Assembly: GCF_035594765.1 (NCBI RefSeq)
Contig: NC_085844.1
Coordinates: 163,200,107-163,264,106 of the forward strand
Length of the DNA stretch: 64,000 nt
Reading direction: 5' to 3'
Source of the DNA: Anolis carolinensis
Taxonomy: Eukaryota
Shown here: piece by piece, positions 1-64,000 of the stretch
How the letters are laid out: each line of letters begins with the position of its first letter
Position numbering within the stretch: position 1 is the first letter of the stretch
Notes under the pieces: model-generated
Told to the model about the DNA's origin: nothing
What the model saw: only the letters and a program-made list of their open reading frames with translations
Databases searched by the model: none
Made by a program: the position numbers and the translations under genes

Positions 1-2
1 TT

Positions 3-2054
3 GAAGTCCACACTGATCATCGTAATCTAGAACATCTAAGAACTGCCCGCAAACTAAATCAGAGGCAGCAACGTTGGGCTTTATTCTTTGAACGTTTCAA
101 CTTCCAGATTCATTATGTGACCCCAGCTCAAACCAAGCAAGCAGACGCCCTGTCACGTAAACCGGAATACGCTGCAGGACGCAAGGAGACCTTTGAATCC
201 CAACTGCTACAACCTGAGAACTTTGCCACGCTCACAGTGGGGAACACCAAATCCAGTCCCATTGGTTCAACTTCCCCTACTCCAGGACCCATCTGTGCTC
301 AAGAAATCAGGGCTAGTCAGCAGGCAGATGCCTGGGCGCAGGACCAACTTCGCCAAGGTCTGCATTTTCCCTTTTCGCTTAAAGATGGGCTGCTCTGCTA
401 TAGAAATCATGTTTATATCCCACCCGGACCGGGCAGGGAAAAAGCGCTTCGTCTGTGTCATGACTGCAAACCAGCAGGACACTTCGGACTATTTAAAACC
501 ATGCATTTGATCCTAAGAGATTTTTGGTGGCCCAAGATCCGCAAGGATGTGGAAAAATATGTCAACACCTGCCCAGTATGCCAGCGCTCCAAGATACGAA
601 GGGAGAAGCCCTCAGGGCTTTTGCACCCCCTTCCTACCCCATCTCGCCCATGGGAAATAATTTCCGCGGATTTCATCACTGACCTACCACCTTCCTGTGG
701 ATTCACCACGATCTTAGTGGTGGTGGACCTATTCACCAAGTTAGCCCATTTCATTCCCTGCGAAGGCCTCCCCACGGCCAAAGAAACTGCGGATCTATTT
801 CTTCAGCATGTTTTCAGACTACATGGATTGCCCAAGAGTTTAGTCACAGACCGTGGATCTCAATTCACCTCTCGTTTTTGGAAGGCACTACAAAAACTAT
901 TGGGCATAGACTCTCGCTTATCTTCAGCTCATCATCCCCAAACAGATGGGCAAACGGAACGCACCAATGCCACTTTGGAGCAGTATCTTCGCTGTTATGT
1001 AAACTACCAACAGGACAATTGGGCTTCTCTGTTACCACTGTCTGAGTTTGCCTACAATAATGGAGTTCAAGCTTCTACAAAAGAAACGCCGTTCTTTGCA
1101 AACTACGGTTTCCATCCACGTTTCTTTCCCCCTGTCATTGAAACTTCAGAAGTTCCCGCAGCAGAGGATTGGCTGCAGGAACTCACAGCGGTGCAACAAC
1201 TTTTGCTCCAGCAACTGGACCAAGCCAAGGAGGACTATAAACGCCACGCTGACAAACACCGCCAGCCGGGCCCCGAAATCAAGGTAGGAGATCGGGTTTT
1301 CCTGTCCACTCGCTTTCTGCCCTCCCACCGCCCATGCCGGAAGTTAGATGCCCGCTTCATTGGCCCCTATCCAGTGGTGGCGCAATTAAACCCCGTGACT
1401 TTCAAACTCCAACTTCCGCGTTCAATGCGCATTCACCCAGTGTTTCACCGTTCCCTGCTCCTTCCGGCGGATGGTGTGCGTCCTGATACAGACCAACCGG
1501 CCCCCCCTCCTGTTTTGATGAATGGGGAGGAGGAGTTCGAGGTTGAGGACATTTTGGATTCTCGCTTTCATCGCCGCCGCCTACAATATCTCATTGACTG
1601 GGTGGGTTTTGGGCCTGAGGAACGCTCTTGGGAAGACGCCTCCACAGTTCATGCTCCTGATCTAACCCGTCGCTTCCATCTGACCTATCCCACCAAACCG
1701 CGACCTCGCGCCTCGGGGAGAGGACCCCAGTTTGGGAGGGGCCCTGAGGAGGGGGATAGTGTGATGAACCATGGGCCTTGTAGTCCTGCTCAGGACATTG
1801 TAATCCCTGATGAAGATGAAAACTTGGGTTTTTTACCTTCCCAGTCTGAACTGGATTCCTCTCAGCCAGATCTTTCCCAGGCAGATCTGGAAACCTTGCA
1901 CCTGCAAGAAAGTTGTGCCCCAGAAGTATGTCAAACAACCCCAGAGCCTACTTCTCCCGTGTTCTTGCGCCGGGAGTTTTGTAAACAACAGAGAAGTTTG
2001 GATTCAGCTTCGCGCAGGAGTGCGAGGATAGCAGCTAAGAATGTTGCCAATTAA
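3..2054 (+). CDS. pol: Pol polyprotein C-terminal part: RNase H end, integrase (HHCC, DDE, GPY/F), chromodomain and an LTR-encoded tail
   Basis: Frame is open from base 3 (EVHTDHRNL...QRWALFF...ADALSR). Zinc finger H..H..CPVC; catalytic ISADFI / VTDRGS / GQTERTN; RFIGPY; chromodomain FEVEDILDSR..QYLIDWVGFGPEERSWE at about 1536-1679; stop TAA at 2052-2054 lies inside the LTR. Confidence 0.95.
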   Translation, partial: EVHTDHRNLEHLRTARKLNQRQQRWALFFERFNFQIHYVTPAQTKQADALSRKPEYAAGRKETFESQLLQPENFATLTVGNTKSSPIGSTSPTPGPICAQEIRASQQADAWAQDQLRQGLHFPFSLKDGLLCYRNHVYIPPGPGREKALRLCHDCKPAGHFGLFKTMHLILRDFWWPKIRKDVEKYVNTCPVCQRSKIRREKPSGLLHPLPTPSRPWEIISADFITDLPPSCGFTTILVVVDLFTKLAHFIPCEGLPTAKETADLFLQHVFRLHGLPKSLVTDRGSQFTSRFWKALQKLLGIDSRLSSAHHPQTDGQTERTNATLEQYLRCYVNYQQDNWASLLPLSEFAYNNGVQASTKETPFFANYGFHPRFFPPVIETSEVPAAEDWLQELTAVQQLLLQQLDQAKEDYKRHADKHRQPGPEIKVGDRVFLSTRFLPSHRPCRKLDARFIGPYPVVAQLNPVTFKLQLPRSMRIHPVFHRSLLLPADGVRPDTDQPAPPPVLMNGEEEFEVEDILDSRFHRRRLQYLIDWVGFGPEERSWEDASTVHAPDLTRRFHLTYPTKPRPRASGRGPQFGRGPEEGDSVMNHGPCSPAQDIVIPDEDENLGFLPSQSELDSSQPDLSQADLETLHLQESCAPEVCQTTPEPTSPVFLRREFCKQQRSLDSASRRSARIAAKNVAN
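1746..1759 (+). other. Polypurine tract (plus-strand primer site)
   Basis: GAGGAGGGGGATAG directly before the LTR-initial TG at 1760. Confidence 0.85.
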
Positions 2055-2731
2055 CATTGGTTCTCGTGAGAATCTTTAAGGAGTTTAACATCTGGTCTCA
2101 GAGTTTAGCTTTCGTTTCTGATTCCCAGAGAATCGCTTTGGTGAGAAAGTTGGACTCTATATAGGTGTTTTGCCCGCGTAGCAACTTCGCGGAGTCAATT
2201 CGTCAGCCTACGGAGCGAGTTGTGTCTGGACAGCGCGCTCCGATTCAAGCCTCGCTTCAGCTCAAGCCTTGCCTTGCTATCCAGCCTTCGCCTTGCTTTC
2301 CAGCCTTGTTTACCTACGGACTTTGCCTTGTTTCCCAGGACTAATCCTTGCCTTGTTTCACGGATTTTACCAAGTTATTCCACGGACCTTGTTCCTGTTC
2401 TCAGTTACCTTGTTCCACGTTCAAGCCTTGTTTCAAGTATCAAGTTATTTCCTAGCCACGCTCAAGTTTTATGGACTAAGGACCTTGTCATCTCCCCTCA
2501 CTTTGCTTGGCAAAGTGAGTGTTTCGGTTATTGGATTACAACTTTGGACCTTAATATTTCTTATTGGACATTGCTTTTTTGGACTAATTCTGACCTTTCC
2601 TGAAGGGTCTAATTCTGGACTATTTTCTATACTTGTTTTTATTAACTTTATATATTCCTTCAATAAAGATATTAGTTAGATTCTGGCCTCTGTGTATGGT
2701 TATTGGTGCCTCTGCTGCCTGGGTCGTGACA
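1760..2731 (+). repeat. 3' LTR (972 bp)
   Basis: Starts TGTGATGA and ends TCGTGACA. TATA-like TATATA at 2158-2163, AATAAA at 2662-2667. Both ends match the solo LTR at 15860-16715, which fixes the boundaries. Confidence 0.93.
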
Positions 2732-4028
2732 GTTTGCCAGGTTCCCTGGTGAAAGAGAGAAATCACAAAGCTCTGTCTGGGTGTCATTTTGAACCTGATG
2801 AGATAACCTTATGATATGATGTCTTGTGCCTGTTTCTTAGAGATATTTTTCACTCCAAGGAGATGCTAGCTCGCTTCCCTCCTACTGGGCCCCATGGGAG
2901 AAAGGCGTGCATGAATCAGTCACTCTTTTTGTTGCAGGGTTGATGGTTAGAGTACTTTCTAAAGAAAGCTTGCTTTGTTCCTCCTTTCTGATCTTTAGCC
3001 CACTTTGAAACTTGGGGAATGCGAGGACTGGTGAAATTTCTGCTGCCCTTGAGATTTACTAGGGAACAAAAGAAAGGATTAGGGGGAACTAAAAAGAAGA
3101 TTTCTCCTTTCCTACTACTACTGTAAGGAGTTAGCATCTTGCGGGGGGGGGGGGGGGAGGGAAGAAAATATATTTGGTAAATCCTAGATGGAGGAATTAG
3201 TATTCTAGGGTTAAAGCTAGACAATCTTTCAAGCCACCTCTCCTACCCCCATGCCACAAACTGAGAGCCAGTCAGACTCTAGAGTGGCATTAGCCTTATA
3301 ACCAGCCACTAATGTTGCAAATGATAGCATTGATCTTCTTATCTTCTTGTATCTGAGCTCTGGGATTATCTAACTGGGAGAAAAGAAGAAACTGCAGTAC
3401 AGCCATGAAGGCCTAAAATGGCATAGTCAGCTCTGGAGCTGGCAGAGTACTATTCCCTCCCAACAGAAAAGGCTTTCTTTACCCATTGTTGTTGAACTCC
3501 CTGAAAATAATAGTTAACATACTGGCATAACAAAACTGCTGTAAAGCACAAAAAGGACTCTACACTTAGCATTTTGTCCTTGTATTAATGTCATGGGAGG
3601 AGCAACATCACATGTACTCTTAAGCAGCTATTCAAAGGCTTTGAAGGAATATGGGGCTCAGAGAGCGAGAGTAGTAATACTGTAAAATACCAATTCTACA
3701 TAGATACTTCACTTACATACTCAAGGTAGTTTGAGTGTGTAGGTGGCAACCAGGCTGGAGAGCTTCAAGTAGTAAAGCAATGGAACATGGTTTGTGCTTA
3801 GGCAGTGAAGAAAAAGAACAGCTTGCTTCCAACAACATCAGAAAAATGGAAGATGTCTCTTCTTCAGTGCATGCAAGGAAAAAAAAACATGTAGCATTGT
3901 GACCTACGCTTTCCAGAGAACTGACACAAGGAAAGAACTCATGAAAGGTCAAGGGTAGCAATAACCAATGAGAGAGTTGCTATGAATTATGACATGAGTT
4001 ATGAGTTCTGATCACCACCTCCCCTGTT

Positions 4029-5213
4029 AAAAGTTTAAAAGCAATGCTTTTGGGTTGGAACTTTGTTTAACATCTTCACGAACGATCAGCCACTACCACC
4101 ACTCACAAAAAGCTTTATATATGCTGATGACCTTGGCCTAACAACACAAGCAAAATATTTTGAAACAGTTGAAAGCCAACTCACAAATGCCTTGAAAGAT
4201 CTCCCCAGCTACTACAAAGATAACCACCTGAAGCCTAACCCTTCCAAGACACAAGTGTGTGCTTTCCACTTACAGAACCGTGAAGCCAACAGGAAACTGA
4301 AAGTTACTTGGGAAGGCCAAGAGCTCGAACATGGTTTCCATCCTAAATACTTTGGTGTCACCTTAGACCGAACACTAACATATAGGAAACACTGCATAAA
4401 CACCAAGCACAAAGTAGCTGAACGCAACAACATCCTGCAGAAACTTACTGGCAGTGCATGGGGTGCAGACCAACAATTAATAAGAACATCAGCCCTGGCC
4501 TTTTCTTACTCAACTGCTGAGTACGCCTGTCCTGTCTGGCACAAGTCTGCCCATGTGAAGCAGGTGGACATAGCTCTGAACGAAACATGCAGAATAATCA
4601 CAGGATGCCTTAAACCTACACCTGTTGATAAACTCTACAAGTTAGCTGGCATTGCCCCTCCTGACGTGCGACAGGAAGTTGCTAACTGAGAGAGAAATAA
4701 GGTTGAACATTGTGAAAGCCATCCACTGCATGACTATCAGCCTCCTCCCACTAGATTTAAATCAAGGAAGGGCTTCATGAGAACCACCACGCCTCTTGAT
4801 GTTCCTCCAGCAACAGCAAGAGTGTCCCTCTGGGCAGCTAAACCAGGCAATTCCAACTGGATGCCCCCCCCATGAGGGTCTTCCTCCAGGGGCAAACCAA
4901 GAATGGGCAACCTGGAAGTCCCTAAATAGACTGAGAAGCGGAGTGGGCAAATCAAAAGACAACCTGAGAAGATGGCACTACTTGGAGGAATCCTCCGCCT
5001 TGTGTGACTGTGGAGCAGAACAAACAACTCCACATATGTATGCTTGCTCACAATGTCCTGACTCATGTACGGAGGAGGAGTTGTTTAAAGCTACAGACAA
5101 TGCGGTCGCTGTTGCCCGCTTTTGGTCTAAAACTATTTAGTTGCTTGTGATTTCCTTTATTTCATCACTTTTAAATTTATTTATTACGCAATGCTTTTGA
5201 CACGAAATAAATA
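4029..5213 (+). mobile_element. 5'-truncated non-LTR retrotransposon, Vingi/Ingi-like clade
   Basis: 15-bp TSD ACCACCTCCCCTGTT at 4014-4028 and 5214-5228; short 3' UTR ending GACACGAAATAAATA; RT-to-C-terminus coding sequence with no RNase H. Confidence 0.88.
4060..5140 (+). pseudogene. Disrupted LINE ORF: RT C-terminal half plus CCHC zinc knuckle
   Basis: FIYADD, PKYFGVTLDRTL, WGA and YSTAEYACPVW motifs. Premature TGA at 4687-4689 and a frameshift in the C-run near 4864-4871. Ends LNRLRSG...CDCGAEQTTPHMYAC...KTI*. Confidence 0.88.
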
Positions 5214-6635
5214 ACCACCTCCCCTGTTCAATGCTGACACATCTGTATAGCTCTTCTTTCTCAGTTGAGCGAATGTATTCCTTGGGCGCAGTTTTCCTTA
5301 CCCATGTCAGTATTGCCTGCCTCTAATTTGGTGTATTCTAAATTTGATCAACCATTACTCCCATCTCCCCCCGTTTGATTTGTCCAGTGACCATGATGCT
5401 AGCTGAAACTGCAGCTGTAATTCACATCTAGAGTACAATGGTTGGGAATCTCTCTCACACACATACATATACATACTATGCACATGCATGGGAGGAGAAT
5501 CCTAGCAATTATGCAAGCTGTTTGTAGCATGGTAGATGACTGGAGGGCAAGGGCTACTTAGGTTACACATTCAAGATAATTTACTGTGGATTGCCTGACC
5601 ATTCTTACTCTTTTGGTCCTCAGTTTATGAATATATTCAAGATGATACCTTGTATCTTAATTTTCGTTTGTGTTGCACACACCCATTTGTCCCTCCTTTC
5701 CCCAACTGAAGGCAATTGAAGGAGGCTTTGAAGGTTATGAAGGGATCCACCTGTTCTTTTAACTATATGTTAATTGCTGTAGAGGTCAGTTCTTACTGCT
5801 TCTTTTTTAAAGAGAATAATGTTAAGCACATGGTTGTTACTCTTTCACTTCCTATAAAGCTTCCTCACTGCTGATAATCAAGAAATAATGAGAGAAATAT
5901 TCTGTATATGTTTTCTAGGCATAAGAAGCACCATGCAACATAGTGGGACCTACTTCTAAATAAATATGAATTGAGTTACCCTGCAGTTCCTTTCCCCCCT
6001 TAACTTTTAATTGAATTTGCATATTGTTGGAGTCAATTTGTTGACTCTTTTTATTTTTTTTAATCAGAACATTTACCTTAGTTTTTTTATAATCTTATGA
6101 ATAGGCATGATTGACAAGTATTCATATTTCAAATGAACGAATAGTTAAATATGGGTGCAGTCTTGTGTGTGAGAGATATCTTACTATTTTTAATCATCCA
6201 GGACTTGTAGTAAAATGTTTTAAACTACCAGTGTGAATTTGTAATAGTTAAGATTTAGAAACTATTACTTTTGGCTGTCTTTAATCACTCGCAATTATAG
6301 GTTTCTTATATCTGCTTTATGAATGTTTGCTCTTCATGACTTGGTTGTTTAAAGTAGCAGTAATATTTAGTTCTGGCAAAATGTTTTAGCATTCGGAACA
6401 ATAGCATACGATACAATAAAAATATTTACATTCACATGAATTGTTTTCACGTGTACTAGAGTTTAAGCTCTAATTGGAGAAGGATACCATTTGTGTTTGA
6501 CAAGTTGTTAAAAATCAGCTTATAGCTGATTTTTTAAAAGTTTTTTGTAAATAGGTGCAGGACAGAAATTAAAGTATTTTAGCTGATTCTGGTTCATATG
6601 CATCTTGTACTGAAGACAACATGAATGAAACCATA

Positions 6636-6832
6636 GGTGCATCTATATTGAAGGTTTGTAAGCGATGTTTACATCCATGGCTCAATGCTCTGGGATCATG
6701 GGAGTTGTATTTTAGAAGGTGGTTAGCTTTCTCTGCCAGAGTTTTGTTTCCTCGTCAAACTACAACTGTCAGGATTTCATAACATTGAACCATAGAAATT
6801 AAAACTGCATTCATTTTAGTACAGATGCATCC
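6636..6832. mobile_element. Palindromic MITE (PIF/Harbinger-like), degenerate
   Basis: Termini GGTGCATCT...AGATGCATCC; internal sequence is shared with the copies at about 48646-48855 and 51414-51778. Confidence 0.6.
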
Positions 6833-7092
6833 AATACACCCTTGAGTTGTACCTTGTGCTCATCTGTGATCCATAATCTATTTCAATGGATTCACTCCGC
6901 CAAGTATTTGATTACTTTGTGCATTATAATACATTCAATCTTACAGTCTATAACATGAAAACAACTTGTTTTAAATAAAGCATTTTGATTTTACACTTTT
7001 ACAACATTCTTTGGTATGTCAATGTGGTTCCAAATACAAAGAGGTCAATACAAGGGGTCATTGAGTCTGTTGGAAGATGTCATTTACATGTA

Positions 7093-7256
7093 CATGCAGT
7101 CCCCAAGCTACAAATATCCAACTTAGAAATTACTCATAGTTAAGGATGGGGGTGAGACAACAGGAAGTGAGAGAAATCTATCCCTAGGAAGGAAATTCAC
7201 CCCTGAAAGAGTTATCATGGGGAAAAGGTGTCTTCACTGAAGCTTTATCACCAAGC
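7093..7256. mobile_element. Tigger/pogo-like MITE fragment
   Basis: TA followed by CA(T/G)GCAGTCCCC terminus; reverse complement of the right part of the element at 43895-44276. Confidence 0.65.
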
Positions 7257-7715
7257 TTTAGTAATCAATTTTCACTTGCACATGGAAATGCTCCATTTGC
7301 TGTGTGTTCACTCCTGACATGCAAAGGCATATAACTATGTCCATGAGCTAATATGAAGATTTGCTTCCTCTTGCTCCCTCCTGTTGATCTATCTAACCCG
7401 AAATTAGTATGTGCTTTAAAAATAACATTTATGCAGGCTATGTCATTGGAATTGCTTTCTTCTCTCTGGCTGTTGCCTTGCTCCTATGTTAGAAATGGAA
7501 AAGATCAATGTGTGTGTTGAAGTTTTTCTTTTGCCAGTAAAGTAAATTCTAAAGTATTGATTACAGTAATGTAAATTACATTGAGTTAGAGATACTAAAA
7601 CACTTAAGTGCTAAAGCTGAATGATTAGGTTGGCGGCAATACTATTAGCAAGGTGTATTGAAGTAAGCGTGGTTACCTCTGTAGTTACAGGGACTGTTTC
7701 TCTGCTTTCCAATTG

Positions 7716-7866
7716 CTGTATTTTTTTAAATTATAAGATACCATCAATGATAAGACACAGTAAATTTCAGTAACAACAAAAATGCGTAAAATACGCTTGT
7801 AATGAACCCCATTTTTAGAGATGTTTATATAGGGAAAAAGTGTGTCTTAGAAGTGAAGAAATCCAG
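7716..7866. mobile_element. Tc1/mariner-type MITE, degenerate
   Basis: CTGTATTT...AAATCCAG+TA termini with internal inverted TAAGACAC / GTGTCTTA motifs. Confidence 0.45.
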
Positions 7867-8235
7867 TAAGTAATTTTGTACCTTTCCATATTAATATGGT
7901 ATATTTGGCAGTGGAATGTACTAGTGATTCCTGCATATGGCCATTCCTTGGTCATTTAGGAGGACATATGATGCAGTCATCTTCAAGAAACTAAGGAGGT
8001 CTTGGCTTGGTCAGCTTTGGGATAGTTGACCAACTGGAACCCCCTTGTGCCTTGACTTTAATGGTATTTTGGGGGCAGGGTGCGGGAGGCTTTTCATGTA
8101 AATACAATGAATAAATAATTTAAGAATCTGTTTGTATAGTCATATTATGGTACTGTCGGATTTCCTTCCAAAAGAATAGCTGTATTTTACTGGTTGCAGC
8201 AAAAATATCAAAGAGCAAGAATGAGTATTGGCTAG

Positions 8236-8385
8236 AGCCCCTTCCTCACAGCTGAATAAAATCCCACATTATCTGCTTTGAATGGGGATATATGGCAGCG
8301 TGGACTCAGATATTCAAGTTCAAAGTAGATATTGTGGGTTATTCTGCCTTGATGTTCTGGGTTATATGTCTATGTGGATGGGCCC
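8236..8385. mobile_element. Harbinger-like MITE
   Basis: Imperfect TIRs (AGCCCCTTCC / GGATGGGCCC) flanked by 3-bp TAG duplications; internally palindromic. Confidence 0.55.
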
Positions 8386-9069
8386 TAGGTACACGGAATG
8401 CTGCATCTTCTAGAAGAAATTGGATGCGGGTAAAGTGTCTTTTTTCTAAGGTTGAATACAGAAGGCTTCCCATCTCTTAGAATAACCTTCCCTCAAATTG
8501 CTGAAGCATGATTGCCCTGGGAAAAGACTCATTAAATTATTACAGAGGTATTTGTGTTCAGAGGTGTTCAACTGTGTTCAAGCATTGAGTCCCTTGTGAT
8601 TTTTCTTTCTGAACCCTGTCACTTTAACATTAGAGTGCTTCCTAGGAAGAAGATTTATGTAGAATAATATCTGGAAAATGGTTTCTCTTTTTGGCTTTAT
8701 TCCCTTCGACAAACAATGACAGAATAATGATTTGCTATAGTATGGTAGAAAGGCAAGGAAGTTGTTTTTGCTCCTAAATATTTACAACTTTATTTTGACT
8801 GGGAGATTAGGGGAGAAGATTGAACATGTAATTGGGCAATCCAACTATATGTATGCTGTCATAACGGGAAGCCATTTGCACACTTTTGGTTTTTGTAATA
8901 GTTCAGGTTCTTTTTAGTTTATTTATGCATTGAAAATACATTCTGCTTTTCTCCAAGAATTGGGACATAGGTTCACAAAAAGATTAAAAGTGTTGCAAAT
9001 AGAAATAGGTACAGGTTTTAAATACATAGCAAAGGTAAAATACGAAAAAATGTGATATGAAAACATAGT

Positions 9070-9316
9070 GAAGGTAAAGATTTGCCCCTGACATCAGACA
9101 CCTCCAAGATCATGTGGCCGGCATGACTGCATGGAGCTTCCCGCCGAAGCAGTATCTATTGATCTACTCATATTTGCATGTTTTAGAATTGCTAGGTTGG
9201 CAGAAGCTGGGGCTAACAACGGGAGCTCGCCCCACTCCCCAGATTTGAACCACCAACCTTTTGGTCAGCAGGTTTAGCAGCTCAGTGGTTTAACCTGCTG
9301 CACCATCGGAGGCTCC
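9070..9316 (-). mobile_element. Sauria-type SINE with internal deletions
   Basis: On the minus strand it begins GGAGCC with tRNA-like A/B boxes, has the central GCAAATATGAGTAGATCAATAG motif and an (ACCTTT)-like tail (AAGGTAAAG on the plus strand). Confidence 0.8.
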
Positions 9317-9761
9317 AGTGTATTAATGTATGAATTAAAACATAGTCTCTTGATGATTCAATAACAGGTTTACGTAGAAGGACATTCCACAGCCCAGAGC
9401 AGCTGCTTAAAACTCACAGACTTAACTTTATGAGAAATGAACACTCTAGCTACTAAGTTTTCTTGCAACAGTCAGTGACATAAAATATGAGAGAAGTGTT
9501 CATTGTCATGTATACTCTTTTTGTCCTGTGTTAAATCTGAAGGCTCACAGAAATGCTGGGTAGCCCCAAGGCATATGCTCCAATAGTAGTCTATGAGATA
9601 TTTTCTAAATGGTCCAAGGTCCTTCTTTTACAATCAATGTATTTGGTGGTAATTGAAAATGTAGAATAATGTTGCTCTGGCTCCTACCATATGGAATCAC
9701 TTGTACTGGATGGTACAGTAAATCTAATTGGTTTTTCTTCTCATACTGCTCTCACTGACAG

Positions 9762-9780
9762 GGTTTCTCGGACGTGCTTG
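9762..9780 (+). other. Candidate 19-nt microexon of an unidentified host gene
   Basis: Branch-point-like TCTAAT at 9723, pyrimidine tract, ACAG acceptor at 9758-9761, exon GGTTTCTCGGACGTGCTTG with two CpGs, TG|GTATGT donor, ACTAAC at 9801-9806. Confidence 0.45.
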
Positions 9781-12700
9781 GTATGTTAAAAAAGCAACTG
9801 ACTAACAAATAATAGTAATAATACTGTATTTAGTTGGGTTTTTGCAGCAGAATGATAAATAGCCTCTGTATTGTGGCTTTGGTGGTAGCTGACAAAGGGC
9901 AATGAACTATATCTCTGAATACCCTCTTCTGTTAGTTTCGGTACAATGTGATATCTGTACTAGTATCTAGAGAGCAAGCAAGAAGATAATGAACACAACG
10001 TGTCCCTGGGCAGCATACCTGAATTCTTCTAATGTGGATCCCAAGAAACAGTGTAAAAGTACGAGGTGAGATGTTTCTAAAACACTTGTGGTTTTTCTGT
10101 AATGTTTTGCTTAGCTCAGTTTAATTTTGACAGGTGGAAATTCGTTTTTAGCAACAATGTGGAGAGAAAAAAGCATAGTTCTTGAAGAAAAAGATTGCTT
10201 ACAGTGCCGTTGTAAATATATCTACCTAGAAGTATAATCAGTTTGGGACCTCAGTACCTTAAGGAATGCTTCTTCGCACATATATTTATTCAGGCATTTC
10301 TTGCTTCGTCTGCAAGGGATCTCAGGAGAGTGTACATGAAATTATAAAAACACATGCAGTATAATGGCAACAATAATGTTACAAGATGAGGCATAAAATT
10401 ATTCAAGCAGCAAAATATAAGCAATCTAAAAATTAAGAATGTGACTTAACATTCTGACAGTTAACGCTTTAGAATATAAAAATATCTCTGGGCTGTTTTC
10501 ATTTGGTGCCAAAAAGAGGGCAGAGCCAGTGTCCGTTTGAAAACTATTCCAAAGTCAGGGCACTGTCTCAAGGAAGGTCCTTTCTATCTACCTGTGTCCA
10601 AAAAACGAAAAACAGGGGCCTTCTCTGAACACCCATTAAATCTAAAGTCTGGAAGGTGACCACAAGGGATGGGCATCTTTTGATCGTACCTCTTTTTTTT
10701 TTTGGGGGGGGGGGGAATTTAACACTGAAGTTGCATTAGAAGGTGCACTGTAGTAGACTAGCACAAAATAAGGAGAGGATATGCCTGATTTCTTTGTATT
10801 AAGTTGTACAGCATCAAGTTGCCCTTTTGAGAAATAAATTAGTGTTGGGGGAAAACATAATACAGGGAGCCCCACCTATGGGGTGATAGGGACACAAAAC
10901 ACCCACAAAAGTGCAACCCTTCCCCCACTCTTTTCTTTTTATTGGACAGAACAACTCTCTAAGAATCCCCATATAACTCTGTTGTGAGCGTCCACCAGAA
11001 ATTTACTGTAGAATAATACTTTAAGATCTGGAGATTCCTAGAGAGAACATACTAATCGAGTCCACAAATAATCAAGTTTGCAAAAGCTGAAGCTGCAAAT
11101 TTGGAGGACCAACTGTATTTTTCCTTTCAGGAAACATATTATGACTCTTGCTAGAAATATTTCCATGCACATGTGACTTTTGGTATCTTTAAATTTTATG
11201 GACTTCAGTGGAGATACGGACACACAAGTGCAGCCATACATTTATCTATTGATAGCCTGAGAGAATAGTCTGGGTGTCCATACTCTGCTACTAATGAAGA
11301 ACAATGGGAGAAGGACATGTAGTAGGCTCTGACTCAAGGAAGTTTGTGATAGATTTTTTTTTATTTTAAAAAAAATTATAAAGAGCCCAGGATTCCTCAC
11401 TGTTCTTGTTTATCATCCTGCTGTGGACCTCTAGGGAAATATCCATGCATAGAAAAGAGTGCTGTCAATCTTCTGAATATTCTGATTATGGAACCACATC
11501 ATCTTCATTCATACACTGAGATGAGGTATGCATACTCAGTTCTGGAAGAAATTTCCCTTTTGAATCACACTGATAGTGCTCATATAGGTAGGAGGAATGC
11601 CAGTGAGTATTTACCGCCACATATCTTGAGATGTAGTGTCTGTATATCTACATAACAGCTTGCCTATAAAGATGTATAGATACGTACATAGGATCTAGGT
11701 GAGGAAACCCATTAGAACATACGTTTCTCAGTGTGTTGCTAGCTTCCTACTGTTTGTAATTTGTAGCTTCATTACAAAGTTTTATCAGATGCTTGCTGTA
11801 AATTATTTCTGGAATAGAAACACTCACAGATCCCTGCTTTATAAACAATTGAATTGAATTCTTTAGATAAGTAATAAGAGTTCTTTTGGACCAGATCAAG
11901 ACTCCATAAAGCGTGCTGTGATGTTTCTAGTAATGCCATAAAGCTAGTCTGTGAGCAATTGAAATTGTGAGGCAAACATTTTTAAAAGGCCTTTAAAATA
12001 TTTCTAGTTTTTAAATTAGTAATTAGCTCTTAAAAATAAATTGTAGTAATTCAGAATCTGTAATTTAAGTATTTTTATGTTAGAATCAGAAATTATTAAT
12101 TTTACAGAAGCTGCTTCTAATAAGAGACTTGAAGTTCTAGCACAAAGTTCATTGTTTAAGTGTGACTTTCTTGAGGCAGATTTAATATCCTATAATGTAT
12201 GTATGATAATACCCACTGAAAATGTCAGTGTTTTACATATTATATTTCAGATATGCTGCTAAGTTCTTAATAATGTGACTCAAGAAAATGACTTTTGTAA
12301 TACACTTCCTTATGTTTGCTACAAAATCTATCCCATTTTCAGTTTTTGTTTCCTTACAAAAATTGTGACACTTTGCCAATATAGCATTAGAAGTTTTCAT
12401 CTCTCTCTGTCTCTTTCATGTTGGATTCATGTTGTTTTTATAAAGGTAAAAATTTATAATGTTATTGTTTTTTGCCAGCAAGTTGAAAATAACTGAAGGA
12501 TGATAATTTACCCTGAAACAAGAAAGAACAGTGATGCTGGTTTAAGTTCCTATTTAGAAGAAAATTATTTCAGTAATAACAACAGTTCAGTATGGAGGAG
12601 AGAGAAGAAACTGAAATCCAATTTGGTGTATTTTCCCCCATTTGTATTTGGTCATTCTGATGCAGAGGACTTTCCCATTCAATTTAATGGACAAAGTAAT

Positions 12701-12951
12701 TGCTTCTATTGAAATGAATGGGGAAATTTATATGCATAGCATGTAATATTCAGCAATGCCTATAAAAATCTAAGACTACATTAGAGAATAGATATTTTGA
12801 TATAAACATACTATTTCCAGTTATTTGGAAGCAGCATTTTCAGTATGGGCAATGTTACGAGGGAGAAAGATGGGAGAGTTAAACAATCACAGAAGAGGCA
12901 TAAATATTAATGTGAAAAGCATGAATATTAATGTGAAAGAATTGGAACTAA

Positions 12952-13197
12952 GGGAGCCAGCAGGGTGCAATGGTTTGAATGTTGAACCTTTGGGAACCAA
13001 GGGATCAAATTCCTGCTCAATTATGGAAACCTAAAAGGTGATCTTTAACAAGGCACACTCTTTCCAATTTAGAACAATGAAATGGAAAACTTCCTCTGAA
13101 TATTTGTTACTGGATGTCCCAGTGTCCCATTGTTGCCAAAAAAAAATCTAGAATAAGATTGTCATAAGTCCATCATTTTGAAGGAACATATCAACAG
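12952..13197 (+). mobile_element. Old tRNA-derived SINE with an RTE/Bov-B-like 3' end
   Basis: GGAGCCAG head with degenerate A/B boxes and a GTCATAAGTC...TTGAAGG tail. Similar degenerate copies at about 30262-30460 (+), 35590-35840 (-), 43130-43270 (-) and 47520-47720 (-). Confidence 0.55.
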
Positions 13198-14994
13198 TAA
13201 GAAGTACTTGATTATAAAGCTTTGTATGAGTTGGGAGATAGTTTCTGAAGTAACGAAATCTTCTGAACCAATTAACTTATGTTTTGAGGTCATTTGCAGC
13301 AGTTGTTTCTTGAATACTCAAACCATGGGTTAACCTGAGAGGAGGCCAGGATCTAGGTGGTAACACTTATTCTTTATTTCTGTCCTTTAGGAGTGTTGCT
13401 TGACATCTTTGAGATCCTCTAAATGTCATTCAGAGTGATTATTAATTTCACAGTCTTTTAAATTGTTTTCAGTATCTCGGGTCTTGTATTTTAAAACTAA
13501 GTATATTATTATTTGACTTTGTTTGGTTATATTAGCATTATAGGGCACTATGTTCTCCAAATAATGCAGGGAGGTATTGTGTGGTTCAACAACACTTTTA
13601 TTCTGCCATGATTATGAGGCTTACGATATTCACTGAAACATGGCCAAGAATTTCTCTGTTCAGGTGATTGCAAAAGAATAGGTTATGCCTATGTGCAAAA
13701 TTACTGGATCATATTGAAGTAAAACATGTCAGGAATCTTAATAAATAGTTTGGGTATCTAAAAAAAGTCATTCTGGTTACAACGTTAGTTTAAAACTATG
13801 AGCTTTTCAGGCCTAGATCTGCTGTTGATTTTTCTGCTTGTGCCTAAGTTTGCTTTTAAAACCACATGTTAATGCTTTGGTTTGAAGTTCTTAGAGATAA
13901 GAGAACAAATGCCTTGTTCTTTCACAGAGGTGTTTTTAAATGTGTTTGAAAAAGCTTTAGATCAAATGCATAGCAGAAGTGCTTGGTATTAAAATTGCTC
14001 TATGAGACACATCATCTATTCACCTTGAGATGCTGTTCATTAATTCTACATAAAAGCAAGCTGACTTGGGCAAATATAGGGGCATAGTTTTATGTGAGTG
14101 GGTGGAAGAAGTCACCACACAGCGCAACCAGTGATGTTGCAGTATCTAAAAGGGCCAGACGTAAATTGCTAATATATTTGTAGCTCATTGGTTAACAGAG
14201 TTGGAGTTGGAGTAAAGTTGTCTGTTATGTAATTGTGAAAGGGCTGCTCTTCTCATAATAATTATTTTGAAGCAGCTTGTTGATGAGATTCTCAAATCAC
14301 AAATAGTTTCCTTATTACACTTTTTTCAAGTACAGGTTAAATAATTTCAAATAACTGCTGTTCAAAGTGACCGACACATGTGGCATTTGTGTTGGGTAAT
14401 TTTAAGGACTTCATTCTAAGCACATTTCCCCTAAGGAGCATCATGTAAATCCACCTTTTGAATGAAGAATTACTTCAATGACAAAAATAGAATTTATTTC
14501 ATCTTGTTTACATTTGGAGCATGTTAAACTGCCTTAAACTGAATAAAAGCATTGATCTGTCGCCCCACATTGGCTGTTTCCGTTACCATACCAGACTTTT
14601 CTCCCACTACAATATCAGCATTCTAAAAATGCCTTTCAGTCAGAATTGTTCTCCTTCCTTTTGTACCTCTGGAACCATTCAAGGATTACAGCATTCATTT
14701 GTACTAAAATCTTATCACACATAACATTTGGAGACTGCCCAAACAGTATCACCCAGTGCCTACTCCAATATATTATTTCTGCCTCCCTTTCCTTCACTAA
14801 TGCTTTCTTCTGCCTCCTTCTCCCACACACATAAGATTCCCCACAGAAATATAAATGAAAACAGTCTTATAATTAGAAAGGTCCTTCCCCTGGGGCTGGG
14901 GAGGGGTAGACCAACTAGTACAAATTGATGTCCGGTGAAATCAGCAGCTGTTGATTGATCTGTCTGATTTATCCAATGCTTTTTTTTAAAAAAT

Positions 14995-14996
<2 letters not shown>

Positions 14997-15028
<32 letters not shown>

Positions 15029-15260
15029 TATTATTGTTGTTGTTGTTGTTATTTATACCCCACTTTTTCTCTCCACAAAGGAGATTTAAACCAGTTTACA
15101 TTAAAAGCATTTCAATACATTTTAAAATCCAAAAATATACAAACAAAATAGAATTAAACATCAATGGTATTAATTAAAAATTAACAGTTAAAATCCTTAG
15201 AACTGATTGAAAATGTATTCAAAGCTAGAACTACAGCAGCCCCTTGACTTGATCTTAAAA
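14997..15260 (-). mobile_element. L2-type LINE 3' end with expanded (TTA)n/(TTG)n microsatellite tail
   Basis: Microsatellite at 14997-15050 followed by TTTATACCCCAC..., resembling the antisense L2 ends at 31146 and 59441. Confidence 0.55.
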
Positions 15261-15859
15261 CCCTTCTTTAAGAAGAAGACCCTTTTCCCTTCAAGTGTGA
15301 ATGTGTGAGACAGACAGACAGTATCCAGAACATATCTGGAAAAGAAGGCAGGAAAGCAGTGAATAAAGTTTCGGCAGACTCTCAGCCTCAGGTTAGGTGA
15401 GCAAATACCTTGAACTTATCTTGTTGATAAAGAGGATCATCTATCTTTATATACACATCTTGATAGTCTTGATAGCTGTCTGGCTTGGCAGGCAGATAGA
15501 GGGGGTTGTTCAACGTTTCTGCTCTCAGGTAATTGTCTAAACGGTCACAAAGAGGTGGTTGTCTTTAGGTTACATTCTCATACATATCTAAGAAACATTT
15601 ATACATTTCATATATTTCATATAAGAAATTCATACAGTAAAGACACAAATCATACAGAAATCATTAAATAGATGCAATTTATTTAAAAGGTTAGAAACAA
15701 TATAGTTCATGGAGTACAACTGCTGCTAGATCTGTTCCCAATCTTCTAAAGCTTAAATTTTTACAACTTTGGACCTCCAGAAAAGGTTTTTAATAAAAAA
15801 TAAAAATATATTTAATGGTTGTCTCTTGGTGAACTATAAATCCTTTGGAGAGAGGGGTG

Positions 15860-16715
15860 TGTGATGACTCATGGGCCTTGTAGTCCTGTTCCTAGTACTA
15901 TTGTGGCAGACGAAGAGGAAAACATGGGATTTTTGCCGGTTCAGCCAGAGCCGGAGCCTCTCCACCTGGAGGATGTTTGCCCTCAAGAATTCAGCCAAAC
16001 AAGCCTTGGGCAGAACTCCCCCCCGTTTTCCCGGAGGGACAATTATACTAGAGATAGAGGAGTCAGAGAAGCTAATCGCCGAAGCCTGAGAATCGCTGCC
16101 AAACAACTGGATGATTAGGTCTGCTTCCCTTGGGAAATTCTAAGGAGTCATGCATCTGGACAGAGTTGGGTTTCGCTTCTCGTTCTCTAGGGAAAGAGCT
16201 CTGTTGGCGGGAAAACGAGACCCAATATAGGTGTTTGTTGCAAGGGAAACTTTGCAATTGATCAGCTTGAGGAGAGAGATCGTGTGTGGACTTCGTAATC
16301 CCTGTTCCCTGCTTCCCGGATCAAGTTTCAAGTCTTGCCTCGTCTCACGGTTTGCCACGGACTATTGTTTCATGCTTCAAGTTTGCCTCGTTTTTAAGTC
16401 TTGGGTCAAGTCAAGAATCAAGTTTATTTCCAGCCTGGTTGTCAAGCTTCATTGGACTATAAAGACCTTGTTATTTCCCCACACTATTGCTTGGCAAAGT
16501 GTGTGTTTCGGTCAAGTGGATTATAACTTTGAACTCTAATATCTTATATTGGACAATACATTTCTGGACTATATTTGACCTTATCTTAAAGGTCTACTTC
16601 TGAACTTTATTCTTCACTTGTTTTTATTGATTTTATATATTTCCTTAATAAAGATATTAGATAGATTCTGGCCTCTGTGCAAGGTTATTGGTGCTCTGCA
16701 GCCTGGGTCCTGACA
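15860..16715 (+). mobile_element. Solo LTR (856 bp) of a sister subfamily of the chromovirus at 1-2731
   Basis: TGTGATGA...CCTGACA ends, near-identical termini and 3' region to the LTR at 1760-2731, AATAAA at 16647-16652, flanks GGGTG / GGGGG (5-bp TSD with one mismatch), no internal domain adjacent. Confidence 0.92.
15861..16118 (+). CDS. LTR-encoded 85-aa frame homologous to the integrase C-terminal tail at 1761-2054; expression from a solo LTR is unproven
   Basis: HGPCSP, DEEENMGFLP, LHL, SPPFSRR and RRSLRIAAK align with HGPCSP, DEDENLGFLP, LHL, SPVFLRR and RRSARIAAK. The length difference is an in-frame 36 nt and the stop sits at the same position. Confidence 0.6.
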   Translation: MMTHGPCSPVPSTIVADEEENMGFLPVQPEPEPLHLEDVCPQEFSQTSLGQNSPPFSRRDNYTRDRGVREANRRSLRIAAKQLDD

Positions 16716-18155
16716 GGGGGTTACCGTGGCTCTATAACATAAGCACTGAGAAAATACAGTTTTTAGCATATATTTCAAGAAAGTCAAGAAAACGTTATGG
16801 TTCATTGTAGGCATCGTACCCAACCATGCTTAAAAAAACTTAACTATGATGTCAGAACTGAAAAATTGTGTTTGGCAGCAGGCTGGCAAATGTGAATAAG
16901 AAATTATAGCCTGGCTGTGCTGCTCCCTCATCATCAGTTGTCTCTATACTGAGTTTTTCTAAGATGTCTTAGTATATAAAGGGTTTAGGGAATAGCTAGA
17001 ACTACCTTGATGTTTTTTAAACATCTTGCATTAATGACAGTTAATTAATTAATGGCAAGGAGATGTAGTGTTTTACCCTTTTCAGCCCTAGATAAAGTGT
17101 GTTGGCCTACAGCATCAGAGAACTAGATAGGAAAAGTGTACAGAAACATCTCCCCAATGAGAAAAGATGCAAGATGTAATACATTATATATTTGTGTTTT
17201 AATTAACAATTTGAAATCTTTACATGTTTAATGAACAAGCAATGTTGAAGAAAGATTATGTGATAATGGTCAGAATGAGATAGGTACACCATGAGCACAT
17301 AGCTCACACTTTGCTAATTTATCTTGTAAATTGCCTTTACTCTGATAATTCACCTGAATGAGGTGTATCTTTTGCTCTTAAGACATTTACAGTTGTTTAA
17401 AAGTGAACAGTAATTTGTCTACTGTGTTTAAATGATTAATTGAATAAAAACATCCAGCTATCGAGGTGCTCCATGCCCATTAGACAGCAGTTATTTTAAC
17501 AAAAAAAACTTATTTTTAAAGGCAAGATCTATATATCCCAACACATCAAAATCTTCTGAGAAGAATGGTTAGGAGATTTGGTGAGCATGCAAACATCTGT
17601 TTGTCCATCAAGGAAACTGGAAGTGGGCTGTGTGACTCTTTATTGTTTGATTTCTGTGCAATTTTTAATATTTTGGGCCAGCTGTCCCACAAATGGTCTT
17701 TCAGGCCAAAAATAGCTTTGTGGACTTTCTGGGCTGTGCCATCCATTGGTTACAGTGGCTGGCACAAGTTTTCTCGGATTTCAGGCAATTATCTTTCCAT
17801 GCTTTTCAAGGTGCCAAGGACATGTTTTTGCAGGCAAAACACTTTTTTTTTTTGCAAATGAGCTACCACACGTCTCCCTAAGTCCAGGGGGACCTGAAGT
17901 ATAACAATGCTGCCAACATTGCCATTTTCAAAAAAGAATACACAAGTTGGTAGGCAAAATTGTTCTTTCAGCCTTGTACCTAAATGTAAGAAAGCAAGCA
18001 AAAGAATGTAAACAAAAAGACAACACAACTATAGCCTATGTGCAAAATCAAAAATCAAGATTTCATATTACTTTGTTTATATATTTATATTTTATTGATG
18101 CATCCATTCAATTAACAAACTTTTGCCGTACAAGTCTTGTCTCAATATACATTAT

Positions 18156-18297
18156 TTTTTCTTCGTGTACTCTGTGAATGCACACTAATGGAGAGGCTGC
18201 GCCTGCGCAGGCTCCAACGGATACTCTTCCAAGCTAAAGTTTGAAATTTGGCGGTAACCCCGCCTCACTCCCCAGTTCCTTTTTTTCCGCCGCAAAG
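18156..18297 (+). repeat. DIRS left inverted terminal repeat
   Basis: Reverse complement of about 23838-24010, apart from a 37-nt gap and small differences. Confidence 0.9.
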
Positions 18298-18320
18298 CTC
18301 ACTTCGGACTCTTCGTTCCT

Positions 18321-20351
18321 ATGTCGACTACGCGTTTCAAGAGGTGCACTCAATGTGCCGCTAAGATTCCAGACTCCGACGGCCATGCTAAGTGCCTTTT
18401 CTGCTTCGGTGAAAGTCACGTCGTCGGTACCTGCCGTTTTTGCCTAGCCTTTACAGCTCAGGCCCGGAGAAATAGGGCTGCGAGACTCCGAGCAGCTCTC
18501 TACGAGAAGACCCTTGCTCCCGAAGCTTCTACTTCCACTTCGGCCTCGATGGCATCCAGGCCTACTCCGTCGGTATCATCCAAGGCCTCGAAAACTTCGA
18601 GAGCTAAATTGACCAAACCGCCCTGCATGGTGACTACAGCCACTGTTTCGACCCGGTCGGGCAAGATGGGCCATTCATCGACCTCGAGTTCGGTGACTTC
18701 GGCCATTTCCACTCGATCCCGCCTGGCTTCGCCGCCATCTTCTTCCGCCATGAAGATTGCCTTTAAGAGGGCCCAGGAGGAATCCAGATGAGCCCAGTCT
18801 GACTCGGCAGCTGTGTGCCCGATTCCACCGACGCCGGGTAAATCGCTAAGGGTCGCGTCAAAGCAACCTCAAGCAAAGAAGCGAATGATTCAGAGGTCGT
18901 CCTCCTCAGCTTCTTCTAAGAAGGACGTCCCCTCCTCCGTGGCCTCCTCCAGGAGATCCTCCCCTATCCAACCGGCACAACGCCTCCGCTCTTCTTCTTC
19001 TCCTCATGGTCAGTCCTCGGATGCGGACGCTCAACTCTCTCCCGACCAGTCGGTCAGGACAGTCATTAAAGTTCCTCAGCCAGCCCCATCGCGCCCTCAG
19101 GCTTGACAAGAACTTTTCCCTCCGTCTCAAACACCGGAGAGGGGCAGACAGATGACGCGCCTAGCTCGTGCCGCCCAGGCCTCTGCCTCCAAGGGCGTTC
19201 GTCCACAGCCTGCTGCTGCTGCTCTTGAGGTGATACCTCAACAGGACTCTGCGCTTGTTTCTCCTCCCCGGTCCCCTCAAGGGCCCGAGGAGGATGACCC
19301 CGATATCGAACACCCCGAGTCGATCCTCGACCTCTCCCCGCCTCACGATGCCTACGAGGTCGACCCGCCCTCCCCGACGGATAATATCCGGGCTTTCTCC
19401 GACCATATGGTCAGAATGGCAGACGCTCTGTGGATGGAAATTAAACAAACCTCAAAAGCTGTTACCGACCCTTTTTTCAAGAGGGTCCAGGCTCAAGCCC
19501 CACCAGCCACCTTGCTGCCTTTTCTTCCATTCCTCCTGGACGTAATCCAGGCATCTTGGAAGACTCCATCTTCGATACCTCCAACCTCTAAGAAAATAGA
19601 GGCCTGGTACCGAACCGATGATGAAGCCTTGGAATGGCTCAAACATCACCCTGATCCAAACTCCATGGTGGTAAAGGCCTCCCAATTGTCAGGTCGACAG
19701 TCCAACTCCCCTGCCGACAGGGAAGGTAAAAGATTCGATGCTGTAGGCTGCAAGCTGTACTCCAGCGCTCTCCTCCTTTGCCGTATGGCGAACTACGGAG
19801 CCTGTATGGGCGCTTATCAACAGATCCTCTGGGAAAAAGCCCAACCTTTCTTCGCCAAACTTTCTGACGAAGACCGGTCAGTTCTCTCAACCCTCCAACA
19901 GGAGGCGGACTCCCTTGCACACCACCAAATCCAAATGGCGAAACACACCGGCAATACCGCCAGAAAGATGATTGCCCACGCAATTGCGATCAGACGACAT
20001 GCATGGCTTCGGTCCTCAGGACTCTCTTCTTCCTCTCGACAAGTGATCGAAGACCTTCCCTTCGACACTCAGGGTCTTTTCAACTCAAGCACTAATGACA
20101 AACTGAAGTCCAACCATGACTTCAAGATCCTCGCATCAAAATGCGGGACCGATCAGCCCCAGGCTCAACGGACCCGATGGTTCCCTCAACGATACCGTCA
20201 CTTCCCTCAGCCTTTTCGTCACCAACCGTTTCGATGTTCGTCGAGCTCGAGTCACCACAGTCACCAACAACAAACTCGCCGCCAGCACCAGGTCCCGAAA
20301 GGTCGAGGCAAAGGTGCTACAGCTATGCCACAACCCCAACGTCGGGCCTGA
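18321..20351 (+). pseudogene. DIRS ORF1 (gag-like): N-terminal Cys/His zinc finger, long S/P-rich linker, probable LAP2alpha-like C-terminal domain
   Basis: The track ORFs at 18321, 18813 and 19152 share one frame, broken only by two TGA codons (18789, 19104) compatible with CGA>TGA decay. N-terminus CTQC..H..CLFC...H....CRFC; C-terminal RRHAWL...IEDLPFD..GLF typical of vertebrate DIRS gag. Confidence 0.85.
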
Positions 20352-22281
20352 CACCCACTCTCTCGGGGACACTTCTACCTACACTACTATTGCCACTACC
20401 ATGCCTTTCTTCAGCTCCGACCAAAACTCTCCTCTCTGCTCTTTCCGCGATCGTCTAGCTCCTTTCTACCACGAATGGGAGTCTATCACCTCAGATGCCT
20501 GGGTTCTCCGCATTGTCAGGGACAGCTACGCCTTGGAATTCGAAACTTTGCCCCCCACGGGTCACATCCTTCACACCGACCTTTCACCGGAGATCTGCTC
20601 CGAGGTCGACTCCCTTCTGGCGAAGGGCGCAATCCAGCCTTCTCCTTCTGGGCAGGACACTCGAGGTTTCTTCTCGAAATACTTTACGGTTCCCAAGAGA
20701 GGCGGAGGTCTTCGGCCCATCCTCGACCTGCGAGCCTTAAACCTCTTCATTCTACCTTCAAAATTTCGAATGGTCTCGGTAGCCTCCATCCTCCCAGTGC
20801 TCCGACACGGAGACTACTTTGCCTCTATAGACTTACGGGACGTGTATTTTCATGTTTCGATACGCCGATCCCACAGACGCTTCCTCTCCTTCAAGCTCCT
20901 GGGACAGTCTTACCAGTTCACAGTTCTCCCTTTCGGCCTCGTGACGGCCCCAAGGGTCTTCACGAAGGTGGTCGCCGTGGTGGCAGCGAATCTAAGAAAT
21001 CGAGGCATAATGATCTTTCCTTATCTGGACGATTGGATGATTGTCGCATCCTCTTCTAACCCTCTCTCTTCTACAACGGCTGGGCCTTCAGTTGAACTTC
21101 GAAAAATCCCAACTCCTCCCGACCACAGAAATCCGCTTCATCGGAGCTCTCTTCAACTCTCTTGCGGAAACTGCTCCCTGCCGAGAGACAGGTTCCTAGC
21201 CCTTCAACAGCACCTTCTTCTCCTCCTCCACAACCGCAGGGTCAGAGCCCACTCTGTCCAAGTCCTTCTGGGTCATATGGCCTCCACGGTCATGGTCACC
21301 CCTTTCGCCAGACTGCGTCTCAGACCTCTCCAAAGATGGTTTATAGACTCCTACAAACACCATCGGCACCCGAGCTCGAGGTTTCTCATGGTACCGCACC
21401 AAGTTCGCCTCTCCCTTCGTTGGTGGCAGGACCCAGCGAACGTTTGTGTGGGACTTCCCTTCCATTCCCCGCTTCCGTCAGTCACCATCACGACTGACGC
21501 CTCCAATTTTGTGTGGGGAGCTCACATGTCGAACCTCACCGTCAGGGACCTTTGGTCCGATCAGGAAAAGTCTCACCACATAAACTTTCTAGAACTGTTA
21601 TCAATCTTCAAAGCTCTCCGAGCGTTTGCTCGCTTTCTTCCCCACAAGACTGTTCTAATCCAAACGGACAACGTAGTAGCCATGTACTACATCAACAAAC
21701 AAGGAGGTACGGGCTCGAGGAAGCTGATGGCTCTTTCAATGGACATCTGGCTATGGTGCATACCGAGACACATAACCCTCTCGGCGGTTCACCTACCGGG
21801 TGCCCAAAACACACTAGCAGACTCTCTAAGCAGAGTGACGACCTCCCCCCACGAGTGGCGTCTCGATCCCGAAGTCCTGTAATCCGTCTTCGAAGGCTGG
21901 GGTTGGCCAACTCTAGACCTCTTTGCCTCCCCCTCGAACGCTCAACTTCCTCGCCTCGGAGCGAGACTCCCTCCAAACTCGACTCCAGGCTGTCTCGGAG
22001 ACGCATTTCTCCTTGATTGGACTCTCAAACCCGTTTACCTTTTTCCTCCCTTCCCTCTAATCTCGAGGGTAATAGAGAGACTCTATCTGACGCCGACATC
22101 GGCCATCCTAATTGCCCCCGCATGGCCACGCCAGCCGTGGTTCCCTACTCTACTCCGGATGTGCGCAGAGCCTCCTTGCACTCTCCCGACTCTCCCTCAT
22201 CTCCTATCTTTGCAGAGGGGACAGGTCCTCCACCCCGACGTTCCGTCCCTACACCTAACGGCTTGGAGGATACTTCCATAA
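20116..22281 (+). pseudogene. DIRS ORF2: reverse transcriptase, RNase H and adenine methyltransferase-like domain
   Basis: RPILDLR, SIDLRDVYFH, LPFGL, YLDDW; TTDAS, HINFLEL, QTDN, ADSLSR. Past a premature TAA (21880) the same frame gives DLFAS (21916-21930), YLFPPF (22036-22053) and LTAWRILP* (22281). Two compensating frameshifts near 21058 and 21175. Confidence 0.9.
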
Positions 22282-23290
22282 ATTCTCTCCATCCAGACCT
22301 GCAGGCGATCCTTCGTTCCGCTCACAAGCCGGCTACGTCAAGAGCCTTATGCTTACAAGCTTACTAAGTTCCAAACTTTTCTTCGGGACCGGGACGTCGA
22401 CCCCTCCTCCACTTCGATCCCGCTAGTCCTGGACTTCCTACTTTCTCTCGTGGATCGTCAACTCTCTCTGGCCTCGATAAAATCCTATCTCGCCGCTCTC
22501 TCCTGGCATTTCCAATGCCAAGGACAACCCTCTCTTTTCACTAACAACCTCATTAAGACCTTTCTTCGAGGTTATAACAACCTCCGTCCTCCAGTTCAGC
22601 CTCCGACCCCTGGGTGGAGCCTCGAACTCGTCCTTTCTCAACTGGTTTCAGCTCCCATGGCCTCCGCCGACCTTCACCTTCTCTCTTGGAAGACTGCCTT
22701 CCTAGTCGCTATCACTTCTGCGCGCAGGCCTTCAGAGCTGGCTGCCCTTCGGGTGGACGAACCCTACCTCCGCTTCCACCACGACAGGGCTGTTCTTCGC
22801 CCGGACATCACCTTCCTACCTAAGGTGGTCTCCGCTTTTCACCTTAACCAGGATATAATACTCCCTGCTTTCTTTCCTAATCCTTCTTCTGCTTTGGAGC
22901 GGAAACTCCATCTCCTGGACCTCAGAAGAACCCTCCTCTTCTACAGAGACAGGACTAAAGACATACGTAAGTCGCCTAGACTTTTTGTGGCGTATGCTAC
23001 CCATAAGCTGGGCGAACCACTTTCTTCTCAAAGACTCTCACACTGGATTGCTCAGGCTATTGAACTTGCCTACCAGTTGGCTAAACGCCCACCCCCCCTC
23101 GATCCGCCCTAGATCGACAAGGGGCCTTTCCACTTCTACTGCCTTCCTCCGGGGTGTCCCTCTAGATTCCATCTGTCGAGCGGCTATCTGGTTCACCCCA
23201 TCCACCTTTGTTTCACACTACAGGATGGACTCAAAGAACCTCAGGGACTCGGCCTTTGCCAGGTCCATCCTTTCCTCCTGCCTTTCCTAA
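20475..23290 (+). pseudogene. DIRS ORF3: tyrosine recombinase with a long N-terminal extension overlapping ORF2
   Basis: Catalytic-domain motifs SIKSYLAALS, AITSARRPSEL, FLPKV, RSTR, AAIW, FVSHY. Frameshifts near 22347 and in the C-run near 23092. The upstream alternate frame (ORFs 20475, 21162, 21513, 22017) is nearly continuous. Confidence 0.85.
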
Positions 23291-23694
23291 CGTTCCTTGC
23301 CTTACTCAGAGCCAGTTCTCATGTTTTTCTCTTTACGAGTTCAATGATGTCTCTCAGGCCTTATTTCACAGGATATGTTCAAGGGTTTATTAATGTAGTG
23401 CTTGTGTACTATACTTACCAATTACACTGTGATTTGTTTTTCCTCGATACTTCTGCCTACTTTTCAGGAAATTTGATTATACTTACCTCTGTATTTCTTA
23501 CAGACTATCGTTCACATACAATGTTGCGATTGTTTTCTGGATCCTAATGTCTGGGACCAGCTCTGCACTATATGCTGTTACGTTGTTTGACCATTGCACT
23601 TGCATTTGCACCTTGTGCTTAATAAATGTGTTGTTTGGACATTAAACTCGTTGTCGGGTTTGCTATCCCACCTTCCTATACCTCAGCTTGCTAG

Positions 23695-23789
23695 TCTCCA
23701 TTAGTGTGCATTCACAGAGTACACGAAGAAAAAGGACAGGTTGCTTACCTGTAACCGTGTTTCTTCGAGTGTACTCTGTGAATTCACAC
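23695..23789. repeat. DIRS internal complementary region (ICR)
   Basis: 23695-23733 is complementary to the left terminus and 23732-23789 to the right terminus, joined across AAAAA. Confidence 0.92.
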
Positions 23790-23837
23790 AATCCTGCCCT
23801 TCCTTCCCCACATGCAAACCTCTCCCTTTCTCGTCGC

Positions 23838-24038
23838 CTTTGCGGCGTAGGAACTGGGGAGTGAGCGCGGAGGGCGCCCTTTTATACCCTCCGGGGAGAG
23901 GGGCGGGGTTACCGCCAAATTTCAAACTTTAGCTTGGAAGAGTATCCGTTGGAGTCTGCGCAGGCGCAGCCTCTCCATTAGTGTGAATTCACAGAGTACA
24001 CTCGAAGAAACACGGTTACAGGTAAGCAACCTGTCCTT
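23838..24038 (-). repeat. DIRS right inverted terminal repeat plus right extension
   Basis: Inverted match to 18156-18297; the terminal extension ...CACGGTTACAGGTAAGCAACCTGTCCTT is complementary to the ICR. Confidence 0.9.
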
Positions 24039-27000
24039 CAAAAGTCACTTTACCTTAATTGACACTATATATTCCTTGGATGCATATCATATTACTTTAT
24101 TGAACCAGTAAAATACCATTGTTTAAAAACCTCTGCTTTTGTGTCTTCCTGGGCAGTATATAAAGCTGGGTTTTACAGACTCGAGGACTGGAGAAAAAAA
24201 TAGAAAATATATTTTTTAAAACCCTCATGCAGGCCACCTGTTAAGGCCATAGAATCTATAGTTAAAGTCCATTGCTAGAGACTGCAGGCTAGAAACATCA
24301 GCTTGAGATGTGATTATTATATTTCATCTCAAGGGATATAGAATCAATTGCTGTGGTCTATCTTGGTAGACAAAGGATAGCAAAATTACACAGCGAACTA
24401 TCTGATGTCTCTAGTTGAAGTATATGGCTCCTTAGTGAGTTTGGGGCAGATGTAACAAGGAACATGGCAGTCTCCATAGCAGCAAAATGAATGAGGTGAT
24501 CTCATGAAAACAAACCCCACAATATTCCATGCTCCACTATCAGGTGCATAATGCAGTTCTCTAGTGGCTTTGGAAGCTTTGTTAGTAGCTTACATGTCGA
24601 GTATATAGAGGGGGAGGCCCTAGAAACATTACTGTAAGTATTACCATTCATAGTTTACTATCTCTTTCTCAATAAGAAAGAAAATCATTCTTTTATGGTT
24701 GCAGAGGAAGGGATGGGAACTGTGTAGACTTCAAATGTAAAACCACTGTGCTGAAGCGATAGATTTTTGTTAGTACCCAGTGATTCTGTTTTCTACTTTG
24801 ACTAATTTGTTCATTGTTAATATTGTCCAAAGGGAAACCCAGTCTGGTGTATTTAATCGGGCTTCTTTTATTGAAAAAATGAGCCATTCTTCCATTAATT
24901 AAATATAAATGAGAGTTGTGAAGTCAGGAGACATAATTAGCATGTCCTACAGATCCACATAGTCATCTTTGCCCTCTTTGTTATTTTTTTACATCATAAT
25001 GACTTTAAAATAATGCTCATCAAACACTGTAATCCCTGAAATTTAACAGGCTCATGTTGAATAAAATTCTTTGTCTCCTTGTAGAATGACAATTGATGAG
25101 TTTTTTAACTGCTTGCCACCCACACAATGACTTCTCACATACATCAGGATCATCTAGGGGAGAGAGAAAAAGATTTGTTGATAAATGTTTGTGATCCTAT
25201 CCACTCAGCTTGTTAAACAGGCTATCTTGTATGGTGCTTTTCTTTGTTTGCTTACTAACCTCAGATGGCGCAAAGCCTGCTCAGATGTTCTGGCACAGCA
25301 CATGGTAATTTCCTTGCATGGGGAATTACATTGTACTGTTCCAGAAGTAAGGATACATTTATTTATATTAAGATTCTGCCTTTCCACTGCAGACAGTGCA
25401 CAAAATGGAGAATATGTAGGGTTGTGTACAAATTCTTCTCCTTGCTACTGTGGCTCTACTTGTGATCTTGACTGAGTAACTTGGCAACCATGCAAGCACA
25501 ATGGGTGTATGTGTGTGTATTTGCAGATGGATTTAATGGCTTCCGCTGTCACTTCGAGCAGCACTTGGGTGCTTATTTTTGCAAATAACACTCCATTACA
25601 TTTTTCACCTCCCGTGTCAGGAAGACAACACTGGACAGAAGTCATAAAGGGGGAGTTATTTTTCTAGATGCTTTTCACATCTATCCTTTGAGACAAAGGC
25701 TGCACAATACAGCACTGAGCATTTAAAAAAGGGAGCGCAGAAATAAACTCAAATAAGCAGAGTTTTCCTATTAAAAAATAGGCTAATCTAAAAATGTCCA
25801 GGTGTATTTTCATATCATAAAAAGGTTAATGACCAAGGTCCCACAAAACTGTTTTTTTTTTGTTGTTGCAGTTAACTAATGTGGACATTACTTTGGGAAT
25901 AAAAATATATAATATATACATAGATGGCTTTATAAATAATATAAATAATATGTATGTTAATAAAGTCCAATGAAAAGGTTGCTCTTTTTTGAAATTTCAA
26001 GGACATACAACTTTTAGGAAAACTGCTTTGCCTCATCAGACTAGTTGTTTGCTTAGCATGGTCACTTCTTTGGCCCCATCTACATTGCCATGTGGGATGC
26101 ACACCTGCTCCTTAACTATGTCTGCAGGGACCTTTAGGCAAGAGGATCTTTTGTTTAGCTGCCAACTTTAAACATGTGAGTTATTTCCAGCTAGTTGCGT
26201 AGTGGAAGTGTCCTTTTATTTATTTATCTCTTCTCATATGTAAAACAAACAGAGAAATATCAGACCATCCGCCTATTCGAATGTTCCACTGATGAAGCCT
26301 TCATCATAAATTTCTATCCTCTAATATTTCACAGCTGAAAACTAAGACATTTGGGCCAAATAAGAATGTGGCTCAGATGGCAAGTTTTCTTGAGGAAGAA
26401 TGCACAACCAGGAGAGACTGCAATATTTTAATTTTGTCTGATCCTACTAGGAAGAAGATTCCTTCCATCCTCTCCCTTTCCTCCCTCTGAATTACAATGA
26501 GCCCTTACAATCCCCTGCAGTGCAGTACACCTTCACCCAGGTGGAAATCAAGATCTGTTGATGTTCAAGTTCCATTATACCCAGTGGCGTAGTAAAATGG
26601 TGTCTCTTAAAATTAGGAACAAGTCAGACAAGTGCTGGAGAGAGCCTGAGATCTTTGAAATGTTGGGAGACTACAACATGGCATGATTACGAATCAGTGT
26701 AATGCTCATTCATGACAAAAATCAAGATTTGCTTTTGGGATCCACCCTTCCCCATATGTTTTTGATTCATGGGTACAAAACCCATATGTAGATCTGGAAG
26801 GCTGACCAATTGAGTGCAAAGTACTTTGGGAGTTTGGACTCAAGTTGCAACAGTTGAAATAAGATGAAGATGAAGGGGAAAGTGGGAGAAGTATTTGGAA
26901 TAGAGAAAAACTAGGACATTTTAAAATCAGCTGAAAAGGTGGAGGGGGAGCATATAAGCTGTGCTGGCAAGCATAGAAGAGAGATGCAATTAACCAGCAA

Positions 27001-27251
27001 TTGAAGGCCTTGCTCATGCAAAATAATGTCATTTTTTGCTGTTCTCTAGGCCTGGAATACCCTACAGAGTTTTTGTTCCAAGAGACCTCTGGCCTTAAAC
27101 AGAAGCACCAATTTCTTCGAGGCTGAAGTTTTGTAGCATGTCCCATTTAATGTAATCCGTAGCAGAATTATGAATATATTTTTTCAAACCTGTTCTTGAT
27201 GGGCAATATGGAAACATTGTATGAGTCTGGGGCAAAATATCTCCAATGCCT

Positions 27252-27990
27252 TGTCATATCATGTTGGCTCTCAGTTAAACGAAGAAAGGTTTCCCAAGCA
27301 ACAGAAGAGTCAGACAAAGTCCAGTTATATTAACAGAAATAGCCCTAAGTACTAGAGTCCTTGTAGCTAATAGTTTTAACACACAGAAGCCACTGAGAGT
27401 AGGATAAAGCCCAAGTTCTGAGTCCAAGTTGCCATGGTCACACCAAAATTGTTTCAGAATGCATTCAGGAACAAGCACAAACCAGAATTCCAGTCCCGGG
27501 TCAACAAAGCTTGCAGTCTGAAAACAGCAGAGTCAGAAGTCCAAGTTGGAAACCAAAATACAACAGTCAAGTGTACAGTCCAAAATCCACATAGCCAATA
27601 ATCCATAGAGCATCAGTCCAGATTCACACTACAGAGCAAAGATGTTGTCTCTTTTTTTCCTTGAGACCTTTTTATCCTATATTCTCAGGTGTTGCCTGTG
27701 TAGAGCCTATTTCTCTGCTATGCAGGCAGTCCTGTGGGCCTCAGCTAGCTTTCGTCTGGGATGGTGCATTTAATCTTTCATCAGCCTACCCCGATGTACT
27801 GGCTTTAGGTCATTCCTAAAGATGTATGAAAACCAGAAACTTCCCATTTCAACTAGAAAGTTGTCTCAAAGGAACTGTCACATTCACCAAACATAAAGCA
27901 ATTCAAAATGGACATTATTTGACCTTGTCCCTTCCCAGTTCTCTCTTCCTCACTCTGTTGCATCTGGAAGTCTAAATAGTGTCTGAGACA
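27252..27990 (-). mobile_element. Putative old, decayed solo LTR distantly related to the two chromovirus LTRs
   Basis: Minus strand TGTCTCAG...ATGACA, an acidic SEEE-coding patch near the 5' end, HRTACIAEK* at 27707-27736, a TATA-like and T-rich TGGACT-repeated 3' half. No TSD found and boundaries uncertain. Confidence 0.4.
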
Positions 27991-28620
27991 TAGAATAGAA
28001 CAGTTCATTGTATTCATAGTCAGTTAAATAGAAAATTAGTCCCAGTATTCTTCAGTCTGAATAGCATTAATCTTCACATATAACTTTTTTGTCCACCATT
28101 ATGTAGCTGCCATTTGCCTGTTTTGTATTTTATGCCTATTTAGTTCTTAATTGCTGCTTGTAGGTTTTTATTAAAGTTATCAAAGACTGGTAAAGTAAAA
28201 TTAGAACATACCTACATGGAATAAATGCAATAAATTTTCCTAAATCCACTCAATGTTGAGTTAAAAATGGTAAAATATCAAGCAAAACTGAAGTGAAGTG
28301 TGATAAGAAAAAATGTGAATATTAGAATAAAATGTCTTAATGTTGCAAATATATGAGCCATGAAAGGTCAGCCAGTGAAGAAGAGGTCTTTAATAGCAAA
28401 CAACAGTAATTTATTGATAGAAAAACTATTGTAGACATTGATGGGGGAACAGAATATTAAATAAGCCATTAGATTATGTGTTCATGAGGATGGGCATAGA
28501 ATGGATTCTTTTTAAAAAGAAAGCTCTTCCTAAAGAATACAGAAGAATGCTTGAAACAAAACAAACTCATGACAGAATGAATTATTGTATAATTATTTAG
28601 ATACATTTGTATTTGTATTA

Positions 28621-28963
28621 CAATGTTCCCTCACTACTTCGCAGTTCACTTTTTGCATATTCGCTGTTTTGCGGTTTTTCAATAAACTCTAGAAGACTAT
28701 TATAAATCATAAAAAATTACAATTTACAGCCTAAGGAAATGATGAAGGAGAAGCCAAAGGGAGAGAAAAGGAGCCCAAGTAGCAACGGGAGGAGAAGGAG
28801 GCAATTTATCAACACACAGTTGGTCGATAAAGACTTAAAATAGTGTATAACTACTAAAATAATATATAAATATTAAAATAAATACAGCGTTCCTACTTTG
28901 TGGATTTTCACTTATTGCGAGTGCTCCTGGAACCTAACCCCAGCGATAAGTGAGGGAACACTG
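28621..28963. mobile_element. Tc1/mariner (Tigger/pogo-like) MITE
   Basis: TIRs CAATGTTCCCTCACT / AGTGAGGGAACACTG flanked by TA on both sides. Confidence 0.85.
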
Positions 28964-29024
28964 TATATGTTTTGTTCCCAGAGCTAACACCCAAGTTGAC
29001 TTACTAAAATTAATTCAGCGTTGT

Positions 29025-29300
29025 ATAGCTTTCACACTATACAGTTGTGAAAGCTATACAACGAAGAAAATTGACATGACGAGAATCATCTCATTAGAGA
29101 TGTGGTGCTGGTATTTTGTGGCTATCACAAATTGCCAAACTGAATAAATAAGTGAAAGAGCGAATCAAGTCTGAACCTTCCCCCAGAGACCAAAATGTAA
29201 AGGCATATCATAAAATGACATGACTTATTAGAAAAAAAAATCAAACAATACTGGGAAAAGTGGGCAGTAGGAACAGGAAAAACGCATTAGAGATGGGAGG
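29025..29300 (+). mobile_element. Ancient RTE/Bov-B-type LINE fragment
   Basis: Translates YSCESYTTKKIDMTRIISLEMWCW, matching the RTE motif YGCESWT...AFE.WCWRR. Confidence 0.65.
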
Positions 29301-30508
29301 ATGATGCTTGTCCTGGTCCTCTAGAGGAAAGAAGCCTCATCAGACTTGAGTTGGCATAAAAAAATCTCCCCAATTGGCTTTGAGCTGAAGTGAGTGAATG
29401 GGAATAAATCTCCCACCTGGTGAAAAGTCCAGCAAAGCCCACCATATCTTCTGCCTAGACTGTCATAAATGGACAGGATTTCAGAAACAGAAGAAACACT
29501 GCTGCTAGCCGGAACAGGGAGCTTCCTATGTTGTCCATACCAGGGCTCTGTTGTGCTTCTTGTGCTCCTTACAAGCCAGATTGCAAATGAAAGTTTATTC
29601 TATGTTTAATATTCTTGGCATTTTTTGAAACCAGAAACTAATAGTAACTGGTTTAGATGACACAGCAAGTTCCCTCTTCCTGATTTAGGAGGAGCCAAGC
29701 CACAACAAAAGTAGAACATGGACCAGCATGCAACCTCTGAGGCATAGTCTAGGATTTTTCAGAAATCTGATTTATCCTTGTAATAAAATATAATTGTTGA
29801 AACCTAATTTAATTTTCTCAAAACCCTAATTTCTGTAGAGTATCCATAGAATGTCAATATATAACACAATTTGTCAGATGGGTCACTTTTTGTGATCAAA
29901 AATTCCAGCAGGAATTATCTTGCTGGTTCTGCTACTTCTCCCATTTTAGGTTAAAAATTGAAATTGAGTTGCTGAGTCATACTTTGCATAGCTGCTTGAG
30001 GTACTATGAAAGAAGCATTTCAAAGCCATCTGCAGAATGCAGCAGCTGATATGTAAAAATACATACTGTAGATACATAAGTCTTTCACTGATTCCCAGAA
30101 TACTGTTTTTTAGCTTCTATTTTCTAAGAGCAGTTTGAATGACTGACATTGTCATGGAGAATATAGAATTTGAAGCAAAGATTTTTCATTTCTGAACACA
30201 GTCTACTTGTCTTTTGAAATCCAGTGTGAGCTGTGCACATCCTAAAGGTAAATATGTAGTAGAGCCAAAGTGGCATAGTGTCTTATTTTGAGTGAGTACT
30301 TTTAAGATCCTTACTCAGCTGTGGAAACCCACTGGCTGACCTTGGATAAATCATTTACTCAGCCTTAGAGGAAGGTGCTGGTAAACTACTTTGAGTAACT
30401 ATTTTCAAGAAAACCCTAATATATGTTTCCCTTAGATGAGAGTTAAAGGTACAAAATAACATGTATATAGCGATCTTATCAATAATTTATATGCTGCATA
30501 TTTTAAAA

Positions 30509-32015
30509 GGGGAAGGCAGGAGGAGGCAATGCTGGCGGCGTGGAAGGTGGCTGGGGCCCTCTTCTTCCTCTTCCGGGAGAGTGGCAGGCGGCCGTTGCGC
30601 CCAGCCTGGTTGTCCTTGGTGTCCCAGCGATGGTCTTCCAGCCTCCCCATGAACACCGTGGTTCTGTTAGTGCTGCAATAGCACTAACCTGGGTGGTGGG
30701 AGCAGATGGGACACTTCCACCGCATCCTGGAGCCCAGACCAGATCCTGGAGCCCAGATCCTGGAGCCCTTCCTCATCCCAATACTGGATCACATTCACTA
30801 TGTGCAAAGTCTTAAGAAAATTGTCATCAATGTGCCTGAGCAGTCGGCTGTGATCTATGACAACATGACTCTCCAGATCGACGGCGTCCTGTACTTGCGC
30901 ATCATGGACCCTTACAAGGCTAGCTATGGAGTGGAGGACCCAGAGTATGCCATAACCCAGCTGGCCCAGACCACCATGCGATTGGAGCTGGGAAAGCTCT
31001 CCCTCGACAAAGTATTCTGGGAGCGTGAAAGCCTGAATGCCAGCATTGTGGACGCCATCAACCAGGCCTCAGATTACTGGGGCATCGGGTGCCTGTGCTA
31101 CAAGATCAAGGACATCCAGGTGCTGTCCCGTGTGAAGGAGTCCATTTATTTATTTATTTCCACTATTTATACCCCGCCCTTCTCACCCGAGGGGACTTAG
31201 GGCAGCTTACAAGTGGCAATTGATGCCGTTACACTAATATACAATGAACTAAAACGTTAAAACAGTTAAAATAGTCATAAAATACGATATACAAAGTTTA
31301 AAACAATGCAAAGTGCTTATGCCATTCATCCACCAGACCTTATACAAGAGCCGTAATGTACATGCAGGTGGAGGCCGAGAGACGCAAGCGGGCCACTGTC
31401 CTGGAGTTGGAAATCACGCGAGAGTCTGCCATCAGTGAGGCAGAAGGACAAAAGCAGGCTCAGATCCTGACCTCTGAAGCAGAAAAAGCAGAGCAAATCA
31501 ACCAGGTTGCGGGGGAGGCCAGTGCTTTTGTGGTGAAGGCAAAGGCCAAAGCGGAGGTAGCTGCTCTTACACAGCAGAACGGCAACTCGGCAGTATCTCT
31601 CTGTGGCCGAGCAGTACGTGAGTGCCTTTTCTAAGCTGGTGAAGGAGTCCAACACCGTTCTCTGTCCCTCCAGCACAGGAGACATCAGCAGCATGGTGGC
31701 CCAGGCCATGGGCATCTACAAATCCCTGAGCAAAGCCCCGCCGCCAAAGGCCCCGGAAGCCACCACTGTCCCTTCCTTCCAAGCCCAACAGCCCTTCAGC
31801 ATTGAACCCTCCGAGACGGACCAGCCAGCCAGCAGCTAACAGAGAGGCCAGGGGACAGTGAGGTGGCTCTTTTTGGCCCCTTCTGCTTGCCTGTCTGCTG
31901 TAGGTCGATTTGCTCTCCTTGGACTCTTGAATCCCCCTCATCCACAAACAGATGCACACACTTTGTTTTGTTTTCTAATTTGGATTTAATCACGTAATAA
32001 AGAGACACGAGCTGG
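30509..32015 (+). pseudogene. STOML2: Processed pseudogene (retrocopy) of stomatin-like protein 2
   Basis: Intronless match to SLP-2: ATG at 30529, LPMNTVV, YVQSLKKIVINVPEQSAV, QIDGVLYLRIMDPYKASYGVEDPEYA, MQVEAERRKRATVLE, AEQYVSAFSKL, SMVAQAMGIY, stop at 31837-31839, AATAAA at 31996-32001. Has stops, frameshifts, a small tandem duplication near 30724-30768 and an insertion. TSD GCATA(T/C)TTTAAAA at 30496-30508 and 32016-32028. Confidence 0.95.
31146..31355 (-). mobile_element. L2-type LINE 3'-end fragment inserted into the STOML2 retrocopy
   Basis: Interrupts VKES|MxMQ; begins (TTTA)n...TTTATACCCCGCCCTTCTC..GGGGACT, an antisense L2-like 3' end with a (TAAA)n tail. Confidence 0.7.
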
Positions 32016-35000
32016 GCATACTTTAAAATGTGCAAACTGTGATACTGTTATTCCAAGATTGTGTTTAGAAGACAGAAACAACATTATCGAGAAACAACAT
32101 TGGAACAAATTAGCAGCTTTCTACTTCCAAGATCATTTGGGAATAATAGGCCAAAGGAGGCAAATATGCCCCCAACAAATATAATTTGACTCAGTAGGGG
32201 ATTATCTCTTGGGGAATGATCAAGCCAATGAACTATGTAAATGACAGGCTTCAGCTGTGAAGCTTTCCTTCCTTCCCAGCATGTTTCCCTCTGGAGATAT
32301 TGGTGGAGGCTGAGGTGAGTGTTTTGCTTAGACTGTGGAATTATCTACATAAATTTCACTAGAATAGATCTTGTAAAAATTTGGATCTGGTACCCTAGAA
32401 TGGTGTGTCTTAAACTGTGGTTCCCAACTCCAAATGAAGTATCCTTAGTTCAATGTTAGGATCATGAAAAATTCGGCAACAGTAAAAGGTTTTTGACAGC
32501 TGTCCACTTATACAAATCTGTTAGCAACAATGTCCAGTGTTTACAGTGCACTTTGCAGAAGATACTTCTAAATTCCACTGCTTTAAATTACTGCCATGCT
32601 AGAAATTTGGGAAATGAAAGAAAATATCATTGAACAGTGTCCTCATGTTGTCCCTTCTACAGCTATACCCCTGAGAAGGGCCAAAATAGCTAGTAAGTTG
32701 GTGTTGAACTGCATTAATTCTACAGTGCACATCCCATTTTGATTTTTTTTTTAACTTAGGATCATTATCTGTTTTGTGATTGTTCCTACTGGCTTTGAAT
32801 TCTCAGTTGATAACAATTTACTTTTTGAATACAATGACGGAATTTAAAAGAAATTATGGTCGTTTTTATATCATTTTTTCTAGTTTTGTCATTGTATATA
32901 GGAAACAGTGTTTCATAGATGTGTGAATCTGTGTTAGCACAGCTGAAGTATGTAGGCAAAAGTAGAGTAATAAATATAATTTGCAGTCATCAGTATGGTC
33001 AGGCTATAATATTAGTAAAACATAATTAGCATTTAAGAAAAGAAACCATTGCCTGTCTCACTAGTTATGATACACTTAATAGCAAACTGCCTAAACAACA
33101 ATGCCTAAATAAATGTAATATAATTTCATCACATCCCACACACAAGTGCCACCTAAGGGCTCATGTATTACTTGCAGACATGTGTCATAAAGCTGTAGGA
33201 AATAAGGTATAATTAAATAAGCATTTTATATGGTTTGCATATTACTTAAACATGCGGTTTTGTTTTTATCTACTTTCATCTTCATTAATTTCTTTCCTCT
33301 TAGTTTTCACCTTCTATTCTGTCAGGTTATCTTACACCATCTGTCATATCATATTTCTCTTTTCATACTTTGTCATACTCCTCTGTCTTCTTCCTTTCTG
33401 TTTGAATTGATTTGTGTGTCTTTTTTGCACAATTTTTCTTGATTCTTTCTGTGCGTATAGGTCTTCAAGTCGCATGTCAATGTATGGTGTCACCATAAAC
33501 ATCATAGGATTTTCTTAATAAAAGAATACTGGTAGTTTTGTCAGTTCCTTCTGCTGAAATATAGGATACTAATATCAATCCAATTTCTGAAAATACATAG
33601 ACTCTATACATTTAACCATCGAAGTGCTGTTTACTTAGCAAAGCTCAAATTCTGAAAATTTAAGCAAGCTTTACAGCCCTTTTCCCATCAAATGACACCT
33701 GTAGTAGATATTCTTACACCCCTTTAACTTACCATCTGTGTATTTGTGGATCCCCAGAAATTAAGAGTTTGCCCTATTATTTGCTTTTCTGCTCATTATA
33801 TTCTGGACCGAGAACCAAACTTTTGGGATTTATTCTTGAAATATGGATCTGTTTGATCCACATTTCAAGAATGTTTCATGAAAGATTTTCTATCTCCTGT
33901 TTGATACTCCATGGTAACTCGCAAGTTTTCTCTTTTTGCCCTGACAGCAATGAAAATTTGGGCAAGATTTATTGCTGATCTCAAAAACTATTGATTGCTC
34001 TGGGGATGTACTTAAATAATCTAATTGTATAATTATGTCATTGCTGTTAATATTTAATGTATTTCAATTATATTTTTCAGTGTGCAAGATCTATAAGTTT
34101 TTATTTTGTGCTTCCATTTCAAGTATACTTTATGGTTTTAATCTCCTGTTTTGGACCTTTCCCTTACCTCTCCTTTAGTCAAGTGGCTCCCTGGAATTTT
34201 TCTTCTTATGTGTACACTTAGAATTTATCCCCATCCTCAGTGGAGTAATAATTTTCTGCATTTGCCAGAAATTGGGTGCATGTCCCTTTTCATCCTGTTT
34301 ATCACACTGCTTTTTCTTTGTCTGATGTTCTGGTGTCCTCACAGTGATCAGCATAACAGCAGGTTATTCTGAGTTCAACCCATCAAGGCTCAGCAGAGTT
34401 TGCCAGGAGAAAATGGAGATTGATAGGAAGTGGCCACACCGTTCCAACTTCATTTAAACCACAATCCTAAAAAGTGCATTTCTGAACATAAGCTCCATTG
34501 AACACACTAATATTGATTCCTGGTTAGAGATGCACAGGATTGCCCAGCTAACTGGAGCTTACTGAGGTTTGGGGGAAAAACAATATACACAATTATTTCT
34601 GAGTGGCTCAGAGCTTGTATTGCTGGTATGTGGGAAATCATTTGTTATCAGGACAATATATTATATTTATACCAATTGGATTCACTAGATAATCATTTCT
34701 GTTCCCAAATAGTATAAAAGCCCCAACTTTAAATATTTTGGGAAGAAATAAAACTGTTTGTCAGAAGACTGTTTGATTGTCTATTCCTAACTGGCATGCC
34801 TTTTTTGGTCTCTTCAGCTCTACAGGTGCCTCTACACTGTAGAATTAATGCAGTTTGATTCCACTTTAATTGCAGTTGCTCACTGCTATGAAACTCTGGT
34901 ATTTGTAGTTTGGTGAGATATCAGCACTCTTGGACTAAAGGCGCTGTAAAGCTAAAACTAATTTGTCTCCTAATCCTCAGGAAAAGCAGGATATAAATAA

Positions 35001-35049
35001 ATACCATAATAATACATATGGTTTGGCAGCAAGAGTGGCTTTCCTTTTA

Positions 35050-35177
35050 TTGTGTGAGAAGTGAATTGAGAACATACTGCAAGTCGCTTCTGGTGTGAGA
35101 GAATCGGCTGTCTATAAAGACATTACCCAGGGAACACCCAGATATGTTACTATCCTGCTGGTAGGCTTCCCTCATGT
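35050..35177 (-). mobile_element. 3' fragment of the SINE family seen at 44372-44646
   Basis: TTGAGAACATACTGCAAGTCGCTTCTGGTGTGAGAGAATCGGCTGTCT is the reverse complement of that SINE's 3' half. Confidence 0.75.
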
Positions 35178-36914
35178 TATGAATGTTGAGATTATGTTAT
35201 GAATGTTGAGATGAGAGAGAACCAGCAAGCAGAAAGTAAAGATAATAGTACAGTTGAGACTCTGTATTCATGGGTTGTGCACCCATGGGTTCAACCAACT
35301 GCAGTTAGAAAATAATCAGAAAAACATCAAAATAATAATCCTTAATTTTGCTATGCACTGAGCACTACTCTAATATATAAGCATATTCGTTTTCACCCTC
35401 TAGCCATTTAACAGATCCACTCTTTGATCCTTATATCTATTGCAGTTTTATTCCAAGATATCAAAATCTCTGGGTGCTCAAATCTCATCATTTACAGTGG
35501 TGTAGTTAGTAAAATGGTGTTATATAGAATAATATGCAACTTAAACAATGTAGCATGGTTCAAACATCAGTCTCTGGGAAATAACAGCCACAAGTCAACA
35601 AGCAACTCAGATTTGTGATTGTGCCTTCTTGTCAATTCCAATGTATGGCATCCCGAAGTTGAAACTATCACAAAGTTTTCTTGGCAAGATTTACTAAAGG
35701 GGATTTTTGCATTCACCTTCCTTTGAGGCTGAAAGAGTGTTACTTTCCCAAGGTCACCAAATAGGTTTCCATGATAGAACAGGGATTTGAGCTCTGGTCT
35801 CAAGTCATAGACCAACACTCAGACTAATACACATACTGACTTCATAATATACGGGTATCTGTTACCAATTGTCATAGGTATTCAGATTCATTGTTATAGC
35901 TGCTTATTACATTGAATTTAGCACAATTGTGTTAAGATCAAAGAGACTTTATTTGTAATTGGACTATTAATTGAATAATATGCTTTTTTTGTGCCACACC
36001 TATAGTAAAATGAGATGCTTCCTTATAACAATGAGGATTTTTTTGCTTCAGTATGTAAGCATTCACAAATATGAATTACCTCATTAGGTACTATAAAAAA
36101 TCTAGCTCAAATCAGATTTAAATTGGCAAAGGAATAGAAGGCAAAAGATTAATGTGATTGCTGCTGTGTGTGCAGCACAAAAAGAAGAAAGCTTCATTTT
36201 ACTTTAGTTATAAGTTTCATGTGAAAGGGCCAGCAAGAAATGAAGGTATGACACATTTCATGAAAATCGTAATTTCCCTCATATATAAGGACAGGAGTGT
36301 GAAATTGGGTGAAGCAACACTTTCCAATTTCTAGAGAGGCCAGGAAATATTGCCTTCAATCTGATTTGCATGATGAGTGTCTGTCTGGCATCATCTGGAG
36401 GCCTTTTTACTAGTGCAATTTTACTTGCCAACTTTGGTTGGCTATATAGATATGCTATTATAAAATCACCTGTATGGTTCTCGATGAGTTCACTTTGCTT
36501 TAGGCTGTAATCCTCTTGGAGCACTACACCAACATAAAAATTATTGTGTAAGCAGTTGTATTTCCTTAGAGGTTGTTTAAATGCAGCCTCAGTTATTTGT
36601 GAAATGCACACAGCGTTCTCTCACATTTTCCACTTGGTAATTTGGGAGTCAAGCAACTGCTGTGCAAAAGCTAAGTTTGGGACTATGGTATTCATTGCTC
36701 ATTGTTAAAAGTGCATAGGAACTGCATTATATGAGTCTACACTGACTAAATAATGCAGTTTCAAACTGCATTCTTTGGAGTGTAGGTGGGGCCCAAGTGT
36801 ATATGTGTTGAAGCCACAAAGAACAGTGAGCAAGGGAGCAACAGGGTGTTAACTAGTAAATGATTTACCTCCCGGAAACTTTGTTTCATTTCTCATATTA
36901 TTATAGTTGAAAAC

Positions 36915-37038
36915 CCAATGCAGTCCTTCAGACCCTTCTGAAGATATCAACCACAGATGCAGGCGAAACATCAGGAAAACAGCCCGGAAACCATACAACA
37001 TCCCAGTGATTCTGTCTGTGAAAGCCTTCGACAATACA
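36915..37038 (+). mobile_element. Penelope-like element terminal fragment carrying a degenerate minimal hammerhead ribozyme motif
   Basis: CTGAAGA (36938-36944)...GGCGAAACATCAGG (36962-36975), then CAGCCCGGAAA...CCCAGTGATTC...GAAAGCCTTCGACAATACA, as recalled for lizard Penelope pseudo-LTRs. Confidence 0.65.
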
Positions 37039-40000
37039 GTTTTTCATCTCTTCATATATTAAGATGCATATAGGAGAAAGCCAAAATAGCTAGAATCTAA
37101 AATGCAACAAGAATACAGAATTCAACTGCTAACAACAAACAGTGAAACTTTAATTTGGTGCGCACACTGAGTATGTAAAAGCCTGTCTACAGACAAAACA
37201 TAAAGACATAAATCACACTACAGAAAATAAAATAAATCTAAAAGGTTTTTGGCTGTCATGGGGGAAAATGACTTGCCAATAAAATGGAAGTGCAAATAAG
37301 GTTTTGCTCTCTACTAAACACTGCATATAAAACCAATCTGTGTAAAATCCTGGTCATAATTTTCTGGCAAACAGGAGTCTTGCGATTGTGAAGGAAGTGA
37401 AGTTATTCCATTTCACAAAATCCTCTGGTTTTGAAGGATTCAGTCAATCGCTCATTAATGAACTGTAACATTAAGTAGTAATACAATGATAGATAGAATA
37501 AGAAGTAGAATTTATTAAATTGTGGAGACATTGCCTCAAACTCTTGAATAGTATCCTAATACTGTATTGAAAGACTCAGCAACTTGTTATCCTTTTGGCT
37601 TTGTTATCATTATAAATATGTGCATAATTATTGTAATGATAATGGAAAGAGCAATATAACAAAAGAAATTGATTAAGGGTTATTCAGTCCTGAACATCAT
37701 TGTAGAACTATAGTTTCAGGAAGCTGAAGTTACTTGGTTATCTCTGCTCCAGTATGTTATTGATGGGTTTCGAATTCTGTTAATTGAGATTTAAGGATAT
37801 GCTTCCAGGCAGTTAATGGCAGAAGGCAGAATGTGTTCCTTCATAGTATGTCTAGCTAATAACCCCTAAGACCAAAACACCTAGATAATGTACTTGAATG
37901 CCCCTCCATACACACACAGTTGTGTAAATTCAGGTGCTGTTTTTATTTGCTATTGTGTTTGAATTCAGCAGAGTGAATTGAATAAGCTGGTCTTTCCTTT
38001 GGTCAAATGGTGTTAGCTTTTTCCTGATCCTTATTCTGGCCCCTTCTACACTGTACTTATTTCCCAGGATCTGATCCCAGATTATCTCTTTATCCCAGAT
38101 TATATGGCAGTGGAAACTCATATAATTTCAAACTATAGTCTCCCCTCCTCCACAGTTTGAGGGACTATGAAACGGTCCTTGGCTTTAAATGGAGGTATTG
38201 AAATTGGCCGCTTGGGCACAATTTGGCGCTTGTTGGTATTTAACAATTGGCTTTTGTAGTTGAATTTTCAGTAATTCTATCACTGGATTCAAAGGTCTTG
38301 AGTTCTACAATTTTTTCCTTTCTGTTGTTCAAATGTTCTTGCCAGTATTCTTTTCATTTCCAACATTTCTGTGCTGGTGTTTAATCCAAATTGCACAAAA
38401 CCACCAATGGGTCACTTGTTTGAACTGGGATGGCACTATGGTTACAGAATGCTCTCATTTCAATTATTTTCTTTCCCACAAAACTCGTTTAAAAAGAAGA
38501 GCAAGTCAGTATTTTGCAGGTCCTCATATTAATGGTTGCATTCTTTTTGTTCTTTATAAGTAATGGAGCAGTATTTTGAATACTAATTGTTTATATCAAA
38601 TGACATCTGCATTGGTGGTATAGGGAATTTTTCAGCTGTGCAGTTACCATGAATGATCTGTTCATTTGTAAAGTTAATTCTTGGCTGTGGCTGAAGAGCT
38701 GGATCATTAAATGCTGCTCAAGAGAAAGTACTAAAAATGAATTTGGTTAACCTCTCTGTAATCTTCTGAATATGGAAAGGTCGTATGTTAGCTTTTAGGC
38801 ATGTCCAAGAGCTCAGTACTGGTGAAAGAGTAGTGGATTAAAAAAGGGAATTAATTCTTTCCCATTTTGAGTCTCTTCGTGGCAATTTGCCTCTTTGGAA
38901 CCAATGAAAATATAGCTTTCTGTACTTTAAGGGCTCTGGCTCTGCCAAAGACTGCCAGGTCTTCTTCATAACGGTGGAGAAAAAACAAAACAGGTTAGCT
39001 ATACCTTATTTTAAAAAAAAGATTTGTTGTAACTAAGAATGAGAAAGGGATGTAACCAGCCATCTTGCTACTTATTTCTGGCATAAATAAACAGTTTGGG
39101 AATGCTTTGATGCTGCCACCTCTAGAGGGAAAAGTTTTATTTTAAGCCACTTTAGATCTGTCAGGAGACAGGTAAGATATAAATAAAATGATACATAAAC
39201 AACTTAACACCATAACTCTGTTTATGTGACTGAAATACAGTAATGGAAATAACCCGAGAATGCTTCCATGCACCCATTTGAATATGATGGCAATAAAAGA
39301 AAAGCCAATAAAAAAAAACAGAACAAAAGGCCTGTGAGTCAGCAGGATGATTTTCATTTGCCACTGTAAAGGAAGGTAAAAGGTTAACTTAGACCGCAAT
39401 CCTATATTCATTCATGTGGGTCAGTTTATGTAAATGCTGTAGAACCTATGTCTTTGTAAACAAGCATAGAAATGTAATTCTCAGTATTCTCTCACTGGAG
39501 CAGAAAAGAGAATTCTTTTAAAAAAAATTAAAAAGCATCCGCCAGATTTCTCTCTTCCCCAATTGTTTATTTAAGTTCTGTTTAATATTATAAAGTGTAA
39601 AATAAAGTGTTTCAGAGAGTTCTAATTGCTCTCTGTTCATGCTTCATTTAACCCACCCGTGTTTCCATTTCATAATCCAAACAGCTGATCAACTGTTTCC
39701 TGCTTTTTAAAAGCGGAAGTGTGCTGGAGCAGTCTCCACAGGGAAGAGAGAAGGAAATCACGTGGTTTTCGTGAGTGCCGGGATATACACTGATGCGAAT
39801 ATGCACATTTTTCGCCCAGAATCAGGATATAAGCCAACTTTTTAACATGTATTTTTAATCTGTCGCAGTAAATTAGTGTGGATTTACCACTAGCGTCATG
39901 TAGCCACATCCCTTTAAATCCGGTAACTTCCATGTTTTAGTTGCTGTGTAGAAGTGCCTTGAGAGAACAGGGTTTAGGTTTGAGGCAGTTTAGGTTAGAA

Positions 40001-40039
40001 AAAAGAGAGTAAGGGAATATGGTAGAGGTGTATACATGA

Positions 40040-40270
40040 TGAGGGGAAAGTAGATAAGGAGACTTCTTCACTTTCTCTTGTAATATCAGACTCCAGGATC
40101 ATCTGCTGAAGTTGAATTCTCCACTGTAGATTGATTGCTACAGGATGGAGTGATGGCTGCTAACACAAATGGCTTTGAAGTGGATAGCTGTATTGAGACT
40201 GGTGCTATTAGTGACTGACTAACATGTTACCAAAATGGCTATCAGCTGTTGAATTTCCTGTGTCTAACTG
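40040..40270 (+). mobile_element. Ancient CR1-like LINE 3' fragment
   Basis: Degenerate similarity to the CR1 3' coding end and UTR (GAAAGTAGATAAGGAGACTTCTTC...GTGATGGCTGCTAAC..ATGGCTTTGAAG). Confidence 0.45.
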
Positions 40271-43200
40271 ATAGACCACCATGTGAACAATATACTGGAC
40301 TAGATAATGTTTGTTAGATTCAACAGGGCACTTAGATTCTGTCTTATGCTCATATGTTATGTTCCACAATACAGATAATTTTAACGCTATCACTTTGAGT
40401 ATCATAAATTTCAGCCCACAAAGTTTTGCACTTGAGAAAATGCAACTCCTTCATAGGAGGAATAGCCATGGTCATTGAAAATATTATAACTTCCTTGGAG
40501 ATGAGTTGCATTTTATCAGGTACAAAATATTGGGGACTGGATGCTCAGAAATGATGAAACCAAAAATAATTAAAATTAGTCACAGACCAATGCAGGAGGT
40601 AATCACATAGGACCATTGATTTCAGTGGGCTGAATCAGGTTGAACTCTTAATTCTTATGTTCCTCTTTCAATAAAAACTGATGTCTTAACATTAGAAGGG
40701 AATAAAATGAAGAAAGGGCCATGACAGCAAGAACAAATTCACATCTAAGGCTAGATGCCTGTGGTGAGCAAAATGCCCAGGCTGCACATTAAGATTTCAA
40801 TTCGTTATGGTAGTTGAACACATGATTAATTTTAGGAATGTGCCTTGAGTGCTATTAACTCCTTGCTTGATGATGATGAGTTCACACTCAAGTACTTTCT
40901 TAAATGTACTGAGTAAAGCATTGACATTGACAGTTAATGAGCATAAAGAGAATGTTTTAGTGCATATGCATCTGGGCTGAGGTAGGATTATTTAATGTAT
41001 CCAGCTGTTTGTTGCTTGACCTATGGGGCTTTTAATATATGTAAGGCATTTGTGGGGGATGATACAAAGGACTCATTTGTTTTATTCCTGTAGAGGCCTG
41101 ATAGAAATTATTTTTCAAATTTTGGATACTCAGTACAGAAGCTCCTGTAGAATTTTTGGTGACACTAAGCATATATTTACTCAAATCTAGTGCGCCATTG
41201 AATCTAATGAACACCTCAGTTTTCAAGAACCTGAAACCAAAAAAGAGGATTTGCTGGAGAATGTAATGTGCAGCAGCAAAAAGTGCTCCCTTTGAAATTT
41301 GTTCCAAAAATAATAAAAATGTTTAAATCACCAAATATTCCAGCAATGGAGAGTAACACCAAAGAATCAGGTAACCCTTCCCTCTAGGAGACTTGAAAGC
41401 AAAGGGAGGGAGAAATGCAAAAAGAATGGAAAGAAGATACCAAAAGGAAGGGGAGAATGGAGTCTTGTGCTGCACTAGGGCCTTGAAACCTTTTTTCATT
41501 GCAAATCATACTGTCCAGGTGATAAGTAAAAGTTTATTAAAAGATGAGTATAATAAAAGCAGAATATATGAAAAGCAAGCAAATACAAAAGAGAGAATCA
41601 AAGCTTAGAAACTTGAATACATGAATTCCAAGAATACAGGTCCAATCCCCCCCCCCGAGAACTCTTTACCTGAATGCAGTGTTACTCTCACAAAGATTGT
41701 ACCAGCAGGAGACACTTTTTAAAAAGCCCCCAAACCTCCCATGATATCATGTCTCATGCACCTGCTTCTCTGCTCCTTATCTCTAATTATCTGGGAAAAG
41801 CGAGTCTGTCTTTGTTGCATGTCCTACCTCCGCAACTCCAGTTGCCTTGACTTAGACAAACATCCATCTCCCATATTTCTCTCAGCCTGCACTTCTGGCA
41901 GGTTCCCATGGGAACCAATCTCGCTGTCTCCCCAGTCTTTTGGGAACTGCCAGGGGAAGATTCTAAAATAACACTCTCTGGGCCCTCTGGATCTCTCCCA
42001 GCATACCCTTCCTCCTTATCTGAACACTCAGAATCTGATCAGGCTGAAACACCTTGAAAGAAAAGGTGGAGAGAGGAAAAGAGAATTGAAAGAAGGTACA
42101 AGAAGGAAGGGGAGAAAGAAAAAGCAGAGAGAAGGAAGGGTGAAAGGGAGAGAGAAAGAAGGAAAGGAGCTCTGGCTGCAGAGTCAAGGCCCACTCCACT
42201 GAGGGGGAGACCCCAGTGAGTCATGGTGAAGGAAACCACCTCCTTCTCCTCCATTTCGGGGCCTGAGGCAAGCTGCTGTTGAGGGAGCTGGCCCTGGTGA
42301 GGTGATGGCCCTGGGAAGCCAAAGAGACTGCTCCTCCTCTGCCTTCACAGCTGCTTTTGCCTCTTTCTCTTCAGCTCCTGGGGCTGCAGCGAGTGGCTGG
42401 CGAGGAAGCCGGCCTTGGTGAGGCAGCAGCCCTGGCAAGCCAAGGAGGCTGGTTGCCATATTACACAAATCTAATGCACACCCCAATTTTGGCAGGTCCA
42501 TTTAGCCAAAAAAGATGTGCATTTCAATCATGTAAATAGGGTACTTTGCTCAGAAAATGTTTGCTTAGCATTTTTGATTCCCTAGATTCTGGAGGAGGTC
42601 TGATGGGTTGAAGTTATCTTTTTGCCATCCTGGTCATGGGTTCTGCCTTACTTTTGAATACTAATTATGCATTTAAAGTGTGTTTAATATATATTTTTTT
42701 ATAGCTACACAGAGAAAACAAATGTTCTCAGAAATTTCCAAAGCACACTGTATAGCCATCCAAGTCTCGCTTCCTTAGTTTGGTGCCTTTTCTATATATT
42801 GGATTATACTTCTAGACATCTCAGGCAATAATAGGAGCTATAGTCAAACACATCTGGAAGGCACTATTCTGGGTGAATTGATGAGGGCTCTGAGTCTTAC
42901 GACAGAAGTAGTAACTAATTTATTCATCCAGATTTCTCAAAGACCTTTGAAGACTTGAAATGTATTTTAGAATGATAACTTCCATTTTTACTGAAGATAT
43001 TTTTCTGCCCAAACCTTATAAAAATATTCAAATAAAATGTCACTATGCAAAAAAGTGTGACAAAAAATTCTGTGGCAATTTTACCACATGAAAAATTGAT
43101 TAGAAAATAGTATGTTCAACTAAATCCCTTGTGTGTATTTGCTTTCAAGTTGCTTGTTGACGTGTGGTGACCATGAATTTCATTGGTTTTTTTTTAAAGA

Positions 43201-43894
43201 TATGGAATATTCAGAGCTAGTTTTGACAATTTCTTCCTTTGAAATATAGTCTATAGCTACTGGTGTTCATGATGATTTAACCTTGGTTTGGGTGAAATTA
43301 ATATTGAAGTTTTTCTAGCAAAACTGGAGAAAAATGTTTACATGAAGGGTTGTGAACATGTAGTTCATTGACTTTAGAGAGTCATATTTAATCTTCAGGG
43401 GATTCAAAGCAAGGGGGGAAATCAGAACAAAAAAAGAAATGATTTTCTGGGTATTACTTTGAACATTGTGGGTAACTGTGGGTGAGGTGGGGAAGATAAA
43501 CAATTTTTAAAAATGGCTTGTGACCACCCAGAAGGTAAATAACAACAACACTAGATGCTTTTTGTATCCACAATTGCATGATCATGGCTATGACACTTAC
43601 CTTTGCACTATGGGTTTGATCCAGACATCGAGCAGAGCTGTTGAAATTAAATGTATTTTGGCTGATTTAAATTCATTTCATTTCTTTGGCTGTGCTCTAG
43701 AGTAGACCTCCCTGCTCTGCTCTTTCAGACTATGAAACTATGGCACTATCATTCATTTTTAACCATCATGGCTGCATCCTATGGGATGCTATGGTTTGTG
43801 CGAGTTTGGAAAGCACTATTTCTAGCAGAGATGTCAAAATATACCAGAAAACTATAGATCCCATAAGTGTTAACATGGAATCAAAAATGTTACA

Positions 43895-44276
43895 CAGGCA
43901 GTCCCCAAGTTCTGTAGGTTTGTTCTTAAGTTGAATTTGTATGTAAGTTGGAAAAGGTATATTTTAAAGTTCTTTGGATAACATAGGGAAGTGTTAACAC
44001 CTCTGTGGTGCTTATTTTGCTTCCTGTGCTCCTGTTCAGAAGATTTCACCTCAGTTTCTGTTCCTGTGAGAACTGGATTTTGAAAAATGTGACTTATTGT
44101 GGAAACAAAGACTGGTGAGAAAGCTTCAGTGGAAATACCTTTCCCCCCTTGAAAACTTTCAGGAGTGAATTTCCCTTCCAAAGGGCAGATTTCTCTCACT
44201 TCCTGTTGTCTCAACATCATTTCTAACTATGGGTCATTTAGAAGACTTACTATGTTTGTAAGTCGGGGTCTGCCTG
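43895..44276. mobile_element. Tigger/pogo-like MITE
   Basis: TIRs CAGGCAGTCCCC / GGGGTCTGCCTG with TA on the right; partial second copy at 7093-7256. Confidence 0.75.
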
Positions 44277-44371
44277 TAATTGTTTAAAAATTATCTCAGC
44301 TAGGTTCTGAAAATCTGTTTATTTATTCTCCTGTCTTCCTCCGAGGAACCCAGGCATATTATGTCTATAAT

Positions 44372-44646
44372 AGAAGCCCCCGGTGGAGTAGTGGGTTAAA
44401 GCCTTGTGACTTGAAGGTTGGGCTGCTGATCTGCAAGCTGCCAGGTTCGAATCCCACCCAGGGAGAGCACAGATGAGCTCCCTCTATCAACTCCAGCTCC
44501 ATGCGGGGACATGAGAAAAGCCTCCCACAAGGATGGTAAAACATCAAAACATCCGGCCGTCCCCTGGGCAACGTCCTTGCAGACAGCCAATTCTCTCACT
44601 CCAGAAGCGACTTGCAGTTTCTCAAGTTGCTTCTGACATGGAAAAA
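44372..44646 (+). mobile_element. Full-length tRNA-derived SINE (AnolisSINE2-like)
   Basis: A box GGTGGAGTAGTGG, B box GGTTCGAATCC, A-rich tail, 11-bp TSD ATGTCTATAAT at 44361-44371 and 44647-44657. Confidence 0.9.
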
Positions 44647-47600
44647 ATGTCTATAATGTAAATAGTTGTAAGAATTGACAAAGCCAACTCGTGAGTATTT
44701 CTTTTAAAATAAAACCCTATGAAATTCATGGTGTCACCATAGATCAACAGGCACATACACAAACCAGAGATGTGATCAGCCTAGGAATCCTATATATAGT
44801 GAGGTAGAAAACTCGCTGCAGCAGAAATTCAAAAAGAAACAAACAAACCAACCAATCATAAAGTGAGAATAAAAAGCCACAATTTTTGCCAGGAATTGTC
44901 AGCGTATAACTTGAGTTAGTAAAACAGTTTTTGAATGCATATATACATATGTATATGTGTGTTTACAAATCTGGAGAACTACAGCTACTGGTCCAGCTAA
45001 TGTTGTCCTATTTATTTACGCCCAGAAATAGTTATTAAGTAATATTTGCCACCTTGCTTTGGAGTTCGTCCTTTATCAGGCATGGGTGGCATTTATGGGG
45101 TAATGAACAGGTTGGGTTTTTTTTTTAAAAAAAAATTAATCCCTAGAGACTTGCATCATGTTTCAGGTTTTTTGACTATTAGGTATTGAAAAGCTTTTAA
45201 GCCCTAATGATTACTGAATTCTGATACTTCAGTTCCCTGATATAATACTACCAAGCATTATCTACATTACAGGTTTATATATTATTAACCATGGTTCAAT
45301 CACTGAATCAAATCATTGGAAGGGACAGCAAACAATATCTACTTCAACCTCCTGCTGTGCAGGAATACACAATTAAAGAATGCTCAAAAGATGACCGATA
45401 ATGAAATAATTAAAAATAGTATCCTATCCTGTTTGATTCCCAGAGCAGAGTGCCACTTTCAGATCACCACACCATTCTGGTTCAGCTGGTAGATTACAAC
45501 TAAGAAATCCAGATTACTTCATGGAAAGTGAAACTAATGGGAAAAAACCCTTTCAGTTGCTATATCATCCACTTGTCTCTTCTAAACTTATCTTTCATCT
45601 GCTACAGCAGGGGGGCTCTTATTTTGCTTGACAGGTGGCACAGTGCTCTAAATATTGTTATGTGAATATATTTTTAAAGAATTTTGAAATATGCTGCGTC
45701 ACAGTCTTCACCAATTTTAAAAGCGTGTAATTCACCTTTCAGCATCTAGAGGTGTAAGAAGTTAATTGAATAATCTGCTCAGTAGCTTCCTTGATTTAAA
45801 TTCCCAAAACTTGATATGGAATTCAAAGAAGTTGACTGTGCAGAACTCGTGCTATCTCTGGTCGCTAAGATACGGCAGGGCACAGTGGTCTTCTTGCAGT
45901 CACCACCATACCTTTTGTAGCTTATTGACACTAAGTTGTATTATCTGGATTCCAGGAACGGGAATCAGATTAATGGGTATGAATCTCCGAACTACTACAT
46001 GTAAGGGAGGCAAATCCATTAGCAACAACCTCCAGGATTTATAATGGACTCTACAGAAGATGCCTCACCTGTACTGCACAAAAAGGAAAATCAGCCAGTT
46101 TAGCAAGATTTTCAAATGCTGATTTATTATGAATAAATGTTTGATTTGTATACCTATTTTATATACCTGTATACCTGGGGTCATGTAAAAATTTCTTGGA
46201 TGGAAAGGGATTGCAAGTGGAAAAAAGTTTAAGAAGCCCTGCTCTAAGCAACATTTTACTATTATCCCTATCACCATCATCACTTTTAAAAGATAGAAAT
46301 GCTACGAAGATAAGCACAGCAAGAAAATTTTGCTCTCTTAGGGTGTTATTCCACATAACCCCCTCCCCATTTCTAAAAACTTCAAAAACATTAAGGAAAC
46401 AAAGTACAACTGAGCCTATCACATGGCACAGGGAGACTTCCCTCTTGCATCTGTCATGCTTTGTTAGCGAGATGTTTTAAAAGTGTAGAAATGGGGGTGG
46501 AGGGATAGGAGACAGGTAGAAATCATCTTCTGAGTGCATGATTCGATTGGGAATGGAAGAAAGCAGGGGAAAACATGTGATGGGATTTGTCATATTTGCC
46601 CATGTTGAATCACAGCAGTGACATGGTGTAAAGGGCGTTCCTCTGAGTGGTCTCCTACTAAGCATTAGCATTTATTTCCCAAATCCTGCTTCTTGAGCCT
46701 GGCATGGTATTTTTTAAATTAATGTAATCATTAAAAATTCTGAAATTTCAAGATATCATCACTTTCTTTTTCCTGTCATTTCACTTTCATAGTAATGTTG
46801 GCTTTCAAAATTGTACTACTGCTAGCTTTTAAACTTTGTTGCGGACTTCCGCAATGGAGAGAAATGAGATTGGGGGGAAATGAGAGGAGCCAGAGAAGGG
46901 AGGTCAGAGTCCCTTTGAGGCTGATGGATTGAGGGGAAAGTCAAGTATCCCCAAATGGTGTCTGGTTTAAGAACTATATATTGGGTCTACTCGGGAGTAG
47001 TGAAATGGGAAAGTCAAGAAAGTCAAGTGGTATATGTCTTAAAAACAGTGCCTTGGGTCTACTCCAGAGTAGCGGGATTGGAGGGGAGAATCAAGTATCC
47101 CAAAAAACCAAGTTTTTTCCCATGGTATTTTTTAATGGAGTGGGTGGTAACTGGCTGCACTTGCTTGTGTGATAAATCTGAAAAACGGATGATTTTGGGG
47201 GAAAAGGCAAGAAAGAACAATGTTTGATGGGATCTGAGAAATGATACAATTTGCTTTCTAACACAATAATGGCATGGTAATATGATGCCCCCCCCATGAG
47301 ATGAGGTCCATACTCTTTGCAAACCAAAATTGTTGAATAAAGCATTTTAGTTTGGTATTTGTATTTTAATATGTTGTTGTTCCCCATCTTGAATAACAAC
47401 AACAACCACAACAACAGCAACAATAAGGTTTTGTTAATGCAAAGATGGCAATGTTAGCTTTATAAAACTACAATGTGCTATGCCACACATGCTCCTAGTT
47501 TGAAGTGCTATTCCAGCTCTCTTTGTGTGCAGTCCTTCAGTTGCATATCAACTTATGGTGACCTCATGTACTTCATTGGGTTTCCTTCGGCAAGGAATAT

Positions 47601-48645
47601 TCAGATATGTTTTTAACAGTTCCTTCCTCTGATACAGAATTTATAGCACCTGGGAACTGTTGACAGTCTCCCATTTAAGTACAAATGAGGATAAACCATG
47701 CTTAGTTACTAAATCAGCTACTATTTTTTTCCAGTAACATGATCTGTATCTAAATCTTTATCAATGCATACCTTGTTTATTCATCTTGGTTTCTGAAGCT
47801 GCGATAGTTTTGTAAAGAAATTATCATTAGTTGATCTTACAGGTTTCACCAGAGTTTGCAGAAATTGCTCTGCATGTGTTTGTTTTTGGACTTCTGATTA
47901 TTACAGTTCTTGAGGGGACCACACATTTTATTTTGCCAGTGTTTCTGATGATCACACATTCATTAACTCGCTTAACCCCTCATTTCTTGTATAAAATAGA
48001 ACATCTCTGTGACTGTTTTGTCACTTCTTGTTTCCATGGAGACACTCTTTGAATGCAGTTATAATTAGTATGCTGCAGCCACAGTAGATTGTCCTCTGAA
48101 AGAAGTAAGAACATCCTAGGAAAGATGTGTTATGCTGTCAATTTCAGAACACTTAAATGGAAGCAATTTTTATGAACTATGAGGTCAAGCTAATAAAATG
48201 TGTTGTGAGGCACAGCAGGCTGAAGCGTTAAACAAGCATGTTCTCAGATCTCTGTACATGTCTAAAGCTAAAGCAAACATTGCATGAGTTACTTTGGTTA
48301 TCTGTATTCATTGGATATTTAAAATGAGTTTACCTACTTTATGAAAACTTATTCTAATAGGAGGCAGTTTTTTTTATAATGATGGTGGTAATTATGGTTA
48401 TTATGTTTATATAATGCTTTTTCTCTTCACATATTGGACTCAACACATTTGCACTTGCAAGCCTTGTGTTTGGAATTTGAGAAATCTTGATTTAGTTTTT
48501 GGGATTTAGATTGATAATGGATACCAATCATTTGCATGAAATGTAATGAATAATAATGGGATTTGTAGTTTTACAAGGACTTTAGCCTTCTCTATCAAAG
48601 AGTGCTGGTGTCTTGCCAAATGGTGGTATTGGGAATAAACCTTTC

Positions 48646-48855
48646 ATTGTAGACTGAATGCAGTTTGATGTCACTTTGACTGTCTTGGTCCAATGCTCTG
48701 GAATCCTAGGGGCTGAAGTTTGACAAGGTCTTCGACCTTCTCTGCCAAATAGTGTTGATGCTTCAACAAACTATAAATCCCATGATTCTATAGCATTAAT
48801 CCATGACAGTTCAACTGATGTCAAACTTCATTAAGTTTAAAGTGTAGATGCAGCC
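48646..48855. mobile_element. Harbinger-like palindromic MITE (same family as 6636-6832 and 51414-51778)
   Basis: Shared internal sequence and right terminus AGTGTAGATGCAGCC. Confidence 0.6.
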
Positions 48856-51413
48856 TAGGAGAAGAACATACTAGCCCCATCTTCTTCATGACCGTTTTGA
48901 TCTCATGACAAGAGATGCATGTGAAGAGGTTAGCCTCCTTTGTCCATGGAGGAGCTCATGTGATCCAGAATCCTGATGTTTTTCCAGTGATCTGCCTTGT
49001 AGAAAACACTCTCTGCTCGAAACTTCAATTCTTTTATTTACGCAAAGCAATAATTGAAGGCCAGAGATTGTCTATCCCCTATCTTGAATATTTCCTTAAC
49101 CTTCGTTCAGCAAGCTTGAATGGGATGTTTGTCAGGTTTGAAACTATTCAAAGGGGGAAATATAAATTCCTATCTTCTGTACAGGTGGGATCAAACAAGG
49201 CCATTGCTTCCACCCCTGGAAATGGGCAGGGATTGTTACTTCCACTCCAATCCCATCCAGCCCAAAAGCTGCTTCAAAGGGTTGGGAAACCCTACAGAGC
49301 AGAGTGGTGAGGGAAAGAAGGGAAGACCTCATTGTGCTTATAGCCGTCTATTTTTATCCCTGGTTCTGGTTTTAATGAGCACAGTGGAAACAGTAATTTT
49401 ATCTCTACTTCCTAGATCTTTAATAAAAATGTTAAAATCTTTAATAAAAATGTTAAAAGGATTAAGCAGTACTTTTGGAAGCTGAGACAGGCATTGTGCC
49501 TTTTCCCATGAAGCTGTCAATGGTGAAAGATATTGAGATCACTCCATGATATTACCATTCTAGCCAGACAGTTTCACCTTTGAAAAGATATGCCCAGAGT
49601 GTTGTCAATTTTAGCAAGTGATATAGAGAAATGGAATGATACAGAAGTTTCAGCACAGAAGACAAAATGTGAATATAGCCAGAAGTATGTTATACTTGAG
49701 CAGGCTGATGTGAAGTTTCTAAACTCTTTTTAATGTCAAGTTTCTCCTTGCTCTTTTGAAACTGTAATGAAGTCTCTTTGTTCAAATGTGTTCTGCCAAT
49801 TCAGACATATTGACGTTAGTGTTGACAGCAGATGATGGGGAGATCTGATAGTTAAATTGATAGCAATAGGGTTCCTTTGTTGCCATTTAGTGAATGCAGA
49901 CATTTGGTATCCACTGAGGTTTGGCTCCATGGCCACCATAAGATACTCAAATTCCTATTGTTTACAATAGCATAGTAGAATTGTGTGTGTGTGTATATTG
50001 GAAAAATCAAGTTTTGCTGTTTGGAAATTTTGAGGAGGCGGAATATTTTCAAGATGTGCATGGTTAAACTCATGAATGCCAAACCTGTGGACACAGAGGG
50101 CTGGCTGTAATTACTTTGAAGTGTACCAATGGAGTCATGTCTGCTATTTCAACCTGATCTCATCTTTCTTATCTTGTTTTCCATCCCTTTAGGGGCAACA
50201 TAGAGAAGCAATGCACAAGGTTGCGCAAGTCAAACCCAAACAACCAAAAGACTATGACGTCAGACCGTCTTTGAGCTATTCATCTCTAAGAAACTTGTGA
50301 AGATAAACATGTTCTTCAATTGCATCCCAGCAAAACCTATTAGCAAAATAACTTAAAATGTTATATTCAGCCAGTATTTATTTCTTATTTTTAGGTGTGA
50401 TTTTATAGTAGGACTAGATAAGGAAAGAATTTCATGTGAGTGTCTGAGGCATAAATGGTCTGTAGCCATAAATCAATGCTTTCTGGCATACTCTTGGCTG
50501 GAACTGATTATCTGGAGCCATTTCAATTTCATTTCAATCAGGTTTTGGTTCCCAAACTGTATTCATCACCCTATTTTCTTACCCTTACTAGAAATGGAGC
50601 AGAGGAACTGTGATTACCCAGCAACTTTGAATACAATAGACTTGATTTCCTTTGGAGCTCACTCATTCTTTCAATGGTTGGGGATGCCATATTATAGTGA
50701 TTCTCAGGAGAAATGTTAGGAAATAGTTGGTCCTGTCTGTGGGAATTCTGTGGGCTTCTGCAGAATTTAACTTTGTTTCCCATTACTTTAAACACTTCCA
50801 TGAAAACTCTTGGAGATCTTGTCTGAGATCTAGAGGACATATTTATGTAGTGCCACGAGGTTCTGTTCTTGGACCATTACTTTTCAACATTTTTATCAAC
50901 ATTTAAATGGCAGGGTTGAGGGAATAATTATCAAGTTTGCCAATGATATTTAATGTAGATAAAACATTGGAAGATGGAAACAGAATCCAAAAGTCCCAAG
51001 ATATATTGGAAAATTGAACAGAAATTAATAAAATGAGATTTAGAAGAGAAAAATGAAAAATTCTACATTTAAGCCACAAAAATCAAATACACAGGTATGG
51101 TATGAGGGGTACATAGCTCAGCAATACAGTTTGCAAAATGGTTTTGAGGATATTTTTGATCACAAGTTGGCCATGAGTCACCAAATAAGGCAAATTTTAA
51201 TCTGAATTGACTAAAGCATGGTTTCCAAGTTGAGAGAGATAACAGTCTCATTATATTCAGTACTGATCTTATGGAGTTTTATATTGAGTTCTGGGCACCT
51301 CATTTTATGAAAATCACTTGAAGCAGGTTCCAAGTAAGGCAATAAGGATGATAAGAGGCATGGAGAACAAACTAAATCAAAAAAGGTTGGAAGAGCCGGG
51401 CATGCTCAACCTG

Positions 51414-51778
51414 GGGTGCATCTGCACAGTAGAATTAATGTAGTTCAATGCCACATTAACTGCCATCACTCAACGGCACTTAATGCTGGAAGTTGTAGTT
51501 GTCCAAGATCTTTAGGCTTCTCTGTCAAGGAGTGCTGGTGCTTCATCAAACTACAATTTCTAAGATTTTATACCATTGGGCCATAGGTGTTAAAGTGGTG
51601 TCAACTGCATTTAATTCTACAGTGTAGATCAGGCATGGGCAAACTTTGGCCCTTCAGGTGTTTTGGACTTTGGCTCCCACAATTCCTAACAGCTGGCAAG
51701 CTGGCTGGGATTTTTGGGAGTTGAAGTCCAAAACACCTGGAGGGCTGAAGTTTGCTCATGCCTGGTGTAGATGCATCT
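51414..51778. mobile_element. Harbinger-like MITE inserted in the CR1
   Basis: TIRs GGGTGCATCT / AGATGCATCT with 3-bp flanks CTG / TTG; the CR1 sequence rejoins across it. Confidence 0.75.
51630..51764. mobile_element. hAT MITE (135 bp) inserted in the Harbinger-like MITE
   Basis: TIRs CAGGCATGGGCAAACTT / AAGTTTGCTCATGCCTG, perfect 8-bp TSD GTGTAGAT (51622-51629 and 51765-51772). Confidence 0.92.
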
Positions 51779-53254
51779 TTGGTGAAGAGAACTGATAGGT
51801 GACATGATTACTCTTTATATTCTTCAAGGACTGTCACAGAGCAGAGGGGACAGGTCTGTTCTCTGTTGCCTTAGAAGGGTAGGACTAATAGTTTGACATT
51901 ACAGAAGAGTAGATTTTGATTGAACATTAGAAGGAACCTCTTGACAATGAAAGTGGTACAGCAGTTGAACCAATTCCCTGTAGAAGTGTTGAAGGCTCCT
52001 CCTTTGGATATCTTCAGAAGGAGGCTGGGTAGTTATCTACTTAGGATGCTTTATATGGAGGTCTTGCATTAAGCAGAGGTAAACTCAATAGCCATTGAGG
52101 ACCTTTCCAGTTTTATGGTTTCAGGATTAGAAATGTGATATCATTAGCATGTTGTTGATACCCAGAACTGTTTTTCTAGGTGGAACACTCTGCTTGCTTA
52201 ATGAGTGCCTGGAAAAAGCACTGAGTGCTGAGAAACAAAAGTAAAGGTAAGCTCCAGGCAGAAATAATTATCTGTAGAGGTTCTATGTAATGGTTGACTG
52301 GGGCAATGCCTGTTTTATCTGAGAAAACACTGTCCTCGAATGATAAAGTTCATAGCTGGTTTTTGGAATCCAAGGTGAAGATGGTGATCCATGGTAAACT
52401 TTTCTGGTTTTGATATTGAATGTCAACCACCCTTTCTATCTTGGTTGCCTCCATATTCCATGTACCTTCCTCTGCATCGAGCTGCTCTTCAATAGAAATT
52501 TCAATGACCACAGCTCATAATTCTTAATCATGGTTTTTGATGGAAACAAATTGGTGAAAACATCATACTTATTCCATAACAATTGAAATGGGGTCCCCAT
52601 TTTGTTTATTATCTGGTCTATCAAGCTGCAAATAGTTTGAACCTGAACAGACATTCCTCCCTGTATATCTCTCCTCTCCTTTATGCCACATATAAGAAAA
52701 CAATAGTCTTGCCTGCATGAGGATTATAAAGGGTGGGGAAGTTACAGACTTCCTTGACACTTACTAGTAATATAGTCATATGATAATTATAATCAAACTT
52801 ATTTATATTTGAAAAACTGTGGAATTACTTGGTCTTTGCATACTGTCTTTGTAAGTTTATGAATGTCACATTGTGAATGTTTTGACTTATATGTATTTGT
52901 TAGTTGCATTTGTATCCAGCCTTTGTTTCATTGAACTCAAAGTGGCATACATAATTTTCTTCCTCCACACTTTAACTTTGCAATAACACCATGCGATTGA
53001 TCTGACTGAGAATGTTAGAGGACCAAGATCTTCCAGTGAGATTTATGGCTTAATGTAGACTAGAACTTAGAATTCCCAAGTTCCAGGTCAACACTTCCTG
53101 TCATTTCTGCTGTTTTGCTTGAACAAGAGATTGTGTCAATCAAGGCCTTCCTTCCCCCCTCCTTTCCAGGTGGCATATACTATAGACTGTACTAGATGTC
53201 TCACAGGTGTGTATTTTTGGAGCTACACTTGACCATGATAGTAGATCATGGTCA

Positions 53255-53678
53255 AGTGGGTATGATAGACAGGGCTTTTTCGGTGGTGGCTCCATGGCTG
53301 TGGAACTCCTTGTCAAGGAAGATTAGGGAAGCCCCCTCACACATGTATTTTAGGAAGCAGCCGAAGACCTGGATGTGGGACCAAGTTTTTGGCCCCATTC
53401 TAAGATATAAGTTAATATGACCTGATGGATTCTGTGAATTAATATTTAGTCGAACACAGACTAGCTCTGACTTTGGCTTGAAACTGCCCCTGTTGTAATG
53501 GTCACATGATTTTTATTGTTTTAATTTGATTTGGATACCAGCTTTTAATTGTGTTTTATGTTTGGTTTTACTACATTTTGCATTATATATGGCATCTAAT
53601 TCTACCATTGTATAAGACCGCTCTGGGTCCCCCTGGGGGAGAAGAGCGGTACATAAAACAAATAAATAAATAAATAAA
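53255..53678 (+). mobile_element. L2 LINE 3' fragment
   Basis: DRAFSVVAPWLWNSL C-terminal motif, T-rich UTR, stem-loop CCGCTCT...AGAGCGG and a (TAAA)n tail. Confidence 0.8.
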
Positions 53679-53865
53679 TTGGTACAATCAGTTTTTCCAT
53701 TGACATAGAATTACATTTTTTCCCTCTCAGCTTTGAACGAAACACCAATTATGCTTGGCTTGCAAGACAACCTTTGAAATGGCATTAAAATTGCACCCAC
53801 ATTCTTTTTGTTTATCCACTCCCCAAATAGCGTTCCTCTATTATTGGAATCATGATGGACTATAC

Positions 53866-54426
53866 CAGGGGTCCCCAAACTAAGGCCCGGGGGCCGGATG
53901 CGGCCCATCGAAGCCATTTATCTGGCCCCCATAGCACAAGGGCAGAAGGGGTTTGGGCTAAATGACCCAAGGGATCTCTTCTTCTCTTAAAACCCTTATT
54001 GTTGTTGTTGTTGTTGTTGTTGTTATTATTTGAAACACAACAAGATGAGTCCACAGCAGACACTCTGCTGGCTGTTGTATTGGATTACACATCGGACACT
54101 TCCTAAGTGTCTAGGACTGTGTGATGTATCGGCGAATAATGTGTGCAGATCCCAGTAAGGTGGCCTTCTGCAGCTGGCAGATGGTAATTTTGTTAGCGCC
54201 GATTTTGTTAAGTGCAGGCCAAGGTCTTTAGCTGATTACCACTGGGACCACCTTGACTGGCTTGTGCCAGAGTCTTTGTAATTCGATCTTTGAATCCTCA
54301 TATCATGTCAGCTTTTCCAGTTGTTTCTCCTCAATCCTTCTGTCACCTGGGATTGCAACATCGACAATCCATACTTTGTTTTTTAACACGATTGTGAGGT
54401 CAGGAGTATTGTGTTCCAAAACCCTA

Positions 54427-54484
<58 letters not shown>

Positions 54485-54729
54485 ATTGAGGTGGGGTGGC
54501 CATCTGTCAGGGATGCTTTGCTTGTGCTTTTGGTGCACAGAGGCAGAAGGGAGTTGGACTCAATGGCCCAAAGGGTCTCTGCCAACCCTCTTTTTTATTG
54601 TTGTTGTTGTTGTTGTTGTTGTTGTTATTATTATTATTATTATTGCTCAGTGGCCAACTATAGTCCAGCCCTCCAACGGTCCAAAGGATCGTGACATGGC
54701 CCCCTGTTTAAAAAGTTTGGGGACCCCTG
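53866..54729. mobile_element. Composite non-autonomous hAT element
   Basis: TIRs CAGGGGTCCCCAAACT / AGTTTGGGGACCCCTG and a perfect 8-bp TSD GACTATAC (53858-53865, 54730-54737). Interior has microsatellites, two CR1-3'UTR-like pieces and an R4/Dong fragment. Confidence 0.92.
54031..54424 (-). mobile_element. R4/Dong-clade LINE 3' fragment (restriction-like endonuclease domain) lying between (TTA)n/(TTG)n repeats
   Basis: Minus strand translates HNTPDLTIV...IVDVAIPGD...EK..*Y...VVPVVI...LQKATLLGSAHIIRRYI, the RLE PD..D and terminal LQK motifs. Confidence 0.8.
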
Positions 54730-55200
54730 GACTATACACATAACCCAGCATATGCTGTAATTTTGGAAGTGTATAGTGGCAAATATTCTATCAAAACGTT
54801 GTCTGTGAAAAGCATACAAATTGTGTTGCTGACTTTGCAGGAGATTTGATACAACTTTAACAGACGATTGAGTGAACAGGAAAAATGTGTCCAGAAATTG
54901 ATTTTTTTCCAGCTTCTCAGAACAACTTTATCTCAGTAGATTTAGGAAGTCAATAGGCCTGGTGACTTCAGGTTAGAAGTTTTCTGCACAATTTCTTCAA
55001 TTTTTTTTAAAGGGCGAGTAAGGATATATTTTATTTATTTATTTTGCATTCTGCTGGTTTAAGGTTTAGAGTCATTACACATAGTGTTTGACTAATTTGA
55101 CTGAGTAAGATGTACAATGATGCAAAGCCTTCTATATTCTGGGGGGAACTGATTCCTTTTAGACAACAAATGACAACTTTATCAACCTAGATAATGCAAC

Positions 55201-55688
55201 CTGGGCACCGCAGTTGAAGGGAGATGTTGACAAACTGGAATGTGTCCAGAGGAGGTCAACTAAAATGATCAAGGGTCTGGAGAACAAGCCCTATGAGGAA
55301 CGGCTTAAAGAGCTGGACATGTTTAGCCTGCAGAAGAGAAGGCTGAGAGAAGACATGATAGCCATGTATAAATATGTGAGGGGAAGTCATAGGGAGGAGG
55401 GAGTAAGCTTTTTTTCTGCTGCCCTGGAGACTAGGACGTGGAACAATGGCTTTAAACTATAGGAAAGGAGATTCCACCTGAACATCAGGAAGAACTTCCT
55501 CACTGTGAGAGCTGTTCGGCAGTGGAACTCTTTGCCCTGGACTGTGTTAGAGGCTCCTTCTTTGGAGGCTTTTAAAGCAGAGGTTGGATGGCCATCTGTC
55601 GGGGGTGCTTTGAATGCTATTTCCTGCTCCTTGGCAGGGGGTTGGACTGGATGGCCCGTGAGGTCTCTTCAAACTCTATGATTCTGTG
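55201..55688 (+). mobile_element. Young CR1 LINE 3' fragment
   Basis: WAPQLKGDVDKLECVQRRSTKMIKGLENKPYEERLKEL..FSL.KRRLR.D motif, one premature TAG (55460), CR1 3' end ...AACTCTATGATTCTGTG. Confidence 0.92.
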
Positions 55689-58616
55689 TATATTGCATAC
55701 ATTCACATCGATGCATTGTGTATCTCTTTCAAATGTTGTAGGGTTGCCTCGTTCCTCAAATATGATATAAACACTAGATATTCTAATTTGAAATTGACAC
55801 AAATCTTAGTCCAAAACTAGTGAAATTACTGCTTTCTAAAAATGTTGATCCTAAATTTATGAAGAGAAGTTAATTCACAGAGAACACAGGTAGCTAAAAG
55901 AATTATGAGAATCTCACCTCGTGGTCCATGAAATGAAGCAAGGCTTTGTCTATATACCATTATTACTAGATTTGATGGTGTGTTAAACCCACCTGTGCCC
56001 CAAATTCACCAGCCACAGTCTTTTGGAGAGATACACCTCCCCAACAGATTTCATTCACAAGACCTTCATAACCTCATTCATGAGGCCTTTTTAATGCCTC
56101 ATGAATAAGGTCTTGGTTGGGAAGCCGCTGCCCATCTGTCAGGCCGAGGCTGGAGAATTCACCAGTCTCAGCTTGATGGAGGGACATAGCTTCTCCTTGC
56201 CTTTTGGCCATTCTGAGGCAGGCAGCAGAATGGCCAAAAGGCAAAAGGAAGCCACACAGTGCACTCAGTAACAAATCCTTTTTTGCACTGCACATCTTCA
56301 AAATTGAGGTGTCTACTACAATTGATAGCATGTTATACTCAAGTAAATATGGGTAAGTTCACATCACAGATCTGGGGATCTCTAAATGTGATTGTATGAA
56401 GCACAAATGTTGTCAGGTAGAGCTTTAAAAAGGCAGATTATTTAGTTTAGTACGATTTAAGTGTGTTCCAACCAAACAGAAGCTTCTCCTTCTGCAAATA
56501 TGATCCATGACTTGGTACAAAACCTTTTTTAAAATTATTTTCTCTCCTTGTTTACTCTACATGATAGCTCTGTGATATCTTACCCAAAGGATACATCAAA
56601 TCTGTACAATTTTTTACCTTTTAAGAATGCTATAGTATTGTGTGATTTCAGGCTGTTCGTAAGGCCCAGTGCTAAATCTTAAACAACCATAAAATGAAAT
56701 GAAAATGGGAAAGTAGAAGTTGTAAATAGTCACTCCAGGATGTTATGGTGAATCTGGGGTGGGTGGGGTGGGTACATATATTTACGCTTTTAAGTGTTTT
56801 GCTTTAGTGTATATGTTAATTTTTAAATGTTGCTGTGTGCTCTCTCGTGAGCCAGTAAACAAATATGTAATTTTGGTTTAAATGACTAAATCTAAGCATT
56901 TCTTCATAAGTTTTTGCAGAACAAATGAATAAGCCACAGTTGCATCTTCCTTAGCAATAACCATTTGCAGTCTGTGTGTGTGATATTACTTGAGCCTAAT
57001 TAAACCAGAGGGACTTGCAGGAGAGAAATTACGCAAGTTAGAATTGGATTCAGCTTTCAAACAAATAAGTGTAAACCCATAGGAGCTGTAGAGTGAATAT
57101 AGTTTTGCCATTTGCAGTGGCCAGGATCCAAAGAACTTCCTTCTGTTAGTCCAAAAGGACTTTGAAATTAAGAGGCATGATCAATCACTTTTGAGAACAA
57201 GGAGGGTTTCAAATAGAGAAAGAAGAAAACATAAACTCATAGCTCCATTGAGCATATTTGACTCTTTGATATTGACACTAAGCATTAGATAAAAGTATGC
57301 AGCTATACTTGTATTCTGTTCTCAGTATTGAAGCTCATTAGATGGACACAGATGGTGTCATGGAAGACAACAGTAAAATGGTATCGCTTTGCATTTCCAT
57401 CAGACATGTCTACGTGATAGGACAGTATTTACAATAGTAATTCCTGAAGCAGAAGGCCTACTTTGGAGGCGAAAGGATACACCATGTGGCCTGTACCACT
57501 GTGGCCTCCAAGCCTGCTTTGTTTCCCCCTACTCCATTGCATCCTGTATCTATAATCTAGTGTGTCCAATTCACTAACTAGCAGTAGAGTATTAATTGCC
57601 ATAAATACAAAAAAGGTCTTGGTGAATTGTTTAAGTAAATGGCCTACAGATTTAAAAGGAAATTGCCCAATGGTAGATCAGGCTTCCTCTTATATGGGAG
57701 ATGGTATAGTCTCAAGGAATGATGGGGCAGGAACTATTCATTTATTCCTTCTCTAACCATTCTTTCTGCTGTTGTACATGTTTCACCTGAAATGTCCAGT
57801 TTATTCTTGAAATAAAGATTTCCTTCTAGTTCTGATTCAGGCAGTGTTACCTAATTAGAAGACACTTGTCTCCCTGATGCAGCAGTGATGGATATGACCA
57901 TATTGTTTTGTACATGAGTTGTTTCTCTGTTTCAGAATATTTTCTCTAGAGTTGATCTCATCCATATTCTATCATGCTTGTGGGGATAAAGTCTCTGACA
58001 TTGACAGCTCAATCATATGAATAGCATATCTATTCAGAAGCAAGTTTTATTGAGTTTAAAGACCAATGTGTATAAGTTACATCATACATGGCTTGTAAAT
58101 ATATGCTATATTTGCAGCATGATTATTTATGTTGGGTAGGATAAATTGGGTGAGATAAGAAATAATCATTTATCCTGAGCAGTAAATATGGGTTGCCAAG
58201 GAAGTCATTCAATCTAGATTGGGACTGAGAGGAGTCCATTCCTTTCTTGAGCTATTAGCCCCCAAAGGTGCCAACGAACAGCAATTTCTTCTTTATTTGT
58301 TTATTTCTCCAGAATTTTGTTCTGCAGAAAATAGTGCAGAGAAAAGTGATATTCCTGCATTGCACAGTTTGGTCCTGATCCAATTCTACTGTTACTTTAC
58401 ATAAGGCAACTATTTCTTTATTTTTCTTCTCCCTTTCCCTTCTTTGTTTCCAGCAAATGCATCATCTACTTTGGGTTTTGAGCTGTGTATTGCTCGAGGA
58501 ATGAAGTTCTCAGGATGCTTTCATTTCAGATGGTGATAAATTTCCACATAGGCACAGAGATAGTAACAGATTTGAAAAGTTTCCAAAATGTTTAAGGGGT
58601 TAGAATCCCACTGTTG

Positions 58617-59047
58617 TTTTTTAAATCATGTCAGAAATGACTTGAGAACATACTTCAGATCAGCAACCGAACCTTCAGGTCAGCATTTCACAAGGGTTTA
58701 ACCCAATTTTAATTTTAACTGGCTGGGATTTCTGGGAGTTATAGGCCAAAACACCTGGGGACCCACAGGTTGAGAACCACTGGTTTAACCCATTGCACCA
58801 CTGTTGATTTTTTAATCATGTCAGAAGTGACTTGAGAACATCCTGCAAGTCACTTCTGCTGTGAGAGAATTGGCCATCTACAGAGACATTGCCCAAGGGA
58901 TTCTGGGATGTGTTACTGTAAGGCTTCTCTCATGTCTCCGCAAGCTAGAGCTGACAGACGGGAGCTCACCCCATCTCACAGATTAGAATTTGTAACCTTC
59001 AGGTCAGCAGTTCACAAAGGTTTAATCCATTATGCCACCATGGCTCC
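58617..59047 (-). mobile_element. Tandem pair of SINEs (44372 family): one internally deleted copy carrying a half hAT MITE, one near full length
   Basis: Target motif CCACTGTTG occurs three times (58608, 58798, 59050). The hAT remnant at 58704-58782 has an 8-bp TSD GTTTAACC and one TIR. Confidence 0.75.
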
Positions 59048-59440
59048 TCCCACTGTTGATAATAGGCATTAAACTCAGAAACAGGCTTCACATTTGAAAG
59101 AGACTTGAAAGAGAGGGAAGCTAATAACTGGAAAATGGGTAAGAAATGCCTATTGAAATAGGCTCCATAGAAACCTTATAGAACCTATGTTCTCTATCTT
59201 TTTAACTTCAATGAACCCTTGAAATTATTTCCAAGTTTTCAAGAACGTCTGCACAAAAATGATTGTATCTACAATTCAGAAAGTTTTTGTTTTTTAAATC
59301 ACTATCCTTTCTGAAACCCCTAGCAACTTATTTTCAGAACTCCTGGTATTGAAGGAACCTTGGTTGAAAAATCCTGTTATGTGGGGTCTCTGGTAGAAGA
59401 AGAGAGTGGGAAAGTGAAAGATACTAAGATACTGAATTAA

Positions 59441-59667
59441 TATTATTTATTTATTTACAGCATTTATATTCCACCCTTCTCACCCCGAAGGGGACTCGGG
59501 GCAGATCACATTGCACACACAAAGGCAAACATTCAATGCCATGACACAGAACAGAGACAAAGACAAGACGCAGGCACCGGACTGGCCTCGAACTCATGAC
59601 CTCTTGGTCAGAGTGATTTGTTGATTTGTTGCAGCTGGCTTGCTTTCCAGCCTGCGCCACAGCCCGG
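59441..59667 (-). mobile_element. tRNA-derived SINE with an L2-type 3' tail
   Basis: Minus strand CCGGGCTGTGGCGCAGGCTGG (A box), GAGTTCGAGGCC (B box), tail GAGTCCCCTTCGGGGTGAGAAGGGTGGAATATAAAT...(TAAA)n. Confidence 0.8.
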
Positions 59668-61391
59668 TTCTGAATGGTTCAAGGAATGAAGACAGTGGGC
59701 AATAAGCTGGAAAAAAACAACCAAGAGCCAGACCTAAATCTCAATAAAGGCCTAGAAATTATTCACCACTACTGGGCAAATATATAGGTTTGGAAAGATT
59801 GAGGTTATGAGCCAGGGAGCATGTGGGCATAAAACTAGACTTATCTACTAGACCAACTAGGGGGGCAGATTACAACCCATTACAAGACAGAAGGCTATTT
59901 TTGCCTATAGAGCTAGAAATCTGAAAGAGAGGTTTTAGAGAGAAAAAAATTGTTTCCTTCTCCTACACAATTATCACTCCTGGATATTTTAGGAGTGTAA
60001 CTCAGATATGAATATCTGACCCTTTCTGGGGTTTTTCTGAACATTTTCTCCATAGCTGGTGCAGAAAACTAACTACCTGGACTTTAAGCTTTCTCATATT
60101 TGGTCTCTGTCCAGCCATACCAGCTGTCCCTTGGATGATTACATAGAAGATATTTTGTGGACTTGAATTTTCCCCTTGAAAATAACCTTATTGTCATGGT
60201 TGAAATTGTTTTTGTCCTACTTTTTTATGGTACACAATGGATTTTAGTAATAACATTTACTTTTGATGTGTTTTGTATGAGGGCTTCAACTGCAATATGC
60301 TTTGAGATTGTTTTTATAAAGGAAAGCTGAATACAAATCTCCAAGTCCACTTTTCTAGTCTGATTGTGTACTGAAGCTGGCATCCCTAGAGGTTAACAAA
60401 GGCTGAGTTCAAGCAAGCATAGAACTGGCCTCTGAATCCCACAGATTTCAGTGGAATACATTTGCAAGCAACTAAGTGTGCATAGGGTTGCTGTGTGACA
60501 CCCAAGTATTGATTTGCAGTAACCAATGGGCTGTTTGGCTTTAGGCTTCAGACTTCAGTTCATGCCTCTTCTATAGGTTGCAATAAAATGAGGTAATGGA
60601 ATGGGCTTTCTTTCTGATTTATTCTGAACATGAATAACAAAAGGACCTATTTTAGAAAAAACATCCTTTTGGATTAGGTAGAAAGTTAATCTGATTTTGA
60701 AAACCAATTACACTACTCTACTACTACTTTGATTTTGTTTTATATTTTTGTACTTTTGAGAAAAAACGAGTCATGTGAATTTTAGTATTCCTGTGGTGCT
60801 TAATCTACATCAGCAGCAGAATGAGGCATCGGTGAGAAAGCGGAGTCTTGAAATAGTAAAACAGGGCCATGCAGTGTTTGACTGCATATGGAAATCACGT
60901 TGTTGAATGCTTTTCTAAGAAAAAGAATAATACACCAATTACATTCCTGGAAGTAGGAAAACTACAATTGCATTGGGGCAACTGATCTTGAATATCTCTC
61001 TCTGATGTATTACAAATGTCTAGGTGCCAATAGTTTGTTTTCCTATTTAATTTAGAGAGGCATTAAAATTGCAGAGCTTGGAAGTAACATACTATCAGTA
61101 ATGCTACAGCCTATTGCAACTTTCCCTTTTGACATAGTGCAAGGTAATACAACAAGTCATAGCCTGATGTTTTACATGCAACAATATTTACACATCTTTT
61201 CAAGTTATTCAAGGGGGAGGGGCTTTGGGAAGCATTTTGTGGAGATGTTTTCTCGAGTTCTAGGTGTTTCTTACTTTTTTAAACATTTTACTCAAAAGTA
61301 ACAAAAAAGTGAGCATGAATCAAGTAACAAGACAATATGAATAATGGGGAATGGCAACAGTTCTTATTAAAAATAATTGAACAGGATAATA

Positions 61392-61601
61392 AAGAGAAAA
61401 ACAAAAATGAGCCAAAACGAATGTAAGTATAATTATTTTCTCTGAAAGGTCCGAAAATTGTTGTTTTTTCCTGACACAAGAGAAAAACAAAAATGAGCCA
61501 AAACGAATGAAACTATAATTATTTTCTCCCAAAGGTCTGATTTTTTTTGTTTTTTTCTGACACAAGAGAAAAACAAAAATGAGCCAAAACGAATGAAACT
61601 A
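61392..61601. repeat. 86-bp tandem repeat, about 2.4 copies
   Basis: AAGAGAAAAACAAAAATGAGCCAAAACGAATG recurs at 61392, 61478 and 61564. Confidence 0.9.
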
Positions 61602-61876
61602 AATAAAACGAACAGCGATTCCTTAAAAATGCACATCACAAAATGTACGCTTGCTTCTATATTCCCATTCATATTAAGATTACGATAAACTGGGAACTGT
61701 TTAGTATTCTTCTAGTTGCCATGCTACAAGTAGATTAATATGTAAAGACAGGAGATGGGGGCAACCCTACACTTGATATAATATGCACTATCTATCTCCA
61801 TGCATGAAGTGAGGATTTCTGAAGAGGGGAATCTTTGCATAAACAGATCCAATGAGTAAGCAGCTGCTTACATATA

Positions 61877-62268
61877 CTGTATATACTCGAGTATAAGCCG
61901 ACCCAAATATAAACCGAGGCACCTAATTTTACCACAAAAACTGGAAAACTTACTGACTCGAGTATAAGACAAGGGTGGGAAATGCAGCAGCTACCAGTAA
62001 ATTTCAAAAATAAAAATAAATACCAATAAAATTACATTAATTGATGCATCAGTAGGTTAAATGTTTTTGAATATTTACATAAAACTATCATTTAAGATAA
62101 TAATAAGACTTTAATAAGATAATACTGTCCAACTCTGATTACATATACTCGAGTATAAACTGACCCAAATATAAGCCGGCCAGGACCCTTCCTCAAGTAT
62201 AAACTGAGGGGGGCTTTTTCAACCCTTAAAAAGGGCTGAAAATTCGTTTTATACTCAAGTATGTAGGG
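61877..62268. mobile_element. Tc1/mariner (pogo/Tc2-like) non-autonomous element
   Basis: TA followed by CTGTATATACTCGAGTATAAGCCG; repeated ACTCGAGTATAA motifs; degenerate inverted right end TTATACTCAAGTATGTAGGG. Confidence 0.75.
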
Positions 62269-64000
62269 GAAGCTTTTTAGTTCAAATGCCCATGCTGAGT
62301 TCACATATTCTGTGTGTGTCTCTGTGCTAAATGGCCTAATTTCAGCATTAGACTGCCACTGTGGTCCTACTTCTCCTTCTGACACATGATGACCTAGTGT
62401 ACAAGTAACGCTTAAATAGGTTTTTGGTCTCAGTGTTGATTCTCTTACAGTGCAGAAAATTGAATCAGGTTAGTTGGCCTGACCTAGATCTGCACAAATG
62501 GTGAATGCAATAAGCACCAGCTGTTTATTGTGGCCTGCCAGTATTTGATAATCCCATTTTGTACTCCCAACTAGGCAGCAGAACCAGGATGTTTAACAGA
62601 ATTGGTGAACTGCGTTTGGTTCAGCTAAGCCAATTTGGGGGCCATTCTCTTAGAAATGTTTGCTAGCAATTAATAAATGATTGAGAACTGCTTAGTGGCA
62701 AAGTTCAGGCTTTAAATTTGATTTTCATAGTGTAGTGACTGTAAAATCAAATTTAAGTAAAACAGTTTGATTGCTGGACATTGTTTGATGTCTCAGACAA
62801 TCAGAATTTAGCAAATACCATTCACTTTTGTGGGCATTTGATAATCAAATCAAATTAATTAATGTCAGGGCTAATAGAAACATTGATTGTAACAACAGCT
62901 AGAGTCTTAAAACAAAGAAAGATCCAGAAAAAATGTGCACAGCCATCTTTCTGTCTATCTCAATCAGCACAGTCTTTCATATTTATTGTTTGTTTGTTGG
63001 AGGAGTTTTGGAATTCCCCTTTGATATAGTGCTGTCAGTGTCTCAATGTATAATTGAGTTTATACAATTAGCAGACAGCTTGACACTCTGCAGAAAGTAG
63101 GAAATTGTAGAATAGATTTTCTCTACACCTCTATAGCCAAGAATAGGAGTAGGTGATCCAGATAATTTAGATCATAATCTCCAACCTTTGATTATGCTGT
63201 CTGGGGCTTATGGGATTTGTAGTCCACTGTATCTGGAGAGTCCTCTAGTTAGGTGTTCATGGCTTTTGGCCCACCATTATATACAAAGGAGTTTATTCAG
63301 GAATACTTGACTGATCATGGATTGGTTATGTATGTTTCTACATTAGGATCATACACACAGCTTGGTAAGAAAACTATTGGAGAATAAGGCTCTTCATACT
63401 GGTTCAAACTTTATCTTCCCTACCCAGTATAGAAATTGTCAGAATAGTTACCACTTAAAATAATATTGCAGATTTATGCGATCACTTTTTAGTACTCTCT
63501 AGAAAGGCATCTCTTCAGAGCTGTTTGCTCCAAAATACTATTTCTTTCACAATTGGCTTTGTGTTCTGGATCCTAACATAATAAATCCAACCAGTCATTT
63601 CTGTTGGGAGCTCTCAGAAATTTTGAATTTGTTCAGATGTTTATTACTGATTTACATGTAGAGCAAAGAGATGCCAAACTGGAGGCAGAATTCAATCAAG
63701 AGGTTTTGATGGCATTCTAAAGTTGAAAGATGCAATTTGAATGGTTTATGAATAAATCCACAACTGAAACATTAAATTACAGCCTGTAGAATCCACATGA
63801 GGACGATGAATACCAGATACATAAAACACTTTTATTGTCAGTTACCTTTAAGGTTGAGCAGAATGAAAATCCATCATGTGGGAGCGGTCCTGCAGCATAT
63901 CTTGCACCAGGGAATTACAGGAAGTGCAGGGGAAAAAGAAGAAGACGAGAGAAGGAATTTGAGATGTAAGGGACAGGAGGATTTTCGAGCCCATGACCCA

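What the first reader, a model, noticed from the sequence alone, without database searches (positions are those of the whole stretch)
1760..2054. Integrase reads into its own LTR and ends in an HMGN-like nucleosome-binding motif (RRSARIAAK)
Seen: pol does not stop after the chromodomain. It runs through the PPT (PEEGDSV) and 97 codons into U3, giving an acidic linker, SPVFLRR and finally RRSARIAAK (2013-2039), four residues before the stop. Known: the HMGN nucleosome-binding core is RRSARLSA(K), so 7 of 9 residues are identical, and it docks on the H2A-H2B acidic patch. Foamy virus Gag and KSHV LANA use arginine anchors on the same patch, and plant CRM chromoviruses carry an integrase targeting motif that extends into the 3' LTR. 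Inference: this lizard chromovirus may have a bipartite chromatin-targeting system (methyl-lysine chromodomain plus acidic-patch tether) with the second module encoded in dual-use LTR DNA. I do not know of this being described for vertebrate Gypsy elements, but I cannot search the literature.
Basis: partly seen in the sequence, partly recalled or inferred. Interest (0 to 1): 0.9.

Follow-up and report, generated by a model that had tools for sequence, protein, structure and literature searches.

The report
LTR-encoded integrase tail with HMGN-like motif
A lizard (Anolis) Gypsy-type retrotransposon encodes the last ~90 residues of its integrase inside its own LTR; the tail is under protein-level selection and ends in a motif almost identical to tested nucleosome-binding peptides, so it may tether integration to nucleosomes, though no binding has been tested.

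Summary
In this Anolis carolinensis window the pol frame (RNase H end, integrase, SH3, HP1-like chromodomain) stays open through the polypurine tract (ends 1759). It then runs 97 codons into the 3' LTR (1760-2731) and stops at 2052-2054 after RRSARIAAK-NVAN.

A young full-length copy with a target-site duplication fixes the LTR start exactly.

The tail is selected as protein:
- dN/dS is 0.12-0.24 between three diverged copies.
- The other two frames give pN/pS near 1 and contain stops.
- The only indel is 36 nt, in frame.
- The nine motif codons differ mostly synonymously.
- About 27 predicted Anolis proteins from seven or more subfamilies keep RRS[AL]RIAA[KR].

Two gecko relatives also read 74 and 112 codons into U3, ending in an arginine-rich ...ARRSLSP[ED][FY]. 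A more distant relative stops exactly at the LTR border.

The motif matches validated acidic-patch binders: yeast Dot5 RRSARIAT (7 of 8), HMGN RRSARLSA and Dsup RRSSRLTS, with all three essential arginines. No sequence search links the tail to HMGN proteins. Binding is untested, and the geckos lack the anchor arginine.

I read it as a new variant of known kinds: the plant CRM LTR-encoded targeting tail, and the HMGN-like motif. The main rival is a nuclear import signal.

The scan's first readers noted the same family on other DNA of this genome.

The parts
3..1759 (+). 3' part of pol of chromovirus copy A: RNase H end, integrase zinc domain (432-596), catalytic core (642-938), SH3/GPY-F domain (1287-1463), chromodomain (1536-1679) and linker
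   Evidence: Open frame; Pfam hits; chromodomain best matches HP1 beta/alpha with cage F/W/F; dN/dS against L001 is 0.056 for the integrase part and 0.17 for chromodomain plus linker
1735..1759 (+). Polypurine tract, translated as part of pol (...GRGPEEGDS)
   Evidence: Purine run directly 5' of the LTR start; the same junction is seen in L001, L002 and L003
1760..2731 (+). 3' LTR of copy A (972 bp, TG...CA)
   Evidence: Alignment with solo LTR B; L001 LTR pair and target-site duplication; repeat depth falls about 150-fold after 2731
1761..2054 (+). U3-encoded integrase tail: 97 codons plus stop, about 69% of the inferred U3
   Evidence: Same frame as pol; dN/dS 0.12-0.24; shifted-frame control; one in-frame 36-nt indel only; conserved in about 27 predicted proteins
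1809..1832 (+). Conserved acidic block DEDENLGF (DE[DE]EN[LM]GF in the family)
   Evidence: Nearly invariant in alignment A4; codons differ synonymously between copies A, B and L001 in the sequences printed
2013..2039 (+). HMGN-like motif RRSARIAAK, four residues before the stop
   Evidence: eight synonymous against one or two non-synonymous differences in these nine codons between copy A and copies B or L001; matches Dot5, HMGN and Dsup motifs
2158..2165 (+). TATA-like box TATATAGG, 104 nt after the tail's stop; inferred end of U3 about 30 nt downstream
   Evidence: Read from sequence; conserved in copy B and L001; a similar box is present in the gecko LTR. Its role as promoter is inferred
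2662..2667 (+). AATAAA polyadenylation signal near the LTR 3' end
   Evidence: Read from sequence; conserved in copy B and L001. Its function is inferred
15860..16715 (+). Diverged solo LTR B of a sister subfamily (856 bp), flanked by GGGTG/GGGGG
   Evidence: no pol sequence lies upstream
15861..16118 (+). Fossil of the tail frame in solo LTR B: 85 codons plus stop, ending RRSLRIAAKQLDD (motif at 16077-16103)

Best explanation
Shown:
- The window holds the 3' end of a vertebrate chromovirus (Ty3/Gypsy) of Anolis carolinensis.
- Its integrase does not end after the chromodomain. It continues through the polypurine tract and 85-97 codons into U3 of the 3' LTR.
- This extension has evolved as protein across at least seven subfamilies. 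It keeps short conserved blocks: HGPCSP, DEEENLGF, LHLQE-C-PE, SPxFSR[RH] and a C-terminal RRS[AL]RIAA[KR].
- Gecko relatives share the U3 read-through and an arginine-rich C-terminus.

Inferred:
- The tail is probably a flexible linker carrying short linear motifs; this is not shown, because the structure model was uninformative.
- Its last motif acts as an HMGN-like arginine anchor on the H2A-H2B acidic patch of the nucleosome.
- Together with the HP1-like chromodomain, which would read methylated H3K9, this would give the intasome two contacts on one nucleosome and so tether or bias integration.
- Because the module lies in U3, the same DNA is also the terminal integrase-recognition end and the upstream promoter region of the LTR, and it is copied to both LTRs at each cycle.
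For: Read-through and LTR borders.

Protein-level selection:
- dN/dS is 0.21, 0.24 and 0.12, with binomial p from 2e-4 to 3e-8.
- Third codon positions carry the excess of differences.
- pN/pS is 0.18-0.45 in the integrase frame, against 0.9-1.5 with 3-9 stops in the other two frames.
- The tail has one 36-nt in-frame indel, against 14-20 mostly non-3n indels in the rest of the LTR.
- Across many genomic copies no indel at 10% share or more lies inside 1760-2054. Of the five best-supported common variants listed there (49 further variants across the whole 1300-2800 stretch were not listed), four are synonymous third positions.
- Motif codons change synonymously (CGC AGG AGT GCG AGG ATA... against CGC CGA AGC CTG AGA ATC...).

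Conservation: about 27 predicted Anolis proteins keep the tail. Intact or young gecko elements read 74 and 112 codons into U3, with a conserved C-terminus (pS 0.80 against pN 0.34).

Motif function in other proteins: Dot5 RRSARIAT binds the acidic patch and needs R6, R7 and R10. Dsup RRSSRLTS and HMGN2 RRSAR are resolved on the acidic patch.

Chromodomain: HP1-like, cage F/W/F.

Precedent for an LTR-encoded integrase targeting module: CRM group A.
Against: - No binding data exist for this peptide.
- The similarity to HMGN is confined to 8-9 residues. Pfam HMG14_17 and a PDB phmmer search on the tail found nothing. A tail profile against 1.8 billion representative proteins found only six hits: four carrying the same tail, one sharing just its first 25 residues, and one weak repeat protein. 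The sixth, P0046, I did not inspect. No HMGN protein was seen.
- The gecko tails keep RRS-L but replace the anchor arginine (RRSLSP), so the conserved ancestral function may be something other than acidic-patch docking.
- The motif lacks the lysine-rich DNA-contacting part that follows it in HMGN proteins.
- A few Anolis copies carry RQS, CRS or RRN variants.
- The AlphaFold2 model was poor (pLDDT 54) and drew the C-terminus as a helix, whereas HMGN and Dsup bind extended.
Confidence: 0.45

Rival explanations
1. The basic C-terminus is mainly a nuclear import signal for the integrase or pre-integration complex, either bipartite (R[RH] ... 13 residues ... RRSxR) or arginine-rich. The resemblance to HMGN would then be incidental.
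For: Two basic clusters, FxR[RHK] and RRS[AL]R, are conserved about 13 residues apart in all subfamilies. The gecko tails end in long arginine-rich stretches without the exact HMGN pattern. From established knowledge, Ty1 and Ty3 integrases carry C-terminal import signals, and the Ty1 bipartite signal region is also its targeting domain (PMC7459421, listed).
Against: - The upstream cluster is often a single arginine (RH), and the spacer is longer than the classical 10-12 residues.
- Conservation covers S, I, A and A as well as the basic residues, with synonymous codon turnover. A plain basic signal does not need that.
- Import and acidic-patch binding are not mutually exclusive.
Confidence: 0.25
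2. The tail carries docking motifs for another partner. Candidates are a phosphorylation-controlled RRS[LA] site (basophilic or Aurora-type kinase), a different host chromatin factor bound by the acidic DEEENLGF block or the C-terminus, or nucleic-acid binding by the arginine-rich end.
For: The only part of the end motif shared by Anolis and gecko tails is RRS followed by L. The acidic block is as conserved as the end motif. Serine phosphorylation inside RRSARLSA is known to switch off HMGN binding. Other integrases use C-terminal peptides for host tethers, for example MLV integrase with BET proteins (PMC4027182, listed).
Against: No specific partner can be named from sequence. The acidic block lacks the first phenylalanine of the LEDGF-binding consensus, which I quote from recall. 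The Anolis motif matches an experimentally validated acidic-patch binder at 7 of 8 positions.
Confidence: 0.2
3. The extension is a functionless read-through. Its conservation would reflect DNA-level constraint on U3 (integrase recognition end, enhancers) or simply the youth of the copies.
For: The first ~25 nt of the LTR (VMTHGPCSP) must also serve as the integrase recognition end, so some conservation there can be DNA-level. Many copies are young: the L001 LTRs differ at 2 sites.
Against: - Differences concentrate at third positions in one frame only.
- dN/dS is 0.12-0.24.
- Indels are in frame.
- Subfamilies at 60-83% nucleotide identity in the tail all keep the frame and the stop position.
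- Geckos conserve a read-through too.
Confidence: 0.03

Closest known systems
Plant centromeric chromoviruses, CRM group A (CR motif)
   Same: The integrase coding region extends past the PPT into the 3' LTR, and the LTR-encoded part is the putative targeting domain (PMC3059260).
   Different: In CRM the CR motif replaces the chromodomain; here the tail is added after a canonical HP1-like chromodomain. The hosts are plants, not vertebrates. The tail-profile search returned no plant or CRM protein, although it did not target CRM. The partner of the CR motif is unknown.
HMGN-like nucleosome-binding motif (HMGN1-5 RRSARLSA; tardigrade Dsup RRSSRLTS; yeast Dot5 RRSARIAT)
   Same: RRSARIAA shares 7 of 8 residues with Dot5, 6 of 8 with HMGN and 4 of 8 with Dsup. 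That includes the three arginines needed for acidic-patch binding and the serine. Like Dot5's, it lies a few residues from a protein terminus.
   Different: It lies at the C-terminal end of a retrotransposon integrase, without the lysine-rich DNA-binding stretch of HMGN. There is no homology outside the motif, and binding is not tested.
Viral acidic-patch tethers (KSHV LANA N-terminus; foamy virus Gag chromatin-binding sequence)
   Same: A short arginine-anchor peptide from a mobile or viral element would dock it on the H2A-H2B acidic patch. LANA is cited as such; the foamy Gag case is from my own knowledge.
   Different: Those peptides have different sequences and sit on an episome-maintenance protein or on Gag, not on integrase.
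C-terminal targeting peptides of other integrases (MLV integrase tail with the BET ET domain; Ty1 integrase C-terminal targeting domain and import signal; Ty5 integrase with Sir4)
   Same: A short motif at the far C-terminus of integrase determines where integration goes (PMC4027182 and PMC7459421, listed; Ty5 is from my own knowledge).
   Different: Those tethers bind specific host proteins and are encoded inside pol, upstream of the PPT. Here the proposed partner is the nucleosome surface itself and the coding DNA is U3.
Type I chromodomain chromoviruses (for example MAGGY, Tf1/sushi group)
   Same: Same domain order up to the chromodomain, with all three cage positions aromatic. A more distant relative, L004, ends pol exactly at the PPT/LTR junction, as is usual.
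   Different: The squamate clade adds 74-112 codons of U3-encoded tail after the chromodomain.

Membership tests
Chromovirus (Ty3/Gypsy LTR retrotransposon with integrase C-terminal chromodomain) | Integrase with H2C2 zinc domain, DDE core and GPY/F-SH3 domain, followed by a chromodomain | tested here: met
   Pfam PF17921, PF00665, PF24626 and PF00385, all above their cut-offs
Chromovirus (Ty3/Gypsy LTR retrotransposon with integrase C-terminal chromodomain) | LTRs with TG...CA ends, a PPT next to the 3' LTR, and a target-site duplication | tested here: met
   Window LTR 1760-2731; L001 LTR pair with 5-bp duplication GCATG
Type I (HP1-like) chromodomain | Three aromatic cage residues aligned with HP1 Y/W/F | tested here: met
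   phmmer alignment to CBX1 and CBX5: F, W and F at the cage positions, E = 3e-9. Methyl-lysine binding itself was not tested
HMGN-like nucleosome-binding motif | Core RRS-x-R-[LI] with three arginines at positions 1, 2 and 5 | tested here: met
   RRSARIAA in copy A, RRSLRIAA in copy B, RRSARIAA in L001. R at positions 1 and 2 and S at 3 are kept in at least 90% of 24 aligned tails; R at 5 and I at 6 are invariant.
HMGN-like nucleosome-binding motif | Binds the H2A-H2B acidic patch, with binding lost on arginine or acidic-patch mutation | not testable with these tools
AlphaFold3 is reported to fail on HMGN2-nucleosome anyway
HMGN protein family (Pfam HMG14_17) | Homology over the whole nucleosome-binding domain | tested here: not met
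   No Pfam family at E <= 10 on the tail; no PDB chain at E <= 10; the inspected hits of the tail profile included no HMGN protein
LTR-encoded integrase targeting domain (as in CRM group A) | The pol frame crosses the PPT and ends inside the 3' LTR | tested here: met
   Anolis copy A and L001, Heteronotia L002, Gekko L003
LTR-encoded integrase targeting domain (as in CRM group A) | Sequence similarity to the CR motif | not tested
   No CRM sequence was fetched. The tail-profile search returned no plant protein
LEDGF/TND-binding motif (IBM/TIM) | Acidic residues followed by F-x-G-F (consensus from recall) | tested here: not met
   The block is DE[DE]EN[LM]GF: the first F is N in all 24 aligned tails

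The most novel reading that the evidence does not exclude
In squamate Gypsy elements, the 5' part of U3 is a general, fast-evolving cassette that encodes the integrase's chromatin-tethering peptide. Different families would have filled it with different host-mimicking short motifs. This family would carry an HMGN/Dot5-type acidic-patch anchor added to an H3K9me-reading chromodomain. Chromodomain-less families would carry FxGF-type LEDGF/TND-binding motifs, which other first readers of this genome noted but nobody has tested. Target choice would then be encoded in, and evolve together with, the LTR promoter region.
Probability: 0.3. Interest if true: 0.85.

Novelty: new variant of a known kind. 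Interest (0 to 1): 0.66.

Why it matters
If the motif does bind the acidic patch, this would be, as far as I could find, the first retroelement integrase with a built-in HMGN-type nucleosome anchor.

It would also be the first animal example of the plant CRM arrangement, in which the targeting peptide of integrase is written in the LTR.

It would give a natural two-handed nucleosome reader (methyl-lysine cage plus arginine anchor) on an enzyme whose substrate is nucleosomal DNA.

It would add a transposon member to the 'untapped realm' of HMGN-like motifs proposed after the Dsup and HMGN2 structures (PMC12487698).

Independently of the mechanism, the coding use of about 69% of U3 matters for annotation. 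Solo LTRs of this family contain a selected-looking open frame, and gene models in the Anolis annotation already pick up pieces of it (P0004, P0005, P0042, P0043).

Tried and rejected
- Pfam on the tail alone gave nothing at E <= 10.
- phmmer of the last 39 residues against PDB chains gave nothing.
- The tail profile against 1.84 billion representative proteins gave six hits. Four carry the same tail, one shares only its first 25 residues, and one is a weak repeat protein. The sixth (P0046) was not inspected. There was no HMGN protein and no clear hit from another taxon.
- The gecko tail against the 5.8-billion protein set gave no hit.
- The AlphaFold2 model of chromodomain plus tail, built from a 24-row alignment, was poor (pLDDT 54). 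Even the chromodomain was not folded, so it is uninformative.
- I looked for more DNA copies through exact-protein look-ups. Most Anolis models are UniRef-only and not on record. Xenopus P0054 and Anolis P0042 gave no DNA because the gene range was too long.
- I asked whether window copy A is followed by internal element sequence, because it shares GTTTG after the LTR with L001. BLAST found no homology, so this is coincidence.
- Runs guessed to be RNA hold the stretch, but only as contigs and with the RNA label a guess. I draw no conclusion on expression.
- A nucleosome or H2A-H2B complex prediction was not run, because no eukaryotic histone sequence was available to the tool within its rules.
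- The LEDGF-type reading of the acidic block is rejected as a membership claim, because the first phenylalanine is missing.
The consensus lines are automatic tool output and were not used.
Full report
**What is in the window**

The window is from Anolis carolinensis: the closest database proteins are UniRef and NCBI models of that species.

It opens inside the pol gene of a Ty3/Gypsy element. The frame starting at base 3 is open to the stop at 2052-2054. In order, it carries the end of RNase H, the integrase zinc domain, the catalytic core, the Tf2-type SH3 domain and a chromodomain.

The chromodomain is most similar to the HP1 beta and alpha chromodomains (E = 3e-9). It has F, W and F at the three cage positions, so it is a type I chromodomain.

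**Where the LTR starts**

The purine run GGGAGGGGCCCTGAGGAGGGGGATAG ends at 1759, and TGTGATGA follows at 1760. Three independent results fix this as the LTR border.

- A second, diverged LTR in the window (15860-16715) aligns with copy A exactly from TGTGATGA to ...GACA and not beyond.
- A full-length Anolis copy fetched from the public assembly (L001) has two LTRs differing at 2 sites. They begin with the same TGTGATGA, end with CTGACA, and are flanked by a 5-bp duplication GCATG.
- When contigs of four public runs are laid on 1300-2800, the very high repeat depth falls about 150-fold after 2731.

The 3' LTR is therefore 1760-2731. The pol frame runs 97 codons into it. A TATA-like box lies at 2158-2165 and AATAAA at 2662-2667. 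The coding part therefore takes about 295 of roughly 430 nt of the inferred U3.

**Is the extension a real coding sequence?**

I compared three diverged copies: A, the solo LTR B, and L001. Their nucleotide identity in the tail is 60-83%, which is no higher than in the non-coding rest of the LTR (68-84%).

- Nei-Gojobori dN/dS is 0.21 (A-B), 0.24 (A-L001) and 0.12 (B-L001). The shortage of non-synonymous changes is significant at p = 2e-4 to 3e-8.
- Differences pile up at third positions (47 against 29 and 25; 45 against 22 and 22; 23 against 12 and 9).
- As a control I shifted the same alignments by one and two bases. pN/pS becomes 0.9-1.5 and 3-9 stops appear, against 0.18-0.45 and no stop in the integrase frame.
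- The only indel in the tail is 36 nt, in frame. The rest of the LTR has 14-20 indels per pair, mostly not multiples of three.
- For comparison, A against L001 gives omega 0.056 for integrase and 0.17 for chromodomain plus linker. The tail therefore evolves about ten times faster in amino acids than the enzyme, but clearly under constraint.
- Across the many genomic copies sampled in public runs, no indel reaching a 10% share lies inside 1760-2054. Several such indels lie in the non-coding LTR.
- The five best-supported common substitutions listed in the tail are four synonymous third-position changes (1805, 1847, 2030, 2045) and one non-synonymous site (1891), where the window copy is the minority. 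That table omitted 49 further variants across the whole stretch.

**How widespread it is**

Word-based and exhaustive protein searches found about 40 predicted Anolis proteins of this clade. Of these, 27 distinct sequences contain chromodomain, PPT-encoded GDSV and the complete tail.

They fall into at least seven subfamilies. These differ by in-frame indels of 2, 5, 7 and 12 codons and by 25-50% of tail residues.

All keep the same blocks: HGPCSP, DEEENLGF, LHLQE-C-PE, SPxFSR[RH] and a C-terminal RRS[AL]RIAA[KR] followed by four residues and the stop. R at motif position 5 and I at position 6 are invariant in 24 aligned tails. R at positions 1 and 2 and S at position 3 are kept in at least 90%.

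**Beyond Anolis**

- Heteronotia binoei (gecko, locus L002): an element with 99.7% identical LTRs and uninterrupted gag and pol. Its pol reads 74 codons past GGGGGGGGGGATAG|TGTCATGG into U3.
- Gekko kuhli (L003): an element with 100% identical LTRs. It reads 112 codons into U3.
- Both gecko tails have an acidic, serine- and proline-rich first part and an arginine-rich end, closing with ARRSLSPEF or ARRSLSPDY.
- Over the last 31 aligned codons, pS is 0.80 and pN 0.34.
- A more distant relative on a metagenome contig (L004, about 50% identity) stops with TGA exactly at the PPT/LTR junction. Fern and other relatives end near the PPT.

On this sampling the read-through looks like a shared trait of a squamate clade, not of chromoviruses in general. 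Only a handful of relatives were examined.

**The end motif**

In the three DNA copies the nine codons read as follows:

| Copy | Codons |
|---|---|
| A | CGC AGG AGT GCG AGG ATA GCA GCT AAG |
| B | CGC CGA AGC CTG AGA ATC GCT GCC AAA |
| L001 | CGC AGA AGC GCC AGA ATT GCT GCC AGA |

Between copy A and the other two, seven of the nine codons carry synonymous differences (eight synonymous changes in all) while the peptide stays RRS[AL]RIAA[KR]. This rules out a DNA-level explanation for the conservation.

Given the tail's own composition, RRS.R[IL] arises in 2.2e-4 of shuffles and the 8-residue class in 2e-5.

- The HMGN core is RRSARLSA.
- Cryo-EM shows HMGN2 R23 and R26, and Dsup R363 and R367 (motif RRSSRLTS), on the acidic patch. 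The fifth-position arginine acts as the classical anchor (PMC12487698).
- Yeast Dot5 has RRSARIAT near its N-terminus.
- Dot5 prefers nucleosomes over DNA at physiological salt. It loses binding when R6, R7 or R10 are changed, and it binds acidic-patch-mutant nucleosomes poorly (bioRxiv 10.64898/2026.01.14.699602, also NAR 2026).

The Anolis RRSARIAA is identical to Dot5 at 7 of 8 positions. The two departures from HMGN (I for L, A for S) are therefore present in a working motif.

**What speaks against the acidic-patch reading**

- Nothing beyond the short motif links the tail to HMGN proteins.
- The gecko tails share only RRS-L with Anolis and lack the anchor arginine at that place, although arginines abound nearby.
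- The lysine-rich DNA-contacting part of the HMGN domain is absent.
- The conserved pair of basic clusters could be a bipartite import signal. That would fit what is known for the Ty1 and Ty3 integrases.
- RRS followed by a hydrophobic residue also looks like a basophilic kinase site.

I could not model the complex. No histone sequence was available to the complex tool under its rules. The HMGN2 paper also reports that AlphaFold3 gets this very interaction wrong. My AlphaFold2 model of chromodomain plus tail was too poor to use.

**Verdict**

The observation and the claims of coding, selection and dual use are solid (about 0.95).

The most likely mechanism is an arginine anchor on the acidic patch working beside the chromodomain. 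I put it at about 0.45. The rivals are an import signal at about 0.25, another docking or regulatory motif at about 0.2, and no function at about 0.03.

The arrangement is a new variant of two known things. One is the LTR-encoded integrase targeting domain of plant CRM elements (PMC3059260). The other is the HMGN-like motif. My searches of the held literature found no report of either in an animal retrotransposon, but that library is incomplete.

**Link to other notes of this scan**

First readers reported the same family on other pieces of this genome (s1-519609, s1-519664). They also reported chromodomain-less Gypsy families whose U3-encoded tails carry FxGF-type motifs (s1-517342, s1-519623, s1-528309, s1-528310, s1-519610).

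I tested only the solo-LTR note. The others are leads for the broader idea that U3 serves as a cassette for tethering peptides.

Broken copies are only described: L001 has in-frame stops in pol at 9215 and 9575.

Noticed in passing
window 1720-1800: The UniRef Anolis ADAMTS17 model (P0005) contains a 26-residue insert, GPQFGRGPEEGDSVMNHGPCSPAQDI, identical to copy A including its private residues. The window therefore probably lies in an ADAMTS17 intron. The gene model exonises the PPT/LTR junction, with a donor-like ATT|GTAATC at 1799/1800. This could be an annotation artefact or a real exonisation.
   Followed up: partly
window 1809-1832 (and 15909-15932): The acidic block DE[DE]EN[LM]GF is as conserved as the end motif, with synonymous codon differences. 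It resembles the LEDGF/TND-binding pattern ExExFxGF, which I quote from recall, but has N in place of the first F. Its partner is unknown.
   Followed up: partly
P0004 (Anolis gene model); L001 5905-6200: This gene model starts in the tail frame of a 5' LTR (MTHGPCSP...DLSQ) and is spliced to gag. It shows the tail DNA upstream of gag, as expected for U3. Whether any real transcript uses it is unknown. Another first-reader note (s1-519611) proposes a Gag-tail spliced mRNA, which I could not test.
   Followed up: no
L001 7800-11518: This is a very young Anolis copy (LTRs differ at 2 sites, target-site duplication GCATG), yet its pol frame is interrupted by in-frame stops at 9215 and 9575.
   Followed up: partly
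L004 4600-5529: A metagenome contig holds a compact chromovirus with an LTR of only about 95 nt. Its pol ends with TGA exactly at the PPT/LTR junction. The contig continues after the LTR into a second gag, so it is a tandem or wrap-around assembly.
   Followed up: partly
P0049, P0050 (Anolis): In a sister Anolis chromovirus family (85-87% identity over the aligned SH3-chromodomain stretch), the predicted proteins end near the PPT, with no tail in the models. Whether the frame really stops there could not be checked, because no DNA is on record.
   Followed up: partly
P0054 (Xenopus laevis): In this Xenopus relative the predicted protein also continues past a PPT-like ...FEGGQC junction into non-homologous sequence. 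That hints at read-through in amphibian elements, but the DNA was not retrievable.
   Followed up: no
window 14964-15065, 53968-54644, 61392-61563: (ATT)n and (GTT)n microsatellites, and an 86-bp tandem duplication. All are unrelated to the finding.
   Followed up: no
window 1528-1545, frame +1: RRSSRL occurs by chance in an unused frame inside the chromodomain coding region. This shows that the 6-residue pattern alone is not rare in arginine-codon-rich DNA.
   Followed up: yes

Follow-up and report, generated by a model that had tools for sequence, protein, structure and literature searches.

The window analysed here, a stretch of 64,000 nt of the Anolis carolinensis genome, holds two LTRs of a single retrotransposon family that both encode a short peptide in their U3. 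One belongs to a young full-length element of subfamily A and the other is a solo LTR of subfamily B; the location of both and of their parts is given in Table 1. The start of the solo LTR, which an earlier note on this DNA had placed at 15861, lies one nucleotide upstream, at 15860. It ends at 16715 and carries the ORF at 15864-16118, and it is indeed a solo LTR: a single LTR is present, target-site duplications agree at 4 of 5 positions and neither a primer binding site (PBS) nor a polypurine tract (PPT) adjoins it. In the right flank of the solo LTR, contig cover over window positions 16761-17500 was zero in sequencing runs X1 and X4, and in run X16 the depth there was roughly half that of the left flank; this flank may be polymorphic, or the gap in cover may be a filter artefact.

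Table 1. Features of the subfamily A element and of the subfamily B solo LTR in the window
Feature	Position	Strand	Remarks
3' part of pol ORF, young subfamily A element	1..2054	+	end of RNase H, integrase, SH3, chromodomain, tail; full frame of 1261 aa starts left of the window
Chromodomain PF00385, HP1/CBX1-like	1536..1679	+	E 3e-9; best PDB matches CBX1/CBX5, E ca. 1e-6
PPT	1746..1759	+	pol frame reads through
3' LTR of subfamily A element	1760..2731	+	closes the full-length element; element target-site duplication GTTTG/GTTTG
96-aa tail of subfamily A	1764-2054	+	motif RRSARIAAK at 2013-2039
Target-site duplication, 5' copy GGGTG	15855..15859	+	3' copy GGGGG at 16716-16720; 4/5 identical
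Solo LTR, subfamily B, Ty3/gypsy chromovirus	15860..16715	+	856 nt, TGTGATG...TGACA; PPT absent upstream, PBS absent downstream
ORF, 84-aa copy of pol/integrase C-terminal tail in U3	15864..16118	+	ATG within LTR terminus; same frame continuous with pol in full-length B elements
Acidic block DEEENMGF	15909..15932	+	conserved columns, 85 intact tails
S-P-x-F motif (SPPF)	16017..16028	+	in 84/85 intact tails; overlies C-run, the chief frameshift site of decayed copies
HMGN/Dot5-like motif RRSLRIAAK	16077..16103	+	by sequence comparison
TATA-like box of LTR	16225..16234	+	downstream of ORF; putative function
AATAAA polyadenylation signal of LTR	16647..16652	+	putative function

The family is a Ty3/gypsy chromovirus. 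In the element L091, pol has the order protease, RT, RNase H, integrase, with strong matches for RT, RNase H and integrase and weak ones, below the Pfam cut-off, for protease; an SH3 domain and a chromodomain at the integrase C-terminus and a gag with a CCHC knuckle were also detected, together with TG...CA LTRs, PBS, PPT and a 5-bp target-site duplication. At least 8,113 LTRs of this family occur in the genome (G000; control 0). Named near-identical proteins come from Anolis carolinensis and named relatives are gypsy proteins of fish and squamates, and the retrotransposon family itself has probably been catalogued already.

In subfamily A, dozens of identical young full-length copies have a 1261-aa frame that extends across the PPT and terminates 96 codons into the 3' LTR; full-length elements of subfamily B (L093, L095-L097) likewise have open frames, of 1015-1294 aa, that finish with the 84-aa tail. 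Between chromodomain and tail, neither a stop nor a frameshift was found in intact elements. Since the pol frame thus runs in both subfamilies through the chromodomain and the PPT into the 3' LTR, the ORF of the solo LTR is a copy of the pol tail, and the 84-96-aa LTR ORF is the C-terminal tail of pol/integrase. The U3 of the 3' LTR serves as template for both LTRs of a new copy, and LTR-LTR recombination then leaves a solo LTR, so that every solo would inherit a copy of the tail. In a more distant lineage (L267-L271, L273, L275, L276, L279), many copies are frameshifted at the G-run of the PPT, directly before the tail.

Comparison of the two tails of the window bears out what the earlier note had read at the codon level. 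The terminal motif is written CGC AGG AGT GCG AGG ATA GCA GCT AAG in subfamily A (2013-2039) and CGC CGA AGC CTG AGA ATC GCT GCC AAA in the solo LTR (16077-16103), with 8 residues kept, 7 of them under other codons. In the acidic blocks DEDENLGFLP and DEEENMGFLP, the codons for D, G, L and P are changed synonymously; the two tails differ in length by 36 nt net, both stops lie four codons past AAK and both ATGs stand at LTR position 5. Coding rather than promoter constraint, as had been proposed, is supported by a signal specific to one frame: NG86 estimates between the tails are pS 0.67, pN 0.31 and dN/dS 0.25, differences at codon positions 1/2/3 number 28/25/46, and pN/pS is 0.47 in the coding frame versus 1.08-1.25 in the other frames, except for the antiparallel frame (0.60). 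That promoter or transcription-factor sites in U3 impose a DNA-level constraint which mimics coding has a practically negligible chance of being right. At the start of the ORF, where codons coincide with the LTR terminus, synonymous change is scarce, as such a constraint would have it, but the idea is refuted past the first ca. 8 codons by synonymous sites near saturation (pS 0.67-0.70), by motif residues kept under many codons and by main length classes that stay in frame (see below).

When the subfamily A element is set against four of subfamily B, the tail has a dN/dS of 0.21-0.24, compared with 0.02-0.10 for RT, RNase H, integrase and chromodomain, and the tail dN of 0.40-0.44 versus 0.02-0.03 in the integrase core corresponds to ca. 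20 times faster amino-acid change. The dS of the tail (window 1764-2054 against L093, L095-L097) is 1.7-2.1, ca. three times that of integrase (0.50-0.65), possibly owing to exchange between LTRs or quicker evolution of U3. These unequal rates look like those of a separate regime, in which the element protease would cleave the tail off or the tail would act on its own as a small accessory chromatin protein, comparable to MLV p12 or to the U3-overlapping products of retroviruses; the frame is continuous with the chromodomain in intact elements, against this reading, which we consider very improbable. The in-frame insertions at window positions 1839-1886, by which the 84-aa tail grew to 91 and 96 aa, resemble short duplications. 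They add SQ dipeptides, which we take to be possible ATM/ATR sites.

Two samples of LTRs were used to locate the selection. The first covers all subfamilies and consists of 90 of the first 100 family places listed (the 10 omitted are of subfamily-A type), one of them with no resolvable start; the 89 LTRs obtained (36 solo, 27 3' and 26 5') make 91 with the two of the window. An intact tail of 84, 91 or 96 aa is found in 85 of the 91. Columns without an amino-acid variant in at least two copies include E-x3-F-x-P, L-x-L, C, E, QT, S-P-x-F-x-R and R-R-S-x-R-I-A-A, the first of which comprises the last E and the F of the acidic block and the P two residues later; most of the motif columns are encoded by 2-4 different codons in these 85 tails. 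The second sample was picked blind to the tail with a non-coding 22-mer located ca. 420 nt downstream of it, which matched 1,358 places; the first 90 were used, 6 of which could not be resolved, and with the focal solo the remaining 84 make a sample of 85 LTRs (64 solo, 10 5', 10 3' and 1 other). Thirty loci picked by protein similarity were kept out of the comparison of private and shared variants.

In this second sample, variants private to one copy comprise 66 nonsynonymous changes and 1 stop versus 21 synonymous changes, or a dN/dS of ca. 1.09 (p=0.81) against a neutral ratio of 2.94 taken from non-coding private rates. Variants in two copies number 11 nonsynonymous and 3 synonymous, and those in at least three copies 46 and 44, with dN/dS of ca. 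0.36 (p=2e-6); the private and the latter, shared class differ clearly (67/21 vs 46/44, Fisher p=6e-4). The excess of synonymous change that the earlier note had anticipated across LTRs is present among shared variants and missing from private ones. Private changes in solos alone amount to 50 nonsynonymous or stop versus 18 synonymous, and private substitutions are as dense in the tail (0.0034 per site) as in the non-coding LTR (0.0028) or slightly denser. At the three arginines and the serine of the motif every variant found in at least three copies is synonymous, and private R>C, R>Q and R>K changes occur.

Of the five ATG-to-motif length classes with at least 4 copies, four are multiples of three (213, 219, 234 and 249 nt; both samples, 147/171 LTRs with all anchors), and the fifth, of 218 nt in 4 copies, probably reflects slippage in the C-run; non-coding distances in U3/R scatter over all three phases in both samples. 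As to individual copies of the second sample, 14/64 solos, 3/10 5' LTRs and 1/10 3' LTRs are out of frame, mostly at one C-run, with five copies that break elsewhere; slippage or assembly error could account for part of the C-run frameshifts. Frame is thus preserved in the main classes of U3 indels, as the earlier note would have it, but not in individual solos, and its claim that the solo LTR is itself under selection fails on these frameshifts and on the neutral private changes. Because shared variants are constrained and private ones neutral, selection worked on the replicating lineages rather than on inserted copies: we conclude with high confidence that the tail is under purifying selection in replicating elements and decays neutrally in solo LTRs. 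There is a general trap here, in that a small ORF of solo LTRs may seem selected when it carries the inherited trace of selection on master elements; the comparison of private with shared variants tells such inherited selection from selection on the solo copies.

These data bear directly on the proposal that a small protein, initiated at the ATG and made from host read-through transcripts, is under selection in solo LTRs. The ATG is present in 85/85 intact tails of the first sample and 50/64 solos of the B lineage are in frame, as this proposal would predict, but high intactness is expected of young copies. Private changes are neutral, their density in the tail is no lower than in the non-coding LTR and the motif itself takes private amino-acid changes; purifying selection after insertion, as expected under exaptation, was not found for the class (private dN/dS ca. 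1.09). The data do not support the ATG as the mark of a maintained small gene: in 4/85 copies of the second sample it is changed alike to AGG although the frame up to the motif is open, which points to a lineage able to spread in its absence. The ATG sits in TGTGATG at the LTR terminus, which mirrors the opposite LTR end as an imperfect inverted repeat; the ends of sushi LTRs are given as TGTYANR...CNTNACA (PMC3601003) and most CRM LTRs are stated to begin with TGATG (PMC3059260). Some 100 nt separate the end of the ORF from the TATA-like box downstream of it (16225), so that transcription started by the solo itself would miss the ORF.

Host transcription from outside finds some support in a RefSeq model, P0010, in which a host exon with a GT donor (G000:C2:125116356-125116559) is spliced to an AG acceptor lying 20 nt before another solo LTR, 173 kb off (C2:125289738-125290037; L292, L302), in frame with a complete 91-aa tail; this is a gene prediction only. 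Read-through expression of a solo-LTR tail as a by-product is, on this model, possible. Pieces of the chromovirus element are contained in three further gene models (P0005, P0009 and P0040). In four sequencing runs, whose contigs are of uncertain type and uninformative on expression, depth was flat in the flanks and very high in the repeat. Overall, a selected host-expressed small protein is largely refuted as a property of the class and very improbable, while a single exapted copy among thousands of solo LTRs is possible.

The tail ends in a motif of the form RRS[A/L]RIAA[K/R]. Among the 85 intact tails, RRSARIAAK occurs in 51, RRSLRIAAK in 14, RRSARIAAR in 13, RRSLRIAAR in 4 and single variants in three, and the arginines at motif positions 1, 2 and 5 are unchanged in all 85 under several synonymous codons. 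More distant lineages keep the motif under other codons in 13/15 loci (L265-L279; one unparsed and one decayed), and in L291 it reads RRSLRLAT. Residue shuffling produced RRSxR[IL] 51 and 71 times per 200,000. The RRSARIAA form is identical at 7/8 positions to yeast Dot5 RRSARIAT. The Dot5 sequence binds nucleosomes and needs its three arginines and the acidic patch (PMC13347269), and HMGN RRSARLSA and Dsup bind the acidic patch through the same core as seen by cryo-EM (PMC12487698).

The likeness concerns the motif and not the HMGN domain over its length: searches with the tail gave no match in Pfam (E up to 1) or the PDB (E up to 10), HMGN included in both cases, and the best ESM Atlas match (0.77) was below the useful range and revealed no family. 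Two other short motifs were considered for the tail and discarded: the acidic block lacks the first F of the TFIIS-N-interacting FxGF motif (ENLGF/ENMGF), and LDSSQP, viewed as a Ty5-like targeting motif, sits in a subfamily-specific insertion.

Binding to histones was modelled with residues 62-96 of the subfamily A tail (RRSAR form; the RRSLR form of the focal solo is outside the model) and H2A and H2B of the same genome, with no custom alignment. The complex scored 0.72 versus 0.02 for the best of three controls. The score mark was met by 51/78 solved and 2/108 mismatched microbial pairs and by 71/105 solved and 2/126 unrelated eukaryotic pairs, a calibration outside which peptides and disordered chains fall. 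Runs share at least 83% of contacts and partner pLDDT is at least 62. Confident contacts are restricted to tail residues 82-89 and 91 and involve H2A E61/E64 and H2B Q47/E105/H109 (usual numbering); the first modelled arginine contacts H2B Q47, the second H2A E64 and the third H2A E61, in the register reported for Dsup, and H2A E56, D90 and E92 and H2B E113 are absent from these contacts. The score may stem from the memory of solved acidic-patch complexes and therefore indicates likeness rather than binding.

Retrotransposon integrases such as that of Ty1 carry basic C-terminal NLSs, and R-x-S-hydrophobic also fits the sites of mitotic kinases. The tail could accordingly be selected as part of pol with a basic motif devoted to nuclear import, non-specific DNA or RNA binding or kinase regulation, and some squamate relatives indeed retain a basic end without the exact motif. 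Against this, S, I and A are fixed like the arginines, lysine never replaces the three arginines in shared variants, the motif is without the lysine core of the classical NLS consensus, and both the near-complete Dot5 match and the model, which puts the motif on the acidic patch, point elsewhere. Such a role is unlikely, yet it keeps an appreciable share of our belief.

We rather favour, as probable with some reserve, a pol tail encoded in the U3 of the 3' LTR, selected in replicating elements and decaying in solos, whose motif is a predicted acidic-patch binder and likely a second chromatin tether on integrase beside the chromodomain. In the elements, pol is read past the PPT to a stop inside the 3' LTR, and selection is seen in changes common to copies and missing from private ones. 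The tail would remain on the mature integrase as a low-complexity linker with a terminal arginine anchor; the motif is predicted to bind the H2A-H2B acidic patch of the nucleosome, with a putative effect on integration rate or site choice.

Relatives were sought as the best 150 representatives to a query made of chromodomain and tail. Five named squamate proteins (Rhineura, Vipera, Crotalus, Podarcis and Salvator) continue past the PPT into an acidic tract and 3/5 reach a basic end, all without the exact motif, and RRSxR[IL] is absent from all 120 mostly fish relatives examined; judged from these proteins, the exact motif is not a deep feature. The mostly fish relatives often terminate with SPx[FY], ca. 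20 residues beyond the presumed PPT boundary: 68/120 do so in a query-biased set, the query having held that end, and 8/121 in a less biased set, for a chance rate of ca. 0.0005 per terminus. Fish sushi-type chromoviruses (for example P0004, Oryzias melastigma) share the domain order of the lizard element and their pol apparently extends ca. 20 residues past the PPT/LTR boundary, as inferred from protein only. Lizard tails hold the fish-type SPx[FY] motif internally, whereas fish tails are short and devoid of acidic block and RRSxR[IL]. The proteins concerned are P0004 and P0156-P0274. S-P-x-F, a candidate BRCT ligand, matches the consensus of BRCT phospho-ligands; pSPxF is described as a BRCA1 BRCT ligand (PMC4747905, PMC3315748).

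In plants, ORFs of CRM group A and of some Reina elements reach into the 3' LTR and the LTR-encoded part of CRM-A is a putative chromatin-targeting domain (PMC3059260, PMC3605345); the same coding run through the PPT occurs in CRM group A, with its CR motif, and in the Reina-clade Bingo of beet. The lizard element differs in having a canonical HP1-like chromodomain upstream of the PPT, in an LTR part that adds an HMGN-type motif and in its vertebrate host. The core RRSxR and the three required arginines are those of HMGN RRSARLSA, tardigrade Dsup RRSSRLTS and yeast Dot5 RRSARIAT, and the lizard tail is predicted on the same H2A-H2B surface; in contrast to these proteins, its motif is LTR-encoded at the C-terminus of a retrotransposon pol and its binding is predicted only. 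KSHV LANA, CMV IE1 and prototype foamy virus Gag are acidic-patch tethers (PMC9040877) in which a short arginine-anchor peptide likewise links a mobile genome to nucleosomes, as predicted for the lizard element; theirs lie on Gag or herpesvirus proteins, whereas the lizard motif lies on a Ty3/gypsy pol/integrase and has an HMGN-type sequence. Pol ORFs that enter the 3' LTR and acidic-patch tethers are thus known, and what appears to be new is the HMGN-type motif on a retrotransposon pol tail: a literature search confined largely to openly available papers returned neither such a motif on a retrotransposon integrase nor an account of the lizard tail, and prior mention is possible.

Chromatin engagement by vertebrate chromoviruses, the presumed source of PEG10 and RTL1 (PMC10570562), is poorly known, and the nine-residue motif is a candidate testable with peptide and nucleosomes. 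If the prediction holds, integrase would join HMGN, Dsup and Dot5 among HMGN-type acidic-patch binders, as a retrotransposon counterpart of foamy virus Gag. A more ambitious version, which we regard as tentative and on the whole doubtful, would make of it an LTR-encoded HMGN/Dot5-type anchor giving a vertebrate retrotransposon integrase a two-point tether, with phosphorylated S-P-x-F recruiting BRCT repair proteins to the integration site and thousands of solos offering nucleosome-binding exons for host splicing.

Finally, two other sequences were detected further along the window. A second retroelement at ca. 18156-24038, with RT and RNase H at 20116-21882, displays split inverted terminal repeats with internal complementary segments and is probably of the DIRS type, and a broken Band 7/stomatin-like coding sequence at 30706-31634 has no apparent introns and is probably a processed pseudogene.
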